Source: Paraphysomonas bandaiensis (lineage: Eukaryota; Protista; Chrysophyceae). From it: a stretch of DNA of 64,000 nt. Shown in pieces: positions 1 to 64,000 of this stretch. The DNA lies in assembly GCA_965644295.1 (NCBI GenBank), contig CBFFRP010000269.1:1-64000 (forward strand), read 5' to 3'. The first letter of the stretch is position 1. The number at the start of each line of letters is the position of its first letter. Both the position numbers and the translations under genes were made by a program. The notes under the pieces were generated by a model. The model saw only the letters and a list, made by a program, of their open reading frames with translations. It was not told where the DNA came from and did no database searches.

Positions 1-1660
1 TTAATCCCTAGGTGTGTGGTCACGACTTTCAGGTATTTTAGACACCAGTCATGGGAGGCCTTGTCTGTGATTGTGAGAGGAAGGTCTGCTCCGAGGTAAT
101 GTATCGACTCTAGTGATGTTTGGATAGGGACTGGGTGTGGACGCCACGACCAGTCGTAAGAAATGATGTAGCCAATGGGGTCGGAGGACTTGTTGGAATC
201 TTGTAGGATCGGAAACACTGTGCAAACTACTTTGGGATAGAGTTCCATTCCCGAAAGTACGCAGAACGCAGATATTTGTTGGGCAATGAGTTGGGCAGCG
301 TGTATGGATTTAGCTATTGTGTTAAGATCATCCGCGAAGGAGATCTTTATTTCGCCGGTAGTCGGAGTCGTGAGTTGAATAGTTGGTAACGTTGGGCTCG
401 TTGTTGACAGTTCAATGTCCAGCCACGTGAGAAGGATGTCGTAGAGTGCCACAGCGCACGTCGTAAGTTCTGTACTTGCTGGGTGATACCCCTTTCAGCT
501 TCGAAACCCAGACTGAATAGTGCAATGAAGAGTGGCCGTCTGCGGACAGGAAGTCAGGAGAGAACGTGGCTCTATGTTGTTTGCCATGAATGGTGTCCAG
601 GGAAATGTTAGACCGCCGGCATCTAAGTTGCCAAACCAGTCAACTACATCGTCCGGAACGCCCAGTCGTGCCACGCGAGACGCATGAGGTTAGGCGCAAT
701 TGAGTCGAAGGCCTTCTTGAAGTCCCAGAGTGTACAGATATGCTGGTCGCCTTTTCGTCTTGCTTCTTCTGCAGCCGCGAGTACCCTTAGTATCGCCATG
801 TCCGTCCCGTTCCTCCGGCGATAACCATGCTGGGACGGATCGCAAAACTTTCTGTTCCTCCCATACGGTAAGAATTCTATGAGTGATTATCCTTGTTAAT
901 ATTTTCCTACTGACTTCAAGCAGACCAATCGGTCGGAGATTAGGAGGAGGATTCTCCTGGTTTCTTGAGAATGGGAGACATTACCTGTCTCTCCACCAAA
1001 TGGGCACATGTTTATGTTTCCAGAGATCTGGTGAGGATGTAAAGCCTCTCGCTGGACTACCGGTGGCCGGGATTTGACCATTTGGAGGAGACCATTGAGG
1101 GTCCAGGCGCGCGGTTGAAGGAGAGAGAGTGAAGTGTGCAGTAGAATTCATCCTGGGTGATGTCTTTTGCAAGTAGATTTGAGTGTGGCTGCCATGGCCG
1201 GAGTGGTCTTGGTACAAAGGGCCCGTCGTAACCCCAGTTGCAGGGGAAGAGGTATTTTCGAGCGGGGGTGGAGTGGTTCCTGGCATGTCGCTGAGCCCGG
1301 ATCAAGAAGGGATTTCCACCATGTAGGGTCATCCTGGAGCTGTTGTGCTGCAGGGTCAAGTCCAGGAGGTTTGGCATGATGTTCACGGAAGTGCGCATTA
1401 ATGCCTTCATGAATGTCTTGCGGTGTTGTGAGGATGTGTCCGTCAGTTGTTTTCACCGTGGTGAGTCGGAGTGGTGTTTTGACCTTGAGACCAATTTTCT
1501 GAAGGATTGCTTGAAGTCTTTTCTGCTGTAGCAGTGCCTCCATCTGATTGGTGCGAGCCGTGAGTCTAGTCCGCATTTCTGTCCTGGCTCTTCCATGAAG
1601 AAGTCCTCTCAGTCGCAAGGCAATTCGGAGAAGGTTTTCTTGGTGGCTTGCTTTTCGTTC
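1..1660 (-). pseudogene. Frameshifted linker and reverse transcriptase region of the LINE
   Basis: RT motifs appear in order but across changing frames, for example a 1-nt shift at ~841 between WEEQKVL and DPSQHGY. The linker TTPQDIHEGINAHFREHH lies in ORF 1148-1618. Confidence 0.8.
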
Positions 1661-4600
1661 AACCCAGGATTACTCGTGGGTCCGCGTTGCGACTGGCTGC
1701 ACCGAAGTTGATGTCTGATATGCCTTTGATGTGACCCTGAGAACTCCTGAGATAGGAGTCCCATCGGACGAACCATGCAGTGATGATTTCGTGGGTGGGG
1801 GTGGTTGCCGGGGGCCGCCGCCATCCATGCCGTTTGTATCCGGCAGAATTGAACATCTTTTGGATAATCCGCAAAACCATGAGCATTCCTTCCTGTATTA
1901 CTCTCATTTCCGGGGAAAAGCCATTCTTGAACTTTGAGCGTTTGCGCTGACAACGTTCGTGTAGTCGTGTGCTATAAGTACATGCAGGACGCTTCGCTTC
2001 AAGCGAAGCCTGGAGGGTTATGTGATGGATGGCCGCTAGTCTGTTGGCTGCCACCTCAGGAGGGAGTATGGCAGACGATCCGTTGTCTAAATGTGGTAGT
2101 TGTGCATGAAGTTGGAGGAGTCTTGCGGTGTATGCCTGTACTTCCTTGGAGTCCTTCGGGTTTACATTGAGACGGGGGGGGATTCGGAGGTGCGACTCAG
2201 GTGGTCGAGGGTCAAGATTGACTGGTACAGTGAAACCGACCCAGACCGGTCGATGATCGAAGGCTGCTGCGAGTAGTGAGGGGGAGTCAAGGCAGCCAGT
2301 GTCCGTAACAGACATGTTCGGAAGTAACGGCGTGTGTAGAATATGATCGATCCGCGATATTCCTTTGTCTAATCTGTGGAAGGTATGATATGTTTTCCTG
2401 GGTAGGAGAAGCTCATGGAGTGGTGCAGCCAGTTGGAGTTTGTCGGCAAGTGGTCGTATGTCTCTGCCTTTCGGATTTGTCTCCATGGAGCCATTGAAGT
2501 CGCCGGCGACAATGACAGTATGGTCCTTGGCTCTGGCTTTAGTGACCCATTTCGTAAGGATGTTGCATAGGAGCTTGTAGGGGTCAGCAGTACAGATACC
2601 ACGGGACGCTCTCCCTAGCTTGGTCAATTTGCTCCATAATGTGCAAGAGCCTGGCGTGGATGGCTTCGGGGGTAGATAGACGCTTATTAGTACTAGGGTG
2701 TGCGCCACCGACGTTTTGAACTCTAGTCGGCTCACTAAACCAAGTCCCGTAAAGTCAGCCTTTGTGAAGGCGAGACGGCGCTTCCAGTATTCGCTGATTA
2801 TGACTACTGTACCCCCCATTAGTGGGTCTCTTGAAGTCAGTTTTGGCTGCTTGCTGAGGAAGAGGCATATTCTTGATCCCTGGATTGCATCTTCTATGAT
2901 ACGTGTGAAGAAGTTGGCCTGAGTTTCTGTTAGACGGACATCCTGTAATAGGAGCACGTCCAATTTTTGCCGCTTAAAGTGTCGGATGATAGCTTGGACT
3001 TTGCCTGTGTGAGATGCCGGATTGCCATTTGTGTTCCATGTGGAGAGTCGGAGTCCCATGGCTGCTCCCGAGGGAGCCTTGGGGATGCTGCTGGAGGTCT
3101 CTGTAGGAGTTCCACTCTTGTCTGCAAGGAGTCTGTCCCATACTGCTTTATTGGCACCGCCTATGTCGCTGTCGTACGCAGCCCTGGCTTGGATTAATAT
3201 CTCAAGTGGCCAGCGTTGATCACACCAGTAATGATGCCCGTAGTTGATGAGAAGTTCTTCATCCTTAGCAATGGGACGTATTGTACGGACATAGAGGCGT
3301 TTATTTTTCGTGACAAACTTGACATTAGCCATGTTTGTGGCTAGGGAGTCATTAATATACCCAGCTTCGCATGTTACACATTGTCGGACTTGGTCAAAGC
3401 CATCTATTGCGAAGGTACCAGTACTGTCTTGAACTATGTAATCAGAACGCCTTGCAGACTGACTCAGCTTTGTTAGTGGATAGCGTTTGCCTTTGTACTC
3501 AGCAATGATGACGTCTGCTGGGAATGTGTTCTTCGCATAAAGGGATAGTCCTTTGGCAGTGTTATCGGCGTACGCAATGTAGAACTTTCTTGACCAGTCC
3601 TTGTCCCAGCTGGTGGTATCAAGTGCTGGAGTTGGTCTGATCGTTCGTGTGGTCGTGGATTGGTGTGAGTTGTGAAGGTTCGTTGGTTGGTCACTTTCAT
3701 CGTAATTTACGACCTTTTTGGCTTTCCGGGTTGGCTGGCATCGACTTGTCAACGCAGTTTGGGCGTGTTTCAACTGCATCTTCTTGTGCGATGGTAGTGC
3801 TCCAGGGGTTGAAGCCTGCAGAATCTGTCGATTTGTTCGTGCTAACTTGGTGCTGCTGGACGAGGTTGTTCTGGTGCTGGTCGTCTTTGATGTCCTATTG
3901 TTGTTCGTGGTTGAGTCCGCGGGAAGTGTAGGTGGAGCGATGGGGTCAGACGTTGAGAGTATACTGGTGGCCAAGGTGTTTTCAAGAGATAGTAGAGCGT
4001 TGTCTAGGGCAGTAGAAAGACCGGCAGGGTCTAAGAGGAAGTAGTGAGCATCTTGTAGTATGACATGGTAGTAGTTATCACGAATAGCGTTCCTAAGTTC
4101 CTCCACCTTCCATGCGATGTTATAAGCTACTTTGTCAGTAGGGATGCCTACAATGCTGAGATAATTACCATTTTGCGCCCACGTCGTGCAGGGGTTGATA
4201 GTAGAGGCTAAAAGGTGGACCTCTCGCACTGAGAGCCAGTGAGTTATGTCGTCCTCCGTAGTGTATGTTGTTTTGGCAGGTATTAAAAGTGCGGCCTGTG
4301 CGTGATCCAACTTATGTCGTAGTGGCTGAAGTGTGTGATGGGCCATGCACTCCCGTTGCATTGTGTCGAACGCTTGGGTGCCTAATGTATTTATAAAAGA
4401 TGCTAGCGTGTGACGGTCCTTGCGTTGTTTGAGGTCTAATTTCAGACAGGAGCGAGTGTGTCGCCTGCTTGAAGCAAGAATGTGCAGATGATAGAGTGTG
4501 CTGTATGCGCAGTACCCATCACTTGGGATATGTTGTTGTGTGCGAAGGACTGAGGGTCTGAGGGTGAGGCGATAGACTCTGCTCATGTCGCACATATGGA

Positions 4601-6809
4601 GCCTGAGTTGTCGACGGTCCGTGGGGTTCATCTGCCGTAGTTGACGTCGAGCTCTCGGTGACAAGGAGACTGCAATTACTTCCCTCTGTTCCTGTTGCTC
4701 TCTTTGCTCATGTAGCATAGATGGTACAGTTGACGGTTCAGAAGTCCAGATGATGTTGGTGCTCTGTCTGGAGGTTTGGTGTTGTAGAAAACAGGATAGC
4801 CGCTCCTGAGTCCGTGTTAGAGCGTGCATGATGCAGGTGGGGATATTTGTTGCATTTAGTATGTGAAACCCATGCTGGCTGCGTATGATGTCATGGGTTA
4901 CCACAGTGTTGGTAGAAGCGTGCACTGTTAGTGCCTGTCTGGAGAATGGTGATAGCTGTGCCCAACCAGGCGCCAGGTGCGGTTGAACAGCGTCCCATAG
5001 TCTGTATGGTATGGAGAGAAGATCGAGTAGCAGTTGGAAATCCTCCGTGTCTAGATGTAGTCCTGTGTGTGGATTCGAGGATTCATATTGCATAAGTGTC
5101 TTACGGAGAGTGACAGTGGCTGTTGAGGGAATACCCTTTGTCAGGCAAAGGGTCCGCACATGCCTAGATACAACATGAGTGGAGTCTGCCCAGGGTTTGT
5201 TGCCATTCGCGAGATGCTGGGCAACTAGTAGGGCGCTGTGCGTGGTGTCCAATTTGTGCTCTGGTAGCGTGAATGATATCATGAGATCATAGTTGTCCGT
5301 CCTGGAAGCCTTGGCTATGAATCCTTCCCATATGTCTAAACAGGCAGGGGATAGCATGTGTGCGTATATTTCTTTTAAAAGGTTTCCCTGTGGGGAGGCA
5401 GCAATGGTTTGGGTTTCATCATATCTAACCCAGTTGTTCAGCAGATCGGAGTGAAAGGGCATGTGACCCCGGCCCTCTGTGTAGTGTAGGGTGTGTGTGG
5501 CAATATCCTTGGGCAGTACATCCGGCCTGAGGTCAGGAGTGGTAGTGGAGAGTGCGGATGGGCCGTCTGGGGCTAATGCTGGAGTTCCCATGGTGTTCAG
5601 TTGAGTAAGGTTGGTGGTAGGTTGCTTCCGTTTGACTGGGAAATAGTCAAATAACGTTGCATACGGTGTGGTGGCATCCTTAGTGGGTAAGGGTAATGTG
5701 TGGGTGGATTTGCTGGGTCCGTCACCGCTGTTATCGGAGGAGAATTCCTTCCCCTGAAGGGCGTGGGAGGGATGGTTGATGGACCTGGCACGGTGGACTC
5801 CTTGCATTCCGTTGGAATGACATTGCAACACATTTTGGAGACGCATGATGACGAGGTCAGGAATTCTCTCGAGTAGCGCGTGTAGTTCCAACTCCACCGG
5901 GTATTTGGTGTCCAGGAAGAAGTGATCGTTGGAGCAAAACACATCATAAGATGGAAGGAATTGAGTTTGTGGAAGGAAGGAGGAATGGTGGGTGGACCAG
6001 TACGCCCAGTAAGGGAGAGGCGATAGTTTGTCCGGGGGTTTTCTAGGAGGAGGTAGAGTGTACTGTGTGTGTGTATGACACTGCAGTGATGATATGAGTG
6101 TGTTGGACAGAGAGAGAGAGCTGGTGATGTGTCCAACAGTACAGGTAGACAGGTACATGGACATGGTGATGTGTCCAACAGTACAGGTATACAGGTACAT
6201 GGACATGGTGATGTGTCCAACAGCAGTAGAGGTATACACGGAATGGTATACATCCTGTAGGACACAGTAGTACAGTAGTCGAGTAAACCGTATGCGGAAT
6301 ACAGTGTCTATCCAATGAGCTGGATGGGCTGTGGGGGTGATAGGTGAACAGGGTGAGGGGGTAGCCTGCTGGGTGGATGGACCACAGACAAACCATGTTG
6401 GGTTGGGCTGAGTGGGCGGCAGAAGGCAGCCCTGTTGCACAGTTGAGAGGGATCGAGAGTATTCAGTGATTGCATAGGGGGTCCATGGGGGTCGTTTTCG
6501 TGAGCCTGCTCGCACGAGCCATGTTCTGAGAGGTTGTAGCCGTAGAAAGCGATGGGTGAGACGAAGTTGTCTGCTGAGGGGATAGCACGTAGGTGCGGTC
6601 AGCGCTGCATTGGTGCAGGCACGTGGTTTAACTGAAGTAGTTGAGTAGGGTGAAGGTTGCAAGGCCAGGCAGGGGGGCTTGGAGCGTGTACAACATGGTG
6701 TGACAGGTAATTTGTCGGAAGCGTGGTGGTCAACAAAATGCAGCAGTAAGGGAGTGTAAAAGGCCCTGGGCACACTGATGTGACTCAGCCACAGTCTCAA
6801 TAGAGACAT
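1659..6809 (-). CDS. Retrotransposon polyprotein, N-terminal part: low-complexity leader, OTU-like domain(s), SET domain, APE endonuclease
   Basis: Uninterrupted 1716-codon ORF. OTU-like IPSDGYCAY...HYFLL at ~4030-4532. SET motifs KGLSLYAK...IIAEYKG...AGYINDS...EELLINYGHHYW at ~3220-3560. APE at ~2230-3055. The true start codon is uncertain. Confidence 0.85.
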   Translation of the reverse strand: MSLLRLWLSHISVPRAFYTPLLLHFVDHHASDKLPVTPCCTRSKPPCLALQPSPYSTTSVKPRACTNAALTAPTCYPLSRQLRLTHRFLRLQPLRTWLVRAGSRKRPPWTPYAITEYSRSLSTVQQGCLLPPTQPNPTWFVCGPSTQQATPSPCSPITPTAHPAHWIDTVFRIRFTRLLYYCVLQDVYHSVYTSTAVGHITMSMYLYTCTVGHITMSMYLSTCTVGHITSSLSLSNTLISSLQCHTHTQYTLPPPRKPPDKLSPLPYWAYWSTHHSSFLPQTQFLPSYDVFCSNDHFFLDTKYPVELELHALLERIPDLVIMRLQNVLQCHSNGMQGVHRARSINHPSHALQGKEFSSDNSGDGPSKSTHTLPLPTKDATTPYATLFDYFPVKRKQPTTNLTQLNTMGTPALAPDGPSALSTTTPDLRPDVLPKDIATHTLHYTEGRGHMPFHSDLLNNWVRYDETQTIAASPQGNLLKEIYAHMLSPACLDIWEGFIAKASRTDNYDLMISFTLPEHKLDTTHSALLVAQHLANGNKPWADSTHVVSRHVRTLCLTKGIPSTATVTLRKTLMQYESSNPHTGLHLDTEDFQLLLDLLSIPYRLWDAVQPHLAPGWAQLSPFSRQALTVHASTNTVVTHDIIRSQHGFHILNATNIPTCIMHALTRTQERLSCFLQHQTSRQSTNIIWTSEPSTVPSMLHEQREQQEQREVIAVSLSPRARRQLRQMNPTDRRQLRLHMCDMSRVYRLTLRPSVLRTQQHIPSDGYCAYSTLYHLHILASSRRHTRSCLKLDLKQRKDRHTLASFINTLGTQAFDTMQRECMAHHTLQPLRHKLDHAQAALLIPAKTTYTTEDDITHWLSVREVHLLASTINPCTTWAQNGNYLSIVGIPTDKVAYNIAWKVEELRNAIRDNYYHVILQDAHYFLLDPAGLSTALDNALLSLENTLATSILSTSDPIAPPTLPADSTTNNNRTSKTTSTRTTSSSSTKLARTNRQILQASTPGALPSHKKMQLKHAQTALTSRCQPTRKAKKVVNYDESDQPTNLHNSHQSTTTRTIRPTPALDTTSWDKDWSRKFYIAYADNTAKGLSLYAKNTFPADVIIAEYKGKRYPLTKLSQSARRSDYIVQDSTGTFAIDGFDQVRQCVTCEAGYINDSLATNMANVKFVTKNKRLYVRTIRPIAKDEELLINYGHHYWCDQRWPLEILIQARAAYDSDIGGANKAVWDRLLADKSGTPTETSSSIPKAPSGAAMGLRLSTWNTNGNPASHTGKVQAIIRHFKRQKLDVLLLQDVRLTETQANFFTRIIEDAIQGSRICLFLSKQPKLTSRDPLMGGTVVIISEYWKRRLAFTKADFTGLGLVSRLEFKTSVAHTLVLISVYLPPKPSTPGSCTLWSKLTKLGRASRGICTADPYKLLCNILTKWVTKARAKDHTVIVAGDFNGSMETNPKGRDIRPLADKLQLAAPLHELLLPRKTYHTFHRLDKGISRIDHILHTPLLPNMSVTDTGCLDSPSLLAAAFDHRPVWVGFTVPVNLDPRPPESHLRIPPRLNVNPKDSKEVQAYTARLLQLHAQLPHLDNGSSAILPPEVAANRLAAIHHITLQASLEAKRPACTYSTRLHERCQRKRSKFKNGFSPEMRVIQEGMLMVLRIIQKMFNSAGYKRHGWRRPPATTPTHEIITAWFVRWDSYLRSSQGHIKGISDINFGAASRNADPRVILG
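6122..6224. repeat. 42-bp tandem repeat (~2.5 copies) in the LINE 5' region
   Basis: Unit TGGTGATGTGTCCAACAGTACAGGTAKACAGGTACATGGACA, translated as repeated TCTVGHITMSMYL. Confidence 0.9.
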
Positions 6810-6828
6810 TGGGTTTGGAGCTGGTTAA

Positions 6829-7390
6829 TAGAGTGAAACTTTATGTTGGACTGTATTTGCCATCGTAGGGCAGAGAATTTTTTCAATTATGAATGTATTG
6901 TTGAGATTTGCAGTTTGTGAGCAATTAGAAGCCGTAGTTATAAGGTATTTAAATTATAACCGTTACTAAGTGTATACAGTAGTGATGAGATGTATTATGA
7001 AAGTGTTATCATGACGATGTGTTCAGTTTTATCTATATTCTTAAGATGTCAAATCTTGACATGTATGACTATACAAGACATTGTGCTATATGACATTATG
7101 ACATTGTATCATCATGAGTGTATGATATATGGTATATGGATAAAAGGGTGGATGATTTGCAAAGCATATTTGGTTTTATTTGTCGGAAGTGTATATCCAA
7201 GATTTAAGCATATTTTGTGCGCTACAAACAAGGAAGTGTAAGGTTTGCGTAGTTGTTGTTGGAGGTTAAGTAGCCAGTTAAAAGTTTAAACTTCCTATAT
7301 ACGACCTTTAACATGTGTTCACTCTCAGCAACTGAGAGGAGACAAGGCAACCTTCCGCAGCAATTGATAATTAATCGTTACGCAGCCCTG
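6829..7390. mobile_element. Probable hAT-type MITE interrupted by a solo LTR
   Basis: The right end (revcomp CAGGGCTGCGTAACGATTAATT) matches the MITE end at 21208. Flanks CTGGTTAA (6821-6828) and CTGATTAA (7391-7398) match at 7/8, consistent with an 8-bp TSD. The left terminus is degenerate. Confidence 0.45.
6899..7313 (+). mobile_element. Solo LTR
   Basis: TGTTGA...TTAACA termini with flanks TGTAT and TGTGT (4/5 TSD). Shares GAGCAATT...GTAGTTATAAGGTATTTAAATTA with the PBS-linked LTR at 22275-22593. Confidence 0.7.
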
Positions 7391-7609
7391 CTGATTAAGA
7401 ACTATAATGAATATGGGTCTCTAGAACTCATGACGACCTATTTTAAAATCGAATTTTTTAAAATAAGAAAATGCTGAAACATTTATTGGCAGAACTCTGC
7501 TCATTTGTGTTAATCCATTAATGAAATTAATTTGATATCTTCGCTATTTGTGCATGTGTTTACATGTCGATGCACTGCTACCTCAGCATGTACACTTCTA
7601 CATAATGTG

Positions 7610-9682
7610 CTATCTACTGTATGCCGCTACAGGCGCACTGTATATTGAGCTAAATATATTCTTTTTCTTGGGTTGTTTGTTACTACTCTTCACTTGAGCC
7701 TCAGGTTGCTTCTCCTGGGTATTTTGATTTGCTTCATTTTGTACACCACTATCCACACCAGTTTCTGCATTACATCTTCGGATCCATTTCGTAAGGTCCT
7801 TTCCAGGAACTCTAATTAATGCTCCAGCATTTATGACATTGTTACGTATGGGATTATCGGAAATAATGTTGGTCTTCAAAACATCAACAACGAAACTAGA
7901 CGAGGCCTTATTGCGGTCACCTACATATACAGCATCTCATAAACGTATATAATACAGTTTGTAGTTACATGCTATATGAGACAGATCTTACCTAACACTA
8001 TAAGGATATCTGGTATAGTTGCTGGGGATTCTTTTCTAATTTGGGATAACAGCGACCGAATAATGGCCCTCATCATGGGTTTCGAGCACTCACGAAGGTC
8101 CAGTCTTCTGTCATCGTCCAAGTTAATAGCTGTAGTGAACACACCGTTGCGCTTGCCTAAAATCTCATGTAAAAATATATATATATACATGTATCGCATG
8201 AGCAAACCTGTGTCATACAGCTCCTGCGCGGCCTCGTACATTTCATCGCCATCTAATGCATGTATTGCTTGTACAACTGCAAATTGGCTGACCTTAATGT
8301 GTCTCTTGGCCATTTCCCGCAATAATGTCAGGGCGCGCATACCATAACCTCGAGAATTCTCGGACGCCGCAGCTAATGCTTTTAAGGCTGCAGTGTACAA
8401 AGGAGCATCTAGAAGCCCATGTGATGATGATATGAATTCATCGAATAGCTCCAAAGACTTCAGTGGCTGTCCACCATTGGTATATGCCCCCATCGCTGAT
8501 GTGCACATTTGGTTGTTGAACTTAACCCCCCTTTTACTACAGGCTTGCTTCACAAGCTCTGCCGCCAGAATGTAATCGCCAGCTTTGTCGCAGCAAGTTA
8601 ACATTGCACCGAATGTTAATGTATCACGCTTCACCTAATTACACAACAACGGGTAACTCAACATTTTCCATACATTGACAGCGTCATGATATGGTATACT
8701 GCCCATGCAAATACAGCACTATGTAGTAATATTATACTGCATAACGTGACAACCAGGTGCATTTACACGTCGCTTAGTCTTTAGTAGTACATACCTTATT
8801 AAGTTGCATACTTTCAAATATATCGTACGCCTTCGAGTACTTTTTCAAATAACAACACGAGGTAATAGCGGCATTATAACACGCAGTATCTAGTCTTGCT
8901 CTCTGGTCGACAGCTTCCTGAAAAACATGGAGCGCATCGGCATGTCTCGACGACTTTGCGCAGGCTGTCATCGTCGCAGTAATTACTACAGGGTTGAACG
9001 GGAGTCGGGATGCTTGCATTGATTCTAACAACTCCAGAGCGCGCTCCCAACGACCTCCTCGAGCACAAGCCGAAATCGCTGCTGAGTAGTGGTATGCTGT
9101 AGGAGTTTTGCGAATATTTTTACTTTTTCCTATGAGGTCAAACACTTCTAAGGCTCTATCTACGTCACCCGCCTTACTAAATGTTTGGATGATTGTAGCC
9201 ACCACACTACTCTTCAGAAGAGTACGCGATTTCAAACGTTTTTCGGCTTCATCAATTGCGAGAGAAAAATCCCTAGACTTTTCGCTTGCCACAAGCAATT
9301 CTTTGAGGTTCTCATATTCTTCACTCTTCTTGTTCTTACGTCCACTTTTCTTTCCGAGAGATGAAGGACCTTTCTTTTCAAGTGAATTGGGTTTGAGTGT
9401 ACCACACTTGAAACACTGTTTTCTCCAAGCAAAAGAGAGAACACCACATCCAGGACATGTCCAATCCCCTTCTCTGATGTCACTTAGCAGCGCAAGTTTG
9501 CTCTTGTTCTCATTACTAGTGAGATTACTCCCATCTGAGGTGACACAGAGACATCGTTGGCTTATACCCGTGTATAGAGGGGATCGTGGAAGGTAATCAA
9601 GGGATGAAACTAAGCTGAAAGGAGAACATAATTGAGTTTTGTTCAATTTAGAGACTATTTTCCAGGCACGGTTAATATACAT
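7610..9682 (-). CDS. PPR protein with an N-terminal RanBP2-type zinc finger and a probable C-terminal Smr-like domain (multi-exon)
   Basis: Zinc finger GDWTCPGCGVLSFAWRKQCFKCGTLKP. PPR repeats include YSAAISACARGGRWERALELLESM and YNAAITSC. The C-terminus LDLREC...ILIVLG...NAGAL resembles Smr. The N-terminus is basic and Ser-rich, like a targeting peptide. Confidence 0.85.
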
Positions 9683-10218
9683 AATTTAGAGGCTAACAGG
9701 GGAAACAAGGGGTATTCTAAACTTGAAATTTAACGATTAATAGCAAGGATATGAGTTTAGGTGGAGTTATGTCATGGTTATTTCATATAGGAAGCAATTG
9801 TGTTCCTCCAGTAAATATGAAGATAGTTACGATGGACTGTGTACAGAACCATACATATTATGCATATACCCACTGTACCTATCCAACACACTCACCTCCT
9901 ACAGAACCATACAATACGTGGTGTATTACTGCAGTGTAGTGTATATACGTACGTTTCCTGGTGCTGACTACCATGGAGATGATAACCAATAGATTTATTA
10001 TATTAGTATATTATTGGGCTGCAATATGGATGTGAGTTGATTGGATGACTTTACTGTCCACTTCGTTTTACTTGAATATGATTGGATAATAAGTTATCTT
10101 TATATCACTTCATCCTAAACTGAACTGCTCTCTGTGGACATACGATCACTGCACTCTGTAATATATATCATACCTAGCATACAGCATCTCTCTTAACAGT
10201 TTATTATCCAATCCCACC

Positions 10219-11860
10219 ATGCAGGCGTTCAGAGAAGAAGTTACTGAGGAACTGGATCTAGAACAACCAACGTTTCGTGTTATAGATGATCTTCAGAGCG
10301 TTGGAATAAATGTATCAGACATTAAGAAATTACAAGAGTCAGGTCTATCTACTATAGGACAAGTGCTTCAAACATGCACCAGAGACCTGGTGGCAATCAA
10401 AGGATTCTCTGATGGTATGATCTTATTCCTATGGCAGATAGAGTGATACTATATTATGTAGCTAAGGTCGAAAAAATCCGTGAAGCAGCCAAGAAATTAG
10501 ATACTCGAGGAAATGCATTTCGTACAGGGCTTGAAATGAAGGAAAAGAGAAGGCGTGTGCTTCATCTAACTACCGGATCAGCTGCACTGGATAAGATACT
10601 TGGTGGTGGTATAGAAACTTCGTCGATCACGGAGTTGTTCGGAGAATTTCGCACAGGTTCATCGCATAGCGGATGTCTACACGTGTGCATATTATATATC
10701 GATCAGGCAAAACGCAGATTGCGCACACACTGTGCGTCACCTCCCAGCTGTCTTTCCAAATGAATGGGGGACAAGGAAAAGTTATATATCTGGTAAGTGG
10801 AGATTGTGTTTGCAGAATGAGTATTAGCTTATATTGGTATCAGGATACTGAAGGAAATTTTCGACCCGAGCGTATTGAGAGTATTGCCGAGAGGTTTGGA
10901 TTAGGTAATTTAAATTAAAATGGGCTGTATATGACCTGACTACCTAAAACTCTCAGATACCGACCAGACCTTGGATAACATCATTGTGTGTCGAGTATTT
11001 ACCCACGAAGAGCAAATGGGTATGAGACAGAATCTTCATGATAATTTTCACTTTTCATATATAACAAAACTAATTATTACACTTAGATATTGTAAAACCA
11101 ATCGCTGCTCTTCTTTCTGACCCCGACCAAGGCCCGTTCAGAACGCTCATCATTGATAGTATCATCGGTGGGTTTAATAAATTCTTTGTATGGTTAAAAA
11201 TATGTGTGCTATTATCATTTATTATCTACACCAGCTCTATTTCGTGTAGAGTTTACTGGAAGGGGGGAATTATCTGAGAGGCAACAGAAGGTAAATAGTT
11301 TTTTGGCATATTGTATTGTTTGAGGCGTCTACAATGCTACATTTTACATAAGGTTTAATGGTATATTTTATAGTTAGGACAACATCTGTCTCAGCTAGTT
11401 CGCATAGCAGAGGAATTTAACATATGCGTGGTGGTGATCAACCAGTGCATGGCGGATCCAGGAGCTCTGTCTATGTTTGTAAGCATTTATGAACGACTTT
11501 TATATCTAATTTTCTCACTTGTGGTAATTATGTTTCGTTGTATTTCAGGGACCAGTTATCAAGCCAGTGGGTGGGCACGTTTTGGCGCATGCGAGTACTA
11601 CCAGAGTAATGCTCAAGAAAGGAAAAAGTGATGAACGGATTGCTAAAATATTCGATAGGTGCGTGGTATTTCTTGTATGCATGGCATAGACGTCTTGACG
11701 CGAACTAGTAGAGGCTGTTTATTATATTCTATATGTGTGTACTGGATTATGTAGGCTGCTCATATGTTCATATTGTCATCTTTTTATGTATAGTCCTTTA
11801 ATGCCAGAAGAAGATGCAGTATTTCAAATCACAAATGGAGGGATAGCTGATAGGAATTGA
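10219..11860 (+). CDS. DMC1: Meiotic recombinase DMC1 (RecA/Rad51 family), about 10 exons
   Basis: Spliced product has Walker [62 protein letters not shown] and IAKIFDSPLMPE. These are DMC1-type rather than RAD51-type signatures. Stop TGA at 11858-11860. Confidence 0.88.
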
Positions 11861-13050
11861 GATAACACCAACGCCACAGAATTTATCATGTCCGATATCA
11901 TTGTACTATTTTGATTATGTTTCACGCTATCTTACTTTTCGAAACTTTTCTGTGAGTATTTTCGTGTCGTTGTTTATTGCTTTTTGCTAGTCTATATACT
12001 AACTATGAATATACGGTTTTTAGTATCTGATATAATTAATGAAGTAATAAGGAAATCCTACCAGAAATACAATTATGTTATCTTATCAAACACAACTACT
12101 TTTCTGAAGCGCAATATTCAGTTAAAATACCTGCAACTGACGTTGTATTTTAAAATTTGAAGAAAGCAGACATGGAGTGAAATTCATTACACCCCCTTCA
12201 TTTAGTTCACACTGGATAGGAGCTATATATATTACCTTCGACAAAGAGTAGTCCCTATCGCAAATGACTGTTGCACTGCCTGGACATCTTCCAGCTAGAG
12301 CTCAATCTTTATTTATGATTCGTTAGGTAGATTACACGACAAAATTGTTTGCTATGGAAGTATACAGAATATATATTTCCATAGCAACAGTTAGACACTA
12401 TAGCACACACTATGATGAAACGCCAATATCCAGTTTATATGAATTCGACAATCACATTTTTCTCTTCTGCCAAACATAAATTGCACATCGAATCATTACA
12501 TCCACTCCACTACAGTTCTGCCATGATAGAATTACTTGTCATTGCTCTTCTTTCTTCTCAACGAACATGGAATACAAGCATATCTTCAAAGAATAACACT
12601 ATTAGAAGCAAACATGTCATGAAGAAGACAGTAAGAACATTGAACTTCTCCTCAACACACCTATACATAGAGAGTATATGTATATACTGTCCATACAGAC
12701 ATACCACAACAAAAATCAATCTTCTCGAAGGTCTACTGCCGTACAAACTGAAAGTACTTTCGGTAGTTTTACGGTACAAAAACTTCAATTTTATTTTAAA
12801 AAAAAACTTGTTAGGAATTCTTTACCAATCAAATACATAGTATTATAAATAAAGATATATTATTGGTTAAATTTTTAGATTTTCTAAGGAGAATAGAATC
12901 CACAACAAACATTTGGTGTTTAGCGACTCAACTGATTTCCAGTACTATCATACATAGTTAATAGTTTATCTTAGGAGGGTTGAGATATTGTGGTGATAAG
13001 TGAATAGAAGAATATATATTGGAGGGAAAATTTCTTACAGTCACGTTTTC

Positions 13051-13452
13051 ATGCTTCGCTCACTGCTTCTAGGTATTCCTGGAGACTGTCACGAGTCGAT
13101 TCCAACCATAGTCACAAGAGATACTTTGATTAGCAAAACTGATAACTGCCATGACTCTAAGGCCTCACGTAGAAGGCCAAGTTTCGACGACATAGCCACA
13201 ACTATCAGTGATTCGAACAGCATATACTCATCATCTAGCTGTGAAGAATATGTCACGATGCGGGTTATGAAATGCATCAACTGCGATACTTCATTCTTTC
13301 CGCAGTATTCCCGTTTTGAAGATTCGAATTTTTGTAGCAAGGATTGTTCCACATGCTTTTCATGGTTCTACAAGAAAAGAACAGTTCACAATGGCCCCAA
13401 AGAAATTCCTGCAAGTAATGCGGTCATGAGGGTTCCATATACCCATGAGTAA
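13051..13452 (+). CDS. Small protein with an FCS-type zinc-finger-like motif
   Basis: CINC...FCSKDC preceded by a Ser-rich region. First ATG at 13051. Confidence 0.5.
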   Translation: MLRSLLLGIPGDCHESIPTIVTRDTLISKTDNCHDSKASRRRPSFDDIATTISDSNSIYSSSSCEEYVTMRVMKCINCDTSFFPQYSRFEDSNFCSKDCSTCFSWFYKKRTVHNGPKEIPASNAVMRVPYTHE

Positions 13453-13992
13453 AGTCTTATTCAGTTATGCAGATATCTCAATTGACGGCGCTTACTGTCA
13501 GGAATTGTATACGTATTTACTGGTTCTATATGATTTTTTATTACACGGTTTATTTCTTATTGACACTACCCGGCGGGCCCTTACAATATATTGGTACATA
13601 AAAGTCATGTGGCACGTTATACAATAAAAAATGATGCACAATTTAATTAATTCTATATGTGCATTTAATAATAAGTGTTCTATATGGTGGTAAAGACTTC
13701 TCTTTTTGCTGTTGAGGCTTACTCTTTATGATGTTGCTATGCTCATCAATGACACTTAATTTGCTTTAGCCCTATGTCATTTTCCCCAATGATATATTTG
13801 AACTTAGTTGAAATGGTCTATACTACATACATTGAGAGGCTCTGAAGGTTGTAATCAAGTTGATAATGAAAATACAAGAAGAAATGGGCATTAGCGCAAT
13901 AGCTCTATTTATCACAGCAATCAAGAATATGACATTCGCACATATCACATATATATAACATATAGACATATAGGACCTGAGGTTTCAGTCAA

Positions 13993-14550
13993 TCCCCTCA
14001 ACAAAGTCGGACTCGAACCTTTTCGTGATGTTCTGGTGGATAGGAACCGGAGATATTTCTCCGGGAAACTATATAGACAGCAGATATTGCTCTGCCTACT
14101 CATAGTCAAATGCTTGTGTGGTACAAGGTACAAGGGACACCAATAAGTGTCACTTGTGTAGACGTCTTTGGGCCCCGACGAATAAACATGCATCCGGAAA
14201 TGGGCCCACCTCAAGGGCATCCGGGACAGAGCCCACCTCAAGGGTAACCTGGGTATTGGACTACCTGCTGAAGTCAAGAATCCGGGATGTTCACCTGAAG
14301 GACTCAAAAAACCTTAAGTCAGCAGATGTCAGGTATATCAACATTCCGCTTGCTCACGGCTTTTGCTTTGAGCGATAAAGTAGAGGTGGTTGCACCTTGG
14401 TGCTTGCGGCAGCGCACAAGCAGCCTCCGTAGCGTTGAATTATAGGATAATAGAGTTTGTACTAGTTAGTTACAGATAGACGTCTATCTAGCTTGACTTT
14501 TCATCTAGCCACTAAGCTGGTGCTGATTCTTAACGCCTATTGCTAATAAA
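13993..14550 (+). repeat. Unclassified dispersed ~0.5-kb repeat, copy A
   Basis: Blocks CCCTCAACAAAGTCGG, CAGCAGATATTG, GGGCCCACCTCAAGGG (x2), GCACCTTGGTGCTTGCGGC and AACGCCTATTGCTAATAA are shared with five other copies. Confidence 0.85.
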
Positions 14551-14559
14551 ATACATATA

Positions 14560-14690
14560 TTCATATTGCAACTAACGTAATTGGGAGTTTGTTCAGCAGA
14601 GCCAAGATTATCATGGCACACTTGCGGCAAGAAATGACTTCACGACATCTCGAACTGCTGCTGTTCAACAAGCACTTGTGGACCGCAGAG
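14560..14690 (+). pseudogene. hAT transposase dimerisation-domain fragment
   Basis: LFSRAKIIMAHLRQEMTSRHLELLLF.NKHLW resembles the hATC C-terminus. Confidence 0.5.
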
Positions 14691-15990
14691 CAGGGCCTGA
14701 TAACCATTAATGGCCCATTAATGGTTGTCCAGTTCCCGGCAATTATAAAGGCATTAATCAAAAATGTTCCGGCAATTATAATGGCCATTAATACCTACTA
14801 ACTTAAAGTAGATAGCACCACCCATATAATAGATAGTGTTGTGCTCCCTAAATAACTAATTTTTAGTTAAAATATCAGACTACAAATTTTAACTACTTCT
14901 CGCTCTCTACTGGCACATCAGGATCTTCTTACAGGGCTTCATGGAGGGTATATAGACATCCCACAACATGTAGTTGGCTCGTAGGAATAGCAACGATTCT
15001 AGACGATATGGATTCAGGTGTCATAATCAACTTTGCACGACTATAAAAAGCCTTTCAACAACATTAGATTGTGCTTCACTATGAAGCAAGCAGCGGTAGT
15101 TGGACTCATAGGTAACAAGTCGAGCTCTCTTGGTGACCTCGGCGCTGTCCAGAGCACGCTGTGCAAAATCAGTTCCTTTACTCTCGTCCTCGTTATTTCT
15201 GGCTCTTGTACACCAACCTCCATGGATGAATCCGTTGCAAATGTCTAACTGCTCTTCTCTCATTGCCTGTCAACTCTCTTTCATTGTTCCCTTGAATTTT
15301 AGCCACTGCCTTCTCAAAATTTGCACTGGCAACAATGCTCGCATTAGGGGAAAGGTATGGATACAGCTCTGGAAATTCTTGTAGCAGCATATCAAATAAC
15401 TGGCGGGCTTGTTACAAATTGGTTCCATCTCTTCCGAACATACTTATTCTCCACGATAGAAAATGGTTCGTCGTTCATAACTATCCATTCCAGCCACCGG
15501 AATAAGTTCCTTGCAGCAAAAGACAATAAATCGCCACCGTGAAGTCTTTCACTTCCCAAAATTTTCTCGAGTTCCTCTCGCCAAGAAAAATCCGCATGTT
15601 TGGTGCCCTTCTTGGCTATATGATTCACACAACTCGCGTAACCTCGCTGTATATCTTGTTCAAGGCGATCATTGCACAACGAACAAATATGATACAGAGC
15701 AAGGTGAAATATGCATATTTTCAATGATTATTTTAGAGTTTTTGGGTATATGGGTACGTTGCTATATGGATATCGCTCAGGACACTATTCTCTAACTCTA
15801 ACAATTTTCAACTTTTCACGTCGACTATACTTCGAAGTTACTACCGATCGAGCTAATGTTTTCTTCTTAGCGCCAAATATATATCAATATATAGCAATAT
15901 ATTTGTTATTGGTCTTTAAAATATTATTATTTGTTATTTTTTCTGGCAATATATATTATTGTAATTATATATTATTGTTACCCGGCCCTG
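14691..15990 (-). mobile_element. Internally deleted hAT DNA transposon
   Basis: TIRs CAGGGCCTGATAAC and (revcomp) CAGGGCCGGGTAAC. Transposase remnants: BED-like CSLC...NHI, LFRWLEWIVMNDEPFSIVEN, ANFEKAVAKIQG, and hATC SNVVERLF...LESLLFLRANYMLW. No DDE core is visible. Confidence 0.8.
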
Positions 15991-16256
15991 CTAATAATAA
16001 GACATTCACTTGCTATAGCCTCCTTCGAGCCCGTTTCCCGCCAGATATATAGTTCAATATTTATAGATTACGAATAAGATTAAAATTATTCCACATATAC
16101 TGATTACCAGCCAATGTTTTATAAGCTGACAAGCACCAGTGACATGGAGGAGATAAGGTCTAAATCTACTATATATATAGAACCACAGCAAAATGCGTCC
16201 TATTTCTATCGGCATCTCGTTAACACAAAATGTAGTCATGTTTATCACTAAGCCAG

Positions 16257-17849
16257 CTAGAAATACTCAGCAACATAGAGCAGCGTTTCACTAGTCTCGG
16301 CACTAGACATGGAAATGGTTCTCATGTGCTCATAACCTTCCCTCTTCTCGTTACCATCTATCCTGGCAGAAAACACAAATCCTATTGTAGCAGCAGCACC
16401 AGCTATTGTTACCACTAACCCATACTTCCAACGCTGCTCTATTGCCAATGCATATACGAGGTAAGCCACACCAGATGCAAATGTTTTCGCGAACCCAGTG
16501 GCAGAGTACGCCAGCCCTTCGTGTTCAGGGAAGAAATCGGCCACAACGGCTTTCATATTGTTTTCATACACTGCCCGTGCCATACCGTGCACGAGGGTGT
16601 AACCCACTATATGTCGGTTTTGACCAATTGAATGATCGCTAGCAAGAATAATAAGAAGTCCAACACTCATCATGCACGCCCCACCCCATATAATCATGGG
16701 GAACTGCCCCATACTCTTAACTAGAGCGTTAGAGAGCTTCGTGAATATGAGAGAAGTTGACAAATCAACTACAGCCGCAACTCCAATGTACTGCATTCCT
16801 TGCTGCTCAAGAACAATAACTCCAAGAGCATAATATATCCAATAACTTGTGCAGACGCCCCATGCGAGATGGTACGGGGCAAGCCTGAAAAATAGATACA
16901 GCTTACATTCACAAATATTTCACATATCTACATTGACTTACAGTCTAAGTTTGCTGCGCTTTGCAGGTGGAAGCAATCGCGACTGTGAGAACATATCGAA
17001 TAAGCCTCTCCTGGGCTTGAAGGTATGCCACGGCTCTCCCGTGTCTCCGAAACTGTCCAACCGTGACAAGAATACCAATGATAGTGCCACAAGCAAAACA
17101 TATCCCGGAAGAACTATGTAAACGATTCCCATGTGAACCTCTATTGGCTCAGCAGCTATTACAGTACACAAAATAATAGTTAGTAAGAGACATGTGAAGT
17201 AAATAGTAGCGAATCGGTTAGCTAAGGCGCGATGCATATTTTCGACCTCCTTGGTGTCCATTGATGTTACCATCAGCAATGCGTTTTTTGAAAAGTACTT
17301 GCTTTGAGCAGTCCACATAATACCCTGAGAAACGCCACCCAGTGCGGCTACCATTGCATATGCAAGACTGTTCATGTAAAAAGACTCTTGAGAGAAAAGC
17401 AAAAATCCAGTGACATATATAAAGTTTCCAAACAATCCAACTATAAAGCTCTTTGTACACCCGAGAACATTGACAGTTGGCTTCGCAATAACCAGTGAGC
17501 AGAATGCATATGCTAAGAAGAGACAACCATTCCCTACTCCACCTGCAACATGACCAATAACTGGAGGGGCAAATATAAGTGTAGCGACTATAGGCGAGAC
17601 TGATAGAGAAAACCCAATACAAAAATAATAATAATTGGACATAGATGCATCAGGGAACTTAAACCACTCTCTTGGATCATGGTTAAAACTCACTGAGTTG
17701 CTTCTTAATTCGTCGACATCACTGTATTCTTGTTCCTCTTCTTTCTCGCATAAGAGAGCCGCACTATCGGCTGTATTGTTTCTAGAGAATATTATGCGAT
17801 GTTTGGAGTGGCCTGACAGCTGACTGGTGTCAGAGGCAGATGGTCGCAT
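16257..17849 (-). CDS. UNC-93-like MFS membrane protein (2 exons)
   Basis: Multiple hydrophobic helices; ALGGVSQGIMWTAQSKYF resembles UNC-93; intron at ~16886-16940. Confidence 0.75.
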
Positions 17850-17930
17850 GGTGGATGCAGGGATGGGGGGATTATTGGATCATATGAGCCTATTTCAGAT
17901 GTGTTTATGCCCAAAGGGAACTAATAATAG

Positions 17931-18376
17931 TACATACATACATACATACATACATACATACATACATACATACATACATACATACATACATACATACATA
18001 CATACATACATACATACATACATACATACATACATACATACATACATACATACATACATACATACATACATACATACATACATACATACATACATACATA
18101 CATACATACATACATACATACATACATACATACATACATACATACATACATACATACATACATACATACATACATACATACATACATACATACATACATA
18201 CATACATACATACATACATACATACATACATACATACATACATACATACATACATACATACATACATACATACATACATACATACATACATACATACATA
18301 CATACATACATACATACATACATACATACATACATACATACATACATACATACATACATACATACATACATACATA
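17931..18376. repeat. (TACA)n microsatellite, ~445 bp
   Basis: Perfect tetranucleotide array lying between divergently oriented genes. Confidence 0.98.
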
Positions 18377-18653
18377 CTACGTATATACCTACACACATAT
18401 ACAAACTGTATTGGGTGGTATACAATGCGTATATAGCCGTATAGAACTCTAGCTACAGTTACTAGTGCAGAGAATGTTATCTGCTCTGTTGCTTCAGTTA
18501 TAAATACACATTGCGGCATATGGACTGATATAAGCTGTTAGCAGTCATAAGAAACAGCCACTGAAGCCACTAGCAGCCATTACTACCGAATAACTCCATT
18601 GGTACCATCGACATCGAGTCTACATTTCCATTGGACTACATTTGTGGAGAGAC

Positions 18654-20889
18654 ATGCAAGTTGATAGCCCTCGCAGCCTTCGCAGTGTTGTGACCCTATG
18701 GGACCAATCAACCACCAACCAGTCAGTCATGCTCGTGCTCCCAGATGCACTTCAACCGAAGTTTTATATAGCGGATAAGTTCAGAAGGCGCAATAGAGAA
18801 GCTGCTCGAGCGGAGCGCGAAATGGAACGCTTTAAATTCTTGAGTAGAAAACTAGTCACTGCGGAAAGGAGTAATGGCAGGAGAGGGAAGCGTAGATCGG
18901 TCAGCGTAGGTACTAACCACTTGATTCGTAGCAAGTTGGAAAGGTATTTTTTATATATATTTATTAATGATGATGATATACTTTGCAGAGATGTAGAAGA
19001 ACGATTATTAGTACCGCTCCGACGAGACAAAGCTGCTTTAAAAGAGTTCATGACCAGAGTAAAACGAATGAAGAAGTCTCGATTAAAGGGTAGTTTGGTA
19101 TGTGTTTCATATTTTATATGTACAAACACAGTATTTATTGCTGCTTCTAGGTAAAAGAAACCTCTCAAAATTACTCCAGCGTGGCCGAAGATGGACCTGT
19201 TCCAAAGCCTGCATGTGATCTGGAGTATCAGGAATCGGAAGAATCGTTTATGAGTGCTGACATCAGCTGCCGCACATCTGTTTTAAGTATCCACCCGGAT
19301 GAAGCCGACGAAAACTCGTCCGTGGGACCGCCACCGAGTATACCTAAACTTGTTCACGTAAGTACGCCATATTATTTATAGAGAAATTTAACCTAATGCA
19401 CATAGCAACCGTCGAGCAATCTCTACAACAAAAGTGTTGCGACATCACAATGGATGAAAATGATTATAATTATACAGCGGCACCTCAAAATGCAGGCAGC
19501 CCTAGTAGAGCACCGTTTGAAGTTCCAGCGTGAGCAAAGCCAGTACGTTATAGCCAAATAAATTTTTTGGAGGTAGATCGTGTAATGTGATGTGGGTAGG
19601 TTTATGTCGGCTTTGACTATTCAACGAAATTGGCGGAGATCAGGATATGCACATAATTTTTCAATGGTCGTAAAACGATTTCTTTACACACAAGGGCGCG
19701 GACATGCCCGAGCAGTTTTTAGAGCTCGGCAAGATGCCGCCAACCTGCTCGTCAAGTACCTTCTCACTGTCGAAAGCTTTAAAGCGATAGTGAAATCGTT
19801 CTATAGGTATGAATATACGCGTTCAACATTCTTTTATAATTCTATTGTATAGTAAAGTGCGGCATTGTCAAAGACTGATTCGTCAGCACCAGGTCGTCTC
19901 AGCAGCCCGTTGCAAACTATTGGAGAAGGTCTTTGATCGTGTGGCATCTATTATTTTCCTACATGCGGGGCCTATGCTCACAGGTCGCTCTCCCAGACAT
20001 CTTGATGTCAACGCGGTCGAGAAAATAAAGAACTTCAACGATCCAGAAGTTGTTCGTAATTTGCTAACACATGACTTCTATAATTACCTACTTCGACTGT
20101 ACTCTAGTAATCCTACCTTTGCTAGTGTACTTAGAACGACACGACGAGAGCATGTAAACGGAAAATGGTGTCCTGACCATGAAATTAAAGCGGGTGCCAT
20201 AAAGCAGCTATTGAAGAAAGCTAGACATAATTATCGCGTGACAATGAGATATCAATTCGGCAAAAGGTTTATATATTACTGTGCCTGTATGTGGTGACTT
20301 TGCGTTTTTCAGTTTGAGCGTACCCCTTGTTTCAGAACGGGATGTTCGGGCCTACATACATGGCGGGAAGGATCCACTCAGCTTCCACATTGAGAAGCTA
20401 GACAACGTAAACAAACTTCCTGGAAAACACCTTAGACGTCATATTGTCCCACCTCCATTGCTCGTACTTAACTCTCTATCTTCTGAAGATATTTTGCATT
20501 CTGTGGTCGACGTGATGATCAAAGAATATAATGCTAAAAAGGAACGTATCCGAGCTGCTGTGGAGGAAAATAATAAACAACGCATGTTAGAAGAGTTCAT
20601 GGCTGGAGCCAGGAAGCGTAGTCCTAGAAGTATGGGTATAAATAGGACTGTATCAAGTATCACAGGAACTGATTCTACTCGCATGACATCTCCCACGTCA
20701 CCACGAGGCTTCCATCGTAGTATTACAATGGATAGTGACCCAGTTGAGCAAAATAGGGTTAGGGAGTCAATAGTGCACCCCAAACGAAAGAATTCACCGG
20801 AGATCGTGCGACCAACACCTCCACCTTTGATGGAGAAACCATCTACCCGTCCCCCTAGGACACAGCGATCCATTATTACTGACTTTTAG
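18654..20889 (+). CDS. Multi-exon hypothetical protein, basic/coiled-coil with IQ-like motifs
   Basis: Chain of plus-strand ORFs linked by short GT-AG introns; SALTIQRNWRR is IQ-like. Confidence 0.6.
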
Positions 20890-21207
20890 ATATTTACAAC
20901 GTCCTTTATTAGTGTGTAGATATATGCGTTATAATTTCTCATAGATATTTAATTTTAAAAGTAGTATTAAACTTATAGTGTATAGTGTATAGTTTGTCTC
21001 GTAATAATGTCACTAATTTTATTGCAATAAAACACAGCAGTTAGTAATAGCATAAGTAATAAGTAAATGAGAATGCAATAGCCGCAGAATATAGGTTATG
21101 ATGTCACGAAATAATAATACCCTTTTCCGGGGCGAAGTGAGTATGGTGGTAGGTGGTCCGACGCAAAATATTTTGAACTTTAGTATTATATATTATATAT
21201 CATACAT

Positions 21208-22992
21208 CAGGGCTGCGTATCAATTAATTGTAAAATAATTATAACTGCTATTATAACTTGCTGTGTTGAGTTCTGCAATATTATGATGTAATATATAATA
21301 TATATTGTGCCATTGAAGTGAGTTAACAGTGTGCAATAGGTGAAGTCAACTCATAGGTGATTATAGTTACAAAGGAATTAAATTTAGTTTTACTAATGTG
21401 TGACTATATATAAAATATAGAACAACTGACTGACGAACATGTGATAAACAGAGATGTTGTTGAGAGCAGATGTTTTATCAGATTATACACGAATGTGTAG
21501 TGAAGAAGTGTTCAGAATAATAATATATTTTCTTACTTGAAAGTGCATTGTGTTACATAGCAAGGTGAAGGTTTACGTGCAGAGCAAAGTTAATTAAGTG
21601 AAATGTCCAATTATATCATGCTGTTGTCTCAATTTCGACTATTATTGTAATTAATTGCAATTATTAGTACTAAGCTACATTAGCTGCCAGTATAGTATTG
21701 CAGAGGCGACGGTACATACGTACAGACATAAGTAGCTCTAAATGTCGAGGCCTCATACTATAATAGCAGCATTGTTGCCCAGTGACGCTCGATAATTCGG
21801 TGCCTTATGATGAGTTCGTCAAACAATATGCGAGCGTCAAACATTATGACGCAAACTGTTTATTCAGTTCCACCAATTCGTACTGGGTTTCCCCACGAAA
21901 TCTAATAACCAATTTATTTACCAATTCACTTGCTAACATCTCCTTATCAGGATCATCAGGTGGAAGCATATCCTTCTCTCGGAAGTATTGATCAACAATC
22001 TCAAGCGCCTCCGCAACAGGTTGAACAGCTTCGAAGATGGAACTGATGCAGGTGTCTTTCCTCTCCAACCACTTGTCGAGGTCTTCCTTATACTTGTTTT
22101 TCACAGCTGTGGACGCATTGTCAGCAGGTCGATGCGGTCGCTCTTCCAACCCAAGATGGTTCCGATTCTTTCTCAGAAGCCAAACTCTCAATCGCTTCGT
22201 CCAGTTCACAACACCGAACTGATCGAACTTCGGAAGGTGTTTTCATTCCGAACTACAACTACCATCCGCTACCATGTCAAGGTTTGACATTATATGAGAA
22301 GTATTAACTTAACAACAGAAGGTAACTTATACTCAAAGCTGAGAATTATAAATTATATTCAATATCTCTTATCATTCATCAATATCATGTTGTCTCCACT
22401 ACCACTCATTTCTCGTACGACGATCTTACATCGTCACTACAACTTGCATCGTCACTATATTCCGTTTTACCGCTATATACTTATCGTCATTCATTCTCAC
22501 AATACGATTAACAAGACTACAACTGTATAATACAGTAATTTAAATACCTTATAACTACAGCTTTCAATTGCTCTCATATAGCAGAACTCAACAGTTACCA
22601 GGCCCTGCGCATTATCACAAATGATAAATGATAGATAGAAGCAAGAAGTCAATCATAGAAAATGTGGAGCCCCTATTCCTACATGACACTTCTTCGTTAT
22701 TATCGCTTATTTTCTCAATGACTTCTAGTGCAATGCTCATTTCTCTAATTAATTAAATGAATTACTATGTGAGATAACCCTATATGGATATTATAATCTT
22801 TCACCAATCTTCGATTTTATCGTAAAATTGGATTTTAGCAATAAAAGTGCCGTTTTTAATAACTTTTTAGTATAAAAATCAAATTAATTGACGAAAGCTG
22901 GAGTCGATTATAATATGATTTGATGTCTTGATGTCCCAATTTCAATTTATGTAATTTCAATAATTGACAATTAATTGATGCATGCAGTCCTG
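21208..22992. mobile_element. hAT-type MITE expanded by nested LTR-element fragments
   Basis: TIRs CAGGGCTGCGTATCAATTAATTGT and (revcomp) CAGGACTGCATGCATCAATTAATTGT. Flanks TCATACAT and TCATACAC match at 7/8 of an 8-bp TSD. Confidence 0.7.
21844..22593 (-). mobile_element. Truncated LTR retrotransposon (copia-like): 5' LTR, PBS and gag fragment
   Basis: LTR at 22593-22275 (TGTTGA...TTGACA) is immediately followed by PBS TGGTAGCGGA (initiator-tRNA-Met-like). A gag-like ORF follows: LPKFDQFGVVNWTKRLRVWL...ASELVNKLVIRF. Confidence 0.75.
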
Positions 22993-23172
22993 TCATACAC
23001 ATTTTTCACAAGAATACCAACGTATTCCTTGTAGAAACTCAGGATGGAGAAATATTTAAGCAATAATATTTTGTTGCAACATGTGTTCTTGTCCATTACT
23101 AATGTACAACGTACAAAGTACAAAACACAAAAATAAAACTGTTGTTTCATGTGACTACTTCATTAAAAATGA

Positions 23173-24477
23173 CTACTTCTGTAAATATACAAACAAGCCT
23201 GGAATGAAAGTGCCCAAGATTGATCCAAATACGGCGACCAGTGTGCGAGACCGAAGCGTAAAGTTGCCAAAGAATGGAATTTCAATTTTCACAAAGTTTA
23301 AGCACCCAACGAATGTATTTATTGCATTGATCGTATGTGGATTCAGAGATATTCGATTAAACCCATTTACTGATTCAGGTTCATCTATATTGATCGCGGA
23401 GGAATTGACAACGCGCATTAGTAGACTCGTAATTTCTCTGCATACTATGTTTCCAGTCTCATTAGCGGAAGCAAGGAGTAACCCTAATTCAATGAAGTAT
23501 AATAACGAAACAATAGTGAGTCCTATTATTGACCCCAGGGTGTAAAACTTCAAGTACAGAGCCCATATACTGGACATGATAAGAACCAGCGGTATGCAGC
23601 AAAGCAATAAAATATGACAACCCCGTCGCTCAGACGTTAACATACAGGCGCTATGTAAAGCGTAGTAACGGGAAATAAGCATCCGAAGGGAATTCATGTG
23701 AGAGGTATTATTAGAGACATCGGCAACTACTGCAGAGTCTGAACGTGAAGATTCCCGCATATCTAGTCCAGTCTCCTCATCCACAGTCGAAGGCCTCATA
23801 CTACACTTAATTAGTGGGTTATCAGGTTGGATGCAAGACGCTTCAATTGAGAGCAGTTGGCCATCTTTATATTCTCTACGAATGGATCTGAGGTCATGGA
23901 TGAATACATGCGCATTACGCCGATGGGCCTCAAGAATGCATGTCATTATTGCGAACACCATAGCCAACGGGAAGACATACATTAAGAACCAAAAAACCGA
24001 AAACACACGAGTCGGCAGCGATGTATCATAGAGAATCATATAAGCTAGAGTGCCAGAAGCGATAAGAACCGTATTAGCACGACAAAGGTAATAACAAAAC
24101 ACATGAAATGAGAACCGAGAATGGTCACTGCATGTACTTGCTTCAGTAAACAGATCTCTTATATCATCTGAGGTACAGATGTCCTTTAATAGAGGGAAGA
24201 GGGCGTACGGCAACCACACATATAACAATATTTGCAAAATAGTAAAAAATGCAAAAAAAGCAACACTTGCAGAACTATCAGTAGAAAATGGACCATGATG
24301 CCATTGTGGAGAGAATAATGAGATGATAAGAAGGACTATACCTGCGACCATAAGAGCCGTCCATACGTGATACGTTACTGATAGAGCTCGACGATAAGTT
24401 GCAGACGTGAATAGCAGAAGGAATACTTGAGTTTCATATGGGAAATAACTATTCCATGAATTGGAATGTGGAGACAT
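23173..24477 (-). CDS. Seven-TM protein resembling gustatory-receptor-like / 7TM ion channel (7TMIC) proteins
   Basis: Intronless 434 aa with about 7 TM helices and a long loop between TM4 and TM5. C-terminus IEIPFFGNFTLRSRTLVAVFGSILGTFIPGLFVYLQ. Confidence 0.6.
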   Translation of the reverse strand: MSPHSNSWNSYFPYETQVFLLLFTSATYRRALSVTYHVWTALMVAGIVLLIISLFSPQWHHGPFSTDSSASVAFFAFFTILQILLYVWLPYALFPLLKDICTSDDIRDLFTEASTCSDHSRFSFHVFCYYLCRANTVLIASGTLAYMILYDTSLPTRVFSVFWFLMYVFPLAMVFAIMTCILEAHRRNAHVFIHDLRSIRREYKDGQLLSIEASCIQPDNPLIKCSMRPSTVDEETGLDMRESSRSDSAVVADVSNNTSHMNSLRMLISRYYALHSACMLTSERRGCHILLLCCIPLVLIMSSIWALYLKFYTLGSIIGLTIVSLLYFIELGLLLASANETGNIVCREITSLLMRVVNSSAINIDEPESVNGFNRISLNPHTINAINTFVGCLNFVKIEIPFFGNFTLRSRTLVAVFGSILGTFIPGLFVYLQK

Positions 24478-24573
24478 TGCGAGCCAGAGGTTGACATGCT
24501 TAATACCACAACTTAACACTGAACAACTGCTGTACTTATACACTCTGTACGTACGTACGTACATACCTACCTA

Positions 24574-27500
24574 GAGCCCGGTGCCGATCAAGACACGGTT
24601 GGGGGGTTTTTGGTGGTTCAGTGCCAGAACGGACACGTTGGAGGGTTTTTTGCTTTTTTGGGGGGTTTTCTGATCATTCCAACATACAGCACACAAGCCC
24701 AAGTGTAGCTAACAAATCCATACATCAATTCGAATGTCTATCTTAATAAGTCAAATATATCCACTTATTCAGTGATGAATTGTGATCCTGTATTGACTAT
24801 GATGAGATATCATTTTACTTATGCACGTGATGGAACTCACAGAGGAAGGTCAAGTGTTTCCAGACTTTCAATCTATCATGAACCACATGCAACAGATAGC
24901 CAGTTGTGGAGGCACACGTACAGGAAAACAACTGCGACGCGATCCACATGTAGCTCAAGGAAGCAATAGAGTTACTATGATATGTATGAATCCAGCATGT
25001 GCTCTAAGATTATGTGCTCGGCGTAAGCGTGATAAAACATACTATATGGATAGTGCTGCAAGTATTAAGGAGCATTATGTGTTGAACGAGGATGGTATGA
25101 GAATTCCTTGTGTCGTCTTCGGAAAAGCATCACAGGTTTATATATATATATATGAATGAACTTTTCATTATTCAGTTCTTCAAGAACGAGGTGTTGAACA
25201 ATGAAAAGTTTGCAGTGATCATGAAGGATGTTGGAGTCGGTCCTCGTAATATTAGCACTACCCGCATTCAGGTGAGAACACACACACATCATTGCCATCA
25301 TATACGAGCTATAATGTTCTTGTGATGCAAGGCATTTACTACTGTAATTTTGTATGAAAATCTTATGATATGGGAGGGTGAGAGAATGCGCCATTTATTA
25401 GTATACCTACGCGTTTCTGTTCTCACCACTGAATACACAAATATATTAGTCGACACAAAGATATATCGCAATGTATAAAATATAAGTGCTCTTTTAACTA
25501 GCAACTTCTGTTGGTTGATGGCATAAATGCCACGCCCGATGTGGTTAAGAAAGCTGCAGCACTCAGTCGAATTCAAGTAGAAGACCAATTGGGCAGTTTT
25601 TCATTGCTAGAGCCATTTCTAGAGCTGTACAAAGAACAAAATCCCGGTGCTCATTACGAACTTCGCCGTAACGATATTACGGAGGAGTTTAATAGTTTAG
25701 CATTTGTTTTTCCATACGTTAAGAATTGCATTGAACACGAGTACCTGAGGCGCATATTTGGTCTGGATGTTTCTCATATGAAGAAGATTTCCCTACAGGG
25801 CGATATCATTATACGACCAATGTTTTTAACGGTTGTGAGTGGACGAACCCTTGATAATCACATGATAGTATGTGGGTTTGCAATAACATTTGCTGAATGT
25901 AGAGACGACATAGACTTTTTGAATGCAGCTATGATAGAAGCTGGGGTCGTTCTCAATGATCCACGGAATACTATTTTGAGTGACCGAGGTACTGCTGAGA
26001 TATCATTTCTACAGAGAAGTCTCCCGTTAGCCTTTGAATTTCATTGTGGAATTCATTTGGAAAGAAACTTGAAGAGCAAGGGATGGTCACATTGGTTGCC
26101 ACTCTACTGGAAAGCACGCAATGCTCCAACTATCGTTGAACATATGAGATGTATGAGGTATGAGGTAAATGATTGCAATACAAGAGTAACATATATATAC
26201 TTCTACTATAGTGTCATAGAATCTTCATGCAAACCGATGTATGAGTACCTAAGCAAACTCAACAACTGGCAGTTATACCAAGCTGTGGACACAGGGCATA
26301 TGTTGTACGATTGGAAGAGTGATAATATTGTTGAAGCAATCTTCGCATGGTGCCGTGAAACAAGATTTCTGAATCCTTACATGTTTGTAAAGAAGTTTTT
26401 AGTTGATATATTAGAGAGTAATAACAGGCGGAAGGATGACATTGCTCGGTTGCAGACTGTACTCCATCCCCAAGCTGAACAACACTTTCATGTAATATCG
26501 CACGTGTAAATTGTGCAATAGTAAGCTTAATATGTTAGGTAATGTGTATAATTGCTTACATTCTAATATTTTATACTTGATAGGATATACAGAAAAAAGT
26601 CAGACATTGTCCAATGGAGGTTCACATTCTCGATACTGTGAGCGAGCGAGGTATTGTGCATACCATCACGGATGCAGTGCATAGAAGCGAGTTGAGAAAT
26701 GTGGACTTGTCTAAGCAGAAATGCGACTGTGGAAAGTATCAACAAACAGGACTACCGTGTAAGGATGCGTGGTTCCTGCTTAAAGAGTTGTATCCGAATG
26801 GAATGCCACAAGACCTATTTTCGGAGAAATACTTTCATAAAGACTGCTTTACTATGAGAGTAAAAAATATGTTTGCAGACGTGCCTGAATTGTTAGGCAC
26901 GATTCCCTCTACTTCAGAAGTTGATAATCGATTGCGATCCAAATCGTTTAGGACTATCAAAGCTCCTCTTGCTAATGATTCCAAGTCTTACAGGAGTTCG
27001 AAACGATTGACTAGTACCGGAGAAAGTTCTAGCAGGTGCTGTCAGATATATTTATTCTTATACATTTATAACGCACAACAGTTCTACTAGTCAGGCTTCA
27101 TTCAAAAAGCAAAAGAAACAGTGTCCCGACTGTCACCAGTGGCTCTCGCGCAAGACGCTGCATCCCACCAGTGCATGTAGCAGGTATTGTATTCGAAATG
27201 GCATCAGTCCGCCTGAGGTTATTCTTTCCGGCTATATTGACGAGTTGAGTTACCCTGATGATATCGCTGAGCTATCAGAATCGCCTGCTGAAGAAACTGC
27301 AACACACTTTAGTTAGAAATCGGTTATGTATTCCATAATTTATGTGGCCGCATGTATATTATCGTTTAGTTGGGCAATTACATATCTTTAATTTTAACGA
27401 AATGTGTCTTTACTGTCGTTGAGTTGTTGCTCAGTGATAAAATTCATGCACGGTAGTGTTTAGTGTTTTAAACTGTACTTGACTAGCTAGAACCTTTGTC

Positions 27501-28390
27501 ATACTACTAATAATAAATGATCACATTAACCACTTCTTGTAATATTCTAGTTAGTTGAAATAACTTTTGTAATTCTGTGATAGCTAGATACTAGGGCTGA
27601 TGTAAAAGAGTTTGAAAGTTGTCCTTATCTATACTCTATACAGTCATTGAAAATTTACATGTCATACACCCTGATAATACTAAACTGAAACCAAGACTAT
27701 ACACACAGAACGGGGGGTAGGCGTCCTGGGGGCACAACAACATTACTTTAAAAGGAATAAAACAGCTATATCTTTTAGTGTGTAGTCAAAAGTCAAAAGA
27801 ATATCAATACACGAATTACAATATCATTAACAGAAGCACACAAATTCACTGTTATAAAAGTATACATAATACCAACAGTATGGAACTATTCAAGCAGCCA
27901 CTAATCCACCTTCTACGAGTTACTTGTGCTCTTGCATGGCGCCATAAGATTCATTTGGCAACAAAGGCAGGGGATGTCAATCAAAGAAGATTATAGATAT
28001 GCCAATATTTACTCATATATTTCTGATTCCTACACCTGTTCATCTGAAAGACTCCTATATTCGATCTCATCGGAGTATAAGAGTGGCTAGCAGGACTATG
28101 AATGCATGTTCTTCGAGATCTAGCAACTGCTCCACGTTGGCCTTTTATAGCCCTAGCTGTGTCGATAGAGCATCGAGCTGGGTCCCTCGTCCAACTGGAA
28201 AGCCATTCACAGGGGAGTTGTGAACACAATGTACCTTCCTGCCTTCTATATGTTGGCAGTGAGTGTGCTGTATGTTGGAAAGGAAAATGTCAGAAAACCC
28301 CCCAAAAAAGCAAAAACCCCTCCAATGTGTCCATTCTGGCACTGAACCACCAAAAACCCCCCCAACCGTGTCTTGATCGGCACCGGGCTC
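24574..28390 (+). mobile_element. Mutator-like (MULE) DNA transposon, apparently full length
   Basis: ~120-bp TIRs starting GAGCCCGGTGCCGATCAAGACACGGTTGGGGGG. TSD TACCTACCTA at 24564-24573 and 28391-28400. Internal transposase gene. Confidence 0.93.
24830..27316 (+). CDS. MULE transposase with SWIM and C-terminal Zn-knuckle motifs (multi-exon)
   Basis: DDE and CxxH motifs FGLDVSHM, TILSDRG, FHCGIHLERNLK and SDNIVE. SWIM-like CDCGKYQQTGLPC. C-terminal CPDC...H...C. Confidence 0.85.
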
Positions 28391-28912
28391 TACCTACCTA
28401 CCTACCTACATCCATCCATACATCCATCCATCCATCCATCCATCCATACATACATACATACATACATACATACATACATACATACCTACATACATACATA
28501 CATACATACATACATACATACATACATACATACATACATACATACATACATACATACATACATACATACCTACATACCTACCTACCTACCCCTACCTACC
28601 TACCTACCTACATACATACATACATACATACATACATACATACATACATACATACATACATACATACATACATACATACATACATACATACATACATACA
28701 TACATACATACATACATACATACATGCATACATACATACATACATACATACATACATACATACATACATACATACATACATACATACATACATACATACA
28801 TACATACATACATACATACATACATACATACATACATACATACATACGTACATACATACATACATACATACATACATACATACATACATACATACATACA
28901 TACATACATACA

Positions 28913-28942
<30 letters not shown>
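28391..28942. repeat. (TACA)n / (TACC)n / (CATC)n microsatellite
   Basis: Direct observation; the array ends about 40 bp before the SDR start codon. Confidence 0.97.
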
Positions 28943-28943
<1 letters not shown>

Positions 28944-28984
28944 CCTGATCTTTAAAGGTCACTCTCTTCACTTCTCTCGCTAGT

Positions 28985-30066
28985 ATGTCAAGTGTGTTCT
29001 ACGGTACTCTTGCTGCATGTGTTTTGGGTATATTTATTGCACTGTGGCCTGCTTTAAACTTGAGTCCAGTGCAGTTACAGGGAGCAAGATGTCTAGTTAC
29101 AGGAGCCAGTTTAGGTGCATATTTACAATAGAAATCAAACCATCTCAATGTAGAATATACTCATACAGGGATTGGGAAACAACTAGCTCGAGAATATGCT
29201 GATATGGGAGTGTCTCAGCTTGTGTTAGTTGCACGATCAACAGATAAGCTGCATGCATTGAGGGATGATATCGTTTCATCGTTTCAGGTGATTCTTTACA
29301 TGATATGGTTCTGTTACATGTTACTATTAGCTGCTATGTATGTTATGGGCTCACGTGTTGTATAACACTGTATATTAGAGGGATGGAGCCACTGTACCTG
29401 TCATTCATGTGTTGCCTGCTGACTTATCAAACGAGAAAACATGTCGCGATGTCATCGAGAATGCTGTCGAACTCATGGGCGGTATTGATTATCTGGTGCT
29501 TAACCACATCACAAACAGTCACTACGGATTATGGACAACACATGATTCCCATGATTTTTTGGAGCCAATGTTTCAAGTGAATACGTTCTCCTATATTTGG
29601 CTCACTAATGCCGCTTTGAAATCCTTACAAGTTAGTGTAGAATACATGCTTTGCATTGCGATTTATTTATTTTGCATTATAGGAGAGTAGAGGTCAGGTA
29701 GTTGTGATATCATCTTTTGCAGGATATGTTGGTGTTCCCCATACTGCAGTGTATTCATCCACCAAGCACGCGCTTCGAGGGTTTTTCAACGCCCTCCGTA
29801 CAGAACTTGAACAATACTATCCCAACAACACTGTCGGAATCACTATATGCAATATTGGAGCAGTTGATACGGAAGGATCGAAGGAGTTTCAGTCTCGCAT
29901 ATCTGTGGATTGGATTGAGCCTACACGTGTTGCTCGCGCTATAATAGAAGGTGCTGCACGTAGACAGCGCGAGGTCTATTATCCATTATCTATTTACTGG
30001 TCCGTTATATTTCATTTTTTCTGTCCGTACGCATTAGAAGTGATTTTACACATGACCATGCGGTGA
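28985..30066 (+). CDS. Short-chain dehydrogenase/reductase, 11-beta-HSD1-like, with N-terminal membrane anchor (multi-exon)
   Basis: LVTGASLGIG (spliced), DYLVLNHI, VNTFSY, and YSSTKHALRGFF (YxxxK). Confidence 0.88.
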
Positions 30067-30469
30067 TTGGAACTATCAATGCACCGTGTGTACTATGAGC
30101 TATGCTTCTGCTCGTTTCTTCAATTTGATTGACTGAGTTGGATATGTGATTACACTGCATACTCTTTTGTACTGACACTTTGAAGTATCAGTGTTGCGAA
30201 AAGACAAAGAGAAGTACAGATCTTATACATAATTAATTATATGTAGCTCATATTTATTACGGCGTTTCAGTGGTGATGCGTCATTTATCCTTCGTATACA
30301 GTATCACTCGTCAGTAGTAATCCTTTATTATTATCGTCTACACCTAGGGTAGTTAGTTCTGTACTCCGCATAAAGATAAGACTACACAATGCATGTAAAG
30401 TTTAAACAAGTTCATCATGAAACACCCATCATCATTATGTATTGTCCATTAGAAACTGTAGTGATAAGT

Positions 30470-30863
30470 GATAAGCGTGTAAGAGTCAAAACTATAATGT
30501 AGCAAAACAATTTAACTACCTAGTGCTCAACTCTGATATCCTACTATTTAACGCTACGAAAGTTGCTTGTGCGTCACCACAAGCACCAAGGTGCAACCAC
30601 TTTCGTTCTCTATCCTTAAAATGAAGTAGCCCGAATGCTTAACTTCAGCAGGCAGCCCAATACCCCGGGTGCATGTTTATTCGTCAAGGCCCAAAGACGC
30701 CTACACAAGCCCAATATATTATTGTCCCAGCGTCTGAGTGGGAAGAACAATATCTGCTGATTCTAACTATATATGCGGCTCACGTTATTTTCTTGGAGAA
30801 ATATCTTCAGTACGTATCTCCCAGAACACCACGAAAAGGTGCGAGTCCGACTTTTTGTTGAGT
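30470..30863 (-). repeat. Unclassified dispersed repeat, copy B
   Basis: Reverse complement of the blocks seen in copies A and D. Confidence 0.8.
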
Positions 30864-30867
30864 GGTG

Positions 30868-31140
30868 CATCACTTTCTGCCTAACGATAACTTCCGGCTG
30901 TTGTATGCAGAGAAGTTAACCGTTTCGCATATTGCGGTAGAGCCAAGGTTAAGGAAAGTTCACATCTACGACAGCGCATACTTAATACAGTCCTGACATG
31001 GGACAAATACTTCAGCATTGGTCGGAATAGAGCTAAAGCATAATTTGGACTCGACCTGAACAAAACCAGAAGCTCCGACTGTGGCTTTCGACTTGATTCT
31101 CTCAAACATATGTGTCTAGATTGTTTACACGACACTAGTT
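30868..31140 (+). pseudogene. Possible degenerate Ulp1/C48 protease fragment
   Basis: HIAVEPRLRKVHIYDS and, after frameshifts, PEQ/TRSSDCGF resemble the Ulp1 YDS and QxxxxDCG motifs. Confidence 0.35.
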
Positions 31141-31608
31141 TTTCTCAAAATATCGTTAAAATCCCACATTTGGATGATGCTTACTGAATGAATATATGCG
31201 ATCAGTCTACAGTTGTACAAGGTACAAGAAGGACAGTACTTTTTCAACTTACAGCAGTTTGACAGAAACAGTACGAATTCTAATACAACATAAATAGCGT
31301 TTTAAGTTGCAGGTAACTATCAGAAATTTTATTCTCATATTATATAATAGAAGATGCGTTATGAGGTTATGACGAGTAATTTATGATTAATCACAAATCA
31401 ATTTTCAAAGACGCACACAAGCATGAGCAATATTATATATATAATATATTGAGAGGCCAAATTTTGTCGTATATATAATAATAAATACATATAATATAAC
31501 AAAATTATTTGTCAATTATTGAAATCCAATAATTGAAATTGAGAGACCAAGTAATAGTTGCATTTATAATTGACTACAACCTGCCTGTTAATTGATAGAA
31601 ATTTAATT

Positions 31609-32095
31609 CCCACATCAAAGTCGGAATCGAACCGTTTCGTGGTGTTCTGGGGGAGAGATCCTCTCTGGGAAACTAACGTGAGCCACAAACATAGTCAGCA
31701 GATATTGTTCTGCCCACTCATAGCTGAATGCTTGTGTGGTACAAGGGACGCCAATAAGTGTTACTTGTGTAGACATCTTTTTGGGCCCTGACGAATAAAT
31801 AGGCATCCGGGAATGGGCCCACCTCAAGGGCATCCGGGACAGGGCCCACCTCAAGGGTAACCTGGGTATTGGGCTCTCTGCTGAAGTCAAGCATCCGGGA
31901 TGTTCACCTTAACAACTCAGAGCGGAAGTGGTCGCACCTTGGTGCATGCGGCGACGAACAAGCAGCTTCCGTAGCGTTAAATAGTAGTATAAAAAAAGTG
32001 TTTACAGGTAGAGGTCTAACTAGTTTGTGTACGCATTCATCTAGCTACTATAAGCAGGTTTTTAACGCCTATTGCTAATAATATGACTTTCAATA
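31609..32095 (+). repeat. Unclassified dispersed repeat, copy C (near full length)
   Basis: Colinear with copy A along its whole length. Confidence 0.85.
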
Positions 32096-32441
32096 AAAAG
32101 ATATTTAATTGATATGCAGTATTGTCTGTGTAAACTACAATCTAATCATCCATAACGATTGTCTATAGAAATCTGCAATAGTGGCATCAATTTCTCTTGA
32201 ATCTTCGATATCTCTATCCAATACTATAGTCAAATTGCGCATGGCTTTTTCCATCTGTAGAAGATTTTCTGCCGCAATTAATGCCACTGGTACCATCTGC
32301 CTAATAAAGTATTATACCCCTATAAGGTTATAATTATACAATAGTAGCAATAACCTTTCCTTTTAAGTTTGCGGATCTATTTACTATTTAGGCATCAAAG
32401 TCAAACATATCTAACACACTTTACATACACGGCCTAATGCA

Positions 32442-35090
32442 TCACGAAATTTCATACACTGCCCATCTCCTGTTGTTATCTTCACCGGCAGGTACCGGAC
32501 CTGAACAGGCCGCATCAGCGCAACCGCACACTCTATTCGACGTGTCTTCACATGGACGCTCACAACCTCCTCCTGTGGTGTCTCCCTTGCTGGCCCCACG
32601 TTTGCCCTTGCTAAGAGATGAAAAGGCAAACGAGTGTCCATCCGACCCAGCACGTGCAATAGCAAAATACTTCTTCCCTTTCGACTTTGCATGATGCAAC
32701 GCAAGGTTGAAATTTGCTCCTGCTTCACCACCTCCATACACCTTGTCTTGGAAAAATGACTCAGATGTAAAGCAACCAACATAGCGGGCACCCTCGTTCC
32801 CACGTATATTCTTACTGCCTGGCAACCTAGATTTTCGCGCCTTGGCTGCAGGAGTAGCTTCTAAATTCGGTTTCGGTTTTACCTTGTATATTCGCACTAT
32901 CCAGTGCTCTGAAGTAAATGCTTCTTCCATTGTGGTCAACTTGATATTCTTATTACCAACCTCTTTTCCTCGGGCCTGATCAAATCCTGGAGGTCTACCG
33001 TACGCCGTCGTCATTTGTCCGAACTTGTAGTAGCATAATTTATAGGCTACACAGTTCAGAAGAGTGGGGGATCCCATGGGTCCTATATCAAATCCATTAG
33101 GGGACATATAGTCCTCCTCACTTGGCATATCATCTGGAAACACCCCAGATCCAATTCGCACAGGCCAAAGAAACTTGTTGATGTCATCAGATGAATATCC
33201 TGTCAAACCACCAAATATCACTAGAACATAGTCAACATCCAAAGACTCAAGTATCGGGTAGGCTTCTTCCTCAGAGGTCGCCAGCGCACGCCCAACAGTG
33301 GCAATATGTGTGTTGTTCCATGTGTTATTGTCTACTAAAACGGTGCGGTTTGCCATAGCACTCATTTGATATCCATAATCCCACCACGAAAGTATCTTCG
33401 CGTCAGGCTCAGTATTTTGCCGCAGCCAGAAGTAAGCCTCCCTGTAATCATCAAATAACACACGACTTCCATCTGCTTGTCGACCAGCATCTATGACGAT
33501 AGAAGGCGAAGAATACGCAACGGATGCCACATAGCTTGCATGGAAGTTGAAGACCAGCAACAGCATAGTGAAAGCGATTAGAACTATAGCGCTGAGGGCA
33601 GGAGATATCGAGTGCGATGAACGCAGGCCCATTATAGACGCCTTTAATAATGAAGAAAACCTTGTCAAGATGCCTGATATTCCCACAGCCCCAAGAATGC
33701 ATGCAGCAGGGGCAAGAGTTAGCATAAGTCGAACCATGACCCCAGCGAAATACCATGTCACGGTTCCGTAGAGAATCAAAAATATTGCTCCATCAGTAGC
33801 ATTAGTAAAGAGAAAGAGGAGGCCAAGAGGTGCGATGAGGACCAGCATATGCAGGTCGAAGAAAAAAGAGGTCCAAGTCGTTGGCTGGTGCTCAGAAACA
33901 GAGGCTATAATTGGAATGTACTTGGAGGCGTATGTTGGGTCTAACAGAGTGAGAGATCTTCCCGTCCACTGGATGCGACCCTGGAGTTGTAGATACACAA
34001 GCACAGTAGCAACTGTTCCGACCACAGTAAGGGCTAGTAAGAACAACAGACGCCTCAGAACTGTAGCATCCACAACAGATTGCAAGTGAGACACTACGGC
34101 ATACACTTGAAGGGCTACGAACACACCATGAGAGGCCGCACACTCAGCCTGTTGTACAACATTGAATCCCACAAACGGGACAGTCATTGCCATAAGAGAT
34201 CCAAGAGTATAGAACACAGAATATGCAACGTATAAACGTGACGAATACCTTCCCCCAAGCAAAAGAATAATGGTATATATAGGAATGAGGTTAATAATGA
34301 AAACATATCCTCCCCACGCAGCAACCATGTAGTAGTAGGACAAGGCGCATAAACATGCCCACATCATGGATCCAGTATTCACTGACTTGACCCACAGGTA
34401 GAAGCAGAATATAAGGGCGAATATGGCAACTCCCTCATTATCATATGATCCACCCACCGACCTATGACATTGGTGAAATACAATACAAGTCATACGTACG
34501 GTATATCACCTCGATATGTATGATGGAACCACAGCAGTGAAGGCAGCTGCCAGAAGTCCAGCAGAAGATCTTTTGGTCACTTCAGTTGTCAGAAGATAAG
34601 AAGCTACCGCAGCATTGGCTGAAAAGATAGGAGCCAAAAATACGCACACATGACGAATATTTATCGGAATATTAAGGGCATTCAGAACCCAGTATAATGA
34701 AGCTGCAGTAAGCATTAAACCTATATATAAACATTAAACAGATCATATATACATCCCTCTGAACTAGCCTGGATATATAGTCCCCCCTATGGTCCTTCCA
34801 AGTGGATACCATCCACGATTATCAAACCAATTCAAGAACTCCAAGAAACCCTCATGAGCTAAATATTTAGTAGTCCGAAAATTAAAATAAGGGTCAAATT
34901 CATGTATAACTGACTCATATCTAACTACAGCAAATAAACGTATAGAGAAAGCCAAGACGCATATCATTCCCAGTATAGTGTACTTCATCACAGTCGGTAG
35001 ACCGGACATGTCCTGTGTATATGTGAGATACTTGTAAGAGATATGTATGTATTGTACCTTATCAGGACCTGAAGATAGAGAAGACTCCAT
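32442..35090 (-). CDS. STT3: Oligosaccharyltransferase catalytic subunit STT3 with a C-terminal WSC-like extension (4 exons)
   Basis: [43 protein letters not shown] and [16 protein letters not shown]. Confidence 0.96.
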
Positions 35091-35174
35091 ATGAAAAACT
35101 ACAAGATAATGTGGTTAGATGGAGGAGAGTGGCATGATTGATGCGAAGATTGAGTAGATGATGCGTGATACTTG

Positions 35175-35414
35175 ATGTGTATGTATGTATGTATGTATGT
35201 ATGTATGTATGTATGTATGTATGTATGTATGTATGTATGTATGTATGTATGTATGTATGTATGTATGTATGTATGTATGTATGTATGTATGTATGTATGT
35301 ATGTATGTATGTATGTATGTATGTATGTATGTATGTATGTATGTATGTGTATGTATGAATGTATGTATGTATGTATGTATGTATGTATGTGTATGTATGT
35401 ATGTATGTGTATGT
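35175..35414. repeat. (TATG)n microsatellite
   Basis: Same motif as the TACA arrays on the opposite strand, between divergent genes. Confidence 0.97.
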
Positions 35415-35498
35415 CTTGTGAATGGTTTGGATTTCTTGCTTTGATGTGTTGTTTGTTGAGGTATGAGAGTTCATGTTAAACTCAAGCACAACTCCAGT

Positions 35499-36446
35499 AT
35501 GAATTTATCTATTTTAACCCTCTTCACTCTCATCTCCACCGCATGGAGCTCCCATATGACCGTCGTTCGTCAGGACATATCCCGTACAGGTTTCATAGAG
35601 GCTCTGGAGTTAAATCACGGCAAGACAGTCCTCATCTCCAACCTCACTGTTACATTCGACTGGCCCTATGTGGAAATCACCTCTGATATCACCCATAATG
35701 AGGTGTATATGGTTGTTTTTCCTGATAACTCTCCAGGGCCTGAGCTGTATCAGTTGGACGGGACGCTGGCTGTTAAGAATAAATGGGATTCGATAGATTT
35801 CTCGTTTTTTGATTTGCAACACTCTTCTACACAAAATACACTTTATGGAATATTGGTTACCTCTACCTATGGTCGGGTTCTCAGTAATTTCTCTTTGACT
35901 GAAGATAGCATTGTTCCAACTGAGTTGTTTACTCTCCCATACATGTGGTATGTGAATGCATCAACGTTTCATCAGTCGACGTGCCGGTATTTTGCGCTCA
36001 TCAATAATTTCCCTGGTTTTGAGAACTCGACTTTGGATCAACAACTGGTGGTTGCAGACTTTAGCAAAGAAGGTACAACTGATGCTGACGTAGTGCCGAT
36101 CACGGGGACTTCGTCACTAATTCAATTCATCTCATTCTCCTCAGCTCTTGAAACACTTTACTGTGCCGGAACAACTGATTCGGGTTCTCCAACGGCGCAC
36201 GTATATACTTTGGGATTAGATGGGGTTATATCGAACAGGCTCTTTAGCACACCCGGAATTGCCGTGGGGCCGCTGTTGGCCTCCGATTCCACCGATGAAT
36301 TGTTTCTATTCGTCAAAAATACTAATGAACCCGCGCAGTGGAGCCTGTGGGCAATTCCCTATGATAAATCAAAGGGGGCATATCTCAAGATGATGTATCT
36401 TGGTGATGAGTATGTTTCTTTTTCTGCTGCGAGTATGATGGTATAG
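35499..36446 (+). CDS. Secreted hypothetical protein (beta-rich, possibly propeller-like)
   Basis: Signal-peptide-like MNLSILTLFTLISTAWS; intronless ORF with several N-glycosylation sequons. Confidence 0.7.
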   Translation: MNLSILTLFTLISTAWSSHMTVVRQDISRTGFIEALELNHGKTVLISNLTVTFDWPYVEITSDITHNEVYMVVFPDNSPGPELYQLDGTLAVKNKWDSIDFSFFDLQHSSTQNTLYGILVTSTYGRVLSNFSLTEDSIVPTELFTLPYMWYVNASTFHQSTCRYFALINNFPGFENSTLDQQLVVADFSKEGTTDADVVPITGTSSLIQFISFSSALETLYCAGTTDSGSPTAHVYTLGLDGVISNRLFSTPGIAVGPLLASDSTDELFLFVKNTNEPAQWSLWAIPYDKSKGAYLKMMYLGDEYVSFSAASMMV

Positions 36447-36577
36447 CGTGAAGAAATTCCTCGAAAGCATTGTTATAACTGCATCATTTAGTGTGGATAT
36501 TGTGCTTTGCTATATTATAGAGTATACTTAATAATGAAAAAGCATTGTATTCCCAAATTAAATGAAAGCATATTATT

Positions 36578-37195
36578 CATAAGTGTTCCTTGTGTAGACG
36601 TCTTTGGGCCTGGGCGAATAAACAGGCACCCGGGAATGATGGGCCACCTCACAACTCAAGGGCAATAAAGAATTGATCTTAGTAATAGTAAAACAATACT
36701 GTGATTATTAGAACGTAAGTGATAGCCACAGTGTGGTGAGAAAAGTGAATAATAATACAGAACATTGCTATTATGCACAACGGAATAATTAGAAGTATAA
36801 CGTATCTTATAGCTGACAATGGCGATCATTATGATGACGATGACGTATCTTCAACAGATACAATCACTATTTCAGCTCATGATATATGTTATTGAACATC
36901 ATAACTCACACATATCACATACTATCTTGTATTAAGATGAATCCTAACAAGGGCGTCCATGGTATTGGGCTGCCTACTGCCTCCTTCAGTATTCAGTAGT
37001 ATCCGGGCTGTTCACCTTAAGAACAGAGAGCGAAATTGGTTACACCATAGTGCTTGCGGCGACGCACAGTATGCAGCTTTATCCGGATTGTAGGGCACCA
37101 GAGTTAAGCACTAGTTAATTAAATTGTTTTGCTACATTAGTTCTGACGTTCTGACTCTTACACGCCTATTGCTAATAATCAGACATTCACTACTC
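36578..37195 (+). repeat. Unclassified dispersed repeat, copy D (5'-truncated, interrupted)
   Basis: TTGTGTAGACGTCTTTGGGCC...CGCCTATTGCTAATAAT, with an AT-rich insert. Confidence 0.8.
36664..36949 (-). mobile_element. Probable solo LTR inserted in repeat copy D
   Basis: Flanked by the 5-bp duplication AGGGC (36659-63 and 36950-54). One end reads TGTTAGG on the minus strand; the other lacks CA. Confidence 0.5.
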
Positions 37196-37594
37196 AGGGA
37201 ATGTCTATATCCTCTTATCGCAAGCAAGCTACAAATAGCTATACATTCTATATATATATTAGGTCCGCAGTATCATAATGATACACTACAATCTAACTTA
37301 TAGAGATAAGGAGTAAGGAATATCATGTGAAGCTGGACGAGGCTTACGAGTTACAAGTTAGTAGAGTTTATAGCGTTCAGAGTTCACTCGGGTATACTGA
37401 GTGTGTGGTGCCTTGTGAGTGGCAGTTGTCTATCATGGCTATCTCAGATAGAATTATAAGTTTTTTGTACTTAATGGTTGAAATAATTACTTCATGTATC
37501 CGTAAGCAAGGGAGTGCGTGAATACTATTGGAACACACCATGCCGGTAATTTCAAAGAAATGACAAGCACGTACTGACTACAGCAAGTACATTC

Positions 37595-39185
37595 TTAATT
37601 GAGTGTAGACAGAATCGTCCCGATTGCCATCGCTGATGCAGCGGGCTGGTCAATAGGTACCATGTGGCCAGCACTTTCTACCTGTATCCATGTGAGTCCC
37701 TTGTATGATTTCGCCTGCCCTGCTTCCACCCCTGCTATATCCATAGGTCCAAGTCCAGCAGCAGCAAATTCCTCTTGCCCTTGCCACGAAATGCTATTTG
37801 CCATTGCATACCCGCCCTTGTAGTTACAAGCAGTGTCCGTCTTTCCATAGTAAAGAGTCACCGGTACCCCAGCATCAAGAGTTCTCCCGAGAGCTCCAGA
37901 GTAATCAAATGGATCATTCGCATCAAAATTAGGAAGATTAATGCAACCTCCAGCATTACCCGCGAATGCATCATCACCCGCATCCCCGCACACATTGAGG
38001 GACTCCTCCACCTGTTCCTGCAGGAACCAATGTGCCCAGGCCGTGTAATTGTAGCTGTAGCATGCCCCACACGAAACACTCTCTGTACGATAGTCGTAGT
38101 AGTTGGGAGTATATCCAATGTAACGAACCATTTCCACCTCGGCGGTAGCCATTGTTCTCGGATTGGAATCCGCGGGAATGAGGTTACTCTCATGCAGGAA
38201 ATCCACATAAGGCTCCATGCCCTGGACGGTGTTATTTACACACCCGTTGCCAATAACCACACCGGAGAAGTTGATCTTGTCACTCTCCGAAGTTTGCTCC
38301 TCATTGTAGTCCAAAATAGCCCCCGCCCATGCTGGAACGTAATGGCCTCCATAGGACTCTCCGGAAATTATGAGCTCCCGTCCTTGAAACTCAGGAAAGA
38401 GTTCGAGCCACCCGTTATAAAAAACAATGAAATCCTGCGCGGCTTCCACACTGCTCTTCACTTTCTCCCCATATCCAAATGAGTATCCCACATAGCGGGG
38501 CTGATCCAGATACCTACGTAGCACATAAAACAAATATAGTTAGACTTTAAGGGCTAATAGATATCATGAACTCACAAGACATTTGCGTGAGCATTCCAAG
38601 AATATGGGTTCAGCGACAGCTGTTCAGTGTAGTCACAGTCATTGGTGGAGCAAGCTTCCTTAATATCAAATAAAACAAGGGGACCATTCTCCGTGGTAGC
38701 ACCTTCCATAGAGCTGAATACGTTATTAATCACAAATCAAAGACTAAGAAAGTGTGATGAGACCTGCATCCCGGGCCACCATTCGTCCTGACACAATTCC
38801 ATTAGAGCTACAAAAAAATAATAATAATACTACCACTCACCAAATAATAAGTGGGGCATCAGGATTACCATCAGCAGTTTCAAAGAACCAATAGAAGAGC
38901 CAGTCTTCCTCCGTGACATTGACGTAACCAGAGTACATATCGAACGACACTGGAGCTCGACCGACTAATGAATCCGGGAACTTTACTTGTTTTTTTGATA
39001 CAGGTGAAGAGCAGAATGATTCAGATCGGCCTGAAGGTTCATCATATCGAGGATGAAGAGAAGTTAATCGGCCCTGATGTGTTTAATATATTAATATAAT
39101 ATACGCATATATGTATATGTATATGTGTGTGTACCTCCACTATGCTGTGTACAGCTAGAGCGATAGTTGCAAAGAGATAAAGCAT
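37595..39185 (-). CDS. Serine carboxypeptidase (S10 family), secreted, multi-exon
   Basis: Signal peptide; YSGYVNV, NGGPGC, ENGP, YLDQP, GESYGGHYVP, IGNG and AGHMVPIDQP. Confidence 0.93.
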
Positions 39186-39815
39186 ATTTTAAAGAGAAAT
39201 GAGTGAATGATATGCTAAGTTAAGAGTGTATTAACTCAGCAAGTAAGTGATGTTAATGTGGTGTGCTGGGGATGGTGTGTATTAACTGCGCTCTGCTCTT
39301 CTCTGCAGCAGGGGAGAGATGCAGCAGCATACCATATACCATATACGGTATACCAATACATAATACATGGCTGAAGGTTCATGTCCAGCAGTACATGTGT
39401 ACCTGTAGATATATATAGTATCCAGTGCACTCCTTTGGTACAGAATTATTATATCTCTATGAACATGCATACAGAGTAGTGTACAGCAGTATGTACCTCT
39501 AGACCTGTACGTATGAACAGGGGTGGACATATATGGTACACGTCCCACCTGCACCTGCCTCATGATCTTATGCACCAATCCAATAGGCTCATATATGCAA
39601 TCTGGATATCTAGATCTACATCAGGACTCATGACAGAACCGTATCAATGCAAGACAACCACACAAATAACAACTATAACATCACATATATACTATATACA
39701 TCATATATAGCTCTCACAGTAACACCTGTATAGTGTACGGTCACCATCCCCATACAACACTCATGACCTGTCAAATAACTACCTTAGCCTCCTATTGTCA
39801 GTCACTACTATCACT

Positions 39816-40825
39816 ATGGTACATATGGAAACAGATGATGTAATGTGGCTTGTTCCAGTTGAAACAAGAAGCAATCAGTGTTTGCATATTCGGCTAACGA
39901 GATCGGATGGAGTGGTCAACATCGTTGCTAGCGAGTACCAATGTTTATGTATGTAATGGCCTGCCACTTCATGTTGCTATTACACTAGTATTCCTACAGA
40001 TGGTCATCGTCACTCCAAGCTGTTGGTAAAGAAAGTGTCTGAAGCACGCACGGGTGCTGAGGGGGGTGAAACCTGTTTGATAGATATAAAAGAAGAACAG
40101 TCTCAAGATATGGTAGCGGCCTTGAAATATATGCATTCTGATTCTCCAGATGTTAGATTTGATAAGCATTCTGTGCTCAAACTTGCACGCACTGCGGACT
40201 ATATGCAGATTACCCAACTCAGACAAAGAATTCTTGCTCTCGCAACGGACTTGTTAAGCCGTGTCGACGAGGATTCATTAGTTAAAATTTGCAATATAAA
40301 ACAAGGAGGTCATCAATTTACTGTTTGGGATGCAGTTGCTATTTTGCACATGCTTGGAGACCCAAATAAAGCTTTTCCCGTGGATATGAACTCATGGTGT
40401 ATAAGGTATGGAGATAGCATTTAGTGCACATGTGGTGATATGTATTGAACTTTAGTAACCCCAATGTGTTCGCGGATGAAACTCTTTTTAGCTCATGCGG
40501 TCATATTTTTTCTGCTCAGTGCCTAGCGTCTTTTATCAGGCGCATCAACCAACGATACGATGATGAAATTTCTGTAATTTGTAATTCGCACTCCAACACC
40601 CTTGTGTCTTACCAGCGCAAACTCCTGGGTCTGACCACTGATGTAGCATCGCTTCTTCAAAGCTACGTGGGAAAAGAACTTGTATCAGTCAGTTGTAAAC
40701 GACATGGGACAGTACTACGAGTAGATGACTATCGAAAAACAGAGCTTGTTGTCATGTGGCATCACAATGCATCTACAACAAACATAAGAATTAGAGAACT
40801 TTTTAACTATAGTATTTTGGAATGA
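39816..40825 (+). CDS. BTB/POZ-like domain protein (about 3 exons)
   Basis: IDIKEEQSQDMVAALKYMH...VLKLARTADYMQITQLR resembles the C-terminal helices of BTB. Confidence 0.6.
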
Positions 40826-41887
40826 AAAAGGTGTAGATTTTATAAACTCTATAAACCTATGTTTGACACTCCCATATACTAGATATAGTGCAGTAATAAG
40901 TAATAAGACTATGTTAAAAGGTAAGTTTAGTATTTTAGTATATATACTCCACATGTGTTTGACCGTTTCGTATTTTCTCTAGTATTTTTCAATGTAGTGC
41001 CAGTTAGCGGAGTGGTACTGTTATTACAAATGGTATCCAGCAAGCTCATTCAAAACATTATATGCATAGAAATATGTGATATGCAGTCATAAAATATTAT
41101 ACGACGCATAAACAAACACACCCTATAACAGCGTGAATGAGTTACAAGATCCACAGGTCGAAGCATGTAGTGGAAGTGGTAGCCTATGAAAATGCCTTGC
41201 CCCACATTTTCTTCTCTTTTTCTTTCTCTTTTTGAATTAGTCTCTTAACTCTCTCCATAGCCTTTACAACAGCCTTGTCCTCCGTAGGAGAGTGCTCACT
41301 TGCTTTTTTAATATCTTCAAATGCCTTATCGTAATCCTTCTTAGCTTCATACGCAGCAGATCTTCGAAAGTAAGCCTTCACAGATGTCGGTGATATCTCC
41401 AGTGCATCAGTAGAATATCTAATAGCATGTAAGTGCCAAAAATCAACGAAATAATTTTTATTCTCACCCTTTGAACAACTCCGTGCCTTCCTCTTTATTT
41501 TTAGTTACAAGCCTCATGCGGTCGGCCATCTTGAGCTTTCTGAAATCATGGTCCTCATCCTCTCCACCCTCGGCCTCTCTGAACATATGTTAACTTGGAT
41601 ATACTAAAACGCATTCGTAAACATACTTTTGCGCAGCTGCAGCATCAGCAGCAAGTGTTTGCTCCAGCCTTAACTTATCATCAGCAGTCGCAGCCAAATA
41701 CGAACTACAGAGACCGCCTTCACGATTCACAGGAGTGCCTTCACCTTCACCTGCTACCTCAGTGCCTTCAAGAGCGACTTGCAGAGCCGAGTACTTGGAT
41801 CGAATCTCATCCAGTGATGCGGTCTCGCCGTTGTCCCAAAGCCAGTTCTCGTACTCGTTAAGGGTATCCGTGAAAGCATTATTATCT
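40719..41887. repeat. Segmental duplication copy 1 (intact BTB 3' end plus truncated Hsp70-TPR 3' end); partner is 43905-45387
   Basis: Near-identical sequence to the partner. Identical 65-aa ORFs at 41184-41381 and 44389-44586. Confidence 0.95.
41184..41887 (-). pseudogene. Truncated duplicate of the Hsp70-TPR gene 3' end
   Basis: Lacks the ATPase part. Has a ~287-bp deletion between AATAGC microhomologies that removes TPR exons. Confidence 0.85.
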
Positions 41888-42848
41888 ATAGCCGTTACCT
41901 CGACATAATACCTCAGATGGCATCAAACTCAGATTGAAACGCTTTTGGAGTGCTGCCAAATACATGAATAGACAGATATCTGATGACAGATCTCATTCTC
42001 AGTCATATCAGCTGCGTGTGTGTGCTGCTCTGTGCTGATTTGAACAGAGGCCGTCGAAGCAGTCTGAATATGCTGACTGCACAGAGCCTTTTGGCCCCTC
42101 TCCAGATCGAATAAATTACTCTGATCGCTGTTCCTCAGTCCCGAGGGCTCAGAGAGAAATCTCGTCCCTCCTTCCTCTTGCTGTGTGCTCATCTCTGTGA
42201 TTCTCATCCGATGGATATGGCTGCTCTCTCTTCCCTCTTGTTAGGCCTAATATAGGGTTATGAGATATGCATAAGGTCATATGAACTTATTCTAATCTCA
42301 TGTGTTCTTATTGTGGGGGTGAGAGCATCGTATGAGGGGTGTGGATGATGTGTATGTGATGCTCATCTAAAGAGGGTAACATACCATCACTTCACTATCA
42401 AATCAAAAATCCCCATACAGAGTGTACCAAGCCTACTAAATTCATCCACCATATCCATATCCACCATATGTCGTCCACCATAGTGACGTTTTTCGACAAA
42501 GCGGACCAGTCTGGTCCCACTTCATTTTTTTGTATTGTGTTTTTTTGTATGGAATATGAGTGTAGAGCTTTGAAATTATGGTCAAAATGACCACAATTTT
42601 TTAAGGACGCTTGGTCCACTTTGTCAAAAAACGTCTCCATAACACGAAGTGACTGTATGATGAAAAAAAGTCCAAAAAATGTATTTTTGAAAAAAAAACT
42701 GAAATCTGTCGTGTATTTCGAATCCTCCCTGGATCCCTGTATATTTACTGGGCGGTGTCATATATTGTCATCTATAAGAACAACGCGCTTGTTTGAATTC
42801 ATTCGATTATATTTCTCTTGTCTAGAACTGTAGAGACAACACACACAA

Positions 42849-43342
42849 TGATAGTTGAAGAAGAAGCACAAGCAGATGAAATTGCTAAGATAATGAATAT
42901 TTTCAATATCAGCATCCATGAATTCAACGAAATGAACAAGAAATCGAGTGAATTTGTAAAAGGATTCTGGAATGATGACATGAGTAGCCACTGCAAAAAA
43001 TCATTTTACTATTTACAAGACTTAGATAGTTCGTTGGATGAATACTTGCAATTTGGTGCCGATAAGTGTGGTGTAACTGATTTCAAGGAGTTCTGTGACA
43101 AGTTGAATATTGACATTGACAGTCAAACGCATACCAACAAGAATGTGGAAAGAGGACAGCATCTATATTCAAAAAATAAAAGACTTGTGATAACCTTCTC
43201 TAATCCACACGTATACCAAAATAATTATATGCACTATTTCGGAGTCACTGGAGGGAGATCCGAAGTACTACACGCATTTGACGTGTTTACTAGAATGGGT
43301 GATTACAGCGACATGTGTTTTGGCGGAAGAGATTACATTTAA
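42849..43342 (+). CDS. Intronless orphan ORF in an AT-rich inserted island
   Basis: About 164 aa from ATG 42849, protein-like composition, A-tract-rich upstream region. No recognised domain. Confidence 0.55.
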
Positions 43343-43904
43343 TCATGTGTTGCTGCCTAACGGTATACCAACACAAAGACGAGATAATATAAAAGAATCA
43401 AATAACGTTGAATAATATACATATTCGAGAATAACACCCATAGTGCGTTTCTCTGCTGCTGCGTGTAAGGCATGAATACTACACGAAATATTATTGATCA
43501 TCCATGTAATCTACATCATCGTCTAGTGAATATTCTAACTTATACATTTATCGGCTTAGCTACTAGGAAAAAATACTTGATTGAAAGGATTATTATTTTT
43601 TAAAGAGATTGTAGTATAGCGGAAATGAATCTTCGTCGACAAAATAAAGACACGACGGTGAAGAAGTGAATTGAGAGTCATCTTTATGAGAAAAATGAGT
43701 TTCCCGGGGCCAACAATAGCAAACAAAATTAACATATTGTTGGTTCTTAACCAGCCGAAAGTAAACCAGTATACCCCGTAAGGGTATACCAACACAATGT
43801 TCCAAAAAAAATCACTTGAACATAATTTTAACAACAATAATGGTAACATTAACACTAACTCTGTGGTCAAGAGTGAAGACTATTTGGTAAGAACTTACCA
43901 AATA

Positions 43905-45387
43905 GAGTAGATGACAATCGAAAAACAGAGCTTGTTGTCATGTACAACAAACATAAGAATTAGCGAACTTTTTAATTATAGTAATTTGGAATGAAAAAGG
44001 AGTAGATTTTATAAACTCTAAAGTTCGATATTTCTATGCCTAAAACTATATGTAATGCACCTACGTTTGACACTCCCATATACTAGATATAGTGCAGTAA
44101 TAAGTAATAAGACTATGTTAGAAGGTAAGTTTAGTATTTTAGTATATATACTCCACATGTGTTTGACCGTTTCGTATTTTCTCTAGTATTTTTTCAATGT
44201 AGTGCCAGTCAGCGGAGTGGTACTGTTATTACAAATGGTATCCAGTAAGCTCATTCAAAACATTATATGCATAGAAATATGTGATATGCAGTCATAAAAT
44301 ATTATACGACGCATAAACAAACACATCCTATAACAGCGTAAATGAGTTACAAGATCCACAGGTTGAAGCTTGTAGTGGAAGTGGTAGCCTATGAAAATGC
44401 CTTGCCCCACATTTTCTTCTCTTTTTCTTTCTCTTTTTGAATTAGTCTCTTAACTCTCTCCATGGCCTTTACAACAGCCTTGTCCTCCGTAGGAGAGTGC
44501 TCACTTGCTTTTTTAATATCTTCAAATGCCTTATCGTAATCCTTCTTAGCTTCATACGCAGCAGATCTTCGAAAGTAAGCCTTCACAGATGTCGGCGATA
44601 TCTCCAGTGCATCAGTAGAATATCTAATAGCCTACGAGCACACAATAATAAAACTAAAATATTTCAGAGGTATGTTGATTTACATTATCATAATTCTCTA
44701 ACTTGAGGTAGCACTGTGTAAGGTTCAAGAATATAGAGAGCTTCACCTGAAAGATATGTCAAAAACTAAAAAACATCCCTCAATGGTATACCATATACAT
44801 CTACTTACTTGGTTGACTTCCTCTTTGTCCTCAGGAGAAAGATCAAAGAACTTGGCTGCATGGGTTAAAGCCTTCTGGTAACGAGCAGCTGCGGGTCGAA
44901 TGTTGCCCCTGAAATAGCATGTAAGTGCCAAAAATCAACGAAATAATTTTTATTCTCACCCTTTGAACAACTCCGTGCCTTCCTCTTTATTTTTAGTTAC
45001 AAGCCTCATGCGGTCGGCCTTCTTGAGCTTTCTGAAATCATGGTCCTCATCCTCTCCACCCTCCGCCTCTCTGAACATATGTTAACTTGGATATACTAAA
45101 ACGATTTTCGTAAACATACTTTTGCGCAGCTGCAGCTGCAGCATCAGCAGCAAGTGTTTGCTCCAGCCTTAACTTATCATCAGCAGTCGCAGCCAAATAC
45201 GAACTACAGAGACCGCCTTCACGTTTCACAGGAGCGCCTTCACCTTCACCTGCTACCTCAGTGCCTTCAAGAACGACTTGCAGAGCCGAGTACTTGGATC
45301 GAATTTCATCCAGTGATGCGGTCTCGCCGTTGTCCCAAAGCCAGTTCTCGTACTCGTTAAGGGTATCCGTGAGAGCATTATTATCAA
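43905..45387. repeat. Segmental duplication copy 2 (BTB 3' fragment plus intact Hsp70-TPR 3' end)
   Basis: Starts GAGTAGATGAC, as at 40719. Confidence 0.95.
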
Positions 45388-47417
45388 TAGTCTCTCCTGT
45401 AGAATGAGTATTTACCACTAAATATAAATTGAGTGACGTAACAAACCATGTTTCCTCTTAGGAGCACCACGCATATCCAATATATAAGCCTCCATCTCGT
45501 TACGACAAGATTGTAACTCTCTTATTTCATTGTCTTTTTTCTATAAAACAGTATTATTGTCAAACGAAATCAATAGGGAAATAATTGAACGAAATTAAAC
45601 TCGTGAATTTAGACTTTCTATTCTTTGTGGCTCACCTGCATTGCCAGCTCTGCCACTCTAGCGACCACAAGCTGCTCTGTAGAGAGGCCATTCGATTCGT
45701 CTGTTGAGAGTGAAGTTGGCTCTGCGTCTGCAGTTGCATCACTTTCGGTGGCCTCACTGCTAGCACTACCTATAACACGTGGTCACAACGCATACGCATT
45801 ATAATATAAATATAGAGTACCTGTTGTGGCGGAAGAAGTAGCCTCATTAGCAAGAAGAGCAGCACCCACAGCCACACTGCCATCATCTAATTTCGCTCCC
45901 AAGGGTAGCTCCTGAAAAAAACGATCAGGAAGCTTTCTATGTCAAACAATACAACACACCTTTCCTAGGGAAGCAAGGATAGCATCTTGTACAACTTGCA
46001 TACGCACACCTCCACCAGCGACCTCCACAGCCACCACCTGAACTCCCTCAAGAGCCCTTCCTAGAAGTTCTTTGAAGTTATTCAGCTGTTCCGCGCACAC
46101 ACGTGACATGTCATCTCTGGTCATGCTCACGGTTACATCCCCTGCGTCAGTCATGTTTTCAACAGTCACGCTAGAAGTAGGTAGCTGAGAAAGCAGCTTG
46201 CGAAGTTTTTCACAAGAGCGCAATAGACGTAGACCGCGCTTAGATCCAGGCACAATCTACGCCAATACAAAGTCAACATACATTACAACAGTAGTCGGTA
46301 AAATGCGCACAGATCCAAGCAACATAATGTATAGTCAGAGTTATATACCTGGCACCCGTGCTTCTGTTCTATCTGTGCAGCAAGGTGGGTGAACAGTGCA
46401 AGATCAAAATAGTGGGCTCCTATAGATGCGCTATGCTCGACTCTTTCCACCACTGCAGTCTGCAAATCAGAATCGACACGTACGACTACGGCAGTAGCAT
46501 GCATATGTCCCATTTCCACAATGAGAACCGGTTCATTCTGAGAAAGGCAACAAATTAGATATGTTTATAACTTAAAGTGTGAAGAGTACCTCAAGGAATG
46601 ACTTCTCAGGGGGCTTTATAGCAGAAAGTTTCCGAGAGTATGCCCTGGCCAGGCAGCGTGCTGAGTCCACAACGTATACACCTGCCGTTTGTCGGCTAGT
46701 TTCCACACCCTCTGCCGATCCTTCCGGCAGTGGGGTAAGGCCAGCGATAGCACAGGCCTCCCGAACAGCTCTCTCCATCGAAGGAGTATACCCATGGGGC
46801 AGTGGAAAAGCAAGAGTTGGAAGAGACTATAAATAACGCTCAGATCAGAACATGAAAAGGAAAAGGTAAAGAACCTTAGTTTTGTCAACAAGATTAGCGT
46901 CAGATATTTCTTGAGCCATCTGGCCGAGGTAAACTCCAAGCACAGAAGTGAGAGAGTGAGTGACCTGCGACTCACCGCAAGACACCTGTACACCGGCAAC
47001 ACCAGGGCAGGCCTCCACCAATTGGAGTTTAGTATGAGGAATGAAGTCCTGCTGTTGAATATCGGAAAGAGATTTGCCAATCAAGGTATTGATGAATGGA
47101 ATGATACCGTCATGCATGAGTTCAGGCGCTGCTTCCTCTCCAACGAGTCGAGAGTTACCTACATATATTGAGGTACAGTATTACAGACTACAAGCAGCCC
47201 ACTAAGTCACATACCAAATAGTACAATGCTCGGGCGGGTTTGAGACCCAGTAGATGTGAGTACTCTCTCTCCATCATCAGCAAGGATGACAGTTTTCTGA
47301 GCCCCTGTATGTGCAAAGATAAGCAGCCAACACACATATACATATATATAAGAGACATCCAATGCATCAATCAATACACTCTACCATACCAATATCAACT
47401 CCAACGCTCTGTATCAT
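44389..47417 (-). CDS. Hsp70/Hsp110-like ATPase fused to a C-terminal TPR domain (many exons)
   Basis: Spliced N-terminus MIQSVGVDIGAQKT, then TRPSIVLF, RLVGEEA, LRLLRSCEKLRKLLS and VEVAGGGVRM. Lid motifs RNEMEAYILDMR and ENWLWDNGE. TPR motifs KEEGTELFK, AAARYQKAL and KAYFRRSAAY...EKKMWGKAFS. Confidence 0.85.
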
Positions 47418-47637
47418 CTCAGGGAAGAATATTTATCAATGACCACACAGATATGCCACAGTAATGCAATTGTGGCGCTTGTTAAGCGCCAAGCAACTGT
47501 TTCTGATGGAAACAATTATAAAATTACATCACCATAAAATTACATTTTACGATATTTTGTACCATGTTTCTATATTTCTACCTGTTTTACAACCACAAAA
47601 GTGGACAAAAAGACAAAACTAACCATATTTTTGTGCG

Positions 47638-47652
47638 GTTCTGGAACCTTCA
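47638..47652. promoter_or_regulatory. Candidate heat-shock element
   Basis: gTTCtgGAAccTTCa has three alternating nGAAn pentamers, ~220 bp upstream of the Hsp70-TPR ATG. Confidence 0.4.
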
Positions 47653-48144
47653 TTTTTCTACTTCTTCGAAAACGAAGCGCGGTTTGACCCAATAATTGTG
47701 ATAAACGGGTGGCGGTACACATGGCTTTTGTGTTTCCATACTAACGGGCTACCAAACTAGTGTATACCGTACACAGATAGTGTACTGAAAACCGTTGCTG
47801 TGGACTATTATCTTATGCGCACAAGATATGCTCTATCCAGAGCAGATCGTGTTCTATGACCATACCTCCTCCGACACAGCAGTGGATGAGCGTCGTTTAG
47901 CTAGTATTTGGATTACAATTTCAAGCATATCAAACAATGATTTCTCCTAAATGTGCTCAGCATCAGCACAAGAATCTATTGGTCTCAGAATATGCTATAA
48001 CCTATAACCTACTCTAGCAGCCAAATTACGTATACTATGCACCAATACTTTCTTATTTCCGTAAATATTTTGTGTTTACGGAATATAACTCTCAGAAGGT
48101 TTAGCTTATATGTGTATAGTGTAGTATATACATAGTAGTTTGTA

Positions 48145-48355
48145 TTGACAATTGCTCATTTTAAGCTAGATCACAGAGAGAATTTGTCGTAAGGCTAGAT
48201 AGATTTATTAATATTGTTTACACGAAGTTGTATTATGCAGGGATTATAATGAGTTAGTGTTGGTTATCACAACTTCGTGTAAACAATATTAATAAATCTA
48301 TCTAGTCTTTCGACAAATTCTCTCTGTGATCTAGCTTAAAATGAGCAATTGTCAA
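48145..48355. mobile_element. Foldback MITE with 9-bp TSD (MULE-like size)
   Basis: 87-bp inverted arms (48145-48231 and 48269-48355, 2 mismatches). TSD TAGTTTGTA at 48136-44 and 48356-64. Confidence 0.9.
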
Positions 48356-48666
48356 TAGTTTGTAGTACTGGACCAGTACTACTGGTTGGTCTTAATTCAG
48401 GAACAAGACTGTATTTCATTCGTAAATTAAGTAATTTGCATCAGGAGCCTATATTTAGATGTAATAGTGGTCTACCTCTAAAAAGGCTGATATTCTAAAT
48501 ATATAATTTAGTATCTGTATAATGTACACTATTATATATAATTACCCGAAGACCTGCTACAGAGATGCCATCGCTAGATTTACATACTACTCTTATTATT
48601 CATACTGAGAAATCATCTATAATGTCTCTAGTATACTGTTAATAAATCTATTAATCAGCCATATAC

Positions 48667-51171
48667 TCACTCCATACACATATCCTCAACTGAAAATTCG
48701 TGCGCCACTCCAATTGTTTGCATAGTATTAAATGTCCCATGACCCCATAATGTGGGTACAAACATAATGTCGCCTCCACGCTGCGTGCACAGTCGAGCAA
48801 CAGGAGTTGAATCATCTTTAGTAATGCTGCCTGATGACCGCGGATCAGTGCGCACGAAGTCCAGTGCTGGCTTAGTGCTATAGAAGGCATCCTCTGGGGG
48901 GAAAAGAAACCACCTCTACAGAGTGCGGTATATCAGAATGAAACATGAAGTAGGAATAATCGAGTGAGTTGGGCTAACTAATGCTCTACATATAACCCGT
49001 ACTATACAGCAAACAAACCTTCTCTCCATGTGCAAGTGAATTCACAGCGTGCCCATGATAGTGAACTGGAGCTCCAGTTCCTGCTCCCCCTGGGCTCTTT
49101 CATTAGCAAAACGAACCTATGTCAATAGGATACTTACCAAGGTAGAACTGCATTTCTACATCCTTCACGAGTCCATTTAGTACTGACGGCAGGCCAACTG
49201 CAGTTTCTATCTTCTCTTTCCATTGGGGAAGGGCTACATTAAATGCATACCCCGGAGGCTCATCAGGGGAAGGAATAGAGGTCTCGCTCCTATCACTTGA
49301 CAGCGATGCGATCTGGTGACAGCTATAAGACCAGCAATTGTTAATATTGAATTACACATACTTCGTCCAGGGTTTGCATTTGTCCTCTCTTTCCAAAACT
49401 TCCGGCATAAGGTATAGCAGATACAGGCATCGACTCGGATCCAAATCGGGAGAGAAACTCTGAGCGGGAGAGCACATGCCGCAATGAATCAGAATTATTG
49501 GACAGCGCACCACGGAAGATCACTGGCTGGCCTCTCGCCACATATTGGGTATAGAACTCTAGTGGTGACGGAACGCCACTCCAAACCTATAGAAACCAGT
49601 AACCACGAAAAGCAATTGAACAATTGACATAAAAATTGTACCTCAGGTATGTCACAGCGATCCCTGTCTCCTAGCAATAGAGGGTCATCAAGCAATGCTG
49701 TACTCCATCCGCCATTTTCTCTTTCTGTAACAGGCAAGGCCGATGCATGAACGCCATCTGATTCTACCTCCACTTCAAAATGTTTTATGCTATCATTACT
49801 GCTTCCATGCCGTTCTGGAGGAATGTGGGAACTAAGTAGTGCACTAAGGTGGGACTCAGAAACATCCACACCAGCTAGGTCATGCAGCCTCCTCATAGAT
49901 ATAAACACTTTAGATTTAGATCCATATCGCAGCGCAGCGTAAGAAAGAGGAGTGTGGTCACGACTATCCTTGGCAGAGATAACCTGATAACATGACATCT
50001 ATCAGGCGTATAACGTCTAGGGTTTTCACAAACAATATTTACAGATTGGTACAAATTGATGTTTTATAATACTGACGTTCAGTCCATTTTACATCATATA
50101 TTTTCGCAATATACCTGCGCAAGCAGGCGCTTCCCTTCATCAGATGCTTTGGAGAATATTTCTACAAGGTCTCTCACCATACTTGCCCCACCAGATAAAC
50201 CAAGCGTGTGCAAAACATTTCGCCCGTTATTTTCACTTGCAACGAGAAGGCTGTGCTACCATGTGAATACCAGTAACACATGTCAACCCCGGCAGCTTAC
50301 CTGCCAATGTGTTCCGAAAGAGTGCCTGGGTCTATAACAGCAAGAGGAGCAGCTAGAAGGGACCGATGTATAGTACTGGCGACTTCATCAAGGCTCTCCA
50401 AGACAGTCATTAAAGGTACGTCAAAACTAGGATCGGTAAATATATCCTCCACAAGCCCGCTGTACGTGGGACTCATAGCGGCAAGTTCTTGTGAATTGAC
50501 TGCTGCCTTTGCTCCAACCCCGAGACTGGCTCCTATATTTATGTACTTTATATATAGGTGCAGACAGTGATATACATACCTGCTAGTAGAGAAAGTACAT
50601 CTCCAGTGGTAAACTCCTTCCCATCTTTCCGTGCAGATTCCTTCATCTTCTCAATAATTGATCCTGCATGTAGGAGAAGTTTCGAGAGTGGGATAGGATC
50701 ACATGGTACGGAGTACAACTGCTGTAGAGCCAAGGGGCTATTTAGCACAGATCCAGCTTCTGCTACGCTTTTAGCCAGTCCCATTTCCCTAAGAAGTACA
50801 GCCTTGAATAAAACATGGGGGTCATTATTGAATTGAGCGTTGACATCAGCCCCACTATCAATTAGCATATGACCAATCTCAACAAGTGTTTTGCGGTCTC
50901 TAACATTCCTACTCTGAAAATAAAGGTTGAGTATGTGGTGTAAGATCGGCCTATCTCCGAACACAGGTTCATTGATCTCCTCCTGTATAAACCATTTCAT
51001 ATATATATCCGTAATATCTCTCTATATCTTCACCTGAGACATATCCTGTATATGAGTCATAGCGTGTATGAGGTCCATATTTTGGGGGTTAGCTATGTAG
51101 TCTTGTACATGATCCCAAGACACAGCACACACTGCAATTAATGCATTCAATGCTAGGGCAATGCCGAGCAT
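48667..51171 (-). CDS. Signal-peptide, ankyrin-repeat and JMJD8-like JmjC protein (multi-exon)
   Basis: Signal MLGIALALNALIAVCAVS. Ankyrin-like LIDSGADVNAQ, RSLLAAPL and DHTPLSYAA. JmjC motifs FYLG.AGTGAPVHYHGHAVN...EKRWFLFPP...CTQRGGDIMFVPTLWGHGTFN. Confidence 0.85.
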
Positions 51172-51616
51172 TGGTGAACAGAAAGAACGTTACTTATGAG
51201 ACTAAATAGCGAGAAGAAGAGATAGAGTAGTTAGCTCGTCTCTTACTTTAATATTCATATATATATATATATATGCCTGTATGTTTGCATTCTTATGTGT
51301 ACGTATATACTGCTGTATGTATGTACAGCAGTACTACACAAGTAGGAAATCCGTACTGTTGGAAGTATAGTGGAGTACACTGCTACACCACCATCAAGTG
51401 GAAGAATGCCGATTTTATTTTTGAAGTCAAGAAAAGAGAAGCTTGAAGAACATCAACAGAACAGCACATCAACATCATACTGCATATGCATATGCATATC
51501 CTCACACACATATCTGAATATATGATACTACTATACATAGTGAGGCATAGCATGTGAGGAGATCTCATATCACATAAGGCTTCACGTTATATTGCTTACT
51601 ATCCATATATTATACA

Positions 51617-52838
51617 ATGTCACAACATCGTGTACGTAAGGTCATACCCAGTACTCCTCATAGAGGCTCTGAATCTAAGTCCTTGTCGTCGGGGTCCATC
51701 CACCAGTCGGTAGTTGATACTCCAACAACACGGAACTCTCCAGACTATGTACCTCAGAAGCGAGTAGTGAAGGCTGTAGTCCATGCATTGGAAGACTCAG
51801 TGAAGGAAGGAAACATTCCAACAATGGCCAGAGAGAGAGAAATTGTTGGGGCTATACGTCAAGTTGGGGTTGATCTGCCTCTACGGCGTGTCTACACTGT
51901 GGAGGAGCGCAAGGTGTGTGCTTGTTTTCGTTTCTCTACTTATGTACTTGTCTACGATTTATAATATCAATGCATATCAGGCTGCCTTGCTGGAGGGGAT
52001 CACATCTGCAGTCAAAAAAGAAGCCATACTAGAAAAGTATGGTGTTTCATTGCGAACCCAAACCGACGATAGGACAAAGCTCAGGGATATTCTAGGTTTT
52101 AAAGATGTGTCCTCTTTTCACAGCTTCTGCAGTGATTCCACCAACTACGGCATGCTGGAGGAAACCATTGCCGACATGGTCTTTCCGCTTGGTGGTTTCC
52201 AGAACCAAGTTTTGGAAGAGCAGCCGGGGACGAAGCGCGTACGGTATAAGGAGGCGAAAGTGGGGACTCCAGAATACTACAGTCTCATCAGAAGCGCCGC
52301 CGCTTATTTCCATGAGAAGAGTATGATCGCCGCCGCCCGTGAGAGTGCTGTGCAGAGGGCGGAGGAAGCGGAGGCACGCAAGGTATTCATACCTCGAGCA
52401 GCACTAACCTGTCTGCCTGCTGGAATAGAAGAGCGAAATGAGCATGCGATGGAGGAGGATGAAGCCAGTGGCTTGCCCAACACTGGCACCGGGCACCAAC
52501 ACCAAACCCTGGCACGTGAGCGCGCAGGCCCGCAAAAGAAATCCCGCCTGGCGGAGGAGGAAGTTACCCGAAAAGAGAATCGAATGGTGAAGTCTCGTCA
52601 AAACCGGATGATTCTGGAGAACACTTGGCATACCTTGAGGACCAAACTGCTAACAGATCCGAGTCTAGACTGGAGGTGTGAGACTCTTTCCAATCTGAAG
52701 GCGGCATTCACTTGCTTGCCGAAGTCTACCGCCGTGGTGGACCCTCACATCAAGCGCAACACCAAGGCATGGTACGTCGCAATGCTTGAAGAACCCATGA
52801 TGACAGCGCTCGCAGCACACATGCCCCCAAGTGTTTAA
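51617..52838 (+). CDS. Hypothetical protein with a pipsqueak-like HTH, possibly derived from a pogo-like transposon
   Basis: Spliced RRVYTVEERK/AALLEGITSAVKKEAILEKYGVSLRT. No DDE domain is visible. Confidence 0.45.
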
Positions 52839-53239
52839 TTTTTGTAGCTAGATGATATCATGTGTGAATTGCACATCTTTACCCCTGTCATGTGTGAAAT
52901 TCTCACACTATCTTTATCTCATTTATATCATGTTTGAACTGCAAACTGCTCATTATAATTTTTTTCTCGTGTACTCGTTATTAATTACTTTCGATACTTG
53001 TATTTTATTTGTATTACTACTACTTACTCTTCTACTAGCTAGCTTCGCTAACTAGTTATTGAATTGTCACCAACTCAAACTATTGGATTGTTCAACTGGT
53101 CGTAAAGCTCAGAAGTTATAATTGTGGCGAATCGCCACTTTCAACAGGACCTCTAGCTTCATCCCAGTAGAATTGCGAGAGGATCACTATTATTCTGTTA
53201 CCGTTGCTAACAACATCGCTACCACCTAAAATGTCGGAA

Positions 53240-53453
53240 TTGTTTATTCGTCATAGCTCAAAGATGTCTACACAAGGGACACCTCTTATTCGTGTCCCTT
53301 GTACGACACAAGCATGTGGCTATGAGTGGGCAGAACAATATCTGCTGATTCTGACTATATATGCGGCTTACGTTATAGTTTCCCAGAGAAATAGCTCCAA
53401 TACTTATCCCCCAGAGCACCACGAAAAGGTACGTGTCCGACTTTGTTGAGGGA
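53240..53453 (-). repeat. Unclassified dispersed repeat, copy E (5' half)
   Basis: Reverse complement of the 5' region of copy A, ending GTCCGACTTTGTTGAGGGA. Confidence 0.8.
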
Positions 53454-54214
53454 AGAAATACTGCAGAGTTGCACGGTTTGTATTACACGTCGTTGTGTGT
53501 GCAGCATTTGCGCTAAATTTAGGATTACAGATTAGATTATTCGAATTCATTCCCAGCGCTATTGAATTAGTATTTTATGTTGCTTGCAAGCGCAGCGTTA
53601 CATTATGTGTTTTATATTATGTAAAGTGCGTAATGGACTATCATAAAAAATGGACTGAGAGTGGCCATGCAATGACTGGCACGTGGTTGACTAAAAACAA
53701 CGGCATTAGTTAGGTATCAATGTCCTAGTGGCAAGTACGACGTTTATAGTGAAAAATGCTCACATATGCCCTACAAATTCTTCCAGCAAATCGACTGATC
53801 TAATTGCCAATTCGTTGCTATTTCTTCCAATTATGTGCAGTAGGTTCACAAGTAATCGTTGTGAAAAGTTGTTATAGCAAAAGCTCCACATGGACCATGT
53901 CTACTTTCCGCTCTCTGATACCTTCATTCTTCATTGCCTTGTCCATGTCAACTGAACCTCCTCAGCAGATGAATATGACCAGTGAAACAGCAATAATACT
54001 GACGAAAGGATTACACCATTATTACCAATCAAAAATGTTACGTAGAGGCAAAAATTAACTATGAAGAGTTCGAAGTCCTCGATACTACAATCACCCGGAC
54101 CGCCTTCCTATGAAATATACATTCGATTCATATATCACATACTAAGGAGTCGTAGACCAGCACCAATAAAAACAGGATATATCCGTATATACACTAACCG
54201 CTTTTCAGTGAATG

Positions 54215-55202
54215 CTAGCTGTCGACCGAGATACTCTTACGTTCCCTGAGGTACTTGGAGACGTACTCGTACGTGATGAAGGTCGTGGTCGTCGCTGGAA
54301 TGACACGGATTATATTCAGTTTAAACCCCGACCAAAGGGCGGTCACTCCCTCCTCTTTGATAATATCTCTGGTTATGCGGATAATAGAGGGGTGTGCTGA
54401 TCGACTGTCTTGCATGCGAGCCCGCAATACTTCATGTGGGTAAGTCACACAGCAGGCAGTGATTTTGGCTATCGATGAAGCAAAGAAAAAATCCAGAAAA
54501 TTAGAGTCGCAACTTTGCTGCTGGGCTTCTGTGCTGTGTTCAATTTCCCAGCGGAGGTTGTCGCGTGACCATCCCTTGAGGAACTCATACAATGGGAACT
54601 GAATGGCAACATGTGGAAGACCAAGGAAAGAGGCTGTGAGACCTTTATAAAAGGCGAGTGGGCCTTCCTCTCGGAAAATAGTCATGAACATTCCAGGGGT
54701 AGTGACACGGGCAGATGAAGAGGCTAAGTGAGACTCTGGGTGCATAACGAGAGTTTGTATGCGAGTCCTTACGACCCAAAAAGGATTCGTAATAAAATCC
54801 GCAATTCCCCCCGATACACCAGCAGCTGTGATGTGCAGTAGATGGGGGGATATGGTGGGATACTCTTTATGTAGATATACCTTCATATTCTCATACGAGT
54901 ACCAGTATATGCTCCAGAACAGTGGCACATTGAATAGGGCAGTGCCAAGACCCTTGAACAATCCCCGCGCCCCTTCGGCCTTGTATATTCCTCGAATGGC
55001 TCCGAAAGTACCCTTATAGGCTTTCAGCTTCAATGACCCCTGAACCTGCTGTCGAACCTACAGAACATATGAGAGGATCACATATATTGACAGGGATGGA
55101 ATAAACCTTCGCGATATCTAGAGGAGCACATAGTATACTACAGACAACACCCGCACATGCGCCTGATACCAAACTATTCACAGCAAGAGATTCGCCTTCC
55201 AT
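54215..55202 (-). CDS. Mitochondrial carrier (SLC25), NAD+ transporter NDT1/2-like (2 exons)
   Basis: Three carrier repeats PLDIAK, NPFWVVRTR and YPHEVLRAR. WSIYWYSYE and HVAIQFPLYE are typical of NDT/folate carriers. Confidence 0.9.
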
Positions 55203-55320
55203 CAGTCCCTAGAATTTAAATACTAGGAGAAAGTGGAGACTGATATCGTCTGCTCTAAAGCGATGTTTGCATATTGGTGTGATGGTTTGTATGACCCACC
55301 TGAGGTTGAAATCAAAATTT

Positions 55321-55390
55321 GTACATACATACGCGGTACATACATACGGTACATACATACGGTACATACATACGGTACATACATACGGTG
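55321..55390. repeat. TACATACATACGG-type short tandem repeat
   Basis: Repeated GTACATACATACG units in a divergent spacer. Confidence 0.8.
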
Positions 55391-55902
55391 GTGTACACAA
55401 CACATCTGTATATACGTCGAGTAGAGTTGTGTGTATGGACTGCTGTGTTTGCATACATTCACTCGTACAGCAGTACAATGCTACAGTATACTCTGTATAC
55501 TCTGTATACACTTCAGTTGTTGATGGTATACGTAAAATACGGCTCTGCACCCTCCACACCAGCCGTTTCGTGTGTCCAAAGATGACCACAGCCATACACA
55601 TCTGTACTCGTTCATATATACAGCAGTACATATACAAGATATCATTCTACTGTACTGATGATGGTGATGTTATGCCCATAGTCTCTCCCTGATGTACTGC
55701 TGTACTCTATATAGGTAGGTACACTGTAGATACACCAGCAGTGTGTATGATATGCAACCACCTGCCATCGTCAGCTAAGAGAACCTTTGGAGAAGATGCT
55801 TGGTGTTGCGCATTATTAATAGAATGTTAACAGTGTCGCCCTAATTGAACACAATCACTATGATATCATCTGAGTAGTCGATTATATTATTATATATTTA
55901 AT

Positions 55903-58398
55903 ATGAAGAACGTGTGGTTGAGAGATCTTGAGCGAGCACCTGCACCCAAAGCCAAGAAATATATAGACATACGACCTTTAACTGCCCCTGAGAATGCATA
56001 TGAAGATACTCATCTTAATGAAATGTCTCAATGTACATCTGTGAGTCGTCCATCAACATCTAGTGAGTGGCGTCAGGCGTTTAAAGGCCCTCATAAAACA
56101 GGATTTTTGGAACCGATTCATCCAAATAAAACTGTTTCGAAAACGAAACGAATATTAAGACGTGCATCACGTGAAGATTTAAAGTTTCAGTCGACAGGTC
56201 CTCCTCCTGGTCACATTGCACGTGAGGTCGCAGAGAAGCGTGAAAGAGAAAAGGAGCTAGCCAGAAGGAGGATGTTGAGACAGGATACGAAAGTATTCAA
56301 CTTCACTGAAGATATTAAAAAGATGTTATCATTTGGACAATTTGATTGTAAGGAAAGGCCCGAGTGGGACCAGCGTTTCATACGTTCTCACGTGGACAAG
56401 AGGGAGCAGGCTTTGGCCAGGCGAAATGCACAGAGGATAAGAGAAAAAGCCCTTTCAAGTGGACAGAATGCCATCAGTGTAACCATGCGTGATGTATTAG
56501 AAATGTATACTGCTCCGTATAAGATTCCGAGAGGAAAGAATGCATGTGTTCGTGCTCCTGTTCGACTGAATGATGACGAGTTGCATGTATGGAACAAAGG
56601 GAGGATGGCATTGCACCACTCCGGTACCCAAATTCAACACAAGAATTTGCAGCAACTAGCTACGATATGCAGAAAGCATTTGCGCCCTACTCATGACAAT
56701 ATCATCATTGTCCATTTCTTGCGGTTTGTAAATATTTTGTTAGGAGGAACACCTTCTTTCAAGAGTGCCCAAGTGATTCTATTGAAGGATATAAACTATC
56801 TTCATCGATTGATTCAGAATGTGAGTCGCATATAAATGTGAGCGCAATTCCTAATTTTGGCTTTGTAATCTGGCAGATTAATCCTCTAAGCTTACCACTG
56901 GACTACATTCGTGCTGCAGTAACTTTTCGTATGAAAGAATTGGAGAAAGATGGATGTCACTTTTCTGCAGAAAGTGACAATCAGCTCGTCGAATGCAGTT
57001 CAGATTCTGGAGGTGGTGATGATCACATGTCAACCTCACAGCAATCCTCTGTGTCCCACTTAACACAGCCAAATAGCTTGTCTGAGGCCACTGGGCAAAG
57101 CCAGCACAGCAATAGCGTAGCAAGTGACACGATGGGTAAGCTATCCACTTGGGAAGTATTTATACAAAATTTGCAGAGGTAGGAACGAACTGAAGTTGCT
57201 GTTTTGTCGTGACTAATGCTCTGTGTTTTCACAATGCAGCTGGGTTTTTTCTATAAGTCTCCTTGGTAAAATAATACTAGTCAGTGCAGAAAGAACTCCT
57301 ATAAATATATTAATGTCACAGAAGCGGAAGAGCTCCAATAATGCCCTCACAGTCCTTCAGAAGTCTGTGCGTATCAGAGATATCAAAGTGACCAATGCCT
57401 TGTTCACTGGCGAAAACGAGGATGAGGAACAGCAAATTCAATCGCAATCATCTGGGCATAGTTCCAGCACACCAAAACCTGAAACACGACATCGGCTTAG
57501 TGTAATCCTGGGTATTTCACCAGGATCCACTCCCTTTGAGCCTTACAATTTTGTAAACCACATGCCTATTACTCCATGTCCCGAGGAAGAGGTTAGCGAG
57601 GAAGATGTAAATGACTTTCGTAGACAATTTTTTGGAGTTCGTGCTCCTGCTAGAGATTTTCGCAGTCTCGCTCGGATGAGTTCAAGGAGTTATGGAGATC
57701 TGGAAGTGCTTCTCAAGCCGTGTTATGGTACTGGTACATCTGTGGCGGACGAATCAATTTTCGACGATTCCGTCGGCATGATAGAGGGATATCTAGAAGA
57801 GAAAAACATCTCGAGCTCGAAATCTGGGAGTAGCATTAGCCCAACGAAATTTGGAGATCGTGAGCATAGTAGTGTCGCTCATACAAACTCTTGTGAATCC
57901 GAGAATTACCCTCCTACTAATCCAGGTGATAAACGAATTCTCTCTGACGCGAACAAATACCTGGAAGTTGACGGCACAGATAAAAATAAGTATCGACTGG
58001 ATAAGACAGGTAACTTACTTGTCGGTGTGGGTGGAAAATTTTCTCCTTCCTCTAAAAACATGGCTCTCTACTACGATATGATCACCCCTGGGGAGAGTGC
58101 AGAAGTGTATGTTGTTGGCTCAAAGTTGGAGACCAAAAAGCTCACTGCTGTTGATATGTGTTCGTCATCAAACAGAAAAATATTAAGCGACGAGGATATC
58201 AAGTCCGAACTTGAATCAGGAGAGACTCCAGAGGAGTATTGGCAGAAAGTCAAAGAACAAAAGATAAAAGAGAATCAAGACTTTGTGGAAGCGTTGTGTC
58301 GCCTCTCTGACTTAAAGGAAGACCCCCCGTTGTCATCCAAAAGTAATCCTGGATGTCGTAGCATGAGGTCTAAGTCAAGGCCACAGCTAGTGGAATGA
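55903..58398 (+). CDS. Hypothetical protein, largely disordered (3 exons)
   Basis: Three long ORFs joined by GT-AG introns at ~56821-56876 and ~57179-57238. Confidence 0.7.
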
Positions 58399-58679
58399 TT
58401 CGATGACTCCTTAATTATTACGTTGTTTTTAATCATTGTAGAGTAGAATGCCTTTTTTTATTGATTTTAAAAATGTGGGTTGTAGTGTGTATATTACTCA
58501 GCTGCTGAAGTACTCAACGAATAGTTTAGTGTTAGTTTTGTTCCAATGTGGTATAATAAAGATACCTCGTTACCATATGTAAAAGTATTGCAATACAAGT
58601 GCACAAAAATGTACTCAAAGTTTAAATTCAATAGGTACTATGCATATTATCGGACGCTTTATCGCATATAATATATATA

Positions 58680-58872
58680 GTATTGAAGGTCTTTTTATTT
58701 AGCAATAGGCGTTAAAAACTCGTTCCGATATAGTGGCTAGTTGAATGCTAGATCTACTAGGTAGACCTCTACCCATAACTAATCAGCACAAATTCTATTA
58801 TCCTACTATTTAGCGCTACAGAAGCTGCTTGTGCGTCGCCGGAAGCACCAAGGTGCAACCACTTCCGTTCTT
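58680..58872 (-). repeat. Unclassified dispersed repeat, copy F (3' part)
   Basis: TTAGCAATAGGCGTTAA...GCACCAAGGTGCAACCACTTCCG. Confidence 0.8.
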
Positions 58873-60010
58873 AATGTTGTGTGTGAGTTCGCCCTGCTCG
58901 TGTGTCTGAGGACTCACTGGCGCGTGTTGTCCGGGGGTCTCCCCTTGGGATAAGGTTCCGCCAGGCTCTGAGGTACAGGGTTCTGTATTAAGGTCCTGAG
59001 TGTACCGAGCACTAGATGTGTGTGCTGAGAGGTTGATGGTGTGGTGGAATGTGGCGGTGTCGCCGTGCACCGTCTGGGCGTTGGGCATAAATAATATATA
59101 TCTATTGTTACAGTGGTACTAGTTAGCAGTACTTGACTAATATAACAAACTGGATACAGCTAATGCCATACAGTCAGCGTTTCAAGGATATATTATGTTT
59201 GTATACGAAGAGTTAAAGAGTAAGAATGACCACTTCGTACTGAGTATTAAGTATTAACTACGAACTACCACTGAGACGTGTAGTGTAATAAAGTATTGCC
59301 TCAATTAGTATGTTGACTGGAAGCGAACTCATCTAGCAATATGTCTTTACAAAATTGATCACATAAATATAAAAGTATATGTATTCATTTGAAACAAATA
59401 TATTGTGTTTAAAACGTTTTCCTCTGAAAACTCTGAGATCACAACTCTGAGGATTCAGATGCCTATTAAGGTGCATAATTTAGATTTTCCTAATAGGAAT
59501 TGTCGCTTAGATTCCAATTTTAATAATTAATTAATATATTGGCATATTATACATATATCTTCTTTTTAAGCGTTTACTGAAAAAATCGCTCTGTACAAAC
59601 TTCATAGTGTTATTCATAATCAACTGAAATGTTCCAATACTTTAGCATATGCTGCGTTGTTAGAGATTTGATGGCTTACAAAATATGTATAAACTTCACA
59701 ACAACATTTGTTTACTATCATGATATCTTGCTTAATAAGTGTTTCCGATTTACAATAACCTCAGTGAACATATTGAGATGACATGACGGGTTTTGCGTAT
59801 CTTACACGGAAAACTCCATTCTATACTACCATACAGTAATCATAACTAATCTTTATTGCATTACCAACAAAAGTTGGGCGTCTGAGAATGATACAGAAAA
59901 TATTTCATGGTAAAAGCTACATTGCCATATACGTAATATTCAATGGCTACACTCATAAGTATCACCGTCTACTGGCCCAACAGCTGGCAGCCCTCGCTTA
60001 TCCCACATCC

Positions 60011-63000
60011 TTACACGACTCTATTGAACCTGTACTCCTCTTCTTCATTATCATATTCTAGTGATGCCGGTAGCCCTCCCAAACCCCCTAAGCCTAGCTG
60101 AAGTCCGAGATCATCGTCACTTTCTACAGCTGGTAGCGGAGAATACTTTCCACTGTGTCGGAAATGGTCAATCTTTCTGGACAAATCTTCCTTTAGCCTG
60201 TTTAGGCGCCTGTTTTAAAGTGCAAATATCAACAGAACTCAGTGTTCAAAACACACAAAGTCTATATGACTTGAAAATATAACTTACCCTCGAGCACGCC
60301 CAATAATACTGGTTCCCGTCGAAGGATTCTGATTACTGGTCTCATCCGATTGATCCACTTGTAGAATAGGTCTTTTATACAACTTCAGTGATATGGACGA
60401 AACCACTACAGATATAGACGATAGAGCCATGCACAAACCAGCGTATTGAGGTGGTAAAATAGAATGTGTGATGGGAAATATTATTCCCGCTGCGACTGGA
60501 ATTGCTAAAACATTATACATCAGCGCCCACAGGAGGTTCAAACGAATACGACCAAATACAACTTTCGCAAGGTCCAATGCGACCACCACATCATGCAAAT
60601 TATTCCGGACCACCACCATATCTGCCGCATCGATTGCAATATGCGTGCCAGCACCAACAGCAATGCCCAAGTCTGACTGTGATATAGCAGGAGAGTCGTT
60701 TATACCTGTACGTAGTGCGTCAAGTTACGTGTCCGTCATCAATACGGTACTTCAATATAGTCACGCAGTGGATAACATAGAGGTCATAACACGTTGAGTG
60801 AGGCAAATACAATACATTATACATATAACTGATGGAATTTTTTAAGGAAATACAAAACAATATGTTTACTCACCATCTCCAACCATCGCTACACACCCGC
60901 CTGCCCTCTGGAGCTCCAACACCTTCCTTACCTTATCCGCTGGGAGAGCTCCAGCAACTATCCTATCTTGCGGGATATGCAACTCGTCCCCAATGGCTTC
61001 TGCAGTGGTGCGGTTATCACCAGTAACCATCCAGATATCTATTCCCATTCTTTTCAGTGCAGCGATGGCTGTACAAGCCTCTGGCTTGATGATATCTGCA
61101 ATCCCTAGAACTCCAATAATCGCAGAATTGAATGCTACACACACTGCTGTCTTCCCCTGTACTTCAAGATCCCACATAGCTGCGTCTATTACAGGCCCAA
61201 GCGTGATGTGGTGCGTCTCCATATGAACTCTGTTGCCCACTAGCACACAGGTACCATCCGGAAATGTGCAACTGACACCCCCAGTGTGCATACCATACTT
61301 TGCGGAGGAGTTGTCCGGTGGAATGATGTGCCGATCCTTAGCAGCGGTAATAATGGCACTAGCAAGTGGGTGCTCACTGTTTTGCTCCGCAAGGGCGGCA
61401 AGTCGAAGCATATGAGCCCTTTGTTCCGATTCTGAATCACGTGTCGCGTTCAAATGATAGTGGCATACTATAAAAGGTGTTACCTAATGCCCCACCGGAC
61501 TGTATGACAGCTGTATCATCAGTCAACACAAGTTCATCCGTGACAGTTGGTTTGCCCAGCGTAAGAGTTCCGGTCTTGTCAAATATAACTGTGTTTACTC
61601 TGCAACACAAGAAATAATGCATTGCATGTATTACCAGCGGATAATTTTCTCTAACTTACTTGTGGGCCACTTCGAATGGGGGTCCACCTTTAATTAAGAC
61701 GCCATTAGTTGCCCCAACAGATGTTCCAACCTATGTTTCGACATCAGCTCGCCGTAAGATACGCAACAAAGTAAACAATAGAAAACTACTGTCCATGAGC
61801 ACATAATAACATACCATTATAGCAGTGGGAGTCGCTAACCCTAAAGCACACGGGCAACTGATGACAACAACAGATATGCAAAATAGTAGCGAAAATAACA
61901 GAGGATCGTGCCCATAACCCGCCTCATTGTACCATCCTAGGGGAACCCGGTGAGTGGAGGAAAAGAAAAACCACACCATGAAGGTCAGCAAAGCCAGGAA
62001 GAGCACACATGGCGTAAACACCCCCGCTACAACATCTGCATACGCCTGAATAGGTGCCTTGTTCATTTGCGCCGCTTCAACAAGTTGAATTATCTGAGAC
62101 AACGCACTCTCTGACCCAAGAGAAGTAACGCGGACGTAGAGCACTCCCTTTTGATTGATCGTACTACCGTAAAGTGAGCTTCCTACCCCACGCATTACAG
62201 GCACAGATTCTCCTGCGCGTATGACACCCATCAAATGTGCTCGATCAGAACAGGCACAAGATTCAAATGCACGGGACTGTTGTGTACATACTAGAGCGTA
62301 TATAAATTCAAACAATTACCGGTTATGAGGGACTCGTCCACGTAGGAGCTACCCCGAACAACCTCCCCATCTGTTGGCACTCTTTCTCCAGGATAAACCT
62401 GTATACAACATTTATCAGTGTTTAGGTTTAATTCTATGAGTAACCCGAGAAAACTATAAACGTATTACCAGAATATAAGCATACCACAGTACCTTAATAA
62501 TGTCGTTTCTTTGCACAAGATCAATATCGATCTCCTGAAGTTCTTCTATGTGGTCAATATTCAAAGCCATCACATCGTCGACACCCGAGCTCCCAATGGG
62601 TGATGACCACTTATTCGATTGAGTGTTGTTACATATAATATCATCGCTATTCACAACCAATGTTGCCTGCGACAACAGAGTATCAGTACAACGAGAACAT
62701 AAAAATATGTTAGTACAATACGGACATAAACGATATCTTACAAGTGCAGTCATGACAAACCAGTACCACTTGATCATCATACTTAGTCTATATATAATAA
62801 TTCACACGTACCTTTCGTGGTTGCAGTTTCAGTAAACTTGTCATGGCAGATGTTGTGGACCCTTTTGCGTAAGCTTCCAAGTACTTACCCAGAGTAACAA
62901 ATAGCAGCAACATTCCTGAAGTTTCGAAGAAAACATGCATTGAAGGTTTATGTGCCATGCAAGAGAAAAAGAGTTCGATCGAGCTATACAAAAAAGTAAT

Positions 63001-64000
63001 TGTAGTTCCAGTAACTACCAAGCAGTCCATTCCATAGCTACCATGTATGGCCCCCATAATGGCAGCTCGATAGAATCTATGACCCACAATGACTTGCATT
63101 GGGAGGTTCAAGCATACCATAATCATTTGTCCCACCGTGACTCCACCCGAGCACATACCAGGCAATGTAAGAAGCATCATTACTCGCGAGGAGCACATCA
63201 TTGCAATATGTAGCAGAACCACTGGAATTCCAAGAGCGCAGGCTATGATAAGGAGTCGCTGCCACTCATTGGTATCTGCATCCACACTGCGGTTCTTGTC
63301 ACTGTTTCTATCATCAGTGTCGGGTATATGTTCGCAAAAATACCCCATATCTCGGATCACTTGAATTACTTTCCGTGGTCCAACGGCTTCTGATGTGCTG
63401 TCATGCAATTTGATTGTAGCCTTGTTATCCATACAGCTGACGCAGGCCTCTGTGACACCAGGAAGTGAGCTCAAGGTGGATTCAATGCGTTTCGCGCAAT
63501 TCGATGACGACATGCCTGTAATATGTAACCTTAGAGTTCGACTTAAGCGAACGGTACTTCCGAGTTTCCTTGGTTCTACTTCCATCGTGGATGAATAGCC
63601 TAAATTCCTAATCGTCATGGACAACCTTTCTGGATCACCAACCACCACAGCATCGTAAGTTACTTCAACGGCCCCAGAGAGTAGGGCCACTCGTACAGAT
63701 GCCACACCATCGATTTTTAGAAGATTCGTTTCAACAGCTTTAGAGCAATTAGCACAGCTCATTCCCCCTACTTTTAGACATAAGACATATATGTTGCCAT
63801 TGTTGATAGTATTGCAATCGCTATCACTATGGCTAACTGACTCCAACGTTTCTTTTCGAGCAATAGCATCTTGCGCTTCCTGCATCGTGCTGTAAGCATC
63901 GCAGGGATAGCCCCCAGTACTCAGCTCCTTCGCAACAGCAGATGGATCAGCGAAACCCCACAGCTTCACAAGAGACTTGCTATATTCGATTTCAACAGAA
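60011..64000 (-). CDS. ATP7: P1B-type Cu-transporting ATPase (ATP7/CopA-like); 5' end outside the window
   Basis: HMA motif GMSCANC; YFE-like [54 protein letters not shown] and MALSS. Confidence 0.95.

Follow-up and report, generated by a model that had tools for sequence, protein, structure and literature searches.

The start of this contig raises the question of whether a LINE can carry, within its own polyprotein, domains that act on the chromatin into which it inserts. A sequence-only reading of the window (the whole stretch analyzed, 64,000 nucleotides of the chrysophyte Paraphysomonas bandaiensis; GenBank assembly GCA_965644295.1, contig CBFFRP010000269.1, here C269) had proposed a LINE-like polyprotein with a SET methyltransferase and an OTU-like protease upstream of APE and RT. 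The proposal is evaluated below using the rest of the family in the 62.5-Mb genome and its relatives in marine metagenomes.

The element in the window

Window positions 1-6889, on the minus strand, hold a non-LTR retrotransposon (LINE) of which only the 5' three quarters are present: contig C269 begins with the window, and the element is truncated at base 1. The earlier reading began the element at 6809; similarity to an intact copy, C440, instead ends at window 6889, placing the 5' boundary at ~6887-6889 and leaving a short 5' end (6810..6889, minus strand) upstream of the long ORF's first ATG. Sister copies open with the identical AAATTCTCTGCCC, and their flanks are unrelated and carry target-site duplications. 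The long ORF (1659..6809, minus strand, 1716 aa) is continuous through a protease-like module, a linker and SET into APE, as had been claimed. RT follows on the same strand, as also claimed, but in shifted frames (1..971, minus strand). The ORF stops at 1659, where small indels set in; single-base indels relative to C440 occur from 1703, and 17 small indels lie at or below that position, with only two above it, both at the 5' junction. A tblastn search with the intact protein placed aa 1931-2273 at window 1025-3 on the same strand. The contig end interrupts RT near aa 2273 of ~3016, and RNase H, the CCHC knuckle and the 3' end are absent from this copy.

The family is both numerous and recent. 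At least 52 protein-level matches were found in the genome, with copies 96-100% identical; the family numbers at least 50 copies, with target-site duplications of 9-13 bp. Such duplications were present in 11 of 12 further copies examined, with 13 bp at C440; they share no common sequence, and the examined flanks are diverse. A first-look count gave 2485 candidate 3' ends versus 145 candidate 5' ends, including one 3' fragment of 179 bp, and two classes of internally deleted derivatives each exist in multiple copies with their own duplications. No LTRs, TIRs or poly(A) tail were found in the element. The domain order, the variable target-site duplications and the excess of 3' ends identify it as a LINE (non-LTR retrotransposon) of the APE type. 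It inserts by target-primed reverse transcription, leaving duplications of 9-13 bp, and the window copy is a young copy of an autonomous element. Matching contigs were also found in poly(A)-selected marine metatranscriptomes, although presence in RNA libraries is no proof of transcription.

Organization of the polyprotein

The full element is ~9.36 kb long, and intact sister copies encode a single protein, with several frames of 2795-3021 aa; no ORF1 was seen. From the N-terminus, the protein comprises a variable segment, a conserved motif region, protease-like modules 1 and 2, a Thr/Ser/basic linker, SET, APE, RT, RNase H, a CCHC knuckle and a helical C-terminal domain. In three full-length copies, Pfam finds SET, APE (PF03372) and RT (PF00078), in that order, within one ORF.

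The first ~265 codons form a variable block rich in P, T, S and L (6015..6809, minus strand), delimited by comparison with subfamilies C143 and C433, neither of which aligns to the window ORF before aa ~266. This block contains a 42-bp tandem repeat (6122-6223) and has been swapped wholesale in other subfamilies. Translation probably initiates within it (6015..6809), since no conserved Met is apparent downstream in the aligned proteins. The conserved N-terminal region that follows (5448..6014, minus strand) is 44-62% identical to subfamily C143 (pN 0.34, pS 0.72) and includes the motifs SDNSGDGP (5715-5738) and LFDYFP (5637-5654), both also found in relatives P0001 and P0006; it has no Pfam or language-model match. 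Beyond the two modules, the Thr/Ser/basic linker (3552..3959, minus strand) is poorly conserved, at 20-50% identity to C143. Its one invariant short motif is R.QP.RKA (3714-3737; invariant columns R284, Q286, P287, R289, K290 and A291 of alignment A2).

APE occupies 2328..3041 on the minus strand (aa 1257-1494; PF03372, E 1.5e-9) and is separated from RT by a region (972..2327, minus strand) collinear with aa 1495-1950 of the C440 protein. In an intact copy, RVT_1 matches aa 1951-2244 (E 1.1e-14), with FADD at aa 2161. A type 1 RNase H domain is present downstream, as indicated by catalytic residues D48, E113, D136, H183 and D205 (D-E-D-H-D), which are invariant in four lineages, and by predicted-fold matches in Foldseek to retroviral, human and bacterial RNase H (TM by target 0.48-0.62). 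The CCHC motif has the form C-x2-C-x8-H-x4-C.

The SET domain and its conservation

The SET domain claimed in the LINE polyprotein was confirmed, together with its fusion to APE. It lies at 3237..3551 on the minus strand (aa 1087-1191), matches PF00856 over profile positions 1-105 of 105 (E 4.7e-10; 40.3 bits versus a cut-off of 22.4), scores 34.6-35.7 bits in three intact copies against the same cut-off, and ends 65 residues upstream of APE, fused in frame. The domain is of minimal type, lacking pre-SET and post-SET cysteine clusters, and aligns end to end with the SET domains of KMT2D and KMT2C (E about 1e-3). Its motifs are GLSLYAK, AEYKG, YINDS and ELLINYG. The SAM-contacting Asn, the catalytic Tyr of ELxxxY (ELLINY) and the full 105-position core are retained. 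Several signature positions are altered: Asp replaces the His of NHxC (YINDS or YINDP) in all three lineages readable, Cys replaces the Tyr of EYxG in the P0001/L037 lineage, and GxG has Ser or Ala in place of its second Gly. Activity is uncertain because of the NH-to-ND change in all three lineages, and judging from these residues the domain may be inactive or atypical.

Every intact copy has SET, as do relatives L024, L037 and L039, and the same domain order recurs in a 64%-identical subfamily and in ~42%-identity relatives from two other marine metagenome samples. Nonsynonymous changes are much scarcer than synonymous ones in every domain, with pN/pS between subfamilies of 0.196/0.636 for SET, 0.203/0.788 for module 2, 0.164/0.761 for APE and 0.153/0.778 for RT. 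The overall pN/pS ratio among young subfamilies is 0.32, with module 2 under the strongest constraint (0.12-0.15). SET and module 2 are thus constrained like APE and RT, which marks them as working parts of the element.

The protease-like modules

Two modules were found where the earlier reading had described a single OTU domain. Module 2 (3960..4586, minus strand) is the one originally noticed, and module 1 (4695..5447, minus strand) aligns with it. Module 1 is a degenerate paralogue that has lost its Cys in the window family and kept the His of QHGFHIL; its counterpart in P0001, which aligns with the window module 1, still has GFC...SHYFLL. Between subfamilies, module 1 shows pN 0.31 and pS 0.70.

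The strings on which the OTU label was based do occur in the ORF (IPSDGYCAY at aa 761-769, WLSVREVHLLA, and AHYFLL at aa 921-926). The Cys of module 2 lies in DGYC (4509-4520) and its His residues in HVILQD/AHYFLL (4032-4067); both are kept in every relative reaching those positions (alignments A2, A4 and A5). In the AlphaFold2 model, built from an alignment of eight sequences (pLDDT 67.6, pTM 0.69), a helix begins at Cys26 and a C-terminal beta strand at His181; a Gly and an aromatic residue come before the Cys, and an aromatic residue accompanies the His. Of 48,161 PDB representatives, none but OTU DUBs matched the domain over its full extent (Z 5.9-6.0, 130-148 residues aligned, rmsd ~4 A); a Z of ~6 does not exceed what unrelated helical matches reach, and the top neighbours were viral OTU proteases. 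In Foldseek, ~46 of the top 50 rows were OTU proteins (best E 0.056), a search of predicted Atlas structures returned weak matches, and language-model neighbours included an OTU set (17 of 30 clusters).

This fold-level support for the OTU label has no counterpart at the family level. Pfam OTU gave no match at E<=10 for module 2 or eight aligned relatives, and a six-frame search of the genome with PF02338 recovered 10 host genes, none of them inside the element. Profile-profile comparison (hhalign) with the host OTU domains yielded an alignment of just 17 columns, all at the Cys box (E 0.2), and an exhaustive phmmer search of aa 270-970 against 1.84 billion proteins returned only five fragments, all of the same family. 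Module 2 is therefore best described as probably OTU by predicted fold, not by family membership.

Possible functions of SET and module 2

The explanation that seems reasonably probable as a whole is that of an autonomous APE-type LINE in which SET and the OTU-fold module 2 are working parts, the former acting at target chromatin and the latter as a cysteine protease. Lying 65 residues from the nuclease that engages the target, SET would most likely act on target chromatin, where it would methylate, or at minimum grip, a lysine on a histone or other chromatin protein during or after integration. Integration or repair could be made easier in this way, or a chromatin state imposed on the new copy. 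Module 2 would be a papain-like cysteine protease of OTU-type fold. It would strip ubiquitin-like modifiers, either from the element's own protein or from one that serves in chromatin or repair, or it would cleave the polyprotein. A more ambitious version, that the lineage has its own chromatin toolkit, with an active SET marking nucleosomes at the nick or the new copy and an OTU-type deubiquitinase removing a ubiquitin mark (e.g., one on histones, on a repair factor or on the element's own protein), is rather doubtful. If true, the element itself would set the epigenetic state of its insertions.

An accidental SET-APE junction, whether from a host SET gene lying beside a LINE, from misassembly into a chimera or from one recent fusion event, is extremely improbable. 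The position of the window copy at a contig end with clustered indels would fit such an accident, for which there is otherwise prior expectation alone, but the identical junction recurs across contigs, in dozens of copies that each have a target-site duplication of their own. The order is also kept in the 64%-identical subfamily and in independent metagenome assemblies, and the junction is under purifying selection. The family copies and relatives refute an accident: dozens of copies, diverged lineages and purifying selection show that this is not a one-off fusion of a host gene, and the further copies sought by the earlier reading, with the same order and an intact RT, exist in the genome, the subfamily and the metagenome relatives. 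Whether SET is an enzyme is a separate matter. Chromodomains target the integration of chromoviruses, and a catalytically dead SET might similarly hold a histone tail or other lysine-bearing partner, thereby tethering the endonuclease-RT to a particular chromatin state. The changes in NHxC, EYxG and GxG are what such a binding module might show, and purifying selection fits binding as well as catalysis. Retention of the SAM-contacting Asn, the catalytic Tyr and the entire core argues against a dead domain, and the lack of shared sequence among target-site duplications and the diversity of the examined flanks argue against targeting; a purely binding role is fairly unlikely.

For module 2, two readings compete with a protease acting on ubiquitin-like modifiers. 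Papain-like and OTU-fold proteases cut RNA-virus polyproteins, and the module might act in cis only, cutting its giant polyprotein with no connection to ubiquitin or chromatin. A single protein of ~3000 aa with long, poorly conserved inter-module linkers, the strong constraint on module 2 among young copies and the viral OTU proteases at the head of its structural neighbours are all consistent with this idea. However, no LRGG-like or 2A-like cleavage site was found and the linkers hold no conserved cleavage-site motif, the LINE proteins L1 ORF2p and R2 work as uncleaved multidomain proteins, and the duplication of the module and the loss of the first Cys are left unexplained, so that cis cleavage alone appears somewhat unlikely. 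It is distinctly unlikely that both modules are non-protease domains, that is, family-specific structural or nucleic-acid/protein-binding domains that keep their Cys and His for some other purpose, with the OTU-like model over-reading a shallow alignment. The failure of Pfam, phmmer and hhalign to find similarity to any protease, the modest structural scores and the continued conservation of module 1 despite its Cys loss would fit that reading. Against it stand the modelled geometry, with Gly-aromatic-Cys at a helix start and His plus aromatic at the start of the C-terminal strand, and the predominance of OTU enzymes in both structural searches.

Comparison with known elements

No paper describing a LINE with a SET domain was found, and in this respect the novelty originally suggested holds. 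It is narrower than was implied: SET capture is already known for DNA transposons and DUB-type proteases for several transposon groups, and what appears new is SET in a LINE. SET histone methyltransferase genes occur in HarbingerS and MuDR DNA transposons of Phytophthora (Kojima and Jurka 2014, Repbase Reports, as cited in PMC12730594). Going by that description, these too are elements of a stramenopile-type protist with an acquired SET; they are cut-and-paste DNA transposons, whereas here SET is in frame with the APE-RT of a retrotransposon. Retrotransposons have likewise captured DNMT (PMC5890265; carriers shown from dinoflagellates and charophytes) and adenine MTase (bioRxiv 10.64898/2026.05.21.726589; carriers shown are LTR and DIRS elements). 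As presented there, these resemble the window element in being retroelements of unicellular eukaryotes with an epigenetic writer-type domain, although the captured enzymes modify DNA whereas SET domains modify protein lysines.

Proteases offer closer parallels among LINEs. Dualen/RandI elements, as summarized in PMC8557442 and PMC4640811 (citing Kojima and Fujiwara 2005), combine APE, RT, RNase H and a DUB-family cysteine protease in one long ORF, much as the window family does. In those accounts, Dualen differs in having a Josephin-like protease and a second, restriction-like endonuclease after CCHC, in place of the N-terminal OTU-fold-like modules and SET seen here. Motif inspection gave no support for membership in Dualen/RandI: no conserved restriction-like endonuclease motif follows CCHC, and the ~130 residues there (alignment A6) show no invariant PD-(D/E)xK pattern. 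NeSL and Utopia carry an N-terminal Ulp1-like protease (PMC4640811), and so share with the window element an N-terminal cysteine protease (here predicted) of the ubiquitin-like-modifier type; unlike it, they are site-specific, use a restriction-like endonuclease and lack SET. OTU domains (pfam02338) are also found in Ginger1 and Helitron DNA transposons (PMC2836005), and module 2 would likewise be an OTU-type protease (here a probable fold) on a mobile element, although theirs match the Pfam profile, which module 2 does not, and their carriers are DNA transposons.

The window element is like human LINE-1 ORF2p in having APE, then RT, then a C-terminal Cys/His motif, and unlike it in its ~2.4-fold longer protein with RNase H, SET and protease-like modules and in having no poly(A) tail. 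Among solved structures, human LINE-1 ORF2p is also the nearest RT by sequence (E 1.5e-9 versus 6.5e-4 for R2).

The Window Copy and Its Family

The left end of the window (1-6889, minus strand) holds the 5' three quarters of a LINE with an APE-type endonuclease. Its longest open frame (1659..6809, minus strand, 1716 aa) encodes a SET domain at aa 1087-1191 (Pfam PF00856, E 4.7e-10; score 40.3 bits, cut-off 22.4) and an APE (endonuclease/exonuclease/phosphatase) domain at aa 1257-1494 (Pfam, E 1.5e-9). All of the strings quoted in the sequence-only reading are found in this minus-strand frame, and its central observation, a complete SET domain followed directly by APE in one frame, is borne out by the Pfam matches to both, that to SET covering 105 of 105 profile positions. 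The reverse transcriptase (RT) does lie on the same strand, as had been stated, but outside the long frame; below 1659 it continues in shifted frames and reaches window base 3, corresponding to aa 2273 of an intact relative. As the window begins at the start of its contig, the contig end truncates the element. Alignment with the intact copy from contig C440 of the same genome shows 82 differences in the window copy over approximately 6900 bases. Among 19 small indels, 17 lie at or below base 1703, adjoining the contig start, and two at the 5' junction (6882-6900); the cluster at 1-1703 points less to decay than to assembly or polishing error (a poor consensus) where a repeat bounds the contig end. 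The remainder of the window is ordinary host DNA, richer in AT, with host genes (23173-24564 and 32442-34493, both minus strand).

Further copies with the same domain order and an intact RT were sought in this eukaryotic genome (62.5 Mb, 669 contigs) and were found. At least 52 protein-level matches are present, most of them 96-100% identical, and intact open frames of 3021 aa (C440), 2823 aa (C433) and 2795 aa (C143) all carry SET, APE and RVT_1 in that order. As delimited from the C440 copy, the element is approximately 9.36 kb long, starts with AAATTCTCTGCCC, ends with CATTCACTAC, and lacks a poly(A) tail, LTRs and TIRs. A perfect 13-bp duplication flanks the C440 copy, and 11 of 12 further copies possess target-site duplications of 9-13 bp that are unrelated in sequence and mostly start with T. 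A 300-base 3' probe returned 2485 first-look candidates versus 145 with a 5' probe, and a 179-bp 3' fragment of the element lies near the C433 copy; this is the 5'-truncation pattern typical of LINEs.

Two classes of internally deleted derivative also occur, each in several copies. In the first (~1.5 kb, seven loci, e.g., C199:340845-342358), element bases 1-1174 are joined to 9008-9356, and in the second (~2.1 kb, three loci), bases 1-1742 are joined to 9012-9356; one such derivative encodes the protein P0003. Every copy has its own target-site duplication, demonstrating that the derivatives were mobilized, and they are thus non-autonomous forms mobilized in trans. Taken as a whole, the family is a real, young LINE that seems to be still moving.

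The SET Domain as Part of the Element

Fusion of a host gene with a LINE and assembly chimerism were both considered as explanations for the joining of SET to APE, and both were rejected. The SET domain is present in every intact copy, including that of the C143 subfamily, which is only 64% identical at the protein level, and in metagenome relatives from other samples: L024 (ENA ERZ27288152, 42% identity), L039 (ENA ERZ17294217) and L037 (PBSN01000010.1, assembly GCA_002726235.1), a 7.3-kb contig with the modules, SET, APE and RT. The last of these is filed under a MAG labelled Nitrospiraceae bacterium, evidently through a binning error involving a contig of eukaryotic origin. When the two subfamilies of the genome are compared, pN and pS are 0.196 and 0.636 for SET, 0.203 and 0.788 for protease-like module 2, 0.164 and 0.761 for APE, and 0.153 and 0.778 for RT, with synonymous sites saturated and non-synonymous differences low and alike across the domains. 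Between young subfamilies, approximately 4% apart at synonymous sites, pN/pS has an overall value of 0.32 and falls to 0.12-0.15 in module 2; for SET taken singly, the counts are too small to interpret. Judged from these sequence comparisons, the SET domain is a real part of the element and is kept by selection.

The element's SET domain aligns end to end with those of KMT2D and KMT2C (E about 1e-3), with further matches to chlorovirus vSET and PRDM1. The SAM-contacting Asn and the Tyr of ELxxxY are invariant, the His of NHxC is replaced by Asp in all three lineages, and the Tyr of EYxG is replaced by Cys in one. The NHxC His is important for the activity of SUV39H1 and SET7/9, and catalysis is therefore plausible but not assured.

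A search with the SET domain alone against proteins of similar length gave no match, and two scans of JGI metagenome contigs yielded no relative and nothing beyond a SET gene of 150 aa, unrelated to the element's, on contigs rich in AT. This small, stand-alone gene of AT-rich marine contigs (L025:2061-2513, plus strand, CEUR01074138.1; also L026) has an NYGHEYW ending in common with the element's SET but a canonical NHS motif, and may be of viral origin or from another protist. Within the genome itself, the SET profile also matched other long open frames, one of 1526 aa in eight listed copies and others of 1947, 2062, 2479 and 3731 aa, and these are probably other SET-bearing mobile elements; the matches include C476:5077-5394, C644:7658-7972, C426:353403-353717, C32:122061-122375 and C119:140077-140379. 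Contig C505 contains a tandem array with a period of 2178 bp.

The Protease-like Modules

Two protease-like modules lie upstream of SET, and the second had been called OTU-like. By sequence, the label finds no backing: Pfam matched the module in none of eight members at E<=10, all 10 matches to PF02338 in the host genome fall outside the element, alignment of the module profile with five host OTU domains (hhalign) paired only the Cys box (E 0.2), and an exhaustive phmmer search of aa 270-970 against 1.84 billion representatives returned only five fragments, all of the same family. By structure, the label is probably right. An AlphaFold2 model built from eight sequences (pLDDT 67.6, pTM 0.69) places the conserved Cys at the first helix turn and His181 at the opening of the C-terminal strand. 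Approximately 46 of the best 50 Foldseek rows against the PDB are OTU deubiquitinases, with a best E of only 0.056, and VIA-align gave Z up to 6.0 over 130-148 aligned residues. When 48,161 representatives were scanned without bias, only OTU enzymes spanned the whole domain, other rows of equal Z covering just 50-80 helical residues. Of 30 neighbours in a language-model search, 17 fell in a set that contains OTU, and a fold search of predicted Atlas structures gave a weak result. An OTU-type papain-like fold is likely for module 2, and protease activity would be somewhat less likely than the fold. Module 1 keeps GFC...SHYFLL in the related protein P0001, its Cys having been lost in the window element's family, and is a diverged duplicate. 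Orphans by sequence, the modules form a family that may broaden the OTU fold.

Architecture of the Intact Protein

The intact protein has 3016 aa and opens with a variable block of ~265 codons that is wholly different between subfamilies. In the window, this block includes a 42-bp tandem repeat (6122-6223, minus strand; 2.4 copies, versus three in the copy L054) similar to the repeated monomers in the 5' regions of certain LINEs. As there is no conserved Met downstream, translation probably starts within the block. A conserved N-terminal region follows, with the motifs LFDYFP (5637-5654) and SDNSGDGP (5715-5738), both on the minus strand and found in all lineages seen; the former fits x-x-L-x-D-Y/F-F, a pattern similar to that of a PIP box (PCNA-interacting) lacking its Gln. 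Module 1 (aa ~455-705) and module 2 (aa 742-950) are succeeded by a Thr/Ser/basic linker, poorly conserved except for R.QP.RKA (3714-3737, minus strand), an invariant basic motif ~55 residues upstream of SET that is kept in three lineages and could be a nuclear localization signal or a lysine-bearing pseudo-substrate of SET.

Downstream of SET and APE are an interdomain region of ~450 aa, the RT (aa 1951-2244, FADD at 2161) and an RNase H with invariant D-E-D-H-D; bacterial, human and retroviral RNase H match the model of this domain at TM 0.48-0.62. Beyond it come a knuckle of the form C-x2-C-x8-H-x4-C and a C-terminal domain that is helical and in which no PD-(D/E)xK motif is conserved. Pfam found no match in the N-terminal 700 aa, either module or the C-terminal tail, a language-model search with the N-terminal region gave no usable match, and neither 2A-like (NPGP) nor LRGG-like cleavage sites turned up when looked for.

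Comparison with Known Elements

Transposons borrow epigenetic readers and writers, including chromodomains, DNA methyltransferases and TET enzymes, and SET occurs in DNA transposons. For example, SET genes are reported from the HarbingerS and MuDR DNA transposons of Phytophthora (PMC12730594), and retrotransposons with DNA methyltransferases have been described (PMC5890265; bioRxiv 10.64898/2026.05.21.726589). Likewise, a Josephin-like cysteine protease of a DUB family is reported from Dualen LINEs (PMC8557442), a Ulp1-like protease from NeSL and Utopia LINEs (PMC4640811), and an OTU or Ulp1 protease from the DNA transposons Ginger1, Helitron and Mutator (PMC2836005). The present element is a variation on these themes, a LINE that has two protease-like modules and, in frame and under selection, a SET domain. 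Membership in Dualen was rejected, the Dualen architecture being absent; of the RTs with solved structures, L1 ORF2p is closer to that of the element than R2 is. No LINE with a SET domain was found in the full-text literature, a scope outside which lie Repbase Reports and many subscription papers, so that absence is not proven; within it, no earlier account was found of a LINE whose endonuclease and RT are joined in frame to a domain of the histone-writer type.

As the sequence-only reading inferred, the element may act as a chromatin writer and eraser. It provides a concrete test case for whether retrotransposons are able to set, exploit or evade the methylation of histones where they insert, and its natural joining of a programmable-insertion enzyme to a chromatin modifier is also of practical interest.

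Occurrence and Transcripts

Near-identical sequence is present in runs of 13 studies, mostly marine or seawater metagenomes and including poly(A)-selected metatranscriptomes. The host organism is widespread in marine samples. Contigs from RNA libraries are compatible with transcription, although not proof of it. They cover the 5' 1.7 kb deeply, perhaps through deletion derivatives, and pieces of module 2, SET and APE thinly.
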